Below are positions 1 to 64,000 of a stretch of 64,000 nucleotides of DNA, piece by piece. The DNA comes from Planctomycetia bacterium. GTDB taxonomy: Bacteria > Planctomycetota > Planctomycetia > Pirellulales > Thermoguttaceae. Position 1 is the stretch's first letter. Each line of letters opens with the position of its first letter. The position numbers and the translations under genes were made by a program. The notes beneath the pieces are model-generated. The model was given only the letters and a program-made list of their open reading frames with translations, made no database searches and was not told the origin of the DNA. The DNA lies in the NCBI GenBank assembly GCA_030527015.1, contig JAUNBR010000003.1, positions 28,624 to 92,623 of the forward strand, written 5' to 3'.

Positions 1-597
1 GAGGAAAACCTTCCACGCATTTTACGGGACGCGAATACGCTAATTGCGCTGGCTCTGGTACTGGGGCTTCATGACCAGCCGAACGATTATAAAGCATCTG
101 CGCCCGCGATTATTAAAACAGCACAGGCTTTAACGAAAAAAATTGAAGCATCTGGCGAAAAAACGCCTCTTGCTGATGTGCAAAAAGATGTAAAAGCACT
201 GCGCGCATCCTTTACCTCCACAGAAGGTGGTGACCTGGGCTGGGATACGCCCGTGGCCAGCATGAAACAGATGATGGTTCAGGTTCCGTTACTTGACAGT
301 AAATTAAAGGGATCTCTGCGACGATTTTCTCGGACAAAAGACGTTATGGCAGGCCAGGCGGCGACGATCGCAGTTTTATGTCAGGTAAGTACTGCGAATG
401 TCGCGGAAACAGAAGCACCGACAGAAGCGGAAAAATGGATCGAAGCATGTATTATCACTCGAGATGATGCGGCAGCACTTTACACAGCGATCGCGAATAA
501 TGATAAGGATGCTGCGAAAACTGCTTACGAAAAAATGGCGAAAAGTTGTGATGTATGTCACGAAACCTTCCATAAAGCGGCCATCGGCGCGAAATAA
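1..597 (+). CDS. class II cytochrome c-like protein (C-terminal CxxCH), 5' end outside window
   Basis: Frame 1 is open from base 1, with no stop before the listed GTG at 178, so the gene enters from upstream. Helical Ala/Lys-rich sequence ends with a CDVCH heme-c motif near the C terminus, as in cytochrome c'/c556. A hairpin plus T-run follows at 644-681. Confidence 0.55.
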   Translation, partial: EENLPRILRDANTLIALALVLGLHDQPNDYKASAPAIIKTAQALTKKIEASGEKTPLADVQKDVKALRASFTSTEGGDLGWDTPVASMKQMMVQVPLLDSKLKGSLRRFSRTKDVMAGQAATIAVLCQVSTANVAETEAPTEAEKWIEACIITRDDAAALYTAIANNDKDAAKTAYEKMAKSCDVCHETFHKAAIGAK

Positions 598-643
598 ACG
601 CATTTCACCATTTTTCCTCCGGGAAACCTAAACTGTTTTGTAT

Positions 644-681
644 CATGGGAAGGATTTTTTATCTTTCCCATGCTTTTTTTT
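644..681 (+). terminator. intrinsic terminator downstream of cytochrome-like gene
   Basis: CATGGGAAGG (644-653) pairs with CTTTCCCATG (663-672), giving a 10-bp stem with one G:U. A run of 8 T follows at 674-681. Confidence 0.65.
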
Positions 682-687
682 GAATTT

Positions 688-729
688 TATATCCGATGCA
701 TGGTAAATTTCCATTTCTCCGACATCTTT
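688..729 (+). repeat. SIR105 5'-arm fragment
   Basis: TATATCCGATGCATGGTAAATTTCCATTTCTCCGACATCTT matches consensus positions 1-41 and abuts the next full copy. Confidence 0.6.
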
Positions 730-836
730 TATACCCCAGATACACTACAAAATTCCGCTTCACCGGCATTTTGCTTCGCTGAAAAAACCTGCTTTTAGAG
801 CCGCACAAAACGAAATTTTAAATTGGAACCAGTATA
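730..836 (+). repeat. SIR105 full copy (subfamily B-like)
   Basis: TATACCCCAGATACAC...AAAATTCCGCTTCACCGGCATTTT..AAAAAACC..CGAAATTTTAAATTGGAACCAGTATA. Confidence 0.9.
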
Positions 837-985
837 ACCTGCTCTCTGTACGGCCGATATTTTCAGCGAGATAAACTGTATCTGATGCAATTATTTACTT
901 TTTAGCGTAAATGATACCGTGCCTGCCTAAACGCCAGAGGCATTAAAACCCATTTCTCCTGATTTCAGGGATTATCACTGTTTAT

Positions 986-2296
986 ATGCATTCTTCCGAC
1001 TTACGAATATTTTTCCGTTACGTCATTCCCTCCATGATTACCATGTTCATCGGAGGTTTATATAATATTATAGACTCATTTTTTATTGGTCAGGCCATGG
1101 GTTATGAAGCCCTGGCTGCAATAAATGTTACCTTTCCAATTTTTTGCCTGATTTTCGGTATGGGTGACATGATAAGTATGGGCGCATGCATTCTCATTTC
1201 TCAAAATCGCGGAGCGGGTAACACACAAGAAGAAAACACCGTCTTTTCAGCCATGTTCGGAACTGCCGCACTGGCTTCCATTTTACTTTCCGCATTACTT
1301 CTTTATTACGTGAATCCTATTCTCCTCTGGCTGGGTGCGGAACCAGAATTATTATCCATGGCCCGAGAATATTTAGTTATCATTCTTTTAGGATCCATTT
1401 TACAGATTATGGCCATCTGTTTTATGGCCGCGTTACGAAATGATAATCATCCTGTTCTTGCCATGTGGATCATCTCCACCGGCCTCATTTTTAACATTTT
1501 CCTCGATTTTATTCTCGTCTGGGTTTTACACTGGGAACTTTTCGGTGCCGCGCTGGCGACGATTCTGGCACAGATGGTTCCCCTGACGGTTTCCATCTGT
1601 TTTTTCTCCGGAAATCGCACTCCGTTAAAATTTCAGATCAAAAAATGTATTCCAGATTTACACCATATCCGCATTATCATTCAAAATGGTTTCCCTTCCC
1701 TGGGGGCACACATAACCATCGGCGCCATGCTTCTGTTTCATAATTGGCAGGCTCTGCGTTATGGCGGCATACCAGGTTTAGCCGCTTACGCAGTAATCTG
1801 TGAAACGGAGTCTGTCGCGTCCATGGTCATGCAGGGAATCGCGTCCGGGATGCAGCCGATCGCCAGCTATTTTTATGGTGCCCAGCAACATATGAGAAAT
1901 CGTAAAATACTTCGTTACGGCATTTCCCTGGCTCTTTTACTGGGAACCGTGGGAACCCTGGTTTCCATTCTTGGATGTCACTTTTTTCCTTCCATTCTTG
2001 GAGTAAAAGAAGAAGCGGCGAAAATCGCAGCACGTGGTTTAATTATCAGCTCTCCCATGTTTATCGCGCTGGGACTCATAAAAGTCGGAAGTCATTATTT
2101 TCAGGCCACACAGCGTATTTTGCCTGCCAGTATTTTAATTCATGGTGATTACGCGCTTATCCTTCCTCTCTGCCTTTTCGGATTACCACTCGTTTTTGGT
2201 CTGGATGGAGTCTGGGCCGCCATGCCGATTTCACGTTTTATCCTTTTAGGAATCCTCATTTTTTGTGCTCTCTTTTTACGTAATACACACCGATAA
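986..2296 (+). CDS. MATE family efflux transporter
   Basis: 436 aa, about 12 hydrophobic segments. N-terminal IIDSFFIGQ..G..ALAAINVTFPI block is typical of MATE/NorM-DinF proteins. Confidence 0.85.
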   Translation: MHSSDLRIFFRYVIPSMITMFIGGLYNIIDSFFIGQAMGYEALAAINVTFPIFCLIFGMGDMISMGACILISQNRGAGNTQEENTVFSAMFGTAALASILLSALLLYYVNPILLWLGAEPELLSMAREYLVIILLGSILQIMAICFMAALRNDNHPVLAMWIISTGLIFNIFLDFILVWVLHWELFGAALATILAQMVPLTVSICFFSGNRTPLKFQIKKCIPDLHHIRIIIQNGFPSLGAHITIGAMLLFHNWQALRYGGIPGLAAYAVICETESVASMVMQGIASGMQPIASYFYGAQQHMRNRKILRYGISLALLLGTVGTLVSILGCHFFPSILGVKEEAAKIAARGLIISSPMFIALGLIKVGSHYFQATQRILPASILIHGDYALILPLCLFGLPLVFGLDGVWAAMPISRFILLGILIFCALFLRNTHR

Positions 2297-2465
2297 TATT
2301 TTTTAGGAAATCGTGGAAATAAATTTTCCACTCACCGTATACCATCTCCATAATTTTACTTTCCATTTTCATTTTACGCAGCCAGAAAATCCCGATATTT
2401 TCGGGCCACCTACAGCTGAAAGGGTCAAATTATGAGAGGTAAAATTCAGGGTGCTTTAGGATAAT

Positions 2466-2572
2466 TAAATCCGACGCACTATAAATTTCCGCCTCTCCAG
2501 CATTTTACTTCTCGCTTAAAATGCCTGCTTTCAGAGCCACACAAAACGAAAATTTAAAGTGGAACCAGGTAT
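2466..2572 (+). repeat. SIR105 full copy
   Basis: CCGACGCACTATAAATTTCCGCCTCTCC...AAAATGCCTGCTTTCAGAGCCACACAAAACGAAAATTTAAAGTGGAACCAGGTAT. Confidence 0.85.
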
Positions 2573-2601
2573 CCCTTTATTCATGATAAAATTTTAGACC
2601 G

Positions 2602-2705
2602 TATACCCGATACACCTATAAAATTCCACTTCCGCGGCATTTCGTTTTACTGAAAATATCTGTTTTAGAATGCATAAAACGAAAATTTAAAGGAGAACCT
2701 GTAAA
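2602..2705 (+). repeat. SIR105 full copy, diverged
   Basis: TATACCCGATACACCTATAAAATTCCACTTCC...AAAACGAAAATTTAAAGGAGAACCTGTAAA. Confidence 0.75.
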
Positions 2706-2734
2706 AGAAAGAAAAATGCAGAAGAAGACATTTT

Positions 2735-2842
2735 CATACCCGATGCACTATAAATTTCCGCCTCTCCGGCATTTTTGCTTCTCTCTAAAATACCTGCTTT
2801 CAGAGCCACACAAAACGAAAATTTAAAGTGGAACCAGGATAA
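2735..2842 (+). repeat. SIR105 full copy
   Basis: CATACCCGATGCACTATAAATTTCCGCC...CAAAACGAAAATTTAAAGTGGAACCAGGATA. Confidence 0.9.
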
Positions 2843-2950
2843 TATCTGAATTCAAAAATGAATCTTCACTAAAAGAAAGAAAACGTTAGGCAGAAGGTGC
2901 ATAAAGAAAATGTAAGGTATCATAAGAGGAAAACACTCACAAAAAAAAGA

Positions 2951-3436
2951 TTATTTTTTCCCTAACTTCCTTTTTGCATCAAAAAAACGCGTCAAAATTT
3001 CGCCACAAGAAGTCTGTAATATTCCTGAAATTACTTCGCAGCGGTGATTTAGTCGCTCATCATTCAATAAATGATAAAGCGTATCCACGGCCCCTGCTTT
3101 TCCATCTTTTGCACCATACACCACCGAGGGAATACGCGCCTGAAGAATCGCACCGGCACACATGGGACATGGTTCCAGCGTAACATAAAGCACGCATTTT
3201 TCCAGACGCCAGCTCTCCAAAACGGCACCTGCCTGCGTGATGGCGATCATCTCCGCATGAGCTGTCGGATCATGCAGCTGCTGTCGCTGATTATGCGCAC
3301 GGGCAATTATTTTTCCCTCACAGACGATAACCGCCCCCACGGGTACTTCATCTTCACGCTGCGCATACTCGGCCTCCCGAAGCGCTTCTCGCATAAAATA
3401 CTCATGAATCTCCGTTTCTGTAAGAATATTTTTCAT
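2951..3436 (-). CDS. tadA: tRNA adenosine(34) deaminase
   Basis: HAEM...PCPMCAGAI zinc-deaminase motifs and the typical length. I prefer the ATG at 3436 (MKNILTE), which has GAGGAA upstream. The ORF track extends to 3481. Confidence 0.88.
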
Positions 3437-3572
3437 CCGTTTATTCCTCAGAGCAAAAATTTTATCCGCCGATCCAGTCAAAATACTGAGAGCCTATTTT
3501 AAATTTTCATCTCTCGTGGCCTCAAAAACAGATATTTTTCGTAAAACACAAAATACCGGTAAAGAGACAATT

Positions 3573-3784
3573 TATACCCGATGTACCTATAAATTTTCAC
3601 TTCTCCGGCATTTTTATACCCGATACACTATAAAATTCCGCTTCTCCGGCATTTAGCTTCGCCGAAAATGCCTGCAGTCAGAGTCACACAAAACGGAAAT
3701 TTAAAATGGAACCAGTATATACTTCGCTGAAAACGCCGGTTAAGAACCACTCAAAACTTAAATTTAAATTGGAATCAGAGTATC
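3573..3784 (+). mobile_element. SIR105 copy split by insertion of another SIR105 copy (nested composite)
   Basis: Outer 5' part 3573-3614 ends ...CTCCGGCATTTT. Outer 3' part 3720-3784 resumes TACTTCGCTGAAAACGCC...AATTTAAATTGGAATCAGAGTATC. A complete inner copy lies between them. Confidence 0.8.
3615..3719 (+). repeat. SIR105 full copy (inner element of nested pair)
   Basis: TATACCCGATACACTATAAAATTCCGCTTCTCCGGCATTTAGCTTCGCCGAAAATGCC...GGAAATTTAAAATGGAACCAGTATA. Confidence 0.92.
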
Positions 3785-3818
3785 ATTTAATATGAACACG
3801 ACATGTTTCACGGAAATT

Positions 3819-4421
3819 TTATTCCGTAACCACCGCATTATTTTTCATGTTCTGTCCCAGCCGAAAAGCCTGCAGATTTATGTCGACATATGCTGGTTTC
3901 ACACACCGGCGAATCGCATCCAGCCAAAACTGACCAGAAATATCTGTTAAGGCAGTCGCCAGCGCACCCAATAAAACGACATTCGCACTACGTGGGCTGC
4001 CCAGCTGAACCGCGATCTGATTCGCGTCAAAATAAATAAGATGAGAAAAAGCCGCACGGAGACGTTCTTCCGCGTTTTCAGGATACACAGCAGTTCCTGA
4101 AGAAACGGTAACCGGCACGATCACCTGAGAATTTACCACCGCTAAACCATCTGGTTTCAGAAATTCTGCGTACCGTAAGGCCTCTATTCGTTCCATGGAC
4201 ATAAGAACTTCCGCCTCTCCCCGAGAAACCAGCGGACTATGAACCTGCGCACCGTAACGAATCTGCGCCACGACAGATCCTCCACGCTGAGCCATTCCAT
4301 GCACTTCATTCGTTTTCACGTCAAAACCCGCAAAACTTGCCGCCTGAGCACAAATTTCACTGGCCAGTAAAATACCCTGTCCGCCGACTCCTGCCAGCAC
4401 GATACTTTTTGTGTGTAACAT
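3819..4421 (-). CDS. iorB: indolepyruvate:ferredoxin oxidoreductase, beta subunit
   Basis: IVLAGVGGQGILLAS motif of the IorB / 2-oxoacid oxidoreductase gamma family. Lies directly downstream of iorA. The track start at 4442 is TTG; I prefer the ATG at 4421 (MLHTKS). Confidence 0.82.
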   Translation of the reverse strand: MLHTKSIVLAGVGGQGILLASEICAQAASFAGFDVKTNEVHGMAQRGGSVVAQIRYGAQVHSPLVSRGEAEVLMSMERIEALRYAEFLKPDGLAVVNSQVIVPVTVSSGTAVYPENAEERLRAAFSHLIYFDANQIAVQLGSPRSANVVLLGALATALTDISGQFWLDAIRRCVKPAYVDINLQAFRLGQNMKNNAVVTE

Positions 4422-4444
4422 GATTTTTCTTATAATATCCAAAA

Positions 4445-4515
4445 TATACTGGTTTCAATTTAAAATTTCATTTATATCGCATTTCGTAAGAAAAATATTT
4501 TCTTGACAAAATATA
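4445..4515 (-). repeat. SIR105 degenerate partial copy
   Basis: TATACTGGTTTCAATTTAAAATTTCATTT... keeps only the terminal ~30 nt. Lies between iorA and iorB. Confidence 0.5.
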
Positions 4516-4547
4516 TTCAAAAAAACAGAAATTTACATTTCTGATAA

Positions 4548-4653
4548 TATACTGGTTCCACTTTAAATTTCCGTTTTGTACGGCTCTGAAAGCAGAGACA
4601 TTTTCTGCAAGAAAAATGCCGGGGAAGCGGAAATTTAACATGCATCAGGTATA
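4548..4653 (-). repeat. SIR105 full copy (inside the iorA-iorB spacer)
   Basis: TATACTGGTTCCACTTTAAATTTCCGTTTTGTACGGCTCTGAAAGCAG...GGAAATTTAACATGCATCAGGTATA. Ends 2 nt from the iorA stop codon. Confidence 0.92.
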
Positions 4654-4655
4654 AA

Positions 4656-6470
4656 TTAATACGAAATCGTCCCCTCAATTTCTGAAATGGCACCGAATTT
4701 ACACTCCTGATTACACAGACCACAGCCATTACAGACGATACTATTTACCGAAGGAATCCCTGCGGTGGCTTCTAGTGCCGGACAGCCAAGTTTTAAGCAG
4801 GCACGACACTTTTTACATTTCTCAGGATCAATTTTCCGTACATTCCCATGTCGGCGTTTTTGAGCCAAAACACATGGGGCTTCAGAAATCACCAGCCATG
4901 CTTCCTCAGAATCCACCGCGGTTTTTAATACGTCCTGTGCTTCTTTCTGATTCAGCGGATTAAATCTCGCGATATTTTTTATTCCACACGCCTTTCCTAA
5001 ATCAAAAATAGAAATCGCATCACTGGGCACTCCCATTAACGTCTGTCCAGAACCAGGATTATCCTGATGTCCAGTCATGGCGGTAATACGATTATCTAAA
5101 ACCATGACCGTCGCGCTACCATGATTCCACGCCATATGCATTAAACCTGTAATACCGGAATGAAAGAAGGTGGAGTCTCCGATCACTGCGACAACTTTCC
5201 TTTTTTGACCGCTTTTTTGCATTCCATGAGCCATGGGAATACTCGCCCCCATACAGATCGTGGTATCCATGCAGGTCAGCGGAGGGGACGCGCCAAGAGA
5301 ATAACAGCCGATATCTCCTGTCACATCACAATTTAATTTCTTTAATGCCCAAAACGCGCCCCGGTGAGGACATCCCGCACATAAAACTGGAGGCCGGCTG
5401 GGAATATCTCCATTTTCCGCCTTACACCCCTTCAGATGAAGCTGTGGTGCCGGATGCTCGTCATCTTCCGCATCTTCTGCACAGCTCCAGCCTGCCTCAT
5501 GCATTTTTATCCGCGTCTGACGCAAAACATCAGAAGTAAGCTCTCCTATTTTCGGGACAAACATTTTTCCTTCACACGGAATGCCTAAAGCCCGAATCTG
5601 CTGCTGCGTAAAATCCTCCAGTTCTTCCACGACAAGTATTTTTTCCACTTCTGACGCAAAATTCCGAATCAGATTTTCAGGAAGTGGAAATGGGCAGCCC
5701 AACTTTAAAACCGAAGCTCCGGGAAATATTTCTCGTACATATTCATACGCGATTCCTTCTGTAATAATCCCCAATTTTTTACTCCGATATTCCACCTGAT
5801 GAATTTCCCAGCGTGTTTCACTGTCTGACTGAATTTTTTGCAGTCTCTCTTCCAGTTTTACTCTTAACTGACGCGCCCAGGCCGGAATAAGCACAAATTG
5901 CTGCGGATTTTTCTGAAATGCTATTTCCCGTTCTGGAATGACCGGTTCTGAAAGTTTCACCAGTGACCGTGAATGACTCACACGTGTTACCGTCCTGACA
6001 ATAACTGGTGTACCATATTCTTCTGAAATCAGAAATGCTTTTTTCAGCATCTGACATGCCTGAGAAGAATCAGACGGTTCCAAAATAGGAATTTTGGCAA
6101 AACGGGCAAAATGGCGTGTGTCCTGTTCATTCTGAGATGAATGCATACCAGGATCATCTGCGACAATTATCACCAGACCACCTGGTGTGCCAGTATACGC
6201 CAGAGACATAAGAGGATCCGCCGCGACATTTAACCCCACATGTTTCATGGTGACCGCAGCGCGTGCACCTGTCATGGCGGTACCGATCGCCGTCTCCAGC
6301 GCGACTTTTTCATTCGGTGCCCATTCACAGTACACACTTTCCTTATAATATTTCGCCACATTCTCCAGAATCTCTGTGGACGGTGTACCAGGATACCCCA
6401 CCACCAGTTTCACTCCCGATTCATACATCCCACGCGCGAATGCTTCATTTCCAGAAAGAAGTTTCTGCAT
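4656..6470 (-). CDS. iorA: indolepyruvate:ferredoxin oxidoreductase, alpha subunit
   Basis: 604 aa. TPP-binding GDSTFFHSG region and a C-terminal double 4Fe-4S motif (CKKCRAC...CP, CNGCGLCNQEC). Confidence 0.9.
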   Translation of the reverse strand: MQKLLSGNEAFARGMYESGVKLVVGYPGTPSTEILENVAKYYKESVYCEWAPNEKVALETAIGTAMTGARAAVTMKHVGLNVAADPLMSLAYTGTPGGLVIIVADDPGMHSSQNEQDTRHFARFAKIPILEPSDSSQACQMLKKAFLISEEYGTPVIVRTVTRVSHSRSLVKLSEPVIPEREIAFQKNPQQFVLIPAWARQLRVKLEERLQKIQSDSETRWEIHQVEYRSKKLGIITEGIAYEYVREIFPGASVLKLGCPFPLPENLIRNFASEVEKILVVEELEDFTQQQIRALGIPCEGKMFVPKIGELTSDVLRQTRIKMHEAGWSCAEDAEDDEHPAPQLHLKGCKAENGDIPSRPPVLCAGCPHRGAFWALKKLNCDVTGDIGCYSLGASPPLTCMDTTICMGASIPMAHGMQKSGQKRKVVAVIGDSTFFHSGITGLMHMAWNHGSATVMVLDNRITAMTGHQDNPGSGQTLMGVPSDAISIFDLGKACGIKNIARFNPLNQKEAQDVLKTAVDSEEAWLVISEAPCVLAQKRRHGNVRKIDPEKCKKCRACLKLGCPALEATAGIPSVNSIVCNGCGLCNQECKFGAISEIEGTISY

Positions 6471-6537
6471 GATTTTTACTCCAAAATTATATCTATAAAT
6501 ATTATAGAAGCCTTCCTAAACGTAAGACTTCATGTGG

Positions 6538-6644
6538 TATACTGGTTCCACTTTAAATTTCCGTTTCATACGGTTCTTAAAGCAGGCATTTTCAGCCAGA
6601 AGCAAAATGCCGAGGAAGCGGAATTTTATAGTGTATCGGGTATA
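6538..6644 (-). repeat. SIR105 full copy
   Basis: TATACTGGTTCCACTTTAAATTTCCG...GGCATTTTCAGCCAGAAGCAAAATGCC...TATAGTGTATCGGGTATA. Confidence 0.95.
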
Positions 6645-6667
6645 AATTTCCATTTTAGGCTAAATAT

Positions 6668-6763
6668 ATGCCCTGCATTTTATTTTAAATTTCCATTTCA
6701 CGTGGCCATAAATCACAAGCAAAAAATAACGAAAAATCGTAAATTTATTATGCATGAGCATAA
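6668..6763 (-). repeat. SIR105 degenerate copy
   Basis: ...TTTTAAATTTCCATTTCACGTGGCC...CGTAAATTTATTATGCATGAGCATAA keeps both arms. The centre is decayed. Confidence 0.5.
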
Positions 6764-6805
6764 AAACCGCCATTTCAGACAGAAATATATACTGAGTACC
6801 ACAAT

Positions 6806-6910
6806 TATACTGTTTCCACTTTAAATTCCCGTTTCATACGGTTCTTAAAGCCGGCATTTTCAGCGAAGCAAAATACCGGAAAAACGGAAATTTATAGTGC
6901 ATCAGGTATA
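6806..6910 (-). repeat. SIR105 full copy
   Basis: TATACTGTTTCCACTTTAAATTCCCG...GGCATTTTCAGCGAAGCAAAATACC...TATAGTGCATCAGGTATA. Confidence 0.9.
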
Positions 6911-7097
6911 AAATGAAAAAATAAATTTAAATTTTTGCCCTCATACCAGCCACGGAAAACCAAAAAAGAATAAAAGAACCTGCATGGTACGTCACGTAAA
7001 AAAAATTATAGATAAACATTATATCATGACATCCGGGCAGAGCTAGGGGTGCCTCGGACACTCCCTCCATGCCTCATAAAGAAATTTTCATCGGGTC

Positions 7098-7125
7098 TTG
7101 ATTTTTTCTGAACGTGTGATATAAT
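7098..7125 (+). promoter_or_regulatory. candidate extended -10 promoter upstream of infA
   Basis: TTGATT (7098-7103), 16-nt spacer ending in TGA, then TATAAT (7120-7125). Confidence 0.4.
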
Positions 7126-7195
7126 AGAAAATGGTACCGGTTCCGCTTTTATTACACCCCATCCATGGCTAAAACTCTGTGCTCCATTTATTTTT

Positions 7196-7321
7196 TATAC
7201 TCGGATACACGATAATTTTCCGATTCTTTGGCGTTTTGTGAAGTTAAGAAATATCCAGCTTCTGTGGCCATAACGCGTTTAATTTAAACTGCACACACTA
7301 AATTTTAATTGAAACCAGTAC
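7196..7321 (+). repeat. SIR105 degenerate copy
   Basis: TATACTCGGATACACGATAATTTTCCGATTC...AAATTTTAATTGAAACCAGTA. The central part is replaced. Confidence 0.5.
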
Positions 7322-7386
7322 TTATAAGGTTTTTTATATTTCATAATACAAAATTCATAAAAAGTAAGAACTATTAAGGATTATTT

Positions 7387-7620
7387 ATGTCAGAAGACCA
7401 GAAAAAAAAAGAAGAAGCGATCGAAGTAACAGGTATCGTACTGGAAGCTGTACGGAATGGCTTTCGTGTCCAGCTGGAAAATAGCGAACATATCGTTTTA
7501 TGCCGGCTCGGTGGAAAAATGCGAAAAAATTATATCCGTGTCGTACCTGGGGATAAAGTAACAATTGAAGTCAGTCCATATGACCTCACTAAAGGACGTA
7601 TCGTGCACCGGGAACGTTAA
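7387..7620 (+). CDS. infA: translation initiation factor IF-1
   Basis: 77 aa S1-like protein. The G.V.E...N..F.V.L.N...V.....GKMRKN.IR...GD.V.VE.SPYDL.KGRI..R pattern is typical of IF-1. Confidence 0.95.
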
Positions 7621-7633
7621 TTTCCGGTATTTT

Positions 7634-7738
7634 TATACCCGATACACTATAAATTTTCGCTTCCCCAGCATTTTGCTTCGCTGAAAATGCCTGCGTTCAG
7701 AACCGCGCAAAACTAAAATTTAAAGTGGAATCAGTATA
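7634..7738 (+). repeat. SIR105 full copy
   Basis: Near-consensus copy starting 14 nt after the infA stop. Confidence 0.95.
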
Positions 7739-7754
7739 ACCATTACACGGCTTT

Positions 7755-7892
7755 TATATCCGAGGCTCAGAATAAATTTTCCATCCAGCATGTCTTTTTT
7801 GGTTAAAAGTGCTCAAGCTCTGGTATTCTTCATACAGAATATCTGACTTTTAAGACCATGCAAAACGAAAATTAAAAGTGAAATCTGGTATA
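7755..7892 (+). repeat. SIR105 degenerate copy with ~35-nt internal insertion
   Basis: TATATCCGAGGCTCAGAATAAATTTTCC...CAAAACGAAAATTAAAAGTGAAATCTGGTATA. Confidence 0.5.
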
Positions 7893-7945
7893 TTTAGTGA
7901 TCATATGATTTTTTGCGTTCAATTTAAAATGCCGGGAAACCTGAA

Positions 7946-9382
7946 ATGAATCTGTCTGCACTTCCTGATTTACCTCATATCGACTCAATTAATTTAACTT
8001 ATGACGCAGTCCACGGATACATTCCTTTTACCTCGAATGAAGGACTTCAGCCGGGCGAAACCTCTGAACGGATGTTAATTGACCATCCATGGGTACAGCG
8101 ATTACGTCAGATTCATCAGTTACAGACAGCTTGGTGGGTCTTTCCCACGGCCGAACATACTCGTTTTCAGCACGTCTTGGGTGTCATGCACCTGGCCTCT
8201 AAAGCCGTGGAAACCCTTTACGAAAGTTTACGGGAAGCTCTGCCCGACGAGAATGTGCCCAGCCGTGGTTATGTGGAAGCATTAATGCGCATTTCCGCTT
8301 TATTACATGATGTCGGACACGGTCCTTTCGGCCATTTTTTTGACCAGCATTTTTTGGCAAATTATGATTTAAACCATGAAAAATTAGGCGGGATCATTAT
8401 TCAGCAAGAACTGGGAGACATGATCCGTGGCATCCGGCGTACCGTTCGACATTCTTTGGCCACCGATGAAACGCTCTCTCCTGAACAGGTGGCATTTTTA
8501 ATAAAAAGACCCGCTCGTGATGAACAGCAAAATTCCACTCAGCCACGGTGGCTTAAATTTCTTCGGAGTCTTTTTTGTGGTATATATACAGTCGATAATA
8601 TGGATTTTGTCCTGCGAGACGCTTTCATGTCTGGGTATTCACAAAAAAGTATTGACGTGGAGCGCTTACTGCATTATACCCGATTCACACCAGCAGGATT
8701 AACCATTCACGATAAAGGATTTTCGTCTCTGGTCCGTTTTATCATGGTTCGGGCAGAACTTTTTCAGACTATTTATTTTCATCGTACCGTCAGGGCGATC
8801 GATCTGGAACTGGAGGATCTTTTCCGAAAATCAAAAGATTTTCTTTTCCCCGGTAATCCAGTGGATAATTTACAGGAATATTTATATTTTACCGAGTGGT
8901 CTCTTTTAATGCAGGTTTCTCAGTGGAGAAAAAGTCAGGATGCACATCTGCGTGAACTTTCGGAAGCATGGAACCGGGTTTTGACGCGTCATCTCCGCTG
9001 GCGACAAGTCGCACAGTGTACATTACAGTTTTCATCCTCACAGCCGGAGGGGGCAAGCATTTTTGCCAGACCAGAAACTTTTGAACTCGCGCTGCGTAAT
9101 TTACTTCCACCTGCGATTAAAGATATTCCACTGCGTTTTGATGTGGCAAGACATGTATTTCGTCCCGGGTCCGTGGCACCTGCTGCCAGACAGAATTTTC
9201 TTTATGATTCATCCACAGAAACCATTAAAGAACTGGAAACCGAGGATCTTTTCAGAAACATTCCCCAGACATTTCGCATCTGCCGAGTTTATGCTGAAAA
9301 TGATGTATACCAGCGAGAAATCGGACGGGCCATGGATATTTTATGTTCCAGACAGGGAGCGGATGACGTGACGAATGTCTGA
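7946..9382 (+). CDS. HD-domain dNTP triphosphohydrolase (dGTPase/SAMHD1-like)
   Basis: TRFQHVLGVMHLA and LLHDVGHGPFGHFFD motifs match the SAMHD1/dGTPase-like HD family. Confidence 0.8.
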   Translation: MNLSALPDLPHIDSINLTYDAVHGYIPFTSNEGLQPGETSERMLIDHPWVQRLRQIHQLQTAWWVFPTAEHTRFQHVLGVMHLASKAVETLYESLREALPDENVPSRGYVEALMRISALLHDVGHGPFGHFFDQHFLANYDLNHEKLGGIIIQQELGDMIRGIRRTVRHSLATDETLSPEQVAFLIKRPARDEQQNSTQPRWLKFLRSLFCGIYTVDNMDFVLRDAFMSGYSQKSIDVERLLHYTRFTPAGLTIHDKGFSSLVRFIMVRAELFQTIYFHRTVRAIDLELEDLFRKSKDFLFPGNPVDNLQEYLYFTEWSLLMQVSQWRKSQDAHLRELSEAWNRVLTRHLRWRQVAQCTLQFSSSQPEGASIFARPETFELALRNLLPPAIKDIPLRFDVARHVFRPGSVAPAARQNFLYDSSTETIKELETEDLFRNIPQTFRICRVYAENDVYQREIGRAMDILCSRQGADDVTNV

Positions 9383-9504
9383 TTCATGTCTGTCATTTTT
9401 CATTTTATGTTAAGTGTCCACCTTACATCAAATTTTATATCTGAGGCATATATTTTCATTTTTCCCATCCATTTTTTGATTTCATTATCTGCTGGCCTGC
9501 AAGC

Positions 9505-9596
9505 GATATTTCGTTTTATATACGGTTCTGTACGCAGGCATTTTCAGCGAAACAAAAATGTCGAAAAAGCGGAAATTTTTTACTGCTTCTGGTATA
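9505..9596 (-). repeat. SIR105 copy lacking the CCAGTATA-side terminus
   Basis: ...ATTTCGTTTTATATACGGTTCTGTACGCAGGCATTTTCAGCGAAACAAAAATG...GCGGAAATTTTTTACTGCTTCTGGTATA. Confidence 0.65.
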
Positions 9597-9606
9597 AAAT
9601 GTAACA

Positions 9607-9713
9607 TATCCTGGTTCCACTTTAAATTTCCGTTTTCTGCGGCTCTGAAAGCACAGGTATTTTAACGAAGCTAAATGCCCGGAGAAGCGGAAATTTATAG
9701 TGTATCGGGTATT
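9607..9713 (-). repeat. SIR105 full copy
   Basis: TATCCTGGTTCCACTTTAAATTTCCGTTTTCTGCGGCTCTGAAAGCAC...GCGGAAATTTATAGTGTATCGGGTATT. Confidence 0.9.
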
Positions 9714-9744
9714 AAACCGATCTTCTGTATATTTTAGGTGTAAA

Positions 9745-11094
9745 ATGGATAATTTCTTACTTCCGATATGCTGCGCAGTCGCCGCGTTTATATTTTTGTG
9801 CATGACATTTCTTTTGTGGAAAAAATTCGGTAAAAAGCGTACCTCCTCCCCGAAAAACTCCGTCACCGATATTTACGGCCAAAATACGGAGCCTGAATCC
9901 GTACCAGACTCACGGCTCTCGATTCCCATGCACCTATTTCAGTCAGAATGGATGCAGCATGTGAACAAAAACCTTTTAGAGGATTTTGTTCAGCAGGTTT
10001 CCGCCAGCACCACCATACAATTTTTAGATTCACTGAAAAAACATCCTCCTTTCGAAACAGACCATGAAAACTGGAGGAAAATAAGTCTTTACGACTTACG
10101 TAAAAATTTGTCCGAACGTGTTTTTTCCCCCGCTTTTTTTGAAATTCTTAACGCAGGAAAACCCATTACAGATAAACAGGCCAGATTTTTGAAAAATCAT
10201 CTGAACGAATTAATGCCCCCGATTCAGATTTCATCTCCGGTAATTGTAAAAGGTGAACTAAACACCTGGGTGATTAGTCTTTTGGCCGCAGGTGGTGCTC
10301 TTTTGGGAATTCTTGGTGGCGCGTCTGTCGTAAACTTTCTAACAAAAATACCCACAGAAACCGGTATGATGATGGGAAGTGCCATAAGTACTTTTCTGAC
10401 CGTGGCTTTTTGCATCTTTCTGATTAATCGTCCCGGATTAAGAAAATGGCTTTTAACTTCCGTGGGAATGACCGCAGGTGCCGACACTCTTTTTCAGATT
10501 TTAAAAATTCCATTTCCTATTTTTATTAAAGGAAAAAGTGGGTTTTTGAAGCGAATCTTCTTTTATATCGGAGCTTTTTTCATCATTTTTTTACTTAAGC
10601 GAAAAAATGAATATCAGCTGGAATTATATCACCCACAAGTTGAGCTGACCGTCCGCCAGTGGATCATGGCCGCCGCTTCCTTAACTGTCGTGCTGATGTA
10701 CCGTGCTCAAGAAATGGAGGAAAATCCTTTTAATCCTCACCGTGACGAACATGAACTATTAAATCAGATCACACGTTTAATAACGGATTCCATACACGCT
10801 GATAATGATACCCGCAGTAAAATTTTTAACACCATCATGGGAAAATTAGCCCTGGCGGGATATGCATTTCCCTTTTCGTCGGAAACAGAAGTGGACTCTC
10901 ATTTATCAAAAGATACTCCGAAAGCAAAAATCTTTCTTTGGGATAAATCCAGAGAAATGGAATACGATTTATATGAACCGATTTTTCCTGGAGAATGGGT
11001 ACGAGAAGAATCTCCGCCGATTTATAATAATGATGGAAAAGTTATCACGCGAGGAATCGTCAGAAAATCATATCATCATGACAGAAACGAATAA
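9745..11094 (+). CDS. hypothetical multi-pass membrane protein
   Basis: Long ORF with AGGTG 4 nt upstream of the ATG at 9745. One N-terminal TM and about 4 central TM segments. No family recognised. The track start at 9700 lies inside a repeat copy. Confidence 0.6.
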   Translation: MDNFLLPICCAVAAFIFLCMTFLLWKKFGKKRTSSPKNSVTDIYGQNTEPESVPDSRLSIPMHLFQSEWMQHVNKNLLEDFVQQVSASTTIQFLDSLKKHPPFETDHENWRKISLYDLRKNLSERVFSPAFFEILNAGKPITDKQARFLKNHLNELMPPIQISSPVIVKGELNTWVISLLAAGGALLGILGGASVVNFLTKIPTETGMMMGSAISTFLTVAFCIFLINRPGLRKWLLTSVGMTAGADTLFQILKIPFPIFIKGKSGFLKRIFFYIGAFFIIFLLKRKNEYQLELYHPQVELTVRQWIMAAASLTVVLMYRAQEMEENPFNPHRDEHELLNQITRLITDSIHADNDTRSKIFNTIMGKLALAGYAFPFSSETEVDSHLSKDTPKAKIFLWDKSREMEYDLYEPIFPGEWVREESPPIYNNDGKVITRGIVRKSYHHDRNE

Positions 11095-11137
11095 AAAAAG
11101 ACACGTTTTTTCATGTTTCGAATATATATGACTCACT

Positions 11138-11247
11138 TTATGCCCGACACATTATAAAATTTTCACTTTCCCGGACATTTTACTCCGCAAAAAATGCATG
11201 CATTTAGAGCCACACAAAATGAAAATTTAAAATAGCACCAGGTAAAT
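11138..11247 (+). repeat. SIR105 full copy, diverged
   Basis: TTATGCCCGACACATTATAAAATTTTCAC...CACAAAATGAAAATTTAAAATAGCACCAGGTAAATA. Confidence 0.7.
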
Positions 11248-11389
11248 ACTCGCTGAAAATGCCAGAGGAAACAAAATTTATACCTTCTCTGATGAGGGAT
11301 ACATTTTACATATACTTTCACACCACGATAAAATTTAAAAGAATATTCACGCTTTCACTTTAAATTTTTGTTTCACACGGCCAGAAAAG

Positions 11390-11492
11390 TATATGGTTCT
11401 CGTTTAAATTTCCGTTTTGTGCGGCGCTGAAAGCAGGTACTTTCAGCGAAACAAAAATGCCGGAAAAGCGAAATTTTATCGTGTATCGGGGA
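11390..11492 (-). repeat. SIR105 full copy
   Basis: TATATGGTTCTCGTTTAAATTTCCGTTTTGTGCGGCGCTGAAAGCAGG...GCGAAATTTTATCGTGTATCGGGGA. Further fragments lie at about 11250-11389. Confidence 0.85.
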
Positions 11493-11647
11493 CAAAACAT
11501 TTTTCCGTAATGGAAATGCCTGAAAATAAAATATTTAAAAACTGCTGAATATAAAATACAGAAACCCCGTCATCCCTCATTCGGACAGCAGACAAAACAG
11601 GCGAAAAGATTACTTTTCGTGTACCAGAGTATAAAGAAGAAATACAG

Positions 11648-13663
11648 ATGAACATCAATAAAATTTTAGCGATCGACTTCGGCACGACGAATACCTATTT
11701 AACCCTGTGTCCTGTGGATCAGATGAATAAAACGCCTTTATTCTTTGATCAAAAAACACCAGGAATAGACACCGCCATTCTTTACAGTACACGCACAGAA
11801 GTTCCGCCAGATACGTTTCCGATTATCGGTCAGCATGCGACGACTGCGTATGGCCAGTGCCCGAAGGAAATGATCCGTCAGTACGGATACCGGTATGAAT
11901 CCCACTTTAAACCGGATATCGTAAACAGCGAAACAGCACGCCAGAGCACAGTGGATTTTCTGCAGTGTATGTTAAGAAATATCGAAAAGACAAATAAATT
12001 TTTCCATCTGAAAACGGAACTCCAGAATACTCCACCTTCCTGTCAGGTTATCGTCGGAATTCCCAGTGAAGCCACCGAAGAATTTCGTGCCACACTAAAA
12101 ACTCTTTTCCGACAGTCGGGTTATGGAGAAATCGAATTAATCCATGAACCGAAAGGGGCTTTATTATATGATATGGGCCAGGGTATTTATCCCATCAGCA
12201 AAATTCTTTCTGGATATCTTGTCGTGGATTTTGGCGGCGGCACCTGTGATTTCGCATTTCTGCAAAACGGGGAAGTAAAACATCACTGGGGAAATATGCA
12301 CCTGGGCGGCAGACTTTTTGATGATCTCTTTTATCAGTGGTTCTGTGACCAAAAACCAGGACGTCAGCAGTATTTGGAGGAAAATGGACATGATTTTTAT
12401 GTTCGTACCGCGCTTTGTCGGAACGCAAAAGAAGAGTTTTCAAAAATGATTAATCAAAACATTCCACTTCTTTATAATTTTAGAATCGGCGACTACGGAT
12501 TTCTAGAAAACCCAACAAAAGAGGAATTTCTTGAACGCGCACGGCATTACCGACCATCCTCTTCCTTTTTGCGTTTTCTGGAAAATGCAAAAATACCGTG
12601 CCCTGAACGATTAAATCATGAAACGGATTTAATCGCATGGTTTCGCGAGGAACTTCACCACGGATTAAACATAAAAGGAATCTCGAATAAAAATGTTCAC
12701 TTTTTATCTCTGGCGGGCGGAAGCTCTCTGTGGTTTTTTGTCAAAGAATACTGTTTAGACGCCTTTCCTTCCGCAGTACACGCGAACTGCCTGAATCCAT
12801 ACGCCGCAATTTCTGAAGGTCTCGCCATTCTCCCTGCTTTACAATTAAAATTTGAAAAAATCAGACAGGAAATCCTTCAGACAAAAACAGATTTTCTTCA
12901 AAAAGAAATCAGAGCTCACCTTCAGGCCGGATTTAAAAGTGCATGTACGGAAGCCGTGGATGAAATCACATCCTTACTTTATCATAAAAAATTCATGCCT
13001 ATTTTTGAAGATTTTCGGAAAAACGGGGGCACGATTATTTCTCTGGAACAAAAAATGGAACAAGAAATTATCGCAAATAAAGATGCACTGAAAAAAATCG
13101 TCATAACCGCCTTTACGCGATATTTTGATAATCTTTATGAAACATCTTTATATAAAATACGAAACTGGCTAAAAAATCAGGGAATCGAAATGGGAGAATC
13201 ACAGCTCCAGGGGAACCTTTCCCGTCAGGATATTCAGCTTACTCCCGTGCAGCCGGTAAACGCGACTTTTTTCATGGATGCGATAAATGGCATTATTACC
13301 GTCATTACCACGACGATCGTCGGCAGCATCTGTGGTGGAACCGGAATGGCTCTTATCACTTCTGGACCAGTCGGAATTATTATCGGAGTCGCGCTGACAC
13401 TCGGAGTGGCCCTTCCCGCTTATTTCTTATATGGGCGCGAAAAATCGACTTCCTGGATAAAAGAAAATTTCGTTATTTCCTCTCGGTTTTCAAAATGGAT
13501 TCTTTCTCAAAAAAGAATTGCATCATGCGAAGAAACCATGAAAAAACAGCTTTTTCAGAAGGTAAACGAAGAAAGCCAAAAAGAAATTCAAAATCTTGAA
13601 GTCATTCTCGAAAAACTTATAGATTCTGAAGTCCAGCAGCTTGGCGCCGCGAATATATACTGA
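11648..13663 (+). CDS. Hsp70/actin-fold ATPase with C-terminal transmembrane hairpin
   Basis: AIDFGTTNT (phosphate-1), VVDFGGGTCDF (phosphate-2) and LAGGSS (adenosine) motifs. Hydrophobic stretch ITVITTTIVGSICGG...GVALPAYFLY near the C terminus. Confidence 0.75.
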   Translation: MNINKILAIDFGTTNTYLTLCPVDQMNKTPLFFDQKTPGIDTAILYSTRTEVPPDTFPIIGQHATTAYGQCPKEMIRQYGYRYESHFKPDIVNSETARQSTVDFLQCMLRNIEKTNKFFHLKTELQNTPPSCQVIVGIPSEATEEFRATLKTLFRQSGYGEIELIHEPKGALLYDMGQGIYPISKILSGYLVVDFGGGTCDFAFLQNGEVKHHWGNMHLGGRLFDDLFYQWFCDQKPGRQQYLEENGHDFYVRTALCRNAKEEFSKMINQNIPLLYNFRIGDYGFLENPTKEEFLERARHYRPSSSFLRFLENAKIPCPERLNHETDLIAWFREELHHGLNIKGISNKNVHFLSLAGGSSLWFFVKEYCLDAFPSAVHANCLNPYAAISEGLAILPALQLKFEKIRQEILQTKTDFLQKEIRAHLQAGFKSACTEAVDEITSLLYHKKFMPIFEDFRKNGGTIISLEQKMEQEIIANKDALKKIVITAFTRYFDNLYETSLYKIRNWLKNQGIEMGESQLQGNLSRQDIQLTPVQPVNATFFMDAINGIITVITTTIVGSICGGTGMALITSGPVGIIIGVALTLGVALPAYFLYGREKSTSWIKENFVISSRFSKWILSQKRIASCEETMKKQLFQKVNEESQKEIQNLEVILEKLIDSEVQQLGAANIY

Positions 13664-13666
13664 TTT

Positions 13667-13774
13667 TATACCCGATACACTATAAAATTCCGCTTCACCA
13701 GCATTTTTTTGCTTCGCTGAAAATGCCTGCTTTCAGAACCGCACAAAACGACAATTTAAAGTGGAACCAGTATA
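13667..13774 (+). repeat. SIR105 full copy
   Basis: Near-consensus copy starting 4 nt after the stop of the Hsp70-like gene. Confidence 0.95.
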
Positions 13775-13775
13775 C

Positions 13776-13852
13776 TTTCAAATTTCGTTTTATACCAGGT
13801 ATTTTCAGTGAAGTAAAATCCGAAAAACAAAATTTATTGTGCATCAGGCATA
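13776..13852 (-). repeat. SIR105 truncated copy, head-to-head with the previous copy
   Basis: TTTCAAATTTCGTTTTATACCAGGTATTTTCAGTGAAGTAAAATCCG...AAATTTATTGTGCATCAGGCATAA. Confidence 0.6.
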
Positions 13853-13906
13853 ATACTCAGACATGTTTTAAATTTTACGACTTTCCGAAGAACCACGCTA
13901 AATTTT

Positions 13907-14008
13907 TATACTCCGATTTACAATAAATTTTCATTTCTCTGAGATTTCACGATGAATGTTTATTTACGTAACTGCGCGAAACAGAAACTTAAAGAAAAAC
14001 CAGAATAC
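13907..14008 (+). repeat. SIR105 degenerate copy
   Basis: TATACTCCGATTTACAATAAATTTTCATTTCTC...GAAACTTAAAGAAAAACCAGAATA. Confidence 0.45.
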
Positions 14009-14121
14009 ATTTCTGATGACACTATAAAAAATGCATTTTGTGCCCCAAAAAACTGAAAAGTCAAATTATATCATACGCTAAGAAAAAACGAATTACCTCC
14101 GTTTTACTTATTTATTAGTTT

Positions 14122-14228
14122 TATATCTGATACACTATAAATTTCCGCTTCCTCGGCATTTTTGTTTCACTGAAAATACCTATTTTCAGAACGCAAAAAA
14201 CGAAAATTTAAAGTGGAACCAGCATATA
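14122..14228 (+). repeat. SIR105 full copy
   Basis: TATATCTGATACACTATAAATTTCCGCTTCCTCGGCATTTTTGTTTCACTGAAAATACC...TTTAAAGTGGAACCAGCATATA. Confidence 0.9.
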
Positions 14229-14261
14229 CAGCCGGACACAGAGCATTCATACACCACGACT

Positions 14262-14339
14262 TATCCCCGACACACAATAAAATTCCGATTTTTCTGGCGT
14301 TTTTTGCTTCACTGAAAAAATTGGAGAAGCGGAAATTTA
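14262..14339. repeat. SIR105 palindromised short derivative (left arm + loop + inverted left arm)
   Basis: TTATCCCCGACACACAATAAAATTCCGATTTTTCTGGCGTTTTTTGCTTCACTGAAAAAATTGGAGAAGCGGAAATTTA. Confidence 0.6.
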
Positions 14340-14446
14340 TATACCCGATACACACTATAAATTTCCGCTTCCTCGGCATTTTGTTTCACTGAAAATACCT
14401 GTTTTCAGAACCGCAAAAAACGGAAACTTAATGCGGAATCAGTATG
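14340..14446 (+). repeat. SIR105 full copy
   Basis: TATACCCGATACACACTATAAATTTCCGCTTCCTCGGCATTTTGTTTCACTGAAAATACC...GGAAACTTAATGCGGAATCAGTATG. Confidence 0.9.
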
Positions 14447-14528
14447 TGCATCAGGGACCATTAAACGGTAATCCGAAAAAAAACGGAATTCCCAAAACTC
14501 CATATTTCAGAAAATTCAAAGATTCTAT

Positions 14529-16316
14529 TTAAATCAGCTGACGTAAATCATTTTCCAGACAGACTAATCGCGCATCCAAGTCTTCTTCTGCACCTGGCGG
14601 ACAGGAAGCGAACAAATAAAATTTAATCTTCGGCTCCGTACCGCTGGGCCGGGCGGCGACAAAATCCCCCGATTCAGAAAGATCCCAAATCACGAGTTTT
14701 CCTCGTGGTCCCTGCAGCGCAGATTTCTTTCCCGTCAAAAGATCCGTCTGCGTTCCATGCTCATAATCACGAACACGAATAATTTTCATCCCACCAAGAT
14801 TCGCAGGAGGATTCTTCTGAAAACGCTCCAAAAGTTTAGACATTTTTGTCATTCCTTCTGAACCTGTCATCACGACAGAAAACGCTTTTTCAGTATGCTT
14901 ACCGTATTTCGCGTATATTTCATCCAATTTTTCATGAACGGTCTTTCCCTCTTCTTTTGCAGCTGCCGCAAGCTGACAGAAAATAAGTGCCGCCGCCGCC
15001 GCGTCCTTATCTCGGGCATGAGAACCTATTAAAAAACCATACGATTCTTCGGCTCCGAGAAGAAAATGATCGGGGCCATTTTCTTCGATCGTCCCTCCGA
15101 TATATTTAAATCCGACAAGTAAATCAAAAATTGCCCTGACTCCATATGCCTGCGCGATTTTCCTCACCAGTGGAGTGGTTACGAGTGTCTCCACCACATA
15201 ATCCTCCTGCGAAAGTTTCCCCTGCTCTTTCCGTGTTTTTAACAGATATTCCGTCATCAGTACCGCGATCTGATTTCCTGTCAGCGTTTTCCATGAACTG
15301 CCTTTCTGTGTGGAAAGTGGTGCCGCGACTCCCAGCCGATCTGCATCAGGATCCGTCGCGAGAATAATATCCACATTCCCTTTTTCTTCCGCATACTGAA
15401 TCATGCTGTCAAAAACAGCGGGATTTTCAGGATTCGAAACGTGACCAGGCACATTCGGAAAATCACCACTCGGCTCAGCGTGAGGCCCAAAAACTTCCAC
15501 CGCTTCAAAACCCGCCTGCCGCAAAACTGGTAAGACACAGCTGGCGCCCACTCCGTGTAAGGGTGAATAAAGAACATTCAGATCCCGACTTCCAGGCAAC
15601 ATAATTTTAAGTACTGCATCAAAAAATGCTTTATCCACTTCATCCTGGCAGTACTCCACATCTCCCGCCGCGAGTGCTTCCTGAAAAGGAACTTTCTTTA
15701 CATTTTCCATGGACATCACTTTCTCAATTATCCCTGTGTCATGAGGAGAAAGTGCCTGACCGCCCGTGTTCCAGTAAACTTTTACAGCATTATCACTCGG
15801 CGGATTATGACTGGCGGTAACCATAATGCCACAATCACACTTTTTATAACGTACCATGAAGGACATCTCAGGAGTACTCCGGTATCCATCTAAAAACCAC
15901 ACCTTAAATCCATTCGCCACCATAATACCAGCGCAAAGTTCGGCAAAATGCCGCGAACGGTGACGCGTATCATACGCGATCGCGCATGAAGGCCGGTGGC
16001 CTGACTGGCGTAAGTACTCCAGCGTATAAGACGCCAGCCCCTGAGCACTTTCTCCGATCGTAACATCATTTATCATGTTCGTCCCCACGGGAAACATTTT
16101 TCCCCGGCGCCCTCCCGTTCCAAAAGGAATGACTGTCCAAAAAGCATCATCCAGTTCTTTCCATTTTTTATCATGCACCAGCTGAATAATTTCATCTGTA
16201 TACGCAGCATACTGTGGTGATGTCAGCCATAACTGAATATTCTGTAAAGCGGAAGATGTCAGCTGCTGTTCCTCGACCGCTTTTTGAAGAGCACGCAGAG
16301 CTTCAGACTTATCCAT
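14529..16316 (-). CDS. alpha-D-phosphohexomutase (phosphoglucomutase/phosphomannomutase family)
   Basis: 595 aa. Active-site TASHNP loop (GIMVTASHNPPSDN) and DPDADR metal loop. Confidence 0.9.
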   Translation of the reverse strand: MDKSEALRALQKAVEEQQLTSSALQNIQLWLTSPQYAAYTDEIIQLVHDKKWKELDDAFWTVIPFGTGGRRGKMFPVGTNMINDVTIGESAQGLASYTLEYLRQSGHRPSCAIAYDTRHRSRHFAELCAGIMVANGFKVWFLDGYRSTPEMSFMVRYKKCDCGIMVTASHNPPSDNAVKVYWNTGGQALSPHDTGIIEKVMSMENVKKVPFQEALAAGDVEYCQDEVDKAFFDAVLKIMLPGSRDLNVLYSPLHGVGASCVLPVLRQAGFEAVEVFGPHAEPSGDFPNVPGHVSNPENPAVFDSMIQYAEEKGNVDIILATDPDADRLGVAAPLSTQKGSSWKTLTGNQIAVLMTEYLLKTRKEQGKLSQEDYVVETLVTTPLVRKIAQAYGVRAIFDLLVGFKYIGGTIEENGPDHFLLGAEESYGFLIGSHARDKDAAAAALIFCQLAAAAKEEGKTVHEKLDEIYAKYGKHTEKAFSVVMTGSEGMTKMSKLLERFQKNPPANLGGMKIIRVRDYEHGTQTDLLTGKKSALQGPRGKLVIWDLSESGDFVAARPSGTEPKIKFYLFASCPPGAEEDLDARLVCLENDLRQLI

Positions 16317-16372
16317 GATTTTCTCCTAAAAAAATAAAACGATTCGGATTCCACATAATAACCGACACAAAT

Positions 16373-16479
16373 TATATTACCTGATATACTATAAATCTCC
16401 ATTTTCTCAGCATTTTTGCTTCGCTGAAAACCCGTTTTCAGAACCGGCACAAAACGGAAATTAAAGGTGAATCAGAATA
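16373..16479 (+). repeat. SIR105 full copy
   Basis: TATATTACCTGATATACTATAAATCTCCATTTTCTCAGCATTTTTGCTTCGCTGAAAA...GGAAATTAAAGGTGAATCAGAATA. Confidence 0.8.
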
Positions 16480-16565
16480 AATATAACTCGCGGCACGGTG
16501 ACTGGCATTCTTTTAAACTTCATTTTGTATCGCCAGAAAACGAAAAGTTTAAGTCAGACCGATTT

Positions 16566-16670
16566 TATATCCGATACATGATGATTTTCACTTCCCCAGC
16601 ATTTTTACTTCGCTGAAAATGCCTGCTTTCAGAGCCACACAAAACGGAAATTTAAAGGAGAACCGATATA
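16566..16670 (+). repeat. SIR105 full copy
   Basis: TATATCCGATACATGATGATTTTCACTTCCCCAGCATTTTTACTTCGCTGAAAATGCC...GGAAATTTAAAGGAGAACCGATATA. Confidence 0.9.
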
Positions 16671-16749
16671 TTATACCATATGTCTCAAGAAAATATGAGT
16701 GGGGGATGAAAAACCAAATATTTCTTAACACAAGACACTATAAATCTGT

Positions 16750-17268
16750 TTAATCCACATCCAAAATCATACCGGACTGTGGATCCAGCGCGACTCCATG
16801 AGAATGATGTGTAAGTTTTTCCAATAAAAAAAGTAACATTCCCGGGTCATAATTTGAATCATCTTCACTAAATTCCTCTGCGATTTTTAGCGGTTTTACA
16901 AAATATTCAAAATAAACCAGTTCATAACACGCAGTGAAATTTAAAATTTCCTGCCATTTTAAACGTTCAGACATATCTAGAATCGCATACAGCCCATCAT
17001 AAAATTCACGGCTCTGACGTAAAACACTCTCTCCCTGATGAAAATACACCTCCACGACCGCCTTATTCAGAGGGGAGGAAAATAAAATACGACGAAAACC
17101 ACCCTCTGCTGCCGCACCAAAAATTTTCACCTCCAGACTGGAATACGGACTATCTTTCAGCATCCCACTTATTCTTTCAGATGTGAGTCGTGAACATTTT
17201 TTTTCATTAAACATAATAAAAAATGTCTCCCGCCACTCATATTCCGGATTATTAAAAAAAGATTTCAT
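16750..17268 (-). CDS. hypothetical protein
   Basis: ORF whose ATG (17268) overlaps the TGA of the upstream LRR gene (ATGA), suggesting translational coupling. No family recognised. Confidence 0.55.
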   Translation of the reverse strand: MKSFFNNPEYEWRETFFIMFNEKKCSRLTSERISGMLKDSPYSSLEVKIFGAAAEGGFRRILFSSPLNKAVVEVYFHQGESVLRQSREFYDGLYAILDMSERLKWQEILNFTACYELVYFEYFVKPLKIAEEFSEDDSNYDPGMLLFLLEKLTHHSHGVALDPQSGMILDVD

Positions 17269-18242
17269 GGCTGTCTTTCCTCTCCGCCACACGTAATGAT
17301 ATTACATTCCGGCAGGGATTTCCGCAGCTGAGCCACTCCCACGTCTGTAACTTCAGTACGATTTACATAAAGCGTCTTCAATTTTTTAAATTTTTCCAGC
17401 GTATTCACCACTTTATCCGTAATTCTTGTACCTCCCAGATGGAGAAAGATAAGATTCTCCGCCAGCGGCAGCAGTTTTTCCACGTCCGCATCCGTCACAG
17501 GAATATTATCCATATTTATTTTTTGTAACCCATCCATTTCCGCAAAAATTTCAGTAACTTCTCCGCCAACATATTTTGCATTATAAATATTTATATCCTC
17601 TAAAACACTTAAAGTAACAAGTTTCGAAAGTCCATCTACAGAAATCTTAGTATTACTTAAATCCAGAGACCGAAGAGCTGACATCTCAGACAAAATTTCA
17701 AGAGAAGCATCCGTAATTTGGGTACCTGCCAGCCGGATACGTATGAAGTTTTTATTTTTTGCCAAAACTTTCACTCCGCTGTCTGTAATCTTTACTCCAG
17801 ACAAAAAAAGCTGCTGGAGTTTTGGAAGTCGGGAAATCTGCGAAATTAATGTTTTATCCGTTATCCCGGTCTTATCCAGCGAAAGACTGGTTAAAGAAGA
17901 AAATGCAAAAAGTTTTTGCATGGTTATATCTGTTACCTGGGGACCTGTAAGTTTTAAATCACGCAAAAATGGCATTTCCGGCAAATATTCTCCCGTAATG
18001 TCCGTATTTCTTGCATCCACAGCAATTACCGCTCCCTGTGAATTCTTACGAATTTTAGCACCCGAAGCCTCCAGTTTTAAAATTTTCTCTGAAATCTCTT
18101 CCGCCACAAGATAATGAAAACAAAAAAATGAAAAAATGATACAAAAAAAAGAAAACAGAAAGTTCTTTTTACATTTCAGAAAAAAAAGAAATTTTTCACT
18201 AAATCTATTATTTAAAATAATGTTTTTCTTTATTTTTATCAT
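17265..18242 (-). CDS. leucine-rich repeat protein with N-terminal membrane anchor/signal
   Basis: About 10 repeats of 24 aa of the L..L.L..T.ITD type. AAGGTG precedes the ATG at 18242. The track start at 18251 is GTG. Confidence 0.75.
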   Translation of the reverse strand: MIKIKKNIILNNRFSEKFLFFLKCKKNFLFSFFCIIFSFFCFHYLVAEEISEKILKLEASGAKIRKNSQGAVIAVDARNTDITGEYLPEMPFLRDLKLTGPQVTDITMQKLFAFSSLTSLSLDKTGITDKTLISQISRLPKLQQLFLSGVKITDSGVKVLAKNKNFIRIRLAGTQITDASLEILSEMSALRSLDLSNTKISVDGLSKLVTLSVLEDINIYNAKYVGGEVTEIFAEMDGLQKINMDNIPVTDADVEKLLPLAENLIFLHLGGTRITDKVVNTLEKFKKLKTLYVNRTEVTDVGVAQLRKSLPECNIITCGGEERQP

Positions 18243-18256
18243 ATTTTTCACCTTTT

Positions 18257-18364
18257 AATACCCGATGCAAGTATAAATTTCCGTTTCCCTGGCATTTTTG
18301 CTTCACTGAAAATGTCTTGCTTTCAGAGCCACACAAAACAGAAATGTAAAGAAAAACTCGTATA
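18257..18364 (+). repeat. SIR105 full copy
   Basis: AATACCCGATGCAAGTATAAATTTCCGTTTCCCTGGCATTTTTGCTTCACTGAAAATG... Starts 15 nt upstream of the LRR gene ATG. Confidence 0.85.
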
Positions 18365-18373
18365 AATGGATTC

Positions 18374-18414
18374 TAAATCCGATGCACTATAAATACTCAC
18401 TTTCTCTGCCGTTT
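18374..18414 (+). repeat. SIR105 5'-arm fragment
   Basis: TAAATCCGATGCACTATAAATACTCACTTTCTCTGCCGTTT. Confidence 0.5.
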
Positions 18415-18467
18415 CCAGCACCTGCCGAGGCCAGATTCTCTCTCTGGAGATCCCTCACGACATCCCA

Positions 18468-19022
18468 TCATTCTCGCCAGGTATCCCCGACTACATTTTT
18501 GTGCTCAAAACCTGAAATAAGCCATTTTTCATCATTATATTTTTCGAATTTCAGAGAAACGCGCCGTACCAGACGCTCTCCAGGCACATTTCCATTTTTT
18601 CCACGATAAATAATCACAGCAAAAAATTCAGCTCTCGCCGAATGAGGACTGGTAAGCTCATTAATATAAATCTGTAAATCATTCGCACGGACTTTTTCGA
18701 AATGTACATTTCTGAAAACTGAATGAATCATGGGAGCATAACTCCTTTTCATTTCTGGCGATAATAGTTTAAAAACATCTTCCTCATTTTGAGACTCCAC
18801 CACACGGACCCCTTCCTGAATAACCAGACGCACCCTTTCTTTCGCCGTAATGACAAAAAAGTCCAACAAAAAAATACTGATCCCCATCAGCACAGAAACC
18901 AGTGCGCCCAGTAAACAGATTTTATAACGTGTAATATTAAAGGCCACACAAAAAAAAGCTGCCATTAACATACAGAAAATTAAAATCGGAAATGGATTTT
19001 CAAAAAGATACGTGGTTAACAT
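18468..19022 (-). CDS. hypothetical membrane protein
   Basis: 184 aa with three N-terminal hydrophobic segments and no competing ORF. No family recognised. Confidence 0.55.
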   Translation of the reverse strand: MLTTYLFENPFPILIFCMLMAAFFCVAFNITRYKICLLGALVSVLMGISIFLLDFFVITAKERVRLVIQEGVRVVESQNEEDVFKLLSPEMKRSYAPMIHSVFRNVHFEKVRANDLQIYINELTSPHSARAEFFAVIIYRGKNGNVPGERLVRRVSLKFEKYNDEKWLISGFEHKNVVGDTWRE

Positions 19023-19056
19023 TTTTTACGCCATTCCTTTTCGCCTTATCATAAAC

Positions 19057-20052
19057 TCAAGAAATACTTCGAAGCTCCTGCAGTGCCTGAATCGCCGCAT
19101 CATGTAAAAAATTATTTGACGCACAGATTCCGCGATTTTTTTTCAGCGTCCGTCCCTGAGTAAAATCCAATTTTTTCCCATCAAGATCCGTTATTTTTCC
19201 ACCCGCCTCTTCCAGTAAAATACTGCCCGCCGCCTGATCCCAGATTTTTTCCTCGTAATCAGGCATTTTTGCAGACAAAAGACGAAAAAGTAAATCTCCT
19301 TTTCCATCAGCCAAAATAACATATTTTGCCTGACTGTCCATCTGAACCGGAGAAGCACACACCTTCATTTTTTGCATCAAAACATCCAGCTGACTAACAT
19401 TCGTATGTCCAGACTCCACAGAACGCAGGATTCTTGCCTGCGAAATCTCTTTCTCCTGCGAAACATGTAACCGGCGAGAAAAATTACCCTTTTTTCCCTC
19501 CTCAGAAGAATTTTCCCTCAGAGGTGTTATCCATGCACCCTGTTCCCGACATGCATACGCCAGCACTCCATCCTGAATATCCTCCACCGACAGACTCGGG
19601 CATCCCAAAACTCCCAGTTTAACCACTCCGTTTTCCACCAGTGCCAGAGCCACCGCATACTGCTGACCACGTAAAAAACCTTTCGTACCGTCCACAGGAT
19701 CTAAAGTCCAAAACTTTTCTGAAGACGATATTTGCTCCTGCCCACGATTAATCCACCGGCATATATCATCTTCTCTTTTCCCCGGTAAAAATCTCTGGAC
19801 ATATTTCGTTACCACCGGCAGCAGTTTTTTCCCCTCCTCCGACTGAAAAACATCAGAGGATTCCTCCCCAATTAATGGAATTTCTGGAGTATATTCTTCC
19901 AGTTTAGCTGCCACATATGCCTGTACCGCTAAATCCGCCACCGTAACCGGCGAACGATCTGATTTATCTAAAACCACAGAAACCAGCTCTTTTTGCAGCT
20001 GAAGTGTTAATTCCGATGCATGACGCACAACTTCTAATGAAAATTCTAACAT
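19057..20052 (-). CDS. 3'(2'),5'-bisphosphate nucleotidase / inositol monophosphatase family (HAL2/CysQ-like)
   Basis: WTLDPVDGTKGF and IWDQAAG motifs of the IMPase superfamily. I prefer the ATG at 20052 (MLEFSLE). Confidence 0.8.
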   Translation of the reverse strand: MLEFSLEVVRHASELTLQLQKELVSVVLDKSDRSPVTVADLAVQAYVAAKLEEYTPEIPLIGEESSDVFQSEEGKKLLPVVTKYVQRFLPGKREDDICRWINRGQEQISSSEKFWTLDPVDGTKGFLRGQQYAVALALVENGVVKLGVLGCPSLSVEDIQDGVLAYACREQGAWITPLRENSSEEGKKGNFSRRLHVSQEKEISQARILRSVESGHTNVSQLDVLMQKMKVCASPVQMDSQAKYVILADGKGDLLFRLLSAKMPDYEEKIWDQAAGSILLEEAGGKITDLDGKKLDFTQGRTLKKNRGICASNNFLHDAAIQALQELRSIS

Positions 20053-20187
20053 AATATTATTTCTCTTTTTTAAATATTTTTTGTTTTTATATCCATACAT
20101 AATAAATAATCACGAATTCTCTGGCTTTAATTTTAACATATTATTCTTTCGCTGCAACTACTTTCATTCCAAGCTTTATCAGAATAA

Positions 20188-20216
20188 TTGACATCTGGGA
20201 AAAAATATGTAATAGT
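20188..20216 (+). promoter_or_regulatory. candidate sigma70-type promoter upstream of yjbQ-like gene
   Basis: TTGACA (20188-20193), 17-nt spacer, AATAGT. The -10 is weak. This is one of the few spacers without a SIR105 copy. Confidence 0.3.
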
Positions 20217-20291
20217 ACTTATATATACTGCATACTCAGATTACCTATTCTTCTCAGTCCTCTTTCCGCTATCATTTTTTATTATACTTAT

Positions 20292-20726
20292 ATGAAATTT
20301 TATCAAAAAATCATTTCTCTTCCAGCTTTTCCTCGTGGATGTCACCTAATCACATCATTTATATATAAGGAAATACCTGAAATTTCTCATATTAAAATCG
20401 GGATGTTTTCTGTTTTTATCCGTCACACATCCGCATCTTTAACCATAAACGAAAATGCAGATCCTGACGTCCCACATGATCTGGAAACGTTACTCTGCAG
20501 CTGGGCAAAAGATGATTTTCTGTACCGGCACACTGAAGAAGGGCCGGATGACATGTCCGCCCATGGAAAAGCCTCCCTCATGGGAGCTCAGCTTTCCATT
20601 CCAGTAAAAAATGGCCAACTTTTATTAGGAACATGGCAGGGAATTTATCTCTGTGAACACCGTCTCCACGCAGGGTGCCGTCAGTTAGTGCTGACACTCT
20701 GGGGAGAAGAACACCCAGATAAATGA
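20292..20726 (+). CDS. YjbQ/UPF0047 family protein (secondary thiamine-phosphate synthase)
   Basis: 144 aa. HTSASLTINENADPDV block is typical of UPF0047. Confidence 0.85.
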   Translation: MKFYQKIISLPAFPRGCHLITSFIYKEIPEISHIKIGMFSVFIRHTSASLTINENADPDVPHDLETLLCSWAKDDFLYRHTEEGPDDMSAHGKASLMGAQLSIPVKNGQLLLGTWQGIYLCEHRLHAGCRQLVLTLWGEEHPDK

Positions 20727-20731
20727 TTACA

Positions 20732-20836
20732 TATACGGGTTCCACATTAAACTTCCATTTTGTGCGGCTCTGAAACCAGGCTTTTTTAGCGAAGCAAAAT
20801 GCCGAGAAAGCGGAAATTCATAGTGCATCGAGTATA
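20732..20836 (-). repeat. SIR105 full copy
   Basis: TATACGGGTTCCACATTAAACTTCCATTTTGTGCGGCTCTGAAACCAGG...GCGGAAATTCATAGTGCATCGAGTATA. Starts 6 nt after the yjbQ-like stop. Confidence 0.85.
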
Positions 20837-20925
20837 TAAAAAACAAAAGATGAAAATCGAGCATTTTTGATATTTTCGGAGCCAAAACTCCCTGTTTTCA
20901 TAAATTTTGCGAATTTTTTCTAAAA

Positions 20926-21029
20926 TATACGGATTCCACTTTAAATTTCCGTTTAAGAGACTCTGAAAGCAGGCATTTTCAGCGAAATAAAATGCCGAGG
21001 AAGCGGAAATTTATAGTGTATCGGGTATA
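20926..21029 (-). repeat. SIR105 full copy
   Basis: Near-consensus copy: TATACGGATTCCACTTTAAATTTCCG...GGCATTTTCAGCGAAATAAAATGCC...TATAGTGTATCGGGTATA. Confidence 0.95.
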
Positions 21030-21103
21030 AACCCTGTCATATTTTGTAAAAAAACAAAAATCATCACTCTGAAACCTTTAAATTTTCTTTTTTTTACATA
21101 TAA

Positions 21104-21208
21104 TATACTGGATCCACTTTAAATTTCCGTTTTCTGCGGCTCTCGAAGCAGGCTTTTTCAGCGAAGCAAAATGCCGGGAAAGCGGAAATTTATAGTATAT
21201 CGGGTATA
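21104..21208 (-). repeat. SIR105 full copy
   Basis: Near-consensus copy: TATACTGGATCCACTTTAAATTTCCG...TATAGTATATCGGGTATA. Lies 139 nt upstream of rnc. Confidence 0.95.
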
Positions 21209-21347
21209 AATATTTATATCTGTAAGTCCAGAACTTTCAGACTTCACCAGCACAAATAACCATATTCTGTATTTACAAAAAACAGATTTTGAAAGTGAAA
21301 CCTGCGTATTTTTTATTTACAGTTTTTGATAATTTTAAATATAAATA

Positions 21348-22088
21348 ATGAACATATTAAATCTGGATCCAAAATCCATCCATAAACTTAATACCTGCCA
21401 GGAAGCAATTAATTATCAGTTTAAGAATCCTGAATTATTAATTGCCGCGCTGACTCATTCCTCCGGAGCCGTCACACCATTTTTTTCGAATGAACGTCTG
21501 GAATTTCTTGGTGACGCGGTTCTTGGAATGCTTATCGTGGAAATCCTGTATCACCGGTGTAAAGATATGATGGAAGGCCAGATGACTCAAATTAAATCGG
21601 TCGTAGTAAGCCGAGTTTCATGTTCAAAAATCTCAAAAACACAGGGTCTCGGTAAATTCCTTTTTTTGGGAAAAGGAATGGAGCATTTTAAATGTTTACC
21701 TGACTCTCTTTTAGCTAATGTTCAGGAATCAATTATCGGTGCAATTTACCTCGACGGAGGAATGAACGCGGCCAGAACATATGTAACGAATCATTTTGAA
21801 GAAGAAATTGAAGAAAATATTCGTGGAACCTCAGGTCAAAATTTCAAAACACTTTTACAGCAGTATTCACAGCAGAATATGCACCAAACTCCGCTTTATG
21901 TGGTTCTGGACGAGAGAGGTCCTGATCATAATAAATGTTTTAAAGTCTGCGTTTCGCTGGATGAAATAAATTATCAGGGCGCATGGGGAAAAAATAAAAA
22001 AGAAGCAGAACAGCGTGCAGCTCATAACGCCTATAATCAGATCATGGGTCTGCAGCCACCTTATCCATCCGATCAACAAAATATATAA
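21348..22088 (+). CDS. rnc: ribonuclease III
   Basis: NERLEFLGDAVLG signature and a C-terminal dsRBD (GPDH.K.F.V...). Confidence 0.92.
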   Translation: MNILNLDPKSIHKLNTCQEAINYQFKNPELLIAALTHSSGAVTPFFSNERLEFLGDAVLGMLIVEILYHRCKDMMEGQMTQIKSVVVSRVSCSKISKTQGLGKFLFLGKGMEHFKCLPDSLLANVQESIIGAIYLDGGMNAARTYVTNHFEEEIEENIRGTSGQNFKTLLQQYSQQNMHQTPLYVVLDERGPDHNKCFKVCVSLDEINYQGAWGKNKKEAEQRAAHNAYNQIMGLQPPYPSDQQNI

Positions 22089-22106
22089 GAAAGAGGAGGT
22101 TTACAG

Positions 22107-23111
22107 ATGAAAAAAAAGGTTATCGCCCTACTCTCCGGAGGTTTCGACAGTGCTCTGGCGGTGCGCATCATGCAGCGGGAGGGTTCTGAAGTGGAAGGAC
22201 TTCATGTCGTTACCCCTTTCGTAGAATCATACTCAGAAGCCAAAAAATGTGCCGATGATCTGGGAATTTTTTTTCACGCCGTATATACAGAGCCAACTTA
22301 TATCGAGATTCTTAAGCATCCACTTTTTGGATATGGAAAAGCGGCGAATCCCTGCCTGGACTGCCATCTTTTCATGTTAAAAATGGCAAAAAAACGTATG
22401 GAAGAAACAGGTGCCTGCGCTGTCATTACGGGAGAAGTGCTCGGGCAGCGGCCCATGAGCCAGAGGCGGCATCATTTAGAAATGCTGGAATTTCGTTCCG
22501 GCCTAAAAGGCAGATTACTGCGTCCGATCAGTGCAAAACTTTTACCCATCACGGAACCAGAAACCTCAGGAATGATTGACCGTGAAAAATTATATGGATT
22601 TCAGGGACGTGCCCGAGCTCCTTTACATTCTCTGGGGAAAAGCCTGGGTTTAACATATATCCCCGGTGCTTCTCCCGGATGCTGTCTGACCCAAAAATCT
22701 TTCGCTCCGCGCGTTTTTGACCTGATCCGTAACGCTCCACAGGCAAAAATGTGGGAATATGAGCTTTTACGCTTCGGCCGACATTTACGCCTGAATGATT
22801 CCACGCGCGTCATTATGGGGCGTAATGCAAAAGACTGTACCATCATTCGTGAAAAATTTCTTGAAAACTGTGCCGGCCGGAATGATCTGGCATATTTTGA
22901 ACCAGAAAATTATACTGGCCCCAGCATACTTTTAATAGGACAGATCACAGAAGAAACTCTGGTACAGGCAAAAATGCTTCAGATTCATTATTCCAAAAAT
23001 GCTCACATGGTTCCCGAAATCATTTTCAGACATTTTTCATCAAAAGAAGAAACGCTGGAAAAATTTATCCCTGTTACCGATATTTCTGTCTCAGAATATT
23101 CACCCCTGTAA
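22107..23111 (+). CDS. PP-loop ATPase, ThiI-like tRNA sulfurtransferase family (no THUMP domain)
   Basis: SGGFDS PP-loop at the N terminus and ITGEVLGQRPMSQ resembling ThiI TGESLGQVASQ. GAGGAGG RBS. Lies 18 nt after rnc. Confidence 0.7.
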   Translation: MKKKVIALLSGGFDSALAVRIMQREGSEVEGLHVVTPFVESYSEAKKCADDLGIFFHAVYTEPTYIEILKHPLFGYGKAANPCLDCHLFMLKMAKKRMEETGACAVITGEVLGQRPMSQRRHHLEMLEFRSGLKGRLLRPISAKLLPITEPETSGMIDREKLYGFQGRARAPLHSLGKSLGLTYIPGASPGCCLTQKSFAPRVFDLIRNAPQAKMWEYELLRFGRHLRLNDSTRVIMGRNAKDCTIIREKFLENCAGRNDLAYFEPENYTGPSILLIGQITEETLVQAKMLQIHYSKNAHMVPEIIFRHFSSKEETLEKFIPVTDISVSEYSPL

Positions 23112-23115
23112 CTTT

Positions 23116-23225
23116 TATTCCCGATATACTAATATAAATTTTCGCCTTCCCCGGCATTTTTGTTTCACTGAAAATACCTGCTTTCAGAACCGCATAAAAC
23201 GGAAATTTAAAGGAAAACCAGTATT
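23116..23225 (+). repeat. SIR105 full copy
   Basis: TATTCCCGATATACTAATATAAATTTTCGCC...GGAAATTTAAAGGAAAACCAGTATT. Starts 5 nt after the stop of the ThiI-like gene. Confidence 0.9.
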
Positions 23226-23300
23226 ATATACGTAAATTCCATATGTGATATTATAAAATTTATATAAAGTTAAATGTACCACAGGAAGGACTAAAACTGC

Positions 23301-24878
23301 ATGCATCCAAAATCTCCTCTAGATAACTCGGATCCCATTCCTACAGATACTCCTAATTTTTCGGAACCGACTTTTTTTCCGGAAAAGTTTCTTTCGAAAC
23401 CGAGTCCTCAAAAAATTTCCCGTTTCATAATCATCGGAGCGGCCACCGTCATTCTTCTGGCGGGAATTAAAGCGGCGAATGATATCGTCGCGCCGGTTTT
23501 ACTGGCGTTATTTGTAACGATCATCCTTTTAGTTCCCCTGCGCTGGCTCCAAAAAAAAGGATGTCCCAGTATTATTTCTCTTATTTTAGTTCTTGGAACG
23601 ACTTTAATGCTTTTTTTAGGAATCGCCATTTTCGTCGGACAGTCACTAAATAATTTTATCGGAGAAATTCCTGTATATCGAGAAAAAATCGCACTTAAAA
23701 TTCAGGTGCTGGAACAAAAATTAGAACAGTATGGTTTCGCTCTGGGATGGGATGAAGAAAAAGAATCTCTGGAAGAGACCGAAGAATCACAAAAAACCGA
23801 AGATTCACAAAAAAATGTTACGCCACAGGAAACAGGTACACGCGCTACAGAAAAAAATCCTTCTGCGGATCTTCCTCTAAACACGAACTCCACGAAAAAC
23901 ACAAAAAATTCAGATGGCATACCGCCTGAAAATTTAATTCCCTCTCAAAATGGTGAAACAGAAGAACTTCCGAGTAAAAAGTCTAAAAATCAGAGTCCCC
24001 CGTCCATGGAAAACCTTACGCAGAAAAAAAATCCTAAAAAAACAGGACTTTTTTCTGGTGAAGATACCTTATTTTCGGATTATTCTGAAACAGACTCGGA
24101 TTTTATAGCCTCTTATGACCCCGATAAATTTTTAGCGGAAATAAATGAAGAACAGTCTCTGATTCCCCTGGATACCAAAACGGTAATGTACTGGATCACA
24201 AAATCAGTCGTCGAAATAAAAAATTTAGCTGCGTATGGCTTTCTTGTCATGATTTTTACGCTGTTTATGATTTTTGAAGCGGCACGCTTCCCAGCTAAAG
24301 TGGATCTCGCTTTCGGAAAAGAAGCTCCGATCGGAAATAAACATTTCCATCATATCGCTCACGAAATCCGGCGTTACCTTTTCCTAAAAGCCATTTCCAG
24401 CTTACTGTCTGCAGCGGCCGCGACCATGGTTTACGTATTCTTCGGAGTACCCGCCGCCCTCTTTTGGGGTCTTGTCGCATTCTTCCTTTATTTCATACCA
24501 AATATCGGCGGAATCGTCGCCTCCATCATTCCCGGTCTACTCATTTTCATGACGTATGATGTACAGGGTGTAATTCTGTATATTCTGTGTCTGACGGCGA
24601 TCGAATGTACGATCGGTTACGGAATCGAGCCAAAAATGCTTGGACACGGTCTGGGAATTTCCACCGTGGTTATTCTTATGTCACTCTTTTTCTGGGGATG
24701 GATTCTCGGCCTGGTGGGATTTTTCCTTGCCGCGCCCTTAACTATTATGGTAAAAATCGTCCTCCAGGCCTTTAAAGAAACAGAATGGCTCGCGATTCTT
24801 ATCGGAGACCAGCCAAAACATACGACAAAACATTTTAGCTTTTTCACATCAGAAGAAGAATCGATTTCCGATGCATGA
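23301..24878 (+). CDS. AI-2E (PerM/UPF0118) family transporter with long acidic/low-complexity insert
   Basis: N- and C-terminal TM bundles with a GLGISTVVILMSLFFWGWILG..G..LAAPLT block. An insert of about 170 aa rich in E/K/S/T/N sits between them. Confidence 0.8.
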   Translation: MHPKSPLDNSDPIPTDTPNFSEPTFFPEKFLSKPSPQKISRFIIIGAATVILLAGIKAANDIVAPVLLALFVTIILLVPLRWLQKKGCPSIISLILVLGTTLMLFLGIAIFVGQSLNNFIGEIPVYREKIALKIQVLEQKLEQYGFALGWDEEKESLEETEESQKTEDSQKNVTPQETGTRATEKNPSADLPLNTNSTKNTKNSDGIPPENLIPSQNGETEELPSKKSKNQSPPSMENLTQKKNPKKTGLFSGEDTLFSDYSETDSDFIASYDPDKFLAEINEEQSLIPLDTKTVMYWITKSVVEIKNLAAYGFLVMIFTLFMIFEAARFPAKVDLAFGKEAPIGNKHFHHIAHEIRRYLFLKAISSLLSAAAATMVYVFFGVPAALFWGLVAFFLYFIPNIGGIVASIIPGLLIFMTYDVQGVILYILCLTAIECTIGYGIEPKMLGHGLGISTVVILMSLFFWGWILGLVGFFLAAPLTIMVKIVLQAFKETEWLAILIGDQPKHTTKHFSFFTSEEESISDA

Positions 24879-24881
24879 TTT

Positions 24882-25089
24882 TTATCCAGATGCATTATAA
24901 GAATGACGTATTACCGGCATTTTATACCCGATGCACTATGAATTTTCACTTTCCCGGCATTTTTGCTTCGCCGAAAATACCTGTTTTCTGAACCGCACAA
25001 AACGGAAATTTAATGCAGAACCAGTATTCTCGGTAAAATGCCGGCACCCAGAACCACGCAAAACGAAAATTTTACGTGGAGCCAAGATA
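24882..25089 (+). mobile_element. SIR105 copy split by insertion of another SIR105 copy (nested composite)
   Basis: Outer 5' part 24882-24922 ends ...TACCGGCATTT. Outer 3' part 25028-25089 resumes TCTCGGTAAAATGCCGGCACCCAGAACCACGCAAAACGAAAATTTTACGTGGAGCCAAGATA. Confidence 0.75.
24923..25027 (+). repeat. SIR105 full copy (inner element of nested pair)
   Basis: TATACCCGATGCACTATGAATTTTCACTTTCCCGGCATTTTTGCTTCGCCGAAAATACC...GGAAATTTAATGCAGAACCAGTAT. Confidence 0.9.
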
Positions 25090-25196
25090 AAGTAAAATTA
25101 CAGAATATGGCACTTTTCGAGGTAATGTACATTCCTAAATATAACCCCGGAAAATAACCACATACCGGCCAGGGAATCCGCATTTTAGGCCAAAAA

Positions 25197-27743
25197 TCAG
25201 GGAAGCATGATGACGCGGAACCCGAGATAATGCCGACGATTCGTGGGTTCTTCTTTAAGACGGCACGCAGAACGGCAGCGTCTTGTGGGAGACGTCCATC
25301 CACCACCACGCGCCACACGATCTGTACCCTCTGTCGGGCCAGTGGGATCCGTAACATCCTCCTCAGTAAAAGATTTATGCCAGTCGGCACTCCATTCCCA
25401 TACGTTTCCGTGCATATCATGGATTCCCCAGGCATTCGGCTTACGCATCCCCACCGGACAGGGTTTACCGTCAGTATTTTTCGTATACCATGCCACTTCA
25501 TTAAGATGATAACATGCCTCTTCTCTACTGGTAATATTTTTTCCATTATTAAGACTGGCGGTGGATCCCGCCCGACAGGCATACTCCCACTGTGCCTCCG
25601 TGGGAAGATAAATGTCGAAACCTTTCTCACGTAATTTCTCGCAAAATATTTGGCAGTCTTCCCAACTTACCTGTTCCACGGGAAAGTTCTGTGTGAGTAT
25701 TCCCTTCACTTTATAGGCACTGGTGCCCCAGCGCGAAAAACAGGCCGGATTATTACGCATAACAGTCGCCCACATTAACTGTGTAACCTCTGTCTCCATG
25801 ATCCAAAAACCTTCAGAAAAAGTAACCTTATGCTGTTTTTCGTCAGATTCCCGACCCAATTCATTTTTCGGTGACCCCATAATAAACTCACCCGGGGGAC
25901 ACCAGCGGAAGGCATACGTCACGCCATTAATTTTTTTTGTTATTCGGGTACCCGGTTTACGTTCTTTGGTACGTGCAGAAGTTTTTTTCTTCTCTCCGGA
26001 AGTTTTTATTTCTTCCGCAGACTCATTATCCGTTTTTCCAGAAGCTGCTTTCTCAGTTTTCGTTTCTTTCTCTGCAGAAGTTTTCGCTTCTTTCTCCGCC
26101 TCCCCAGTTTCGCTTTCCTTTTCCGTTCCCGATTCGGCTTTATCTTCTGGTTTAGCTTCCGCTTCTTTTTCCGCGGATCCAGCTTCTGCTTCCTTTTCCG
26201 TTTCAGCGCCAGCTTCCGCTTTCTTTTCTGTTTCAGATTCCGCTTTATCCTCTGTAGTTTCAGCCTCTGTTCCTTCGAATTTTATACCATTTTTTTCCGC
26301 GTACTTTTCCGCCACGGATCCATTCATTCCATGAATAATGAGTTTTGGACACCCGTCAAAAACCTTATCCTCAATTACCACCACGCTCTCTGGAACAGTA
26401 ACCGTATGAAGTGCCGAACATCCGTAAAACGCACGAGCCATTATCGTCGTAACGCCTTCAGGAATAAAAATTTCCTCAAGATGTGATCTGGAAAACGCAC
26501 GGCCTTCGATCGTCGTGACACCGTCAGGAATGACATAAGTTCCACTTTTCATCTGTGGACAGGCCAGTAAAGCTTTTCCATCTTTCGAGAAAAGTACGCC
26601 ATCATGAACAGCATAATGATGATTGTCAGACGCGAATTGGATTTTCTCCAGATTCCTGCAGTGCCCAAACACGCCGCTTTCAATATACGTAACACTATCA
26701 GGAATCGTAACACTCGTAAGCGTGTCACAGCCTCTAAACGTACTGGCATTAATCGCCTTTACGGGCAGATTCTCAATCATTTCGGGTATCTTAACTTCAG
26801 AATCAGAGCCCAAATATTTTGTTAAAATGACATAATCGGCACGGGTCGCATAATCATATTTTACCACGGAAACATCCTCTTCCGTTTCCGGAATGACAGA
26901 AGCTGGCTTATTATCCGTATCCGTGGCTTTCTCAGCAGATGTATTTTTTTCAGCAGACCTGTCTTTTTCAGAAGGAGAAACTTTTTCAGAAGATGTATTT
27001 TTTTCGATTTCCGGATTTCTTTGGACTATTTTTTCAGAAGTTCCCAGACCGCCCAGCAGCCAAATCAGCATGAGAAGTAACAGCACTCCCGCAGTAATAC
27101 CGCCCCCGAGAAACATCTGTGACTTCTTTTGTACCGTCGGGGCTTTTGGATGCAGCGGAGTTTTCTTTGTAGAAGGAAAGAGCGGAGAAACCGAATGTTT
27201 ATTCCCCTCTACAGACACATCTGGCGCCACAAAAAGAGAGGATAAAACATCCGACTCTGATTTCGTCTCAAGAGGGGGCACGGGAACAGTTTTTTTATTA
27301 ATCGCAGACGCAGAAACACTCGGCGGTAAATTCTTTTCTGCAGGAGACACACTCAGTACAGAACCGTCTTTCGGAGGAATTTTATTTTCCAGAGAAATCT
27401 TCGTCGAATGTAAGGAAACGTCCGCCGCTTCCACCGCCACCGCTTTCGGCGGACGAACGAATTCCAGCTCTTTCCTTAACTTGGCATCATACTCCTGTTT
27501 CTTTTCAGGATTTAAAAGAATGACCCGTGCCTGCGAAAGTTCATTCAAAATCTGCTGCGATTCCTGAGAGTATTTTCCCGTCTGAAAAGTCCGAATAAAC
27601 GTCATCTGTCGGTCCGCAGCATTAGAAATGACAGATTCCTGAGATTCAAGATTCTTGATTCCCAATAATCGATAATGACTGATAGGCCGTTCTTCCGGGG
27701 AAATACCGAGCCATTCGTGATATGGGTCAAAAGAAGCAGGCAT
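25197..27743 (-). CDS. multidomain protein: J-like domain, TM, BspA-type LRR, acidic linker, formylglycine-generating-enzyme (SUMF1) domain
   Basis: N-terminal DPYHEWLGI...HYRLLGI. One TM (GGGITAGVLLLLMLIWLLGG). IPD.VT.IE..AF repeats. EKEAE/KAE low-complexity linker. C-terminal FGE motifs (WEW.ADW, RGGGW, R.RSACR). Confidence 0.8.
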   Translation of the reverse strand: MPASFDPYHEWLGISPEERPISHYRLLGIKNLESQESVISNAADRQMTFIRTFQTGKYSQESQQILNELSQARVILLNPEKKQEYDAKLRKELEFVRPPKAVAVEAADVSLHSTKISLENKIPPKDGSVLSVSPAEKNLPPSVSASAINKKTVPVPPLETKSESDVLSSLFVAPDVSVEGNKHSVSPLFPSTKKTPLHPKAPTVQKKSQMFLGGGITAGVLLLLMLIWLLGGLGTSEKIVQRNPEIEKNTSSEKVSPSEKDRSAEKNTSAEKATDTDNKPASVIPETEEDVSVVKYDYATRADYVILTKYLGSDSEVKIPEMIENLPVKAINASTFRGCDTLTSVTIPDSVTYIESGVFGHCRNLEKIQFASDNHHYAVHDGVLFSKDGKALLACPQMKSGTYVIPDGVTTIEGRAFSRSHLEEIFIPEGVTTIMARAFYGCSALHTVTVPESVVVIEDKVFDGCPKLIIHGMNGSVAEKYAEKNGIKFEGTEAETTEDKAESETEKKAEAGAETEKEAEAGSAEKEAEAKPEDKAESGTEKESETGEAEKEAKTSAEKETKTEKAASGKTDNESAEEIKTSGEKKKTSARTKERKPGTRITKKINGVTYAFRWCPPGEFIMGSPKNELGRESDEKQHKVTFSEGFWIMETEVTQLMWATVMRNNPACFSRWGTSAYKVKGILTQNFPVEQVSWEDCQIFCEKLREKGFDIYLPTEAQWEYACRAGSTASLNNGKNITSREEACYHLNEVAWYTKNTDGKPCPVGMRKPNAWGIHDMHGNVWEWSADWHKSFTEEDVTDPTGPTEGTDRVARGGGWTSPTRRCRSACRLKEEPTNRRHYLGFRVIMLP

Positions 27744-27796
27744 GAGTAACCCTCATAATATATTTTATTTTTAAAATTGTCGCTGCAAAATAAAAT

Positions 27797-27909
27797 TTTA
27801 CCGATTCCACTTTAAACTTTATTTAATCCTGGAAGCTGGTATTTTCTGCAAAACAAAAATGCTGATAATGTGAAAATTTAAGAGTATCTTGTATCATATT
27901 TCGGGTATA
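27797..27909 (-). repeat. SIR105 degenerate copy
   Basis: ...TACCGATTCCACTTTAAACTTTATTT...GTGAAAATTTAAGAGTATCTTGTATCATATTTCGGGTATA. Confidence 0.5.
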
Positions 27910-28041
27910 AAATCATTCCACCCAAAAAAGCTCAACAATCATTCATTATTTTACCAAAAGAATACTCGTCTGTCAAGCAAAAAATAGCTTCACCGAAATT
28001 TTCTGATAATTAATTGAAATTTATAGGTTGCGTACGTATTT

Positions 28042-28083
28042 TATATCTATGATTTTTATAAATTTTCTCTTCCCTGGCATTTT
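28042..28083 (+). repeat. SIR105 5'-arm fragment
   Basis: TATATCTATGATTTTTATAAATTTTCTCTTCCCTGGCATTTT. Confidence 0.4.
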
Positions 28084-28179
28084 GTGATGTGTGAATGAGT
28101 TTTTTCTTTGGTTTTCTTAATAAAAATCTAAAATAAATTCGAGATGTCACGGAAACTCTGAAAAAACTCACATTATATT

Positions 28180-28878
28180 TCAATTATCTTCTTTAAGATT
28201 CGTGCGTACCCATCTCCATTCATACCGATTTTCTGTCGGGATCTGATTACACTCCACACAGACAAAAAATGGGCGAGACTTCTGCATTAAGCCTTCTCCC
28301 ACGACGACATTAAATTCATAAATGTATGCTCTCTGTTTTTTTAATATAAAAGTTTTCGACAGACGTACATACTCCGCACGGCCACCACAAAACTCTTTTA
28401 ACAGATACTGGGGGGCCTCCGCAGTCTGAAAATTTTTATACGCTTCAATAAACACAGGATTACTGGCATAACTGACATCTATTCCCCGTCCTTTAGCGCG
28501 CTGATAACTGCTTAAACCGAGCTGACAGGCCTCTTTTTCACGGCCCTGAAGCATTAAATCCAGCCACTGTCCCGCGAAAATTTGCCCATCATATACATCC
28601 ATCCTTTTATAAATCCATGAATCTGCCAGCGCAGCTGAAGAAAAAAACAAAGAAAAAAAGAATCCCCATACAGCTATTTTTTTTCCTGAAAGAACAGATG
28701 GATACATCATAAAAAGAATCGCTCCCCATGTAATCATCAGCAGAGAAAGAAAGGGAATCCATATAAAAAACGGATGCACCAGAGCCATGGGCGACAAAAA
28801 ACCGATCGTTCCACCAATTACTGCAGGAATACACAGAGGGTGATATTCATTTAAATGGCTTTCTTCATAAATATCCAT
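28180..28878 (-). CDS. hypothetical membrane protein
   Basis: 232 aa with about 3 N-terminal TM segments and a soluble C-terminal half. No family recognised. Confidence 0.5.
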   Translation of the reverse strand: MDIYEESHLNEYHPLCIPAVIGGTIGFLSPMALVHPFFIWIPFLSLLMITWGAILFMMYPSVLSGKKIAVWGFFFSLFFSSAALADSWIYKRMDVYDGQIFAGQWLDLMLQGREKEACQLGLSSYQRAKGRGIDVSYASNPVFIEAYKNFQTAEAPQYLLKEFCGGRAEYVRLSKTFILKKQRAYIYEFNVVVGEGLMQKSRPFFVCVECNQIPTENRYEWRWVRTNLKEDN

Positions 28879-29053
28879 TTTATTTCTCTTTCGTTTTATT
28901 CTCCATCCTCAAAACCACTAATTCCGAGATCACATCATCACTCATAAACAGAGGGTTTAACATCTGATTCCCAGAAAAAACTTCCACTTTCCAGAAAAAA
29001 CTTCCATTTCATACCGATAAAACAGACGCTTCCATGATAAAAATTCAAAAAAG

Positions 29054-29159
29054 TAATACTGTTTCCACTTTAAATTTCCGTTTTGTGCGGTTCTTAAAGT
29101 AAGCATTTCAGCGAAGCAAAAATGCCGGAGAAACGAAAATTCATAGTGCATCGGATATA
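29054..29159 (-). repeat. SIR105 full copy
   Basis: TAATACTGTTTCCACTTTAAATTTCCGTTTTGTGCGGTTCTTAAAG...CGAAAATTCATAGTGCATCGGATATA. Confidence 0.9.
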
Positions 29160-29422
29160 AAACCACTTAAACACACTCCGCTTCAGATTTCCAGCATTTA
29201 TCCTCCATACTCCACTTACATTTTGTCCCACGACATTTTACGAAGCACCAGCTTCTATTACGCGCTTCATTTAAAATAAAATTAGAATCACACTTTTATA
29301 TTTTTATGACTGTGCCTCCAGTATTTCCACGCCAAAAATATCAGGATCTCTAAATTTTTAGAGCATCAGACTTTAAACTAAAATTTTATCCCCCAAAAAA
29401 CAGCTCCTGTTACAAAATTTAA

Positions 29423-30049
29423 TCAGGGACGTTTTGGTGCGTATTTATCCGAATAATTCGCCACACCCAAAGCATTTTTTTCATTCGCATAAAGCTCTAA
29501 CATGGCCCGAAACCGAGAATAACGCTCTGCATATGTATTTTTAGGATCAAAACTCGAATTTTCATCCACGTTATACACACCCGAAGAAACCCAGACCATA
29601 TAATCATGCCACTGGCGATCAGGCGCTAAACCAAGACATAATCTGTCTTTATGATTAAATCCCAAAAAATTCTTATATAAAGGAGCCTGATGCATGGAAA
29701 ACGTCAAAAAACTTACAAAAACTGCCGCGACGATAGCCGCCATTACCTTTCCACCATAAACATTCGCCAGCGAATGAAATTTCACATTCACTTTACTCAG
29801 CTGCTGCGTGGTAAAACGGAAAAAAGCATAAGCCACAAGAAAAACGAACCAAATCGCGACAAAATTATAAAAGAAATATCCCTTAAGCATTAAGGACTCC
29901 ATTAATTTCGCCACCGGCTCACTTAAACTGGACGCGATCGTGGCCGAAAAAATCAGATTTATCAGCCGAAGCGTGTTCCCCCATAAGGTGTCCGTCATCG
30001 TCGTGCCAAAAACTCCCAGAAAAATCACGATTAAAAGAAATGTAAGCAT
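29423..30049 (-). CDS. membrane protein, CvpA-like (tentative)
   Basis: 208 aa with 4 TM segments. The N-terminal arrangement resembles colicin V production protein family members. Assignment by eye only. Confidence 0.5.
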   Translation of the reverse strand: MLTFLLIVIFLGVFGTTMTDTLWGNTLRLINLIFSATIASSLSEPVAKLMESLMLKGYFFYNFVAIWFVFLVAYAFFRFTTQQLSKVNVKFHSLANVYGGKVMAAIVAAVFVSFLTFSMHQAPLYKNFLGFNHKDRLCLGLAPDRQWHDYMVWVSSGVYNVDENSSFDPKNTYAERYSRFRAMLELYANEKNALGVANYSDKYAPKRP

Positions 30050-30136
30050 AATATTATAAATCTCTGTTTAATTAATAATGAAATAATCTAAAAAACACGT
30101 CTGTCAAAAATCCCACGCCTCCAGGCAATTATCTTT

Positions 30137-30199
30137 TCATATCCGATACATTTCTCCACTTCCGCTTTTATACCTGATTTCCACTTTAATTTTAAGTGT
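30137..30199. repeat. SIR105 terminal fragments
   Basis: CATATCCGATACATTTCTCCACTTCCGC followed by TTATACCTGATTTCCACTTTAATTTTAAG. Confidence 0.4.
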
Positions 30200-30304
30200 T
30201 ATACTGGTTCCACTTTAAATTTCCGTTTCTGCCGCTCTGAAAGCAGACATTTTCAGTAAAGCAAAAATACCAGGGAAGTGGAAATTTCTCGTGCATCGGA
30301 TATA
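30200..30304 (-). repeat. SIR105 full copy
   Basis: TATACTGGTTCCACTTTAAATTTCCGTTTCTGCCGCTCTGAAAGCAG...GTGGAAATTTCTCGTGCATCGGATATA. Ends 2 nt from the GspE-like gene stop codon. Confidence 0.9.
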
Positions 30305-30306
30305 AA

Positions 30307-32427
30307 TTACTCCAGCGCACGTTTTAGCTCCTGAATAGAAGTCGTGCCTTTCACCACCAGCTGAATCCCTTCCTCCATCATGGATCGGTTCCCATCTTTC
30401 CGCAGTGCTTTACGAACCAGCTCTAATTTAGGCTGTTTACTCAAAATTTCACGGGTGACGTCTCCCGGAACCGCCAATTCATAAATCGCGACACGCCCCT
30501 TATATCCGATTCCCCGACACTCCGGACAGGGAGTCTGCTTTTCATCGACCTGTGGTGGACGATAAAACATAACCTCTTTATCCGCAGGAAATCCCAGCTG
30601 CCGTAATAACTGCGGAGCTGGCTGATACATTTCCTTACAGTGATCACACAGCCGCCGCGCCAGACGCTGGGTTAAAACAGCATTCACATTTTCCACGAAT
30701 TTCTCCGCGTCACACTTCGTCAGCATGAGCCGTAAAAGAGCTTCCGCACCATCTTTAGCCCGCACCGAGGTAATAAAAAAACGGTCACTTTCCGATAACT
30801 CTTCCGTCACCGCATCCAGCATTTCACCACAAGTAATGTCTCGGAGTAAAACGACATTCGGCTCCTTTAAAAACACTGATCGTAAATACTGTTTCCATTC
30901 CTCCGGCGTCTTCGCAGGAGAAACCTCCACAGGAATATTTTCCACTTCTTCATAATGATGTTCCCCATCATCGATCGCGATAAAATCCCGACAGTAACGG
31001 TCCGTTTTTCCCAGCATGACCGTCATCGTCGTGCGCAGACCTCCCGCTTTCGGTGCAGCAAAAATAAATATCCCTTTCTCACTGGCTAAATGCGTAAGCA
31101 CTTCCTGCTGTGTCTTCTCATTCATTCCCAGCTCGGCCGGAGTTTTAAATACCGTTTTCTCCACCTCAAACTGAACGATTACCCGTTCCCCCGTCTGTGT
31201 TCCCTGCGAAATAAACTTCGGAGTAACGTCCTTTTTTCGTGTCTCCGGCGGACGTTTTGACTCTTTCGCCACCTGCATTTCACGCTTCAGCTCTTTATGT
31301 CGCACTAAATCATCTTCTGGAGTTCTCTCGATTTCCTCCTGTACCTGCTTTATCTTCAGCCGATCCTCCGGAAAAGTATACTGATATTCATAAGTCGCTT
31401 TAAATTTTCCCTCCTGCTTACGGCGACGTTCCTGAGAATTTAATCCACATAAAAGTTTTAACGCTTCCAGAGCTGGGTCCGCTTTTTCACGCTCCATGGA
31501 ATGCCCCGCATGCCACGCACCGTCCACCTGATATTTAATCGTTACCCCCGTCTGTGAAAAATCCAGGACGATAACTTCTGCTTCCTGTCCCAGACCATCC
31601 GCCAGTAACTGACGAGCATCACGAAATCCTGGGTGGTGCTGCGCCGCGATACGCCTCTGTTCATTTTCCTTAATCGTCCCACCAAAAGAATTCAGCACGA
31701 TCGGTGGCCCCGACGCATGTTTATCCTTTTTCGCTTTTACAGCCATCTTAATCCCCACCATACTCAGATGATCGGCCAGCCAGTACTGTAAGTGCTCCGC
31801 CGTCATGACCTTTTCTCCATCCGAGACCACCGCATTCCGTTTCCTTACATATATAATAAGAGGAACCAGATAAGTTAAAAGAAGCAGTGGAAATCCCACC
31901 CAAAAAACGGGAATAATCCAAAATAGCATCAGTGCGCCAAGAAAAGACCCATAAATAATCGGCACCCAGCGCCCGACACCAAATTTATATTCCTGACAGT
32001 CACTGCTGAGCCAGTCCGTGGTATGAACCCAACAAAGATAAACCAAAATGGCAAGAAAAACTTTCCACAGAGAAACGTATCCCCCTTTTCCGAAATCTTT
32101 TGTAGAAAAAAGATTCGTTTCCTCTGGTGTTACAGGAGTTTCCTCAGCCTCTTCTTCTGCATTTTCTTCCTCCTGCACCCCCTCCTCATTTTCGGCATTT
32201 TCCTCTCCATTACTCTCAGACTCGGTGCCCTGCCCTTCCGTATTTTCCTCGCCTGGCACCCCCTCTTCCGTATTCTCCTGCTCAGAATTCCTCTCTTCAC
32301 CACCTTCTTCCGGCTCCTCTTGTGAGTACGCCGAAGATAAAAAGAAAACCTTAAAATGATTCTCCGAAACTCCCCCAGCTAAAGTGAATGAGAAAACAAG
32401 GATAAATAGCAAAACACGATACATCAT
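30307..32427 (-). CDS. GspE/PilB-like secretion ATPase homologue, membrane-anchored, catalytic motifs degenerate
   Basis: C-terminal CDHC...CPEC..GYKGR..IYEL tetracysteine block of GspE. FAAPKAGGLRTTM replaces Walker A, NVVLLRDI replaces Walker B/GEIRD, FFITSVRA replaces the His box. N-terminal signal/TM, acidic E/N/G-rich tract and 3 TM. Confidence 0.75.
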   Translation of the reverse strand: MMYRVLLFILVFSFTLAGGVSENHFKVFFLSSAYSQEEPEEGGEERNSEQENTEEGVPGEENTEGQGTESESNGEENAENEEGVQEEENAEEEAEETPVTPEETNLFSTKDFGKGGYVSLWKVFLAILVYLCWVHTTDWLSSDCQEYKFGVGRWVPIIYGSFLGALMLFWIIPVFWVGFPLLLLTYLVPLIIYVRKRNAVVSDGEKVMTAEHLQYWLADHLSMVGIKMAVKAKKDKHASGPPIVLNSFGGTIKENEQRRIAAQHHPGFRDARQLLADGLGQEAEVIVLDFSQTGVTIKYQVDGAWHAGHSMEREKADPALEALKLLCGLNSQERRRKQEGKFKATYEYQYTFPEDRLKIKQVQEEIERTPEDDLVRHKELKREMQVAKESKRPPETRKKDVTPKFISQGTQTGERVIVQFEVEKTVFKTPAELGMNEKTQQEVLTHLASEKGIFIFAAPKAGGLRTTMTVMLGKTDRYCRDFIAIDDGEHHYEEVENIPVEVSPAKTPEEWKQYLRSVFLKEPNVVLLRDITCGEMLDAVTEELSESDRFFITSVRAKDGAEALLRLMLTKCDAEKFVENVNAVLTQRLARRLCDHCKEMYQPAPQLLRQLGFPADKEVMFYRPPQVDEKQTPCPECRGIGYKGRVAIYELAVPGDVTREILSKQPKLELVRKALRKDGNRSMMEEGIQLVVKGTTSIQELKRALE

Positions 32428-32481
32428 GGACTCCTAAAACATTCCCCAATGAAAAAATATATTCGACATTTTATAACTTTT

Positions 32482-32585
32482 TATATCCGATACACTATAA
32501 AATTCCGCTTCATCGGCATTTTACTTCGCTAAAAATGCCTGCTTTCAGAGCCGCATAAAACGGAAATTTAAAAGAGAACCAGTAT
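32482..32585 (+). repeat. SIR105 full copy
   Basis: Near-consensus copy: TATATCCGATACACTATAAAATTCCGCTTCATCGGCATTTTACTTCGCTAAAAATGCC... Confidence 0.95.
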
Positions 32586-32704
32586 TACATCTCCAGCATT
32601 TTTATGCTGCATGAAATATGATTTTTATCATCACACAAATTTCATAATCACACAAAATAAAAATTTATGTTTAACCAGCGCATCTCCGAAAATTTTATAC
32701 TTTT

Positions 32705-32814
32705 TATATCCGATACACGATAAATTTCCGCTTTCCCAGCATTTTTACTTCGCTGAAAATGCCGGCATTAAAAGCCGCACAGAACGGAAATTTAAACAAG
32801 AATCAGATGGTATA
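32705..32814 (+). repeat. SIR105 full copy
   Basis: TATATCCGATACACGATAAATTTCCGCTTTCCCAGCATTTTTACTTCGCTGAAAATGCC...GGAAATTTAAACAAGAATCAGATGGTATA. Confidence 0.85.
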
Positions 32815-32841
32815 ACATTTTCATCGAAAACCACTTTTCCC

Positions 32842-34302
32842 TTATTTCGCACGTTTCGCCAAAACCTGTGTAATGAGAATCGTAAGCTGTTTCATCGAAA
32901 CAGGCATCTGCACCACCACACGAAAATCATCACAGACTGCAGTTTCATTCCATGATTTTTGATTTTTTGCCAGCAGTAAAAACGCCGGTAATTTCCACGT
33001 GCCATGATCCAGCTCATGAGTACTATTAAATCCCTCCACAGCTAACATCCCAATATTTTGAGCATTTATCACCATGCAGTCCGCGACATGACGATCATCA
33101 TAAAAACGATCGATCGCTCGCTGCGGATCTGTCGTTAATAACACACGAAACCCGACTTTCTTAAACGACTCACGCAATATTTCCTGTAACTTCGGATCCG
33201 ACTCCACGATCATCACGGAATGCTCCACCAAAGAACGATTTCCCAGTAATACACTCTGATCCAAAATCTTTTCCGGATGCTCATGAATCTGCTGCTCAAT
33301 CAATTTTAAATCCCGCAAAAATTCTCCCGGTGTCTGATAACGTTTATGAACATCCAGGTTCATCGCCTTATTCACGACCATCGCGATCGCCAGCGGTAAT
33401 GAAGGCATCTTTTCCTGAACAGGCACCACCTCCCGAAAACGATTCGAGGAAATCCTCTGAATCCGATCTTTCGTTTCCAGTAACGGAGACTCCCCAGTCA
33501 ACATATGATAAAACATACACCCCGCAAAATAAATATCGCTGCGTGTATCATCTTTCTTCACCCCCGTGGCATTCTCTAAACCAGCGTAATCCAGTGTTCG
33601 CGGATTCGGAATCTCGATCACCATATCATCCAACTGTAAATTCTGATCCACCTGTGCCAGACCAAAATCCGCCAGTTTCGCCACTCCCCGACTGGTAACC
33701 ATAACATTCGTTAACTTCAAATCGCGGTGCGTCATCCCATGCTCAAAAGCATACTGTAAACCAGACACAATATTTTTCATAATGGATACCGCTTCTTTAT
33801 ACGCCACCTTTCCACGCAGACGTACAAAATCCGCCAAACTCTGCCCTTCTATAAATTCCATCGCCAGAAAATGTAGTTTCCCGCGAGAATAAACCTCCTT
33901 AATCTGAATAATATTCGGATGATTCAGAACTTTTCCCAGCTCTCCCTCACGCTGAAACTGTGTGCACGACTCCTGATTTTCACTGTATTTCGTCCTTAAA
34001 ACCTTTATCGCGACCACCTCTCCCGTCTCTCGGTGAACAGCCCGATATACGCGTGCAAAAGTTCCGCGCCCCACAAGATAAAGTGCTTTATAATCTCCAA
34101 AAAAGAAACCCGTGGTCCGCCCCTCCACTAAACGCTCCACCTGGTAATTCGTCAATAATTCACGACGAATTAATAAATTCGTAAATTCCTCCAGCGGAAC
34201 GTTTTTCGTCCCGATTTCTCCCCACGCCGCCTGTAACTGCCGCTCTGTCATTAAGCTCAGTTGAACGGCACGAATCCCTAATTGTTCAGCTGTCGGTGCC
34301 AT
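32842..34302 (-). CDS. Ser/Thr protein kinase with C-terminal receiver-like domain
   Basis: VGRGTFARVY...AIK, HRDLKLTNVMV and DFGLA motifs. C-terminal VMIVESDP...VLLTTDP resembles a CheY-like receiver. Confidence 0.85.
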   Translation of the reverse strand: MAPTAEQLGIRAVQLSLMTERQLQAAWGEIGTKNVPLEEFTNLLIRRELLTNYQVERLVEGRTTGFFFGDYKALYLVGRGTFARVYRAVHRETGEVVAIKVLRTKYSENQESCTQFQREGELGKVLNHPNIIQIKEVYSRGKLHFLAMEFIEGQSLADFVRLRGKVAYKEAVSIMKNIVSGLQYAFEHGMTHRDLKLTNVMVTSRGVAKLADFGLAQVDQNLQLDDMVIEIPNPRTLDYAGLENATGVKKDDTRSDIYFAGCMFYHMLTGESPLLETKDRIQRISSNRFREVVPVQEKMPSLPLAIAMVVNKAMNLDVHKRYQTPGEFLRDLKLIEQQIHEHPEKILDQSVLLGNRSLVEHSVMIVESDPKLQEILRESFKKVGFRVLLTTDPQRAIDRFYDDRHVADCMVINAQNIGMLAVEGFNSTHELDHGTWKLPAFLLLAKNQKSWNETAVCDDFRVVVQMPVSMKQLTILITQVLAKRAK

Positions 34303-34367
34303 ATTTTTCTCATCTTTATCTTTTTATCTTATCTTAAAAAAACCAAAAATCGTTCCGTTATTTCTTG

Positions 34368-34495
34368 TATACCCCGATCCCACTTTAAAATTCCTGAATT
34401 CCTCGGTCACAAAAGTACGCATTTTGTGAATCGCGAAATGCCGATCTGCCCGTCATCTGACCGCAGAAGCGGAAATTTAAAGGAAAACCAGTATA
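34368..34495 (-). repeat. SIR105 long variant (extra ~21-nt GC-rich block), termini ambiguous
   Basis: ...CCACTTTAAAATTCC...GCATTTTGTGAATCGCGAAATGCC + GATCTGCCCGTCATCTGACCGC + AGAAGCGGAAATTTAAAGGAAAACCAGTATA. Confidence 0.6.
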
Positions 34496-34596
34496 AATTA
34501 AAGTTTTGATCAGCCACAAAACTTGTGCGTTTTCAGTAAAATACAAAAACATCAAAAAAGGTGAAATTTCATCATTCAGTGAATATAACTCACTTA

Positions 34597-34740
34597 TATA
34601 CCCGATGCATTATAAAATTCCGTTTCATCTTTCTGCCGACAGGTCGGCCGGCATTTTTGCTTCGCTGCCAGCAGCAGGCTGAACTGAAAATGCTTCTTTC
34701 AGAGCCGCACAAAACGGAAATTTAAACGAAAACCAGTATA
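34597..34740 (+). repeat. SIR105 long variant (two extra blocks, 144 nt)
   Basis: Consensus arms plus ATCTTTCTGCCGACAGGTCGG inserted before CCGGCATTTTT, and CCAGCAGCAGGCTGAACTG inserted in the central loop. Confidence 0.85.
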
Positions 34741-34907
34741 TACATAAATATTCCGCTGCCAATAATTTTTTTGTATGCTTTTTTATTGTAGCATTTCTAC
34801 AAAAAAAACGCAAGCGTTCAGACAAAAATAGCGTCAAATTTCCTCCTTCGCCGACATCTCACTGTCCAGCACAGTCCCCCAAAGACCGACAGAATTTCAC
34901 ACCAAAA

Positions 34908-35612
34908 TCATTCTTCTGATTCAAAACACTGGATTTTTTCCCCCGGTGTCAGTACGCACGGCACCGCCTGAGTTTCTTTGCGTACCCGTATTTCCCATTC
35001 TTTCGTATCTTGTGCAATTAATTTCCATGTATCATAATGGCAGGGAATCACCACTTTCGGCTGCAAAAGCTGAATGGCTTTCAAAGATTCTTCTGGCCCC
35101 ATGGTGTATACATCACCGATCGGTAAAACCGCAATTTTTATCTGTTTTTCCGCCAAAAGTTTCATATCCCCAAAAACACCGGTGTCACACGCAAAATAAA
35201 TCGTTCCGCCCGACGCCACTTTAATCAGAAATCCACAAGGCACCCCTCCAGAAGAACCATCCGGGAGTGTCGACGAATGAAACGCTGGCGTCATTTCCAC
35301 TCTCCCAAAAAGCGTATTTACCCCACCTCCTACATTCATTCCAATTACTTTTTTTATACCCTGTTTTGACAGCCAGGCAGCAATTTCCGCCACAGTAATC
35401 ACTGCCGCACCAGTACGTTTTGCCAGTTTCAGCGTATCTCCCAGATGATCTTCATGTCCGTGTGAAACCAAAATAAAATCTGCCTTCACTGCATCCGCCG
35501 CCACGGCCGCTTTCGGATTTCCAGTCAAAAAGGGATCTACTAAAATTCGAAAACCTTTATGTTCAAATAACCATGCATTATGTCCTAACCACTGTAACGT
35601 ACTCTGCTCCAT
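34908..35612 (-). CDS. UPF0173 metallo-beta-lactamase-fold hydrolase
   Basis: LQWLGHNAWL....ILVDPF and SHGHEDH motifs. AAGGA RBS precedes the ATG at 35612. The track start at 35678 lies inside a repeat copy. Confidence 0.85.
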   Translation of the reverse strand: MEQSTLQWLGHNAWLFEHKGFRILVDPFLTGNPKAAVAADAVKADFILVSHGHEDHLGDTLKLAKRTGAAVITVAEIAAWLSKQGIKKVIGMNVGGGVNTLFGRVEMTPAFHSSTLPDGSSGGVPCGFLIKVASGGTIYFACDTGVFGDMKLLAEKQIKIAVLPIGDVYTMGPEESLKAIQLLQPKVVIPCHYDTWKLIAQDTKEWEIRVRKETQAVPCVLTPGEKIQCFESEE

Positions 35613-35627
35613 GCTCTTTTCCTTTTT

Positions 35628-35751
35628 TATATGGTTTTCCTTTAAATTCTCGTTTTGTACGGCTCTGAAAACAGACATTTTCAGCGAAAAAAATACTTGG
35701 CATGCCGGTCGGCGAACATGAGAAACGGAAATTTATCGTGCATCAGATATA
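35628..35751 (-). repeat. SIR105 long variant (one extra block)
   Basis: TATATGGTTTTCCTTTAAATTCTCGTTTTGTACGGCTCTGAAAACAG... plus the GC-rich block CTTGGCATGCCGGTCGGCGAACATG before AGAAACGGAAATTTATCGTGCATCAGATATA. Confidence 0.8.
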
Positions 35752-35975
35752 AATATACACGTTCCTTCAAAATTTTAAATTCGCCACCAGCTATTAAAAT
35801 TATCGTATCACACCACCAAGAGTCCATTATTATATAATAATTTTTCTGAAAAACAAGCGATATTTCCTGTTTAGACCGACTCCGCATTAAATTTCCTTTC
35901 ACCGCAGCTCTGACTGTTATGTTTCGGATTCACGAAACGCCGAATGGAGAAAAAATAGACAAAAAAGTAAAAAAT

Positions 35976-36113
35976 TATGCTGGTTCCACTTTAAATTTCC
36001 ATTTTGTGCTGCTCTAAAAGAGGCATTTTTAGCCCAGCCTGCTGCCGGCAGCGAAGCAAAATGTCAGTCTGTCGGCCGAAAGGTGAAATGAAATTTTATA
36101 GTATATCGGGTAA
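35976..36113 (-). repeat. SIR105 long variant (two extra blocks, 138 nt)
   Basis: TATGCTGGTTCCACTTTAAATTTCC... with CCCAGCCTGCTGCCGGC in the loop and TCAGTCTGTCGGCCGAAAGGT before the arm. Same positions as in 34597-34740. Confidence 0.85.
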
Positions 36114-36331
36114 AATATTAAAATATATAGTGTACCAGATAAATTACCTCTTTTTTTTGATTTTTTTCGAATTATTTATATACCAGCCAATTTTCCGCCG
36201 AAACTGTTTTTTGCGCAAAAATTATTACTCAAGAAATATTTATCTTTTAATATCAAAAAATTATAAATTTATTAAATTTTTCTTGACAAAAATTACACAT
36301 CATATAAAATATAATATCATCAGATTTAACA

Positions 36332-36438
36332 TATATCCTGGTTCCACTTTAAATTTCCGTTTTGTGCGGCTCTGAAAGCAGGTATTTCCAGCGAAGCAAA
36401 ATGCCTGAAAAGCGGAAATTTATTGTGTATCGGGTATA
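36332..36438 (-). repeat. SIR105 full copy
   Basis: Near-consensus copy: TATATCCTGGTTCCACTTTAAATTTCCGTTTTGTGCGGCTCTGAAAGCAGG...TTATTGTGTATCGGGTATA. Confidence 0.95.
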
Positions 36439-36445
36439 TAATTTT

Positions 36446-36530
36446 TTTATTTCTGATATACGACAAATTAAATTTCCGTGGTCTGCATAACCGACTAAAA
36501 TTTTTAGAATTTTGGTTCACTATTCTGATT
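36446..36530 (+). repeat. SIR105 degenerate copy
   Basis: TATTTCTGATATACGACAAATTAAATTTCCGTGG...TTTTTAGAATTTTGGTTCACTAT. Confidence 0.35.
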
Positions 36531-36579
36531 TTACATTAAGCTTTCATTTCCCGCGAGAAATTCAGAAAAATGTGATAAT

Positions 36580-36679
36580 CATACTGTTTTTTAATTTAAG
36601 TTCGTGTGATTCTAAACACAGGCAGTTTTAACGAAACAAAATACCAGAGAAGAGAAAATTTATTACACTTTTTGGTATA
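36580..36679 (-). repeat. SIR105 degenerate copy
   Basis: CATACTGTTTTTTAATTTAAGTTCGTGTGATTCTAAACACAGGCAGTTTTAACGAAACAAAATACC...AAAATTTATTACACTTTTTGGTATA. Confidence 0.5.
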
Positions 36680-36752
36680 AATATCGCGCGAAATACAGAA
36701 AAATAATAAAATTTATCGTATATCAGAGAAATAAAACCAGAAAGATCAAAAC

Positions 36753-37838
36753 ATGGGCACAGAAAGAAAATTTATTACACGTTATGACGCTCAGCCACCT
36801 TTTTTTGTCGGAGTCGATCTGGGAGGCACCGCCACAAAAATAGGTCTTGTCGACGATTATGGACGAATTCTTAACTGGTGTCAGGAAGCCACCGAGTGTG
36901 AAAATGGCCCGGAAGACACCATCCGAAGGATCGGAAAACGCATTATGGAGCTGACGAAAGAAGCCGATCTTTCATTATCACAGATCGCGCGGGTCGGGCT
37001 GGGAGCACCGGGAATTTTAAATTTTGCGGAAGGAAAAATGGTAAATCCCACCAATTTTCCCGGATGGAATAATTTCCCTGTCCGTGATATTCTCTCAAAT
37101 CACTGTGGAATGCCCGTCTCTTTTGTAAATGACGCTTCTGCTGCCGCTTATGGAGAATTTTGGGTGGGAAAAGGCCGTATGTTCCATTCCATGATCATGC
37201 TGACTCTCGGAACCGGCGTGGGCTGCGGAATTATCGTCGGGGACCTAATTTTAGAAGGCGAAAATGGACACGGAACGGAATGTGGACACATTATCGTGGA
37301 TTCTTCTGAATCCGCCAAAAAATGCTCCTGTGGTCAGCTGGGACATCTGGAATCTTACGCCTGTGCGAAAGCAGTGGTGCGTGATGCCCATGAAATATTA
37401 CTAAATCCTAAAATCCAAACATCCATACGTGCCCGTCTGGAAAATGGAGAACCATTAACCGCTTTAATTATCGGGGAAGAAGCGGAAAAGGGAGATGAAA
37501 TCGCGCTTTCGATCGTAATGAAAACAGCAAAATACATCGCCATCGGCCTGGTTTCTCTTCTGCATACGATAGACCCCTCCGGAATCTTACTCGGCGGGTC
37601 CATGACCTTTAACCAGCCACACTGGACACTCGGGGGACGTTTTCTGGAGCGTATTCGCCAGGAAATCTGCCAAAGAACTTTTCCCACGCTGGCAGAAAAT
37701 TTAGTACTGGAATTCGCCTCTTTAGGCGCAGATGCAGGTTTTCTGGGAGCCGCGGGAGTAGCGCGAATGGAATTTCGCCGGAGAAAAGGTCCGGAAGCGA
37801 CACGCCAGGCACAGCGAAGTACCTCTTCACTTATTTAA
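36753..37838 (+). CDS. ROK family sugar kinase (glucokinase-like)
   Basis: GVDLGGT..KIGLVD N terminus and ROK zinc motif GHGTECGH....C.CG..GHLE. Confidence 0.85.
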   Translation: MGTERKFITRYDAQPPFFVGVDLGGTATKIGLVDDYGRILNWCQEATECENGPEDTIRRIGKRIMELTKEADLSLSQIARVGLGAPGILNFAEGKMVNPTNFPGWNNFPVRDILSNHCGMPVSFVNDASAAAYGEFWVGKGRMFHSMIMLTLGTGVGCGIIVGDLILEGENGHGTECGHIIVDSSESAKKCSCGQLGHLESYACAKAVVRDAHEILLNPKIQTSIRARLENGEPLTALIIGEEAEKGDEIALSIVMKTAKYIAIGLVSLLHTIDPSGILLGGSMTFNQPHWTLGGRFLERIRQEICQRTFPTLAENLVLEFASLGADAGFLGAAGVARMEFRRRKGPEATRQAQRSTSSLI

Positions 37839-38004
37839 GTCCCGCCACTTCACCTTTAATTTTTAGTACGATCACTTTCACTATTTTTTAATTTTTGCTT
37901 TTCCTGTCACTCACCGAATAACGCAGGAATACTTTTTTTATTTTGTTATTTTTTATTTTTTTTTACAAAATATCTTTTTCTGTCTGCATTTTTTATGCCG
38001 TATA

Positions 38005-38110
38005 TATACTGGTTCCAATTTAAAATTTCGTTTTGTGCGGCTCTAAAAGCAGGCTTTTTCAGTGAAGCAAAAAAGCCGGTGAAGCTGAATTTTATAATGT
38101 ATCGTATATA
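38005..38110 (-). repeat. SIR105 full copy, subfamily B
   Basis: TATACTGGTTCCAATTTAAAATTTCG...CAGGCTTTTTCAGTGAAGCAAAAAAGCCGG...GCTGAATTTTATAATGTATCGTATATA. Confidence 0.9.
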
Positions 38111-38215
38111 AAATGCTTCGCTTTTAAATTTCCGTTTTATACGGCTCTGAATGCAGGTATTTTCAGTGAAGCAAAAATGCCGAGAAAGCGGAATTTTATC
38201 GTGCATCCGGATATA
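38111..38215 (-). repeat. SIR105 full copy (terminus diverged)
   Basis: ...CGCTTTTAAATTTCCGTTTTATACGGCTCTGAATGCAGGTATTTTCAGTGAAGCAAAAATGCC...GCGGAATTTTATCGTGCATCCGGATATA. Confidence 0.85.
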
Positions 38216-38220
38216 AAGTG

Positions 38221-38280
38221 TCAGAAAAGCAAAAATTTCGTGCCAGAAAAGCAAAAATTCATAGTGCATCGGATACAAAA
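38221..38280 (-). repeat. two SIR105 arm fragments
   Basis: CAGAAAAGCAAAAATTTCGTGC and CAGAAAAGCAAAAATTCATAGTGCATCGGATACA. Confidence 0.4.
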
Positions 38281-38324
38281 TAGAACCAGGGCACGCTGGA
38301 AAACACTTACTTTCTCCACATGTC

Positions 38325-39719
38325 ATGCAACTTATCGGACTTCTTGACTGTAACAGTTTTTTTGCTTCTTGTGAACAGGTTTTTGCCCCCCACCTGCTGG
38401 CAAAACCTGTCGTCGTTTTGTCGAATAATGACGGCTGTGTCGTGGCGCGATCTGCGGAGGCGAAAAAACTCGGCATCTCCATGGGTACACCGTTTTTTCA
38501 GATCAAAAAAATGTGCCAGCAGGGAGAAATTCATGCTTTTTCTAGTAATTTCCGGCTTTATGCTGACATGAGTCGCCGAGTCATGACCTGCCTCAGGCAG
38601 TGGACGCCGAAACTGGAAATTTATTCTATCGACGAAGCATTTATGGACTTTTCCGGTATGCTGAACGCGGAAACAGACGCTTTTCAGAGGAAAATCGTAG
38701 AAACGGTGAAAAAATGGACGGGAATTCCAGTTTCACTGGGCGTGGCACGAACGAAAACACTGGCGAAAATAGCGAATCATGTGGCTAAAAAAAATGGAGT
38801 GGGATTCTTCACTTTAAACTCACTCGGACAGGCACAGGAAATTCTCAGCGTGCTGCCGGTGGGGGAAGTCTGGGGAGTGGGAACACGTTCCGCACGAAAA
38901 TTCATGCAGCAGGGAATCCGTACCGGATGGGATCTTTTAAATACGGATCCACTGTGGGCACGAAAGAATTTTTCTGTCGTTCAGGAACGCATTATCCGAG
39001 AGCTGCGCGGAGAAAACTGTCTGGAAATGGAATATCTTCCTGCACCGAAACAGTCGATTCAGGTCTCCCGATCTTTTGGCGAAAAACTTACCACGCTGGA
39101 AGATCTGGAGAAGCCTGTTTCATCATTTCTTGTTCGTGCAGCCGAAAAATTACGGGCACAAAACAGTTTAGCCAGCGCTATTTTTTTAAGTGTTTCCGGA
39201 AAATGGACAGAACCACCTCTTTTTATACACACGGATAAGAATTCGGACAAAACAGACGCTCCCCCCTCCAGTATTTTTGGCTGGAAGACCTCATCTTATC
39301 AGGATAATACCGCCCCTACAGGAACTTATTACAGTAATTCTGTTACGCTTCCCCTGGGTTTTCCCTGTAATAACACATCTTATATGCTTCCTCTGACCTT
39401 AAAGGGGCTTCGTCAAATTTTTCATCCACAAATCGCCTTTAAAAAAGCCAGCGTTACACTTCTGGGAATTACCAGTCGGGGAGAAAACCAGCAGATCCAG
39501 CTTTTTGATAACGCTCCCACTCAAGACACACAGCGCAGCATCCGATTAATGGAAACTCTGGACGCACTGCATGCTCAGCTGGGCAAAGAATGTATCGTTT
39601 TTGGAACGGAAGAATTACCTCATCCAAAAAATGCTCCGCAAAATACATGGAAAAGTCTTTCGGAAAGACGCTCGCCTAATTACACTTCCGACTGGAATGA
39701 CCTGCCGGAAGTTCATTAA
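38325..39719 (+). CDS. umuC: Y-family DNA polymerase (UmuC-like)
   Basis: N terminus LLDCNSFFASCEQVF.P.L..KPVVVLSNNDGCVVARS.EAK..GI is typical of UmuC. No umuD-like gene upstream. Confidence 0.82.
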   Translation: MQLIGLLDCNSFFASCEQVFAPHLLAKPVVVLSNNDGCVVARSAEAKKLGISMGTPFFQIKKMCQQGEIHAFSSNFRLYADMSRRVMTCLRQWTPKLEIYSIDEAFMDFSGMLNAETDAFQRKIVETVKKWTGIPVSLGVARTKTLAKIANHVAKKNGVGFFTLNSLGQAQEILSVLPVGEVWGVGTRSARKFMQQGIRTGWDLLNTDPLWARKNFSVVQERIIRELRGENCLEMEYLPAPKQSIQVSRSFGEKLTTLEDLEKPVSSFLVRAAEKLRAQNSLASAIFLSVSGKWTEPPLFIHTDKNSDKTDAPPSSIFGWKTSSYQDNTAPTGTYYSNSVTLPLGFPCNNTSYMLPLTLKGLRQIFHPQIAFKKASVTLLGITSRGENQQIQLFDNAPTQDTQRSIRLMETLDALHAQLGKECIVFGTEELPHPKNAPQNTWKSLSERRSPNYTSDWNDLPEVH

Positions 39720-39800
39720 AATTTACTGGACATGAAACACCAGAATCTGACCGAAAAATCAGTATGTGCAAAATAAGAAACGATTTACCCCTGTTATTTT

Positions 39801-40008
39801 TATACCTGATACCATAAAAAAATTCATTTTCCGGCATCTTATACCCGATACACTGTAAATTTCCACTTCCTCCGTATTTTACTTCGCTGAAAATGTCTGT
39901 TTCAGAACCGCAAAAAATGGAATTTAAACGAAAACCTGTATATTTCGCGAAGAATATGTATATTTTCAGAGAAACAAAAAACGAAAATTTAAGGTAAAAC
40001 CGCCATAA
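39801..40008 (+). mobile_element. SIR105 copy split by insertion of another SIR105 copy (nested composite)
   Basis: Outer 5' part 39801-39839 ends ...TTCCGGCATCT. Outer 3' part 39943-40008 resumes TTTCGCGAAGAATATG...AAAAACGAAAATTTAAGGTAAAACCGCCATA. Confidence 0.65.
39840..39942 (+). repeat. SIR105 full copy (inner element of nested pair)
   Basis: TATACCCGATACACTGTAAATTTCCACTTCCTCCGTATTTTACTTCGCTGAAAATG...GGAATTTAAACGAAAACCTGTATA. Confidence 0.85.
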
Positions 40009-40053
40009 ATATTTTTCCATATAACCGAAACACATTTTACCCAGGCATATAAA

Positions 40054-40156
40054 TATACCCGATACACTATAAATTTCCACTTCTCATGCATTTTTGCTTC
40101 GAGAAAAATGTCTGTTTCAGAACCGTACAAAACGGAAATTTAAATAGAACCATATA
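40054..40156 (+). repeat. SIR105 full copy
   Basis: TATACCCGATACACTATAAATTTCCACTTCTCATGCATTTTTGCTTCGAGAAAAATG...GGAAATTTAAATAGAACCATATA. Confidence 0.85.
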
Positions 40157-40192
40157 ATAAAAAAGCCGTAATATTTCCAGAACATTACGGCC
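40157..40192 (-). terminator. intrinsic terminator downstream of GH2 gene
   Basis: GCCGTAAT (40165-40172) pairs with ATTACGGC (40184-40191). On the minus strand the hairpin is followed by TTTTTTAT. Confidence 0.6.
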
Positions 40193-40223
40193 ACAAAAAA
40201 TCATTTTTTGCTGCGAAGATAAA

Positions 40224-42575
40224 TTATTCTTCAAAAAGGATTCCCAGATCGATATACTGCAGTCCTCTTTTTTGATGAACATGAACCGCGATAACGTTCG
40301 GACCTTCTTTTAAGGCTTTTACAGCATTTTCATCCAGGCGAAACTCTTCATAATTCACGGTATAACCGGTGGTCTCAAATATTTTCACCCCATTCAGATA
40401 CACTTCCACATCATCATCGTGATGGATTCTTAAAGCCATTCCTTTCGGTAATTCTTCCGTAAAAGTGAAACTTTGGCGCATCCATATATCTCGGGTATCC
40501 CATTTCGTCCTTAACGCATCCGCACCAGGCGTTCCTTCCCTTCCGAATCCCGCAGGACCTTCCTGCCAGAGAGTGGCGTCAAAATCCAGCGTGGTCCAGG
40601 CATTTCCTTCTGGTTTTTCAAAAGTATATCGCCACACTCTCGGAGATTCTTCTGCGGTGGGAAGAAATACCTTATACTTCTTCGGCGCGGAGAAAAGCAT
40701 CTGATTTATTTCTTTTACGCGATCTTTTCCCATTTTATTCACTTTTCTGTCATACGTCAAAAGACCATTCGTCTCCGTTTCCACATCTGTCGTCTGTGTA
40801 TAAACCGCAGCAGAAAGTCCACGTGGAATTAATGACGCCGTTCTTTCGACTAATTTAGAATATCTCGTAGTGAGTGAATACACATGGGAAAAATTCACAT
40901 AACCCCAGTTTCGTTTCCCTGTCTGCCAAAGATGCTCCCGCACGGGAAGCCCCAGACCGCCGAATTCTCCAAGAACCATCGCGCGCTGTGACTGATAATC
41001 TGGTATATCTGGCCCCGGATAAGAGTGAACATCTTTCACGGAACCGCACCCTGGCACATCCGTCCATCCACTGGCACAATTCACCAGACGTGTCGGATCC
41101 AGAGCCTGTGTCCACTGCACCACCTGAGGCGTATCGAACTGTCCCCAGCCCTCATTAAACACCACCCACATAATAATAGACGGCGAATTACGCAGGGTTT
41201 TCACAATTTCTCCCCATTCTCGATAATAATTTCTTTTCCCTTCTTCTGAAATCGGAAAATCGCCAGAAACCATATCTTGCCACACTAAAATTCCCAGTTT
41301 ATCACACCAGGCATAATACCGCCGCGGCTCCACTTTTACATGTTTTCGCAGCATATTAAACCCCATGGCTTTCGTGATTTCCACATCATATTTCAGCGCG
41401 TCATCCGTCGGTGCCGTATATAATCCATCCGGCCACCATCCCTGATCCAAAAGTCCATACTGAAACATAAATTTATCATTCAGAAGAAGACGCATATGTC
41501 CATCTTCTGTTTTTTTCACAGAAGTCGTACGCACACCAAAATAACCTGTTATGGAATCCACCATTTTTGAATTCACCAGCACGTCCACCGTCAGCGTATA
41601 CAGATACGGATGATCCGGTGTCCATAATCTGGCTTCATCCAAAACCAGAACTCCGCTAAAACGCCTCAGAGGAACTTTTACATTCATCGTCAGATTCTGG
41701 ATGTCATTTTCCACTTCCGATTTCCCATCCAGCACCACAGAAAACGCCCCCACTTCCGCACCATCCATATCAGATGCAGTAATATTTATCAGCGCACCCT
41801 CTGGCGCAATCACCGTTCCCTCCACATACACTTTTCCATTAAGTGTCGGTATCAATTTTTCATTAAACTTTTCCGCCGCCGCGGTCCACACATCCACGAC
41901 TGCCCCCTCTGGCGAAACCGGCTCCAGCCACACGCTTCCCCAGATACCTGTTACCCCAGTATACCAGATTCCTTCCGGATTTAATGACTGCTTTCCCCGT
42001 GGCTGGTAACTTCCACGCGCACTGGTGGCATCATAAACCGTTACCTCCAAAAGCTGCTGACCTGAATCCTTCAGCTCCTGCGTAATATCCATGGAAAACG
42101 GTACATAACCTCCCCGGTGTACCCCCACCTCTCTTCCATTTACCCGCACTTCCGCTTCCCAGTCCACCGCCTCAAAATTCAGTAAAATCCGACTCCCTTT
42201 CCATTCCTCAGGAACCTCAAACATCCGACAATAATATATTTTTTCTTCAGAATTCACCGACTTCTTTACTCCCGAAAGTGCCGATTCGGGCGGAAATGGA
42301 ACCAGAATTTTTCCGTCATATTCTCCTGCTCCGACACTTTCTTTCGGGCGAATCGCATAATCCCACATACCATTCAGAGATTTCCAGTTCTTCCGTTCCA
42401 TCTGCGGACGCGGATATTCCCCATGACAATTTTCCGGATCCACTTTTACTCCCCAGTCCGTCAGCATCACTCCTTCAGGAATGTTCCACTGCTGAGCAAA
42501 AAGTAATGTCTGCGCACAAAACACGAATAAAAAAACCATTACTTTTCCCCAAAAAATTTCCCTGCTTTTTTGCAT
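40224..42575 (-). CDS. glycoside hydrolase family 2 protein
   Basis: 783 aa with a signal peptide. Sugar-binding/Ig/TIM layout with an IIMWVVFNEGWGQ catalytic-acid region and an extra C-terminal beta-sandwich. AGGAGG RBS. Confidence 0.85.
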   Translation of the reverse strand: MQKSREIFWGKVMVFLFVFCAQTLLFAQQWNIPEGVMLTDWGVKVDPENCHGEYPRPQMERKNWKSLNGMWDYAIRPKESVGAGEYDGKILVPFPPESALSGVKKSVNSEEKIYYCRMFEVPEEWKGSRILLNFEAVDWEAEVRVNGREVGVHRGGYVPFSMDITQELKDSGQQLLEVTVYDATSARGSYQPRGKQSLNPEGIWYTGVTGIWGSVWLEPVSPEGAVVDVWTAAAEKFNEKLIPTLNGKVYVEGTVIAPEGALINITASDMDGAEVGAFSVVLDGKSEVENDIQNLTMNVKVPLRRFSGVLVLDEARLWTPDHPYLYTLTVDVLVNSKMVDSITGYFGVRTTSVKKTEDGHMRLLLNDKFMFQYGLLDQGWWPDGLYTAPTDDALKYDVEITKAMGFNMLRKHVKVEPRRYYAWCDKLGILVWQDMVSGDFPISEEGKRNYYREWGEIVKTLRNSPSIIMWVVFNEGWGQFDTPQVVQWTQALDPTRLVNCASGWTDVPGCGSVKDVHSYPGPDIPDYQSQRAMVLGEFGGLGLPVREHLWQTGKRNWGYVNFSHVYSLTTRYSKLVERTASLIPRGLSAAVYTQTTDVETETNGLLTYDRKVNKMGKDRVKEINQMLFSAPKKYKVFLPTAEESPRVWRYTFEKPEGNAWTTLDFDATLWQEGPAGFGREGTPGADALRTKWDTRDIWMRQSFTFTEELPKGMALRIHHDDDVEVYLNGVKIFETTGYTVNYEEFRLDENAVKALKEGPNVIAVHVHQKRGLQYIDLGILFEE

Positions 42576-42665
42576 AAATCCTCCTAATATTTCTTCATTT
42601 CCGATTCCATTTTAAATCTCATTCATTATAACCATAAAACTGAAATTTCATTCACTGAAAATTCT

Positions 42666-42772
42666 TATATTCGGGCTCTCCTTTAAATTTCCTTTTTGTG
42701 CTGCTCTAAAATCAGGTATTTTCAGCAAAGCAAAATGCCGGAGAAACGGAATTTTATCGTACATCGGGTATA
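42666..42772 (-). repeat. SIR105 full copy
   Basis: TATATTCGGGCTCTCCTTTAAATTTCCTTTTTGTGCTGCTCTAAAATCAGGTATTTTCAGCAAAGCAAAATGCC...TTATCGTACATCGGGTATA. Confidence 0.85.
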
Positions 42773-42858
42773 AATATATCTGACTTCATTTATATGAAAA
42801 GAAGCCTGATATTACCATTCCTCTTAATTATACAGCTCCCAATTTTAAATTTCCATTT

Positions 42859-42963
42859 TATACAGGATCTTCTTTAAATTCCTTTTTGCGCTGCTCTGAA
42901 ATCAGGCTTTTTTTTAAAGAAAAAATGCCGTGGACGCGGAAATTTATCGTGCATCAGAGATAT
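42859..42963 (-). repeat. SIR105 full copy, diverged
   Basis: TATACAGGATCTTCTTTAAATTCCTTTTTGCGCTGCTCTGAAATCAGG...GCGGAAATTTATCGTGCATCAGAGATA. Confidence 0.75.
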
Positions 42964-43062
42964 GCGCAGCCATAAAAAGGCAGCATTTCATGCATCGCAA
43001 AAACAGAGAAAAGAAAAATTTATCGCACGCCGGGCCAGATTATTTATCACATGCGGAGCACA

Positions 43063-44250
43063 TTATTTATCATACCACAAATTTTGCTGTTTTTTACGAT
43101 ATTCTCCCGCCGTCATTTTCAGCTGACGTATGAAAACCGTATTCATATAAGAGGCACTACAAAATCCCGCACGTTTTGAAATCGTCTCAAGCGTTAAATC
43201 GGTTCCACTGAGTAATTCTTTGGCCCGGTGTAACTGTGTCTGTAAAATTTCATCTTTCAGTGTTCGTTTTAACACCAGCTGAAACTGCCTTTCCAGTGTA
43301 CGACGTACCACATTCAGTTCTCGCGCCAGGGCCTTCACGTTCAGTCCATGACACGCTTCTCGCTGAATGATTCTCAGAGCCTTTATCACGAGCGCATTTT
43401 CGATCGCCCAGGTATCTGTCGACTCTCGACATACCACCGAAATCGGTGAAACCTGTAAATGACGTTCCGGCATTTTTTCTCCGCGCATCATGGTATGGAG
43501 CATCAGCGCGGCCTGGTAACCCACCTGAAACGCATTCTGAGACACCGTCGTAAGACCAGGTGACGCCAGCATACAGTGAATTTCATCATCATCCACTCCC
43601 ACCACCGATAAATCATCCGGCACACGCAGTCCCACAGTCCTGCATGACTGTAAAACGTGTAAGCCCACTAAATCATCGCACGCCATAAGACCACACGGTT
43701 TCGGCAGATTCAGTAACCACTGTGGAAACGGCTTTTTTTTCTCCGTCCAGCACTGTGAAAGTTCTTGCTGAGAAAACTCAAAAACATGACATTCCCCTTT
43801 CACGTATTTTACAAAACTTGATTTCCGAAGTTCCGAAAACTTGCGTCCTCGAAGACCTACAAAAGCAAAATGTGGTAAAAACCGTTCTTTCAGATGCTCT
43901 GCCGCCATCCGGGATGTCTCCGCGTAATTCGAATGAACACTCGCCACCGACGGAGCGCTGTTATCTGATATATCCACCAGCGGTATCCCCCGCCCCTGGG
44001 CATGATGGACCGCATCTCCCATATCGCGAACGATAATTCCATCTCCACGCCATGCTTCCAGCCAAAACGGTGGCGGACTGCTCGGCCCCCGTTCCTCATA
44101 CGATATATCCCACGGACCATGCTCCTTTATATACTGCGTTATCCCCCTCATTAATGTCTTACTGTACGAATTAATTGTCTCCACAAGAATCGCCACCCTA
44201 AAATGACCTCGTCTTGACTTTCTCAGCGTCTTTTTTTTCTGTTTTTTCAT
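43063..44250 (-). CDS. XylR-like regulator (periplasmic-binding-protein-like sensor + AraC HTH)
   Basis: 395 aa. N-terminal LacI/PBP-type fold (VAILVE...) and a C-terminal AraC-type HTH (GF.S.SYM..VF....G.T..EYR). Confidence 0.85.
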   Translation of the reverse strand: MKKQKKKTLRKSRRGHFRVAILVETINSYSKTLMRGITQYIKEHGPWDISYEERGPSSPPPFWLEAWRGDGIIVRDMGDAVHHAQGRGIPLVDISDNSAPSVASVHSNYAETSRMAAEHLKERFLPHFAFVGLRGRKFSELRKSSFVKYVKGECHVFEFSQQELSQCWTEKKKPFPQWLLNLPKPCGLMACDDLVGLHVLQSCRTVGLRVPDDLSVVGVDDDEIHCMLASPGLTTVSQNAFQVGYQAALMLHTMMRGEKMPERHLQVSPISVVCRESTDTWAIENALVIKALRIIQREACHGLNVKALARELNVVRRTLERQFQLVLKRTLKDEILQTQLHRAKELLSGTDLTLETISKRAGFCSASYMNTVFIRQLKMTAGEYRKKQQNLWYDK

Positions 44251-44267
44251 CCCTTCTCACCTAAACA

Positions 44268-44372
44268 TATTCTCTGTTTCTACTTCCAATTTTCGTTTTG
44301 TACGGCTCTGAACGCAGACATTTCAGTGACACAAAATGCTGCGAAAACGAATTTTTTAGTAGATCGGGTTAC
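44268..44372 (-). repeat. SIR105 degenerate copy
   Basis: ...CTACTTCCAATTTTCGTTTTGTACGGCTCTGAACGCAGACATTTCAGTGACACAAAATGC...CGAATTTTTTAGTAGATCGGGTTA. Confidence 0.55.
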
Positions 44373-44460
44373 GTCCCCAATTCTTTTCATTTCCCCTTCT
44401 CCGACTCAATAAACACCGATGCTCCATACCCTCTTAATGGCTCACTTCATTTCACGGTTT

Positions 44461-44567
44461 TATATCTGATGCACTATAAAATTCCGCTTCCTCGGCATTT
44501 TTGCTTCGCTGAAAATGCCTGCATTCAGAACCGCACAAAATGGAAATTTAAAATGGAATCAGGTATA
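44461..44567 (+). repeat. SIR105 full copy
   Basis: Near-consensus copy: TATATCTGATGCACTATAAAATTCCGCTTCCTCGGCATTTTTGCTTCGCTGAAAATGCC...GGAAATTTAAAATGGAATCAGGTATA. Confidence 0.95.
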
Positions 44568-44637
44568 TTATACATTCTCCACCATTATACTCGTTTTTTA
44601 TTTTTAGAAAAAGGTTTAACATAAAAATATTTCCAAA

Positions 44638-44745
44638 TATACTGTTTTTCCTTTAAATTTTCATTTTATTCGGCCACGAAAGCCAGCATTTTCAGTTAAA
44701 AGTAAAAAATGCTGGAAAATGGAAATTTATAGTGTCTCGGATATA
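44638..44745 (-). repeat. SIR105 full copy, diverged
   Basis: TATACTGTTTTTCCTTTAAATTTTCATTTTATTCGGCCACGAAAGCCAGCATTTTCAG...ATGGAAATTTATAGTGTCTCGGATATA. Confidence 0.8.
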
Positions 44746-44788
44746 AAAAGTGAATCATTTAGTTAAAATCAGAAAATGTGGAAATAAT

Positions 44789-45997
44789 TTAAGGACAGGA
44801 AATGTTATTTCGCAGAAACTGGCAGGTTTCACGGAGATTCGTTCCATGAGAAAAAAGTCCGCCACCGATCAGAAGCATGACGTCTGTTCCATAAGTTTCG
44901 AGCATTCGGTTCACGTTTTCGATTTTCATTCCGCCAGCAGGACAGGGAAAAATGGGAGAAAGGTGCGCCATTTTTTGTGTTGCCGCGGCGGCGATTTCTT
45001 TACATTCCTGGTGTGAAAAGGAAAATCGGCCTCCAAAATTTGGGAAGATCGTGGCGTCCGCACCCGACAGACGCGCGATTTGGCCGAAAAGGCATCCGTG
45101 AGAGATTCCGGCAGTATTTAAGACGAAAGAACCGAGAAAAGCGGGGTGCATGAAAATAGGCAGTGAAAAGTCGGGGTCTGATGAAAGTTCGCGCAAAATA
45201 TCGAAACCAGTCAGGCCAGGTGAAATAAGAACTCCACCGGCACCACATTCTTGGGCATAACGGGCACGACGGATTATTTCAGAATGCGGCGCGGTAATAT
45301 TCGGGACATAAATGCTGCGGTAACCCGTTTCGTCGTTCGCACGGCGAATGGCTGCGGTACAGGCAGTGACACGCTGAGAGAAGGGAGAAAAAGTCTGATT
45401 ACTGATGCCGTGATCGTCTTTAATGATGTCCATTCCGCCGCGTGCAAAATCGTAAGCCAGAGAGGCCAGATCTTCAGCGGAAAGTCCCTGTGGTTTCAGA
45501 GCGGTAAAAAGCAGCGGACGCCCATGAACCTGCAAAAGATTACGTATTCCTGTGATTCCGAATCGCGGGCCAGGAAAATGCTGGATGAGATTTTCCGAAA
45601 GATTCAGAGAAAGAACACGAATCCCGGGTTTAATGCTAATATTTCCGTAAACGACATTTAACAGCTGAGGAAGCTCTGGTGTCAGAACTTCATCCGCAAA
45701 ACTGATGCGGACTTTCGCGGTCACTTTCGGTGGCACCGGCACGGAGTGAGGAATACCAAGAAAATTTTCGGAGTCATTTTCATATTCCAGTGATACGATC
45801 TGTCCCAGAATTTTTTCAGGAATCTCGCCGGGGGGTAATAAATTTACGGGAAACTCCACCGTCTGCTCTGCGCAAATATCCAGCGCTTTTTTATGAAGTT
45901 CTTCGGGCGTATCTGCGGTGATGGAATATGTTATCTGACTGCGGGAACCAGAAAGTTGGGCGGATAAAGCATGGTTACAAAAAGTTTCAAAAAACAT
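44789..45997 (-). CDS. RuBisCO large-subunit-like protein (form IV, RLP)
   Basis: ALKPQGLS, GGMDIIKDDHG and LLIGGGLFSHG blocks align by eye with RuBisCO KPKLGLS, GG.DF.KDDE and GGG..HP. I prefer the ATG at 45997 (MFFETF). The longer track ORF runs into a repeat copy. Confidence 0.8.
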   Translation of the reverse strand: MFFETFCNHALSAQLSGSRSQITYSITADTPEELHKKALDICAEQTVEFPVNLLPPGEIPEKILGQIVSLEYENDSENFLGIPHSVPVPPKVTAKVRISFADEVLTPELPQLLNVVYGNISIKPGIRVLSLNLSENLIQHFPGPRFGITGIRNLLQVHGRPLLFTALKPQGLSAEDLASLAYDFARGGMDIIKDDHGISNQTFSPFSQRVTACTAAIRRANDETGYRSIYVPNITAPHSEIIRRARYAQECGAGGVLISPGLTGFDILRELSSDPDFSLPIFMHPAFLGSFVLNTAGISHGCLFGQIARLSGADATIFPNFGGRFSFSHQECKEIAAAATQKMAHLSPIFPCPAGGMKIENVNRMLETYGTDVMLLIGGGLFSHGTNLRETCQFLRNNISCP

Positions 45998-46058
45998 GAA
46001 TCTTAGATAAAAATAAAAAGTAATTTTAGCACACAAGAAAATCTTAATTTTCAGATAA

Positions 46059-46166
46059 TATACCCGATGCATTATAAAATTCCACTTTTCTGGCATTTTT
46101 ACTTTTCGCTGAAAACATGTGCTTTTAGCGCGGTAAAAAACGGAAATTTAAAGCAGAATCATTATA
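46059..46166 (+). repeat. SIR105 full copy, diverged
   Basis: TATACCCGATGCATTATAAAATTCCACTTTTCTGGCATTTTTAC...AAAAACGGAAATTTAAAGCAGAATCATTATA. Confidence 0.8.
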
Positions 46167-46189
46167 AATTTACAGTAGAATCGAGTATT

Positions 46190-46293
46190 TATACCCGATA
46201 CATATAAATTTCCGCTTCCCCGGCATTTTGCTTCGCTGAAAATGCCTGCTTTCCGAGCAGCACAAAACGGAAATTTAAAGTGGGACCAGTATA
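46190..46293 (+). repeat. SIR105 full copy
   Basis: Near-consensus copy: TATACCCGATACATATAAATTTCCGCTTCCCCGGCATTTTGCTTCGCTGAAAATGCC...GGAAATTTAAAGTGGGACCAGTATA. Confidence 0.95.
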
Positions 46294-46310
46294 CCAGAGA
46301 CATAATTTTA

Positions 46311-48497
46311 TTATCTGCCAGAGAAATTATCTTCTGGATTTACCATATCCGGATGAAGATCAGGGTTTTCTTCCATTTTACGTAAAACATTAAAAATGGT
46401 TTCGATAAACGTCTTTTCTGTGTATGGTGTGCCGACAGTTTTAGAATATTTGAAAGATTCCATCGTATTCTTAATAACATGGGGGGAATCCCAATCTAAA
46501 AGTTCGCGGACAATCACAATTGGCGGTCTATGATCTGGGTATAATTCCCGAATATCATTAATAAAAGCGGTCTTTTGCTGATAATCAGTAATATCCGTCA
46601 CGGCGACTAACAAAAGGAGGTATGGCCTGTTGGCCAGCGAATGCTGAATTGACTCCAGCGCGTGTCTTCCTGAAAAAACGACATCCAGTTCACATCCCCT
46701 GCGGTGGAGAATTTCACGTAAAGTGTCGACATCTCGATTTTTAGGATCCACTAATAAAACATGCTGACCAAAAAGCACTCCAGAAACTCTTTTAACCGCT
46801 TCGATGAGCGTATCTGCATCCGAGGGAAGAACGACTCGCTGGCTTTCTGAAAAATTTTTGTTGGCATAAGAGATAAATTGTTCCGTGGCCTGCGAATCAC
46901 TTTTCTGCAGGAAAACAAAAGGGGGAATCATATTTGCGTCGGCATAAATCTCTTCCACTTCCTGGGTAAAATCGATCACGCTTTCATAATCAGAAAGTCC
47001 TTCTATATTTAGAAGAATCGTATAAAAAAATTCGTCATTAGTAAATGAGTTATGTAGCCAAGTAATGGCTTTTTGTCCAGATTCTGTGAAGTATACCTCC
47101 ATTCCATTTAGGGAGAGAATATTCCGAATTTCTTCATTATATTCATGGGAAGAATCGACATACAGGACACGGTTTCTGTCTTCGGAAACCGCTTCCAGAT
47201 TAGCGGGCAAAACCTTCCCATTACTCATCTGGTTCCCGATATGATGAATTAATCCTTCCACCTCTTTCGCATTTCGCATGATGGTATGTAACTGTAATTC
47301 GGCATTTACGATATTTTGCACGAAGGGATATAACAGCTGAGAGGCCTTTAAAATATTATTAACAGGAAGCGCGATCGTTCGGTGAATTGTTTCCACACTG
47401 GTCTGCTGGGTATGTTTTTGTTCTTCTTTTAAAAGGTGAAACGTATTCATGGCCACGGCGATATCCCGGGCAAAAATTTCCATATACATCTGGTCTGTTG
47501 TCGTAAATGCGCCGGGGCGCGTACTTTCCACATTTAAAACGCCCAATAATGTTTTCTGAAAGAGAATGGGAACAGTCAGAGAAGAGCAGGAATTAATTCC
47601 ACCAGGAAGATAATGAATATCGTGAGAAATGTCAGTGCATAAATAACTTTTTTTTGTCGCGGCGACGTAACCTATAATGCCGTACCCATGATGACTGATT
47701 TTTACTGTGCGATTCTGAATTTCAGGTGTCATTCCGTACTGGAGAATCAGGTCTAGCTGATTTGTCTCGGGGTTTAATTCCCGTAACTCCAGCATTTCGT
47801 ATTTTAATAATTGTTTTGCGGTCTGAAGAATTCCATCCGTCAGCAGCTCAAATTGCTGCTGGCGAGTAAGTTCCTGAATGTCACATGGTTCCAGTTCATT
47901 CAGATGGTTCCCGTGATCGTGTAATAAATGAAGTTTTTTAATCTGTTCATGGGTGGGCGTAACATCCAAAATCGTAATGAGTAAAAAATCTTTAGGAGGG
48001 TTTAAATTTGGTTTCCATGGAGAAACTTCCATTTCAAAAAACCGGTCAGAAGCATCATGAAATTTACATAAGACAGTCTGGTCGGTTTCTCGCGCTTCTT
48101 TAGTAGGAACAAGAATCGGTTTCTCGAATTCTGGGTTATCAAATAAATTAAAAAAATCTTGATGCAGTAATTCCTTTTCGGGCATACGCAGTAAAGTTTC
48201 TGCGTATTTATTGTTCCAGATGACTTCATCCTGAGCGTCAAGAATAAGTACGGCGACAGAAATACTATTTAAAATTTGTTTTGCACGTTCATTTCTTTGC
48301 TGCAGCTGGGCCCACAGCTTTAACTGTTTTCCGGAGATGATACAATAATCATGATCTTCCATGTTTTCAGGAAGAGGAACGTTTCCCGATGTATCTTGAA
48401 TAGGTATGTGGGTAATGTCAAAATTTGAAGTGAATAATGGATGGTCATTTTGGGAATGGTGAGTATCTGCAAGAAAGAATAGATTTCTGATATTCAT
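46311..48497 (-). CDS. PAS-GAF sensor protein with two receiver-like domains, no recognisable output domain
   Basis: PAS-like ISVAVLILDAQDEVIWNN. GAF-like GIIGYVAATKKSYLC.D...D...LPG...SSLTVPI....LLGVLNVES. Two CheY-like blocks (RVLYVDSS..., HVLLVDPK...). I prefer the ATG at 48497; the track start at 48566 is GTG. Confidence 0.7.
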   Translation of the reverse strand: MNIRNLFFLADTHHSQNDHPLFTSNFDITHIPIQDTSGNVPLPENMEDHDYCIISGKQLKLWAQLQQRNERAKQILNSISVAVLILDAQDEVIWNNKYAETLLRMPEKELLHQDFFNLFDNPEFEKPILVPTKEARETDQTVLCKFHDASDRFFEMEVSPWKPNLNPPKDFLLITILDVTPTHEQIKKLHLLHDHGNHLNELEPCDIQELTRQQQFELLTDGILQTAKQLLKYEMLELRELNPETNQLDLILQYGMTPEIQNRTVKISHHGYGIIGYVAATKKSYLCTDISHDIHYLPGGINSCSSLTVPILFQKTLLGVLNVESTRPGAFTTTDQMYMEIFARDIAVAMNTFHLLKEEQKHTQQTSVETIHRTIALPVNNILKASQLLYPFVQNIVNAELQLHTIMRNAKEVEGLIHHIGNQMSNGKVLPANLEAVSEDRNRVLYVDSSHEYNEEIRNILSLNGMEVYFTESGQKAITWLHNSFTNDEFFYTILLNIEGLSDYESVIDFTQEVEEIYADANMIPPFVFLQKSDSQATEQFISYANKNFSESQRVVLPSDADTLIEAVKRVSGVLFGQHVLLVDPKNRDVDTLREILHRRGCELDVVFSGRHALESIQHSLANRPYLLLLVAVTDITDYQQKTAFINDIRELYPDHRPPIVIVRELLDWDSPHVIKNTMESFKYSKTVGTPYTEKTFIETIFNVLRKMEENPDLHPDMVNPEDNFSGR

Positions 48498-49016
48498 ATT
48501 TTGCCCTGTGTATTTCCTGAAATATAAAACTAAAATGAGGACATTACGCGTACATGCTGGTCTCACACAAAATTTTAGCTTCTGCTGTACAAAATGGAAA
48601 TTTAGAATGTGTGACCAAGAACGGAAGAATTCCTTATAGCATACCAGCTACTTGACTTTTTTTCAACTGTTTTTTATAAATAATCTTAGTTTTTTATAAA
48701 TTTTATTTTTTTATATTATAATAATGTAGGATAAATTGAGAGGATATGTAAAGTAGTATATACTTTTTTACACGAGTCGATTTTTGTTTTTCATTTCGTT
48801 TTAAGAGAGATGATCTTTTTTATGCGTAATGACATTTTATTTTTTTAGTATTTTGTGTTACGGAAAGAATTCTGTGCTTTTGTGACTTTAAAACTGAAAT
48901 TTAAGGAGGGACCAGCGATAAAAGTTAAAATGAAACAGAGATAAATGGTGAGTGGTGTACAAAAAGAAACTTTGAAAGATGGAATAAAAATTTGAAAAAA
49001 CAGAAATGAGGTCTTC

Positions 49017-50027
49017 ATGCTAAATCTGGTTACAGGACCGGGTGGTTTTTTGGGACGGTACATTACGGAACAATTACTTTCTCGGGGTCAGAAAGTACGG
49101 GGTTTCTCGCGGGGGGATTATCCATACTTACAGGCCATGGGAGTGGAAATGGTCCGTGGAGATATTTCGGATGCTCAAAAATTGGAAGAAGCATGTCGGG
49201 GTGTGGATACGATTTATCATGTGGCAGGATTATGTGGAATCGGAGAGCCGTGGGAGCGGTTTTATCGTACGAATACGTATGGTACGCACTGTCTGCTGGA
49301 GGCAGCCAGAAAAGCAGGGGTAAAAAAGTTTATTTATACCAGCAGTTCCAGTGTATCTTTTGATGGATATGATCAGAAAAACGTAACGGTGGAGCCGGTT
49401 TACCCCACACGCTGGTTATGTCATTATTCGCACAGTAAAGCTCTTGCGGAACAGGAAGTGTTACAGATGAATGGAAAGGACGGTCTGCTGACCTGTTCCC
49501 TGCGGCCACATCTGGTGTGGGGACCGAGAGATAATTCTCTGATTCCGCGTCTTATTTCCAGGGCAGCTGCTGGAAGTCTAAAACGGGTGGGGTCAGGTAA
49601 AAATCTGGTGGATATGATTTATGTAGAAAACGCGGCGGCCGCACATCTTCAGGCGGCGGACGCTCTGGCGGTAAATTCTCCGGTGGCTGGAAATGTGTAT
49701 TTTCTTTCTCATGGTCAGCCGGTAAATTGTTGGGAATGGATCGACGAACTTTTGGAAATTTACCAGTTACCGCCGGTAAAACATCAGATTTCGTATGCGG
49801 CTGCATGGAGTGCCGGCTGGTTTTTTGAAAAAATATGGAAAATATTCTCGTGGGAAACTGATCCGCCCATGACGCGCTTTTTAGCAGGACAGCTGGCGAA
49901 AGATCATTATTATGATATTTCACCGGCAAAACGAGATTTCGGTTTTTCTCCCACGATTACAAAAGAACAGGGAATGGAGGCGCTAAAAAAAGAATTCTCG
50001 AAAACGAAAGGTGTGCCATTTTCATGA
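49017..50027 (+). CDS. NAD-dependent epimerase/dehydratase, 3-beta-hydroxysteroid dehydrogenase family
   Basis: VTGPGGFLGRYI Rossmann motif and YSHSK catalytic motif. Confidence 0.85.
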   Translation: MLNLVTGPGGFLGRYITEQLLSRGQKVRGFSRGDYPYLQAMGVEMVRGDISDAQKLEEACRGVDTIYHVAGLCGIGEPWERFYRTNTYGTHCLLEAARKAGVKKFIYTSSSSVSFDGYDQKNVTVEPVYPTRWLCHYSHSKALAEQEVLQMNGKDGLLTCSLRPHLVWGPRDNSLIPRLISRAAAGSLKRVGSGKNLVDMIYVENAAAAHLQAADALAVNSPVAGNVYFLSHGQPVNCWEWIDELLEIYQLPPVKHQISYAAAWSAGWFFEKIWKIFSWETDPPMTRFLAGQLAKDHYYDISPAKRDFGFSPTITKEQGMEALKKEFSKTKGVPFS

Positions 50028-50162
50028 TTAGTGAGAATTTTCGGAATCCATATCACACGGTACGAAAAATGTATGTATGATACACTGTGAATTTTTACTT
50101 CTCTGAATATATCCGTGTATAATCATTAAAAATGGAAATGAGAAACATGATATGTACGTATT

Positions 50163-50268
50163 TATACTGGTTCCAATTTAAAATTTCGTTTTGTGCGGCT
50201 CTGAAAGCAGGCTTTTTCAGCGAAGCAAAAAAGCCGGTGAAGCTGAATTTTATAATGTATCGGGTATA
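50163..50268 (-). repeat. SIR105 full copy, subfamily B
   Basis: Almost identical to 38005-38110. Carries CAGGCTTTTTCAGCGAAGCAAAAAAGCCGG and GCTGAATTTTATAATGTATCGGGTATA. Confidence 0.95.
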
Positions 50269-50357
50269 ATAGTCTTTCTTTTAAATAAACGGTGAGTGCC
50301 TGAATGAGATTTTTCATATCACGCGTCCCGCAGAAGCACAGTTTTCTGAAGTAACGA

Positions 50358-50391
50358 AAAATGAAAAAGCACGAAACGGAGTGTTTCGTGC
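50358..50391 (-). terminator. intrinsic terminator downstream of zinc metallopeptidase gene
   Basis: GCACGAAAC (50369-50377) pairs with GTTTCGTGC (50383-50391). On the minus strand it is followed by TTTTTCATTTTT. Confidence 0.65.
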
Positions 50392-50463
50392 CCGACGAAA
50401 TAATCATATATTCTGTACTGTAAATCATTTTCAGAGTAAAATGAAGTCCGGAATGAAATCAGG

Positions 50464-51162
50464 TCACTCACCACGAGGTAAAAGAAGGTAAACCAGGGTC
50501 ATAATACTCTGGAGAGTAGCGGCGACATAAGTCATCGCGGCGGCACGTAAAACGCGATTTACACTGCCGAGAGCATCTGAGGTAAAAATACCCATATTCG
50601 CCAGTTCGGCTTTTGCACGTGTGCTGGCATTAAATTCCACAGGTAAATTGATAATCTGGAAAAAGACGACAGCTGAAAAAAGGACGATTCCGGCCAAGAT
50701 AAGAGGCGGAAAGGAAAAGAGGATGCCTAAAATGAACATCCAGATACCCGCACCACTTCCAAAACCCGCCAGCGGAACGACAAGATTTCGGATGGTTAAG
50801 GGGGCGTACTTATGAGCGTGCTGAAGGGCGTGGCCCGCTTCGTGAGCCGCGACTCCCACGGCGGAGGCGGTAAATCCATGATAAACTTCTGGACTGAGGC
50901 GTAAAACTCGGGCAGAAGGGTCATAATGATCTGATAATGTGCCTTCCACCTGCTCGATCGCGACATCCATTAAACCCGCATTATCCAAAATCCGTCGCGC
51001 GGCCTGCGCTCCGGAGATGGAAGTCGGATGGCTCTGCCCAGACATAAACGCGGATTTCACCCATACTTGAGCCAGGAGTCCTAAAAGAAGAAATGGACCG
51101 ACCAAAATAAAATAAAGCGGATCCAAAACAATAAACGAAAAAATGGGGATTCCTGTAAACAT
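50464..51162 (-). CDS. zinc metallopeptidase (Zn_peptidase_2 / YugP-like)
   Basis: HEAGHALQH motif, membrane segments and AAGGAG RBS. Confidence 0.85.
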   Translation of the reverse strand: MFTGIPIFSFIVLDPLYFILVGPFLLLGLLAQVWVKSAFMSGQSHPTSISGAQAARRILDNAGLMDVAIEQVEGTLSDHYDPSARVLRLSPEVYHGFTASAVGVAAHEAGHALQHAHKYAPLTIRNLVVPLAGFGSGAGIWMFILGILFSFPPLILAGIVLFSAVVFFQIINLPVEFNASTRAKAELANMGIFTSDALGSVNRVLRAAAMTYVAATLQSIMTLVYLLLPRGE

Positions 51163-51485
51163 ACGAAAGTCTCCTTAAAAAAGAATTTTAATTGTGTAAA
51201 AAAAGAAATGACAAGTATTCTTATTCTAACAAAAAATCAGTATGCTGGCAAGAGGTGATTTAAAATCGCGTGTTTCAGTACCGTTTTAAATCTTATTTTT
51301 GAAATTTCCGCGACAATTAGCTATAATAGGTGCCAAAATATTAGCATATTCATGATTATGAAAAAGTGAACGAGTAAATGGAGGATATTTACGGAATAAC
51401 ATAAAGTGATGTGCGAAAAAATATCGTTTCCGTGGTAATCCCTGGAATAACTGACGACATACGCCTATTTATATATTACGGATTT

Positions 51486-51592
51486 TATACTGGTTCTGCT
51501 TTAAAATTCCGTTTTATACGGTTCTGAAAGGAGGCTTTTTCAGCGAAAGTAAAAATGCCGGAGAAGCGGAAATTCATAGTGTATCGGGTATA
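51486..51592 (-). repeat. SIR105 full copy
   Basis: TATACTGGTTCTGCTTTAAAATTCCGTTTTATACGGTTCTGAAAGGAGGCTTTTTCAGCGAAAGTAAAAATGCC...TCATAGTGTATCGGGTATA. Confidence 0.9.
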
Positions 51593-51652
51593 AATCATTT
51601 TTGTTGAAAAAATGATTTAAAACTTAATTAGAGAAAAAAGGTTATGCACAGG

Positions 51653-51756
51653 CATACTGACTCCCCATTAAATTTTCAGTTTTCGTGACGAAAAGCTCGG
51701 TGTTTTCCATGAAGAAAAATGTTTGGGAAAATGAAAATTTACCATGAACCAGATAA
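51653..51756 (-). repeat. SIR105 degenerate copy
   Basis: CATACTGACTCCCCATTAAATTTTCAGTTTTCGTGACG...ATGAAAATTTACCATGAACCAGATAA. Confidence 0.45.
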
Positions 51757-51813
51757 AAAATATAAATGAAAAAGTTTTATGCTGGTCAGATTTCGAATTT
51801 TAAGGAAATTTGC

Positions 51814-52509
51814 TCATATCCGCCCATTTTGCTGCGAAGTTCCTCTGAAAATGAGTAGGATATAATACAGAAGTGTCATGACGATTTGGAGCGTCGCCGC
51901 GATATAAGTCATGGCGGCAGCATTCAGTACCCGACTTACATGAAACTGCGCATCTTGAGAAAAAGCACCCATGTTAGCCAGCTGGGTTTTTGCACGAGAA
52001 CTGGCGTTAAATTCCACAGGTAAATTAATAATTTGAAATAAAACAGCAGCAGAAAAAAAGATTAAACCCGTTACCGCGAGAGGTTTCAGGGATATGATTA
52101 GTCCGAGGAAAAACATAATTAAACCGAGATTACTCCCGAAACCCGCAGCAGGAACGATTAAATTACGGAGTTTCAGAGGAAGATAATTCGTGGCGTGCTG
52201 CAGTGCATGGCCCGCTTCATGGGCAGCGACACCCACGGCGGAAGCGTCATAATTATTATAAACATCAGGACTTAATCGCAGAACCCGAGCTGTGGGATCA
52301 TAATGATCGGAAAGTGTTCCGGAAATCATTTCGATTTTTATATGATGTAAGCCGGCTTTATCTAAAATTTTTCGTGCTGTCTGATAACCGGATAAAACGG
52401 TATGATATTTTTGTCCAGATATAAAAGCAGATCTTACCCATGCCTGAGCGAAGATGCCTAAAAGAAAAAATGGACCGACAAGAATGAAATAAATGGGGTC
52501 TAATATCAT
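51814..52509 (-). CDS. zinc metallopeptidase (Zn_peptidase_2 / YugP-like), paralogue
   Basis: Collinear with 50464-51162: same HEAGHALQH, INLPVEFNAS and AAMTY.AATLQ blocks. Confidence 0.85.
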   Translation of the reverse strand: MILDPIYFILVGPFFLLGIFAQAWVRSAFISGQKYHTVLSGYQTARKILDKAGLHHIKIEMISGTLSDHYDPTARVLRLSPDVYNNYDASAVGVAAHEAGHALQHATNYLPLKLRNLIVPAAGFGSNLGLIMFFLGLIISLKPLAVTGLIFFSAAVLFQIINLPVEFNASSRAKTQLANMGAFSQDAQFHVSRVLNAAAMTYIAATLQIVMTLLYYILLIFRGTSQQNGRI

Positions 52510-52588
52510 TTTTGAAATTCCTTCAGAAATAAAGTGATAAAAAATGAAAAAAATAATGATTTTCTAATATGAATGTGTGATTCCATTT

Positions 52589-52693
52589 CCTGACCGACAC
52601 ACGAGAAATTTCCACTTACTCAGTATTTTTTTCGCTGAAAATGCCTGGCTTTCAGAGCCGCACAAAACGGAAATTTAATGTGGAACCAGTATA
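52589..52693 (+). repeat. SIR105 full copy (left end diverged)
   Basis: ...GACCGACACACGAGAAATTTCCACTTAC...CGCTGAAAATGCCTGGCTTTCAGAGCCGCACAAAACGGAAATTTAATGTGGAACCAGTATA. Confidence 0.8.
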
Positions 52694-52808
52694 TTATAGA
52701 GGAAATCAAAATTTGAAGAGGAAATGAAATAAAAAAATGAAATGGGTGCTTGAAGAGAAAAGTTGGCCGAGATATAATAAATAATGAGAAAGAAGAGACG
52801 TATTTTTT

Positions 52809-52897
52809 GGATGACACATTAATAAATTTCCACTTTCTCGACATTTTCAGTGAAGTAAAAATGCCGGTGTGAGTAAAATTCACAGTATATCGGCCAA
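52809..52897. repeat. SIR105 palindromised short derivative
   Basis: GATGACACATTAATAAATTTCCACTTTCTCGACATTTTCAGTGAAGTAAAAATGCCGGTGTGAGTAAAATTCACAGTATATCGGCC. Left arm, loop and inverted left arm. Confidence 0.5.
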
Positions 52898-52925
52898 ACA
52901 TCATTTATATTTAAAAGGACAAAAT

Positions 52926-53588
52926 ATGTGGGAGAAATTCATTACACATACGGGAATTGTGGCACCGATGGATCGGGCGAATGTGGATACAGATCAGATC
53001 ATGCCGAAACAGTTTTTAAAACGTGTCGAACGTTCAGGTTTTGGTCAGTATCTGTTTTATGACTGGAGATTTATGGAAGATGGAAAAGAAGATCCTTGTT
53101 TTGTGCTGAATCATCCAGATTACAGAAACGCGACGATTCTTCTTGCGCGGAGTAATTTTGGTTCAGGATCCAGCCGAGAACACGCACCGTGGGGATTAAA
53201 AGATTATGGGTTTCGAATATTAATTGCACCAAGTTTCGCAGATATATTTTTAAATAATTGTTTTAAAAATGGCATTTTGCCGATACAGCTGCCTGAAGCG
53301 TGTGTGGATGAGCTTTTTGTTCGAGAAAAGAAATATATGGTTTACCATCTTACGGTGGATCTGGAACAACAGAAAATTTCAGATGAATTCGGACTCATGA
53401 TGCATTTTGAAGTGGACGAATTTCGTAAATACTGCCTGTTAAACGCACTGGATGATATTAGTTTAACTCTGCAGCACGAAGATGAAATTTTGTCATGGGA
53501 AAAAGATAATATGGAAGTCGCTTTTTCTGGAAAATATTTTCAGGATATGAATTTTAAATTTCTTTTTGCTGACCAAAATGAAAAATGA
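52926..53588 (+). CDS. leuD: 3-isopropylmalate dehydratase small subunit
   Basis: [38 protein letters not shown] is the typical LeuD N terminus. ATG at 52926 with AAGGA upstream. The track start lies in a repeat derivative. Confidence 0.85.
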
Positions 53589-53658
53589 TAGCTTTTTTGA
53601 TGTAAAATTTTGGTATTTAAGTACGTATGACGGGAAATTTTAAGGAAATTTAACTTCA

Positions 53659-53763
53659 TATACCCGATACATTATAAAATTCAGCTTCACCGGCTTTTTT
53701 GCTTCACTGAAAAAGCCTGCTTTTAGAGCCGCACAAAACGAAATTTTAAATTGGAACCAGTAT
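53659..53763 (+). repeat. SIR105 full copy, subfamily B
   Basis: TATACCCGATACATTATAAAATTCAGCTTCACCGGCTTTTTTGCTTCACTGAAAAAGCC...CGAAATTTTAAATTGGAACCAGTAT. Confidence 0.95.
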
Positions 53764-53824
53764 TACATGATAAAACTGAATACGGAGCGAAAGATAAAAA
53801 AACTTTTTACTGGGTTTCCGATAC

Positions 53825-53853
53825 TTGACACTCTGTAAAGATAACGTTAAAAT
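53825..53853 (+). promoter_or_regulatory. candidate sigma70-type promoter upstream of tatA
   Basis: TTGACA (53825-53830), 17-nt spacer, TAAAAT (53848-53853). Confidence 0.45.
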
Positions 53854-54027
53854 TATACTGAAAATAGCATGATATGAAATTTTAAAGTAAAAAAATACAT
53901 GGGGTTTATTTTTAGAAAAAATTTTGAGTATTCTTTATGCTGTCCACCGATTACAGAATTACTTGAGCCTTATGTAAGATATTTCCCACCTGGATTTTAA
54001 GATCAGTTTTTTATAGAAAGGTTAATA

Positions 54028-54234
54028 ATGAACATTATATTAGGTTTTTTGTCTCCCAGTCCAATTCAATTAGCGATCGTTGCGCTGATAGCGCTGTTAT
54101 TATTTGGGAACCGCCTCCCGGGAGTCGCGCGATCTTTTGGAAAAAGTATTATGGAATTTAAAAAGGGAATGAAGGAAATAGAGGAAGACGTTAACTCAGA
54201 TACTGAAAATAAAGACAAAAAATCTGAAGAATAA
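54028..54234 (+). CDS. tatA: twin-arginine translocase TatA/E family protein
   Basis: 68 aa. TM followed by LLFG..LP...R..G....EFKKG amphipathic helix. Confidence 0.9.
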   Translation: MNIILGFLSPSPIQLAIVALIALLLFGNRLPGVARSFGKSIMEFKKGMKEIEEDVNSDTENKDKKSEE

Positions 54235-54320
54235 TAATTTAGCATCTTATTCCAGGCGCATTTATAATTTCTATTTTTCTGTCTGCTGACTGGCTGGTTT
54301 TTCGCGGAGTATGAAAGAGT

Positions 54321-54368
54321 CTGCTTTTTCAGGTTACACAAAACGGAAATTTAAAGTGGAACCTGATA
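54321..54368 (+). repeat. SIR105 3'-arm fragment (between the two tat genes)
   Basis: CTGCTTTTTCAGGTTACACAAAACGGAAATTTAAAGTGGAACCTGATA. Confidence 0.6.
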
Positions 54369-54407
54369 TTTTAAGATGAGTGACGGATGTAGTCAGAGAG
54401 GTGTTTC

Positions 54408-54722
54408 ATGGAATTTCCTTTTGCAGGGATCAGTTTTGGAGGAATCGTTCTGCTGGGAGCGGTGGCCGTGATGCTTTTTGGGAAAGATTTACCTAAAATG
54501 GGCAGAAAATTGGGAAAATTTTACGCGGATCTAAAACGAGGATACCAAAATGTACAGCAGGAAGTTCACTCGGTGATACGGGATATGGAAGAATCCAGCG
54601 AATCTTCAGTTAAAAATGAAAAATCTTTCAAAAGTTATGGGACTTCTTCTGAGCCGAAAGAAGATGAGGAGGATCAGGTGGAATCGGTGGCTCCGCGTTT
54701 TGAGCCGCCGCGAGAATCCTGA
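54408..54722 (+). CDS. twin-arginine translocase TatA/TatB family protein
   Basis: 104 aa. TM + MLFGKDLPKMGRKLGKFYADLKRG helix + acidic tail. Second Tat paralogue; no tatC in the window. Confidence 0.8.
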   Translation: MEFPFAGISFGGIVLLGAVAVMLFGKDLPKMGRKLGKFYADLKRGYQNVQQEVHSVIRDMEESSESSVKNEKSFKSYGTSSEPKEDEEDQVESVAPRFEPPRES

Positions 54723-54957
54723 AGCGGAAGAATCATCCAGAGAGGCTCTGAAACTCGGCCCAATTTTCCTCGAAACGTTACTAAAATATACGTGCGTTTA
54801 TTATTTTATCCGCATTTCGTATAAAGATGGAATGCTTGCGAACAGATCATGAAAACTGAAATTTAATACGAAATTCGGCATATTCACTGAATTTCGTTTC
54901 TTCAGAAAATAATACTGAGGAATTCAGAGTAAACGGATATTTAAAGAAAATATCGTT

Positions 54958-56037
54958 ATGAAAATCTTTTTGTTATTTCAAAAAATCGTTATTCTTTTTG
55001 TGATTTTTGTAAAAATATCTTTTTTGTCCGTGTTTTCTTATGGTCAGGACAAATATTCATCTCATGTGATTCCGGCATCTGAAATTTCAAAATTAATTTC
55101 TCCCGAGGTGGATACGCATATACAGAAAGGGCTGGATCATTTTCGGCGAAAGATGGATGCAGGGCAGACGCTGGGAGATGGTGGATTTCAGGATCATCCG
55201 GCAATAATCGCGCTGGTGGGAATGGCCTTTCTCTCTGCGGGAAGTACGCCGATGGAAGGAGAGGACGCGAAATATGTGGCAAAATGTGTGGAAATGCTTC
55301 TGTCGCAGGCGCGTGTGAATGGGGTAATTGCGCGTGAGGGGATTTCTGGTCAGAGTCTGATGTATGGAAATGGTTTTGCGCTGACATTTCTTGCAGAATG
55401 TTATGGAATGTCTTCAGAAGATGAAAAGATTCGTGTCGTAATTCAAAAATCGGTGGAAATGCTGATTCGTGCCCAGAATGAAGAAGGAGGCTGGCGTTAT
55501 ACTCCCACGCGTTCAGAGGCAGATGTTTCGGTTACTGCGTGCGTGGTAATGGCATTTCGTGCGGCCAGGAATGCAGGTTTTTCTGTTTCTACAGATGTAA
55601 TGAAAAAGGCGGAAGCGTATATTCGGCGGTGTCAGAATCATGACGGAGGTTACCGTTATCGTGGGATAATAGAGGGAGAAAGTGCTTTTCCCCGAACTGC
55701 TGCGGCTCTGGCTGCCTTATGTGCCGCAGGACATTATCGCGGTGAGGACTTACGAAAAGGATTATTATATCTGCAGAATTCAGCTTGTCCGACAGAAGAT
55801 GGATATTATTTTTATGCACATTATTACGCAGTCCAGGCGTTTTGGCTTTATCAGGATGAAGAAAATAAAGATGAATTTTTGTGGCAAAAATGGTATTCTC
55901 GGGTGCGGGATGAACTTTTGAGTCTGCAGAAGCCTGATGGAACGTGGATCTCCACGATCAGTCTGGATCATGCCACGGCCATGGCTTTAATTGTTTTACA
56001 GGTGCCGAATCATTCTTTGCCGATACTTCAGAGGTAA
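54958..56037 (+). CDS. prenyltransferase/squalene-oxidase repeat protein (terpenoid cyclase-like fold), secreted
   Basis: Signal peptide. Repeated aromatic-Gly motifs (EEGGWRY, HDGGYRY, PDGTW) typical of alpha-alpha toroid repeat proteins common in PVC bacteria. Confidence 0.72.
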   Translation: MKIFLLFQKIVILFVIFVKISFLSVFSYGQDKYSSHVIPASEISKLISPEVDTHIQKGLDHFRRKMDAGQTLGDGGFQDHPAIIALVGMAFLSAGSTPMEGEDAKYVAKCVEMLLSQARVNGVIAREGISGQSLMYGNGFALTFLAECYGMSSEDEKIRVVIQKSVEMLIRAQNEEGGWRYTPTRSEADVSVTACVVMAFRAARNAGFSVSTDVMKKAEAYIRRCQNHDGGYRYRGIIEGESAFPRTAAALAALCAAGHYRGEDLRKGLLYLQNSACPTEDGYYFYAHYYAVQAFWLYQDEENKDEFLWQKWYSRVRDELLSLQKPDGTWISTISLDHATAMALIVLQVPNHSLPILQR

Positions 56038-56192
56038 AAATGAGCGGCTCCTGGATTATCCTGGTTTACACGGCTTTTTTTAGAATTTTTAGAATAAAAC
56101 AAAATAAAAATGGGTTTTCACGAATTATGCTTAAAATTTATCTTGTAATATGGAAAACAAAATATTTCCTCATAAATTAAATTATAAATTAT

Positions 56193-56298
56193 TATGCCCG
56201 ATACACTATAAAATTCCACTTCTCCGGCATTTTGTTTCGCGCTGAAAATGCCTGTTTTTAGAACCGCATAAAACGGAAATTAAAATGGAGCCAGTATA
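56193..56298 (+). repeat. SIR105 full copy
   Basis: TATGCCCGATACACTATAAAATTCCACTTCTCCGGCATTTTGTTTCGCGCTGAAAATGCC...GGAAATTAAAATGGAGCCAGTATA. Confidence 0.9.
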
Positions 56299-56317
56299 TA
56301 AGAAAAGAAAACGGATC

Positions 56318-56833
56318 ATGAAGTATTCATTTTATGTACCTGTATTTTGGGTTATTTTAGGAGCGAATATTGTTTTTTCACAAGAAAAGATTTTTGCTGT
56401 TTACTCTCCGGAAAATATTTCTGTTCCTCATGCGGTTCTAGTGTCCGAAACACAAACATTTTTTGCAGGAGAAATTTTGGAAATTAAAAATGATTGTGTG
56501 GAAATGGAAACGCTGGAAGGTGAGATTCTTCAGAAAAAGCTGGAATCTTTAGCAGGAATCATTTTTACTCCACCAGGTACGAAAAAAGAATGGGATATTT
56601 TCATAAAAATAGTTTTCACGGCCAGGAAAAATACGCAGACAGACATACTGTGGCTGGAAAATGGAGATTACGTACATGGTTTTTTTGTAGAAATGAAAGA
56701 TGGGGTAATTTTTTTTGAAAAATTGGATGCCAGAGAGAAGGTAAAGCTGGAGATTCCAGCAAAAAGAATAAAAGCGGTAATTTTTGCTGGTTTTGTAGAT
56801 GATGAAAATCAGGAGAAGAAAAGTGGTGCATGA
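56318..56833 (+). CDS. hypothetical secreted protein
   Basis: ORF with an N-terminal hydrophobic signal (MKYSFYVPVFWVILGANIVFS). The track start at 56285 lies inside a repeat copy. Confidence 0.5.
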   Translation: MKYSFYVPVFWVILGANIVFSQEKIFAVYSPENISVPHAVLVSETQTFFAGEILEIKNDCVEMETLEGEILQKKLESLAGIIFTPPGTKKEWDIFIKIVFTARKNTQTDILWLENGDYVHGFFVEMKDGVIFFEKLDAREKVKLEIPAKRIKAVIFAGFVDDENQEKKSGA

Positions 56834-56892
56834 GAGAAATATTTTTTGATAGCACGACTCAGATTTTATGTGTGTCGTGCGGTAACGTTTTT

Positions 56893-57010
56893 TCCTGATA
56901 TTTAAATTTTTCTTTCCTGTCTGTGCAGCAGATTTCATATTTACAGAAGCAGACATTTTTCATGAAAAAAATGGACAGGAAAGAGAAATTTAAACTGTCT
57001 CTGATGTAAT
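56893..57010 (-). repeat. SIR105 degenerate copy
   Basis: CCTGATATTTAAATTTTTCTTTCCTGTC...GACAGGAAAGAGAAATTTAAACTGTCTCTGATGTAATA. The arms stay mutually complementary. Confidence 0.4.
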
Positions 57011-57017
57011 ACTTTTT

Positions 57018-57911
57018 TTAGTTTTCGCTTTTCTTTTGCCTTTTAGGAGCTTTTTTAACAGTTTTTTTAGCGGGAATTTCTTTTTGGGGGTCTGTGAAAA
57101 CAGTTTTTGTTTTTACCGGGGGAGTGTTTTGCGCGACAGGAAGTTTTAAGGTAAATGCGGTACCTTTTCCGACTGTACTGTCCACCCGGATTTTTCCATG
57201 ATGTTTTTCGATAATGTCTCGGCACATGGAAAGCCCGAGTCCTGTACCACCTTTTCCACTTTCATCGGTTTTTTTTGTCGAGAAAAATGTCTCAAAAATA
57301 TGTGGCAGAATATCTTTCGGAATGCCGGTGCCAAAATCACGTATGACCAGATCCACGAAGGATGTTTCCGGATCATGGTTTATTTTAATAATCAGGCGTC
57401 CTCCAGTATTCATGGCTTGGCGCGCATTTATGATTAAATTTAGAAGAACCTGTAAAATTTGGTTTCCATTAATGAGAACCTCTGGAATGTTTGTGCCGTA
57501 CTCTTTTTCTACTGAAATGCGATATTTATTCATTTCACGTTCCAGTAATAAAAGTGCGTCTTCTGTTAACTGTATTAAATCCGTAGGCTCTGCACCGGAA
57601 GATCGGTTTCGTGACATTCCTAAAATGCTGCTGGTAAGTTTTGCGGCACGATTTCCTGCGGAGAGAATCGTGTTAAACGCTTTTTCCCGCGTGGAGGCAT
57701 CTGAATGGCGTAATCCGATTTTTGCGTAATTTAGAATCGTGGTGAGAATATTATTAAATTCATGAGTCGTCGTACTGACCAGCTCTCCCAGTGAAATCAT
57801 AGTCGCGGCGGCCTGTAACTGAGCGTGTAAAGCCTGGTTTTCTTTGCGCAATTTTTGGATTTCCAGGTCTAATTCTTCATTTTTTTGTGTTACTTCCATG
57901 TTCCTTCTCAT
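57018..57911 (-). CDS. cytoplasmic sensor histidine kinase (HisKA + HATPase_c)
   Basis: H-box STTTHEFNNILT, N-box and G-box GTGLGLSMCRDIIEKHHG. Coiled-coil N terminus, no TM. Confidence 0.85.
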   Translation of the reverse strand: MRRNMEVTQKNEELDLEIQKLRKENQALHAQLQAAATMISLGELVSTTTHEFNNILTTILNYAKIGLRHSDASTREKAFNTILSAGNRAAKLTSSILGMSRNRSSGAEPTDLIQLTEDALLLLEREMNKYRISVEKEYGTNIPEVLINGNQILQVLLNLIINARQAMNTGGRLIIKINHDPETSFVDLVIRDFGTGIPKDILPHIFETFFSTKKTDESGKGGTGLGLSMCRDIIEKHHGKIRVDSTVGKGTAFTLKLPVAQNTPPVKTKTVFTDPQKEIPAKKTVKKAPKRQKKSEN

Positions 57912-57919
57912 TTTAGTGG

Positions 57920-58024
57920 TATACTGGTTCCATTTTAAATTTCCGTTTTATGCGGCTCTGAAAGCAGGCATTTTTAGCGAAGTAAAATGCCGGGAAAGCG
58001 GAATTTTATAGTATATCGGGTATA
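57920..58024 (-). repeat. SIR105 full copy
   Basis: Near-consensus copy starting 9 nt upstream of the histidine kinase ATG. Confidence 0.95.
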
Positions 58025-58157
58025 AAACTCTGATTTTTTTATTTTTCGACGAAAATGACTGGAAAACTGAAGGAGAAGTCGGTATAATCTATTTTTTATA
58101 AAATGATAATTTCTTTTATAGCTTTTATAGAGTTTTAGTAAAAATGGGTAGAGTTTA

Positions 58158-58364
58158 ATGAATTTACTGGAATACCTGGAAGAAGTCTTAAAAAAAATTA
58201 AAGCCCATGGATACCAGATTCGAGAAGAATGGCTGGACGGTGGGCATGGAGGAGGGTGTGTTCTGCGGGGAAAAAAAATTTTTTTCTCTGATCAGACACT
58301 TCCGTTACCAGAACGTTTAGAGCAGGCGGAGGAATTTTTACGGGAATTAAATACAAAAGAATAA
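58158..58364 (+). CDS. small hypothetical protein
   Basis: 68-aa ORF in otherwise unexplained unique sequence. No family recognised. Coding status uncertain. Confidence 0.4.
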   Translation: MNLLEYLEEVLKKIKAHGYQIREEWLDGGHGGGCVLRGKKIFFSDQTLPLPERLEQAEEFLRELNTKE

Positions 58365-58386
58365 AAAATAGCTGTTTTTTTGAATT

Positions 58387-58657
58387 TATATTCGACGTAT
58401 GATAAATTTTCGTTTTCTCGACATTTTTTATCGGATACACGATAAATTTCGCTTCTCTGATATTTTTGTGCTAAAAATATTTGCGTTTCTGCTGATTCTC
58501 CTGTAAATTTCCGTTTCATGCGGCTTTTAACGCAGACATTTTCAGCGAGAAAAAAATGCCAGAAAAGCGGAAATTTATCGTGCATCGGGTATAAAACCGC
58601 ATAAAATGAAAATTTAAAGGAGAGCCGGTATAAGGAAATTTATCGTGTATCAGTATA
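58387..58657. repeat. mosaic of at least 5 SIR105 pieces in both orientations
   Basis: Left-arm fragment 58387-58428. Left arm plus hairpin 58429-58495. Nearly full minus-orientation copy 58495-58593. Right-arm fragment 58596-58632. Left-arm fragment (inverted) 58633-58657. Confidence 0.7.
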
Positions 58658-58667
58658 AAACCCCTCC

Positions 58668-58696
58668 TTGACTTAATTTTGCTGATAATTTACACT
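58668..58696 (+). promoter_or_regulatory. candidate sigma70-type promoter upstream of NifU-like/GGGtGRT pair
   Basis: TTGACT (58668-58673), 17-nt spacer, TACACT (58691-58696). Confidence 0.4.
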
Positions 58697-58779
58697 AAAT
58701 ACTGGTGAAACAGTTTTCATCATGGACAGTTTTTCTGTCTTTATTTTGGGAGACCTTATATTTTAGGAGAGTATTTAAG

Positions 58780-59472
58780 ATGCAGTATTCGCACGAAGTG
58801 GAAAACATGGTGTGTATCGCGAAGGGGGCGAACCATGGTCCGGCACCGATTCCGGAAGAGGGACGCTGGGTTAAAGTGAAGGAAGTTGGAGACATTTCTG
58901 GTTTTACGCACGGAATCGGATGGTGTGCTCCTCAGCAAGGAACGTGTAAACTTTCGTTAAATATTAAAAATGGGATTATTGAAGAAGCTCTGGTCGAAAC
59001 GATCGGATGTTCTGGCATGACGCATTCTGCTGCCATGGCGGCGGAAATTTTACCGGGGAAAACGGTTCTGGAAGCTCTGAATACGGATCTGGTATGTGAT
59101 GCTATTAATACTGCCATGCGTGAACTGTTTTTACAAATTGTGTACGGTCGCAGTCAGTCCGCTTTTTCTGAAGATGGCTTACCTGTCGGCGCAGGGCTGG
59201 AGGATCTGGGAAAGGGGTTACGTTCTCAGATCGGGACGATGTATGGTACGAAAATAAAAGGTGCCCGGTATCTTGAAATGGCGGAAGGGTATGTCCTAAA
59301 AATTGCCTTGGATGCGGATGATGAAATTATTGGTTATCAGTTCGTCAGTCTCGGAAAAATGATGGATGCTATTAAAAAAGGTGTGGATCCTAAAGAGGCT
59401 TATGAAAAAAATATTGGAACGTACGGACGTTTTGCGGACGGCGTGAAATTTATTGATCCGCGTCATGAATAA
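58780..59472 (+). CDS. IscU/NifU N-terminal-like iron-sulfur scaffold domain protein
   Basis: GWCAP..GTC.LSL.IKNGIIEEA..ETIGCSGM..SAAMAAE.L.GKT..EA follows the three-Cys IscU pattern. GGAGAG RBS precedes the ATG at 58780. Confidence 0.7.
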   Translation: MQYSHEVENMVCIAKGANHGPAPIPEEGRWVKVKEVGDISGFTHGIGWCAPQQGTCKLSLNIKNGIIEEALVETIGCSGMTHSAAMAAEILPGKTVLEALNTDLVCDAINTAMRELFLQIVYGRSQSAFSEDGLPVGAGLEDLGKGLRSQIGTMYGTKIKGARYLEMAEGYVLKIALDADDEIIGYQFVSLGKMMDAIKKGVDPKEAYEKNIGTYGRFADGVKFIDPRHE

Positions 59473-59497
59473 TGCCGAATGAACCCGGTGCATTTTT

Positions 59498-59600
59498 TGT
59501 ACTGGTTTTGCTTAAAATTTCTGTTTTTCGCGGTTACTCCCGCATGTGTTTCCTGTTTTGGGAAATGCCAAGAATGTGAGGTTTTTAACGTATCGGGTTT
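59498..59600 (-). repeat. SIR105 degenerate copy
   Basis: TGTACTGGTTTTGCTTAAAATTTCTGTTTTTCGCGGTTAC...GGAAATGCC...TTTTTAACGTATCGGGTTTAA. Confidence 0.45.
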
Positions 59601-59657
59601 AATCAGTTTAAACATAATCAAAACATTTTATATAATATTTTAGTGAAGGAAAATAAG

Positions 59658-60659
59658 ATGCCATTATTTGAGAGTTATGAACGAAGAATTGGCCAGATTA
59701 CTCCTGTGCTGGAGGAATATGGTTTTAAAAATATTGAGGAAGTCCGTGATTTTTGTCTTGAACGGGGCGTGGATCCTGCAGGAATTACGAAGAGCATTCA
59801 GCCGATCGCTTTTGAAAATGCGCTCTGGGCATACACACTGGGGTGTGGAATCGCGCTGAAGAAGGAGTGCAAAAAAGCGGCGGACGCGGCGGAGGCGATC
59901 GGTCTGGGTTTACAGGCTTTTTGTATTCCCGGTTCCGTGGCGGACCAGCGGCAGGTGGGGCTGGGCCATGGAAATCTTGCGGCCATGCTTTTAAGGGAAG
60001 AGACGAAATGTTTCTGTTTTTTGGCCGGGCATGAATCTTTTGCCGCTGCGGAGGGGGCGATCGGAATCGCGCGTTCTGCCAATAAAGTTCGCCAGACTCC
60101 TCTGCGTGTGATTCTGAATGGTCTGGGAAAAGACGCCGCTTTAATTATTAGTCGTATTAATGGTTTTACATATGTTCAGACGGAATACGATTACGCCACG
60201 GGCACTTTAAAAATCATTCGGGAAAAACCATATTCGGATGGTGAGCGTTCAAAAGTTCGTTGTTTTGGTGCCGATGATGTCAGTGAAGGTGTGGCGATCA
60301 TGCGTCATGAAGATGTGGACGTTTCGATTACAGGAAATTCCACGAATCCCACGCGTTTTCAGCATCCGGTGGCTGGAACGTATAAAAAATGGAGTGTCGA
60401 TAATGGGAAAAAATACTTTTCCGTCGCCTCCGGTGGTGGAACTGGGCGTACATTGCACCCGGATAATATGGCCGCGGGGCCGGCGTCTTATGGGATGACG
60501 GACACCATGGGCCGTATGCATTCCGACGCACAATTTGCGGGTTCCTCTTCTGTCCCGGCTCACGTGGAAATGATGGGGCTTATCGGAATGGGAAATAATC
60601 CCATGGTCGGCGCGACTGTGGCGGTGGCGGTGGCGGTGGAAGAATCATTTTCATCTTAA
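59658..60659 (+). CDS. GGGtGRT family protein
   Basis: Contains the name-giving ASGGGTGRTLHPDNMAAGPASYGMTD block. ATG at 59658 with GAAGGA upstream. The track start at 59643 is GTG. Confidence 0.8.
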   Translation: MPLFESYERRIGQITPVLEEYGFKNIEEVRDFCLERGVDPAGITKSIQPIAFENALWAYTLGCGIALKKECKKAADAAEAIGLGLQAFCIPGSVADQRQVGLGHGNLAAMLLREETKCFCFLAGHESFAAAEGAIGIARSANKVRQTPLRVILNGLGKDAALIISRINGFTYVQTEYDYATGTLKIIREKPYSDGERSKVRCFGADDVSEGVAIMRHEDVDVSITGNSTNPTRFQHPVAGTYKKWSVDNGKKYFSVASGGGTGRTLHPDNMAAGPASYGMTDTMGRMHSDAQFAGSSSVPAHVEMMGLIGMGNNPMVGATVAVAVAVEESFSS

Positions 60660-60766
60660 TAAATGAAATCTGATTTTCTGGTTTCTGATTTACCTCCGTC
60701 TTTTTTACTTCAGCGGTTTTATCTTTTGTAAAAATATAAAGTGGAAAAATATTTTTGATTCCACTT

Positions 60767-60872
60767 TATATCCGATATACCATAAATTCCGCTTCCCAGG
60801 CATTTTTACTTCGCTGAAAATGCCTGGCTTTCAGAGCCGCACAAAATGGAAATTTAAACGAAAACCAGATAA
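60767..60872 (+). repeat. SIR105 full copy
   Basis: TATATCCGATATACCATAAATTCCGCTTCCCAGGCATTTTTACTTCGCTGAAAATGCC... Preceded by a 10-bp inverted repeat, TAAAGTGGAA (60737-60746) / TTCCACTTTA (60759-60768), built from right-arm sequence. Confidence 0.9.
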
Positions 60873-61011
60873 ATTTCCATTTTATGTGGCCACGAAAGTA
60901 GGATTCCCAGTCCAGTCTGTTCCGGCAGAGGGTATGGGCTGGTGATTTCCATTCATTTACGTGCCCCATCCGTCAGCGTGAATGCAGCGAGAAGCCTGGA
61001 GTTCCGGAAAA

Positions 61012-61155
61012 GATTTACCGGCGATTTTCTGCTCTTTTTAGACTCTGAAAAAACTTACGGCCCAGTGACGGCGGATTTACCGGCGACTTTCTGCGTTTTT
61101 TGTATTCTGAAAAATTAAGGCCGAATAACGGAAGATTTAACGCGACTTTCCGCGG
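61012..61155. repeat. tandem repeat, about 61-nt unit, about 2.4 copies
   Basis: GATTTACCGGCGA(T/C)TTTCTGC...TCTGAAAAA...GGCC...ACGG units start at 61012, 61074 and 61134 (partial). Confidence 0.7.
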
Positions 61156-61223
61156 ATCATGCGTCGTAACGTAATGCAGACGGTTTTATAGTGTGCCCTT
61201 CATTTTCAGTCATACCATTCCGC

Positions 61224-61252
61224 TTGACACCGCGACTTCCTCAGATTACAAT
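61224..61252 (+). promoter_or_regulatory. candidate sigma70-type promoter
   Basis: TTGACA (61224-61229), 17-nt spacer, TACAAT (61247-61252). It would read through two SIR105 copies into the gene at 61653. Confidence 0.45.
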
Positions 61253-61278
61253 AATTTATTGAAGCTCAAACTTTACTT

Positions 61279-61385
61279 TATGCAGATTTTCCCTTAAATT
61301 TCCATTTCACGCGGTTCAGGAAGCAGGCATTTTCCGTGAAAAGCAAAATTCCGGGAAAGCGGAAATTTACCGTGCTTCGGGTATA
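61279..61385 (-). repeat. SIR105 full copy, local variant
   Basis: TATGCAGATTTTCCCTTAAATTTCCATTTCACGCGGTTCAGGAAGCAGGCATTTTCCGTGAAAAGCAAAATTCCGGGAAAGCGGAAATTTACCGTGCTTCGGGTATA. Confidence 0.85.
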
Positions 61386-61451
61386 ACTTTCGTTTTCCGC
61401 GGCCACACGAAGGTCTGGTTTTCACGCGATCAAAATACCGAAAGGTGAAAT

Positions 61452-61559
61452 TATGTTTTGATTTTCCCTTAAATTTCCATTTCACGCGGTTCTGGAAGCA
61501 GGCATTTTCCGTGAAAAGTAAAATTCCGGGAAAGCGGAAATTTACCGTGCATCGGGTAT
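61452..61559 (-). repeat. SIR105 full copy, local variant (near-identical to 61279-61385)
   Basis: Differs from the copy 170 nt upstream at only a few positions by eye. Shares its private changes (CCCTTAAATTTCCATTTCACGCGG, TTTTCCGTGAAAAG, TTTACCGTGC). Confidence 0.85.
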
Positions 61560-61652
61560 GATTCGGTGCATGGAGCACAAAACCTTAAAAAGTGTGGTGT
61601 TTTCATAAGTAGTCATAAATTTATTACGGATCATGAGAAAGGACTTTTGGAG

Positions 61653-62888
61653 ATGGCAAAAAATTTTTCATTTTTATTTTATGTATTTTTTGTAGTATTT
61701 TCCGTTTCATTTTGTTGGGCTGACGAGGATATTACTGACAAATTGGAAGATCTGGGCATTCCCCACAAGGAGCGTTATCCAGACGGGGAAATGGCCTACG
61801 CACGAAATATCTGGGACATGATTCCGTATCGTGGAAGGATTTATCTCGGCTGCGGCGGATACGACAATTCTCCGCCGGCGGCCAACGCAGGACCGGTTCC
61901 CGTTATCGCGTTCGACACGAAAAGCAAAAAGTTTGTGACCGAGGAGAAAGGTTTACCGGACGAGCAGCTGGACAATTTTAAAATCTTTTCTGACGGTTTA
62001 CTTTATGCCCCAGGAATCGATCCGCGGCAGGGATGGGAGCTTGGGAATTTTTACCGAAGAACCCCTAACGGAAAATGGGAGGTCGTGCGCACGATGCCAA
62101 AAGGCATTCATAATTTTGACATGACCGAGTTCGACGGAAAAATTTTCTGCTGCGGATACGGAATCGCCATTTCCGAGGACAGAGGGAAAACCATGGTGCT
62201 GCGTGAAATGGGGCTGAAAGATATTCGAACCACTGCGTTTTTGCGATTTCCCAAGCGGTTATTTAGCGTTCGTGCTTTTAATTTTTTGGTTGAAGGGGAA
62301 GATTTTGTCTCCGAAATGAACGTCTATAATCCTAAAAAAAAGGACTTCGACGCGATGAAAATCTCTTGCGAAGAACTTTTTCCTGATTTACAGAAAACCT
62401 TTGTGCTTCCTAATGGACAGAGGCCGAAGCCTGAACACCGAATAATTTTCGGGGTTTCGATCACGAAAACGTGTAAGTATAAAAATCGCGTTCTTTATAT
62501 CGCCACCCGAAAAGACCACTTCCTTTTTAGCGCCGAAAATCCAAAAGGCAATCATTTTAAAGCCGTCCAGATTCCTCTTCCTGAAAACACTCGGGCAGAA
62601 GACTTATTCGCGAATAAAAACGCGGTTTACCTTCTCACCAGCTCGCCGGCCGAGCCTACCGCCGAGACAAAAGAATACACCAACCAAATTTGGAAATCTA
62701 AGGACGGCGTGCATTTTAAGCCCCTGTTTCATTTTCGGGCACCACAATTTGCCCGTTCCTTCGCCGTGGCAGGAAAGGATTTTTATTTCGGTTTAGGCGC
62801 ACGGTATAAGCGAGACATGAAAACCTATAAATGGGACGGTGCCCCGATTCCTGCCGACTGTGGGAGAATTTATCGTTATAAACCCTAA
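61653..62888 (+). CDS. hypothetical secreted protein
   Basis: Signal peptide MAKNFSFLFYVFFVVFSVSFCWA. Long ORF with visibly higher GC than the window average. No family recognised. Confidence 0.6.
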   Translation: MAKNFSFLFYVFFVVFSVSFCWADEDITDKLEDLGIPHKERYPDGEMAYARNIWDMIPYRGRIYLGCGGYDNSPPAANAGPVPVIAFDTKSKKFVTEEKGLPDEQLDNFKIFSDGLLYAPGIDPRQGWELGNFYRRTPNGKWEVVRTMPKGIHNFDMTEFDGKIFCCGYGIAISEDRGKTMVLREMGLKDIRTTAFLRFPKRLFSVRAFNFLVEGEDFVSEMNVYNPKKKDFDAMKISCEELFPDLQKTFVLPNGQRPKPEHRIIFGVSITKTCKYKNRVLYIATRKDHFLFSAENPKGNHFKAVQIPLPENTRAEDLFANKNAVYLLTSSPAEPTAETKEYTNQIWKSKDGVHFKPLFHFRAPQFARSFAVAGKDFYFGLGARYKRDMKTYKWDGAPIPADCGRIYRYKP

Positions 62889-62914
62889 TTCTACTTTTCA
62901 TTTTCAGTTTCCGT

Positions 62915-62976
62915 GACTCTGAAAATATCCGCGTTTAGTACCCCACAAAATGGAAATTTAAAGTAAGTGCAGTAAA
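62915..62976 (+). repeat. SIR105 3' two-thirds fragment
   Basis: GACTCTGAAAATATCCGCGTTTAGTACCCCACAAAATGGAAATTTAAAGTAAGTGCAGTAAA. Confidence 0.5.
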
Positions 62977-63023
62977 ATCCACCGGAAAAACATGGAAGGA
63001 AACGCGAAAGGAGGAAAAAATAA

Positions 63024-63977
63024 ATGAGAGTTGTTGTAATTGGTGCCGCAGGGCATATCGGCACGTATCTCATTCCCATGTTCGTCAGCGCGGGTTACGA
63101 AACCATCGCCATCACTCGAGGAATGTCCATGCCTTACGAGCCTCACCCCGCTTGGGACAAGGCGCGACGAGTTTTCCTGGACAGAGATGACCCAGACTTT
63201 ATCCAGAAACTCACGACGGTAGAGCCTGATATTATCGTCGACCTGGTGAACTTTCACCTCCAGGACACAAAGAAAATTGTGAATGCCTTTCAGGGCACTC
63301 GGCTTTCCCATTATCTTTACTGTTCCTCCTGTTGGGCGCACGGAATGGCGGAGACGATTCCTCTGGATCCAGACGATCTTCGTAAAGAGCCGCTGGACGC
63401 TTACGGAAAAGATAAGTTCGCCAGTGAAACATACCTGAAGGAGCAGTATCGGCAAAACGGATTTCCTGCGACAATCATCATGCCCGGGCAGATTTCCGGC
63501 CCTGGCTGGACGATCATTAATCCTTGGGGTAACACTTCGACGCGAGTGTTTCAGGACATCGCCGACGGGAAGGAAATCGCGCTGCCGAACTTCGGGCAAG
63601 AGATCCTTCACCACGTGCATGGATATGACGTGGCGCAAGTCTTCTTTTTAGCTGTCCGGCACCGTAATCAGGCCATGGGCGAATCTTTTGACGCAGAGGC
63701 AGAAACTCATATCACCCTTTATGGTTTCGCCAAACATCTGTATGAATATTTCGGGCACGCGCCGAAAATTCGATTTCTCCCTTGGCCCCAGTGGTGCGAA
63801 TACGTGGGAAATGCCCAGCAGTGCGAGCACTCTTATTACCATCTTACCCGCAGCGGCGTTTTCAGTATCGAAAAGACGCGCCGACTACTGGAGTATCAGC
63901 CGAAATATTCTTGCCTCGAAACGATCGACTTGGCCGTGAAAAGTTATATTGACCGAAAATTGATCAAGATAAATTAA
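63024..63977 (+). CDS. NAD-dependent epimerase/dehydratase family protein
   Basis: MRVVVIGAAGHIGTYL Rossmann motif and AAAGGAGGA RBS. Higher GC than the window average. Confidence 0.8.
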   Translation: MRVVVIGAAGHIGTYLIPMFVSAGYETIAITRGMSMPYEPHPAWDKARRVFLDRDDPDFIQKLTTVEPDIIVDLVNFHLQDTKKIVNAFQGTRLSHYLYCSSCWAHGMAETIPLDPDDLRKEPLDAYGKDKFASETYLKEQYRQNGFPATIIMPGQISGPGWTIINPWGNTSTRVFQDIADGKEIALPNFGQEILHHVHGYDVAQVFFLAVRHRNQAMGESFDAEAETHITLYGFAKHLYEYFGHAPKIRFLPWPQWCEYVGNAQQCEHSYYHLTRSGVFSIEKTRRLLEYQPKYSCLETIDLAVKSYIDRKLIKIN

Positions 63978-64000
63978 TTAAGATAAAAGGCAAAAGAGCT

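Follow-up and report, generated by a model that had tools for sequence, protein, structure and literature searches.

Most bacterial MITEs carry inverted repeats, end in 5′-TA-3′ and are accompanied by target duplications, and RUP, 107 bp long, has been linked to IS630-Spn1 and to TA targets (PMC2229807). How does the locus described here, a repeat copy interrupted by another copy of its own kind, compare with such systems? The family to which both copies belong resembles RUP in being non-coding and intergenic, of about the same size (~106 vs 107 bp) and bounded by terminal inverted repeats and TA, and it shares with RUP the insertion at TA and a tendency to land in other mobile DNA (PMC2229807). 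The two differ in abundance: RUP is present in ~108 copies per genome, whereas the present family reaches ~1.3 copies per kb in the window, the whole 64-kb stretch of DNA that was analysed. Moreover, the inverted repeats of RUP match those of a known IS, while no such partner was found for the present family, and a one-sided preference for a T-run, as seen here, is not mentioned for RUP in PMC2229807.

The Correia/NEMIS elements of Neisseria are likewise similar in design, with long terminal inverted repeats (24 bp vs ~30 nt here), TATA-type termini, TA duplication, a high copy number, placement between genes and a long stem as the predicted fold of their transcripts (PMC2229807). Their sequence is unrelated, however, and they carry IHF sites and promoters, whereas the present family has a covarying, off-centre hairpin and a far higher density. 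Nesting as such is familiar from plant MITEs (Tourist and Stowaway multimers), which often lie within older ones, as short AT-rich targets recur inside the elements. These, however, are eukaryotic and use symmetric TA or TAA targets, whereas the target described below is one-sided and fixes the orientation of the insert.

A different set of parallels is offered by IS200/IS605, REP/REPIN-RAYT and TIRYT systems, where a short T-rich target is found on one side, at one end, hairpins are depended upon, and short palindromic repeats occur in very high numbers. The inverted repeats flanking TIRYT genes can themselves form repeat families (PMC3733652). Unlike these systems, the present family has long inverted repeats and is without tags, strand bias or a Y1 gene in the window. 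Lastly, IS1397 and ISKpn1, DDE elements of the IS3 family, insert into the loops of REP palindromes. Yet each is an autonomous IS that duplicates 3-4 bp and depends strictly on the palindrome, while most insertions of the present family lie outside any hairpin.

The nest at 39801-40007 and its repeat family

Within the spacer that separates UmuC (38325-39719, plus strand) from a GH2 glycosidase (40224-42575, minus strand), a younger ~106-bp repeat copy sits inside an older one of its family that has decayed (Table 1). The 5′ part of the outer copy, terminating in GGCATCT, comprises the left inverted repeat together with one arm (5′) of the central hairpin; the other arm (3′) follows in the 3′ part, between what remains of the loop and the inverted repeat on the right, and this part terminates in CCGCCATA. 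The inner copy is 83% identical to the family consensus and has the same orientation as the outer one. When the inner copy was excised and the flanks were rejoined, the profile matched from HMM 2 to 110 across the junction (40.2 bits, E 2e-12), and the rejoined outer copy was 68% identical to the consensus. It is interrupted after HMM 44, where the T-run in the 5′ arm of the hairpin ends. The original prediction, which had read this segment as an outer 5′ part, a full copy and an outer remainder, is thereby borne out; of the range it gave, 39801-40008, the start holds, while the outer copy finishes one base earlier, at 40007.

The same arrangement is found in a Logan short-read contig (L001, from SRR24915838; 1.9 kb), which equals positions 38154-40083 of the window exactly, nest included. 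It was the one UmuC-encoding Logan contig found, and both of its ends lie inside repeat copies.

How large is the family? A BLAST search followed by an iterated nhmmer profile over the 64-kb window yielded 85 non-overlapping matches (8.2 kb, 13% of the window; ~1.3 copies per kb), 48 of them full length. The consensus, TATACCCGATACACTATAAATTTCCGCTTCCCCGGCATTTTTGCTTCGCTGAAAATGCCTGCTTTCAGAGCCGCACAAAACGGAAATTTAAAGTGGAACCAGTATA, is ~106 bp long and non-coding and has the ends TA-TAC...GTA-TA. Its terminal inverted repeats are imperfect and ~30 nt long (TATACnnGnTnCACTnTAAATTTCCG); they also give rise to reverse-strand profile matches of 20-45 bits on the same copies. One well-formed internal hairpin, GGCATTTT-loop-AAAATGCC, lies off-centre, 33 nt from the left end. 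Folded as single-stranded DNA, the consensus shows both the inverted repeats and the hairpin (z = -3.8). The copies in the window are old and diverged, with a median identity of 86% to the consensus and of 77% between pairs of copies.

The surroundings are those of ordinary housekeeping genes: the window has 41% G+C, and ~71% of it is coding. Non-coding DNA amounts to 18.3 kb, and since the family fills 44% of it, nesting is to be expected. A near-full copy is present in 32 of the 39 intergenic regions. Strand usage is balanced, with 31 copies on the plus and 30 on the minus strand, and in spacers between tandem genes 18 copies are co-oriented and 19 anti-oriented with respect to the neighbouring genes. 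The GC skew switches near 48 kb, and the ratios of plus to minus copies are 26:22 on one side of this point and 5:8 on the other (Fisher P = 0.36). REPs are palindromes of 20-40 nt that are headed by GTAG or CGTC and occur as inverted pairs (PMC3733652); the ends of the present consensus carry neither tag, and neither inverted repeat is itself a palindrome. An integron attC array was also considered and rejected, as the copies point either way and are interspersed with ordinary housekeeping genes. Should the window be representative of the genome, this one family would account for ~13% of all DNA and for almost half of the non-coding part; to our knowledge, such a MITE load would be among the densest in any bacterium. 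It would be relevant to assembly, intergenic annotation and gene regulation in Planctomycetia-related organisms.

Relatives of the family were sought by scanning a single genome of each species for its pattern, which placed it in three MAGs of Planctomycetia or Planctomycetaceae (CAYTLK01, JAUNBK01 and JAUNAI01). That of JAUNBK01 is almost identical (92-93 bits) and resides in DNA of 52-54% G+C. The families of CAYTLK01 and JAUNAI01 have the same inverted repeats and a different core, in which the hairpin arms GGCATTTT/AAAATGCC are replaced by GTCATTTC/GAAATGAC in one and by GTCGTT/AACGAC in the other. Across an alignment of 38 sequences from four genomes, the internal stem is paired in 82% and the terminal TATAC/GTATA helix in 94%. 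At pair 35-64 of this alignment, GC occurs 24 times, UA 11 times and GU three times, with none unpaired, and at pair 37-62 the counts are 26 for AU, four for GC, two for UA and six not paired. Through such compensatory changes the internal hairpin is preserved across families. Scans of metagenomes and viruses with a 25-nt pattern returned chance matches only and no real copies. An Rfam scan of the whole window at gathering thresholds gave no match, and in the literature we found no description of a planctomycete MITE or of the present family. It is thus probably a previously undescribed MITE family without an Rfam model.

A census of nests and the target rule

Nests are natural records of filled and empty sites. 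To collect them, each near-full copy was excised, the flanks were rejoined and the joins were searched with the family profile. The window contains at least ten nests, at least seven of them at positions other than the loop edge and some with the inner copy in opposite orientation to the outer (Table 1). Ten entered the statistics, namely six non-loop nests, three loop nests and the doubtful case at 730-836; the weak case at 35976 was left out. In all ten, the inner copy outscores the outer.

Table 1. Coordinates of the nest at 39801-40007, its neighbouring copy and the further nests of the window
Feature	Span	Outer and inner copies	Strand	Site or sequence	Score and remarks
Outer copy, 5′ part	39801-39839		+	TATACCTGATACCATAAAAAAATTCATTTTCCGGCATCT; reads TATACCTGAT...CCGGCATCT	
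Inner copy, complete	39840-39942		+	TATACCCGAT...CCTGTATA	82 bits, HMM 3-113
Outer copy, 3′ part	39943-40007		+	TTTCGCGAAG...CCGCCATA	39946-40008 matches HMM 48-110
Separate neighbouring copy	40054-40158		+		79.5 bits; same intergenic region, outside the nest
Loop nest	3571-3784	outer 3571-3614 and 3720-3784, inner 3615-3719	+	junction GGCATTTT / TATAC	
Loop nest	24881-25092	outer 24881-24922 and 25029-25092, inner 24923-25028	+	junction GGCATTT / TATAC	
Possible loop event, doubtful	686-836	5′ half 686-729, full copy 730-836	+	5′ half ends GACATCTTT	3′ remainder rearranged
Possible loop event, doubtful	7634-7738			flank preceding the copy, TTCCGGTATTTT	
Nest	58426-58633	inner 58488-58593	inner -, outer +	HMM 68, GCGTT-TA-AAACC	rejoined 65.5 bits
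Nest	13651-13853	inner 13667-13774	inner +, outer -	HMM ~97-99, ATTT-TA	rejoined 48.5 bits
Nest	14259-14457	inner 14340-14446	inner +, outer ambiguous	HMM 92 (plus) or 20 (minus), AAATTTA/TATAAATTT	
Nest	42827-43035	inner 42859-42962	inner -, outer -	HMM 79-81, CCATTT-TA-TGCG	
Nest	11350-11529	inner 11389-11494	inner -, outer -	HMM ~65	outer decayed; rejoined 25.5 bits
Nest	60753-60903	inner 60767-60872	inner +, outer -	HMM 92, TTTAAA site	outer partial
Nest, weak case		inner 35976-36114	inner -, outer -	HMM 34	

Besides the nest at 39801-40007, two others interrupt the loop. Both lie at HMM 43/44, right after GGCATTT(T), with the inner copy co-oriented with the outer; scores are 70.2 bits (E 1e-21) for the rejoined outer and 101.4 bits for the inner copy of the nest at 3571-3784, and 49.2 and 101.7 bits, respectively, for that at 24881-25092. 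In the loop nests, identity to the consensus amounts to 83-91% for the three inner copies and to 68-77% for the three outer ones, and the bases directly before the inner copy differ (TTTT, TTT and TCT). Since the outer copies are only 61-64% identical to one another, the three are separate insertions of younger into older copies rather than duplicates of one composite. As for the possible event at 686-836, its rejoined flanks reach 14.6 bits only, and on the opposite strand.

The original prediction had counted three independent nestings in the window, all after GGCAT(T/C)T and all with inner and outer copies in the same orientation. Independence is upheld by the divergence of the outer copies, and site and shared orientation are as described for these three, but the count was incomplete: the seven or more other nests lie elsewhere in the element, and at 13667, 60767 and 58488 the two copies point in opposite directions. 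Among these further nests, that at 13667 is close to the 3′ repeat of the outer copy, and that at 14340 lies inside an inverted repeat of the older copy, which scores similarly on both strands; the palindromic nature of the element leaves the strand of this outer copy ambiguous. A further nest, at a GAATTT-TA site, was found in a MAG locus (L007, 7361-7480).

What, then, is the target? Nests and the flanks of non-nested copies reveal the same oriented rule: the family inserts at a TA directly after a T-run (TTT-TA), with the 5′ end of the element beside the T-run. Where copies are flanked by unique DNA, T is found at -3, -2 and -1 in 23/33, 27/33 and 27/33 cases, respectively (background 0.34; P 3e-5 to 2e-8). 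On the 3′ flank, A is present at 38-48%, which is not significant, and there is no A-run to match the 5′ T bias (70-82%). The three MAGs show the same preference, with T at -3, -2 and -1 in 13/16, 15/16 and 13/16 copies (background 0.25). Among the sites used, 48% are a TA preceded by TTT, whereas in unique non-coding DNA such sites represent 11% of the site-orientations available. In nine of ten nests the T-run is on the 5′ side of the inner copy (P = 0.02), the nest at 42859 being the sole one with the T-run on the 3′ side. That the T-run might be part of the element was considered and rejected: the Ts at the nests are already accounted for by the consensus of the outer copy. One such case is 60767, where the exact consensus CACTTTAAATTTCC is regained once the inner copy is excised and one TA kept.

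TA is present at both junctions in 86-98% of copies. We favour a duplication of TA upon insertion, though this is not proven, as a constant TA at the ends cannot be distinguished from one that belongs to the element. Summed over the nests, the outer copies score 402 bits after excision if 2 nt are kept, 379 if none and 382 if 4 nt are kept. The preference for 2-3 nt is clearest where the outer segment is conserved, that is at 58488 (65.5 bits keeping 2 nt vs 59.2 keeping none), 13667 (48.5 vs 41.7), 14340 and 60767, and in the MAG nest in L007, where keeping one TA gives the exact consensus length. At 14340 and 60767 the best score was obtained with 3 nt kept, which, on inspection by hand, stems from the extrapolated 3′ end of the inner copy being shifted by 1 nt. 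The nest at 3615 scores best with 0 nt kept, and an extra TA is present there as well as at 14340; because loop length varies, the three loop nests are uninformative on whether TA is kept. Duplications of TTA, TAT or TATA fitted worse than TA, both by excision scores and on inspection of the sequences, and a search for a variable target duplication of 2-8 nt found no excess at any boundary offset tested.

Mechanism of insertion

How might such a family have spread? Probably, these are MITEs mobilised in trans to TTT-TA targets, nesting on account of their density and of the T-run at the edge of their own loop. A transposase encoded elsewhere in the genome would move the copies, and the enzyme would most likely be a TA-duplicating DDE transposase of either the IS630/Tc1-mariner type or the IS5/IS427 type. 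It would insert them at TTT-TA, placing the 5′ end of the element next to the T-run. In the copies that have it, the loop edge GGCATTTT-TA-C is one of the best target matches within the element, which accounts for both the recurrent position and the shared orientation of the loop nests. Features that fit a MITE of a TA-duplicating DDE transposase are the long inverted repeats, conserved despite the change of core, the TA at both ends, the balanced strands and the resemblance to RUP, Correia and other bacterial MITEs. None of the 40 ORFs of the 64-kb window encodes a transposase, and no longer element that shares the inverted repeats came to light. As for the partial copies in L002 and L006, a role as ends of an autonomous IS was rejected, since no transposase ORF adjoins them.

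TA-duplicating DDE transposons commonly have symmetric targets and insert in either orientation. Because of this symmetry, a one-sided T-run is unexpected for mobilisation by such an enzyme, and the one-sided target preference, as well as the role of the hairpin, is not accounted for by this explanation. Of the two classes that the original prediction had proposed for comparison, HUH systems and TA-targeting MITEs, the latter is favoured by the TA-flanked inverted repeats and the balanced strands, while the one-sided T-run is untypical of Tc1/mariner and IS630. One-sided target and covarying hairpin are, at the same time, clues for finding the transposase responsible.

Targets of IS200/IS605 have a one-sided flank as their hallmark, and here, in the window and the three MAGs alike, conservation of the flank is strictly confined to the left end. 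The one-sided T-run is the main argument for an HUH mechanism. Could the copies, then, be products of single-stranded transposition by a Y1/HUH enzyme (as in IS200/IS605, RAYT or TIRYT systems), inserting 3′ of 5′-TTTTA without duplication and with the hairpin bound? The restored lengths would be the same for an element ending in TA as for a TA duplication, and a bound hairpin would be consistent with the compensatory changes that keep it across families. HUH genes flanked by the inverted repeats of repeat families have been described, and the planctomycete R. baltica has abundant tyrosine-transposase genes with flanking repeats (PMC3733652). Against this stand the architecture and the distribution of the copies. 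The ends of the element are formed by 30-nt terminal inverted repeats instead of by individual sub-terminal hairpins, and they carry neither a GTAG nor a CGTC tag. The 4-5 nt (CCCC) that precede the foot of the hairpin on its 5′ side are not complementary to a TTTTA target, and neither a Y1 nor a RAYT gene is present in the window. Insertion into the lagging-strand template, moreover, predicts a strong bias, whereas strands are balanced overall (31:30) and on either side of the GC-skew switch (26:22 and 5:8). We therefore regard Y1/HUH transposition as unlikely.

Stated more broadly, an orientation-defining mechanism, in place of an ordinary symmetric cut-and-paste DDE reaction, might read T-run and TA on one strand, be it HUH/TIRYT-like or an unconventional recombinase that uses the covarying hairpin. 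We give this little credence as well; if true, it would be the route by which the family came to occupy ~80% of the intergenic regions, and 13% of all DNA, in a planctomycete-related genome.

Loop edge and hairpin as candidate targets

Does mobilisation in trans to TTT-TA suffice for three nests at one internal position? The original prediction had argued from the recurrence for a preferred target, either the T-rich edge of the loop or the hairpin itself. The first of these stands: at least three of ten nests at the loop site in the same orientation are expected with P ~1.5e-5 under uniform insertion and P ~0.003 if TA alone is targeted. The loop TA (GGCATTTT-TA-C) occurs in 16 of 54 copies (~30%) and accounts for 6% of internal TA sites. 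For comparison, a site model was built as a weight matrix for positions -4 to -1 plus TA, trained on non-nested copies only. This T-run + TA matrix assigns 12.7% of the expected nests to the loop site in the same orientation, the observed number then having P = 0.12, and in simulations under the model some site reaches at least three of ten nests in 65%. The same rule explains the shared orientation of the loop nests, as it is on the strand of the outer copy itself that the T-run precedes the TA. With the doubtful cases at 730 and 7634 included, five of 12 nests fall at the loop site (P = 0.012), and there may be a modest extra preference for it.

The second possibility, that the hairpin structure is recognised as an extruded cruciform or a loop and that self-nesting in the loop is specific, as it is for IS1397 in REP loops, draws on these same three clean, possibly five, events at one loop edge and on the P = 0.012 that attaches to five of 12. 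In its favour, too, a 52-nt window at the loop site folds with -6.2 kcal/mol, vs about -2 at ordinary sites. Yet seven other nests and ~45 copies in unique DNA use T-run + TA sites that are free of hairpins, and the sequence model is sufficient for the three clean events (P = 0.12). Empty sites, reconstructed for 25 non-nested copies, have the same folding potential as unoccupied controls (-2.0 vs -2.2 kcal/mol for 104 unoccupied TTT-TA sites, P = 0.7), and the hairpin is not a general requirement for insertion. Recognition of the hairpin structure is thus very doubtful, and the proposal that the hairpin itself is the target finds no backing, with T-run + TA sufficing and no excess of folding at empty sites.

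The loop nesting at 39801-40007 accordingly reflects the T-run + TA targeting of the whole family rather than recognition of its own hairpin, hairpin targeting being mostly explained away, and in so dense a MITE family a nest of this kind is an expected by-product. An origin without any insertion preference, through chance, a copied composite, unequal recombination or misassembly, is almost certainly wrong: repeats do break short-read assemblies, and the Logan contig ends in repeat copies on both sides, but the nest is identical in that independent assembly, uniform insertion has P ~1.5e-5, the outer copies are 61-64% identical to one another and their junctions differ, unequal crossover would leave hybrids of normal length rather than a half, a whole and a half, and in ten of ten nests the outer halves, by their scores, belong to a copy older than the inner.

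Repeat load and assembly

The window is densely occupied by the ~106-bp repeat family, with 85 matches to the family HMM across positions 1-64000, which together take up 13% of its DNA and 44% of its non-coding DNA. At least one copy lies in 32 of the 39 intergenic regions, and coding density is low (~71%). The Logan short-read contig L001, which matches window 38154-40083, both starts and stops within repeat copies; evidently, short-read assemblies of the source organism are broken up by the family.

Composite copies, a longer subfamily and related families

Besides single copies, the window holds composite arrangements and a subfamily of greater length (see table). The inverted 5′-end fragment that closes the pile-up reads GGAAATTTATCGTGTATCAGTATAAAA, and the 5′ half adjoining the two abutting copies carries an internal duplication of 20 nt, AATTTTTGCTTTTCTGRCAC. 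These two copies meet at GCATTT-TA-TATAC, where they overlap by a single TA common to both. In members of the longer subfamily, HMM positions 34 and 52-54 carry additional GC-rich segments, which appear to lengthen the central hairpin.

Repeat arrangements and genes of the window
Feature	Window position	Remarks
Complex repeat pile-up	58385-58660	5′ half, then plus-strand copy split by minus-strand copy, then inverted 5′-end fragment
Two abutting copies adjoining a 5′ half	38002-38278	minus strand
Longer subfamily	34370-34495, 34597-34740, 35627-35751, 35976-36114, 54248-54369	122-144 nt
RuBisCO-large-chain-like protein gene	44789-46096	match confined to catalytic domain
Zn_peptidase_2 genes	50464-51162 and 51814-52509	two adjacent paralogues, repeat copies in between
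GGGtGRT-family protein gene	59643-60659	E 1.6e-198

Related repeats occur in the Planctomycetia MAGs CAYTLK01, JAUNBK01 and JAUNAI01 (loci L003, L004, L005 and L007-L014), with the same inverted repeats and different cores. Among these families the internal hairpin is preserved through compensatory base changes. The JAUNBK01 repeats are almost the same family as that of the window, even though G+C content is 52-54% in JAUNBK01 versus 41% in the window.

GC skew and gene context

Between ~48000 and 49100, GC skew turns from strongly negative (to -0.27) to positive (+0.19), and the cumulative minimum (near 48 kb) falls at a pair of divergent genes whose very AT-rich spacer spans 450 nt (48567-49016). 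This looks like a switch of the replication-origin type, but DnaA boxes of the E. coli type form no cluster there. Elsewhere in the window, the RuBisCO-large-chain-like gene and the GGGtGRT-family gene both sit amid housekeeping genes.
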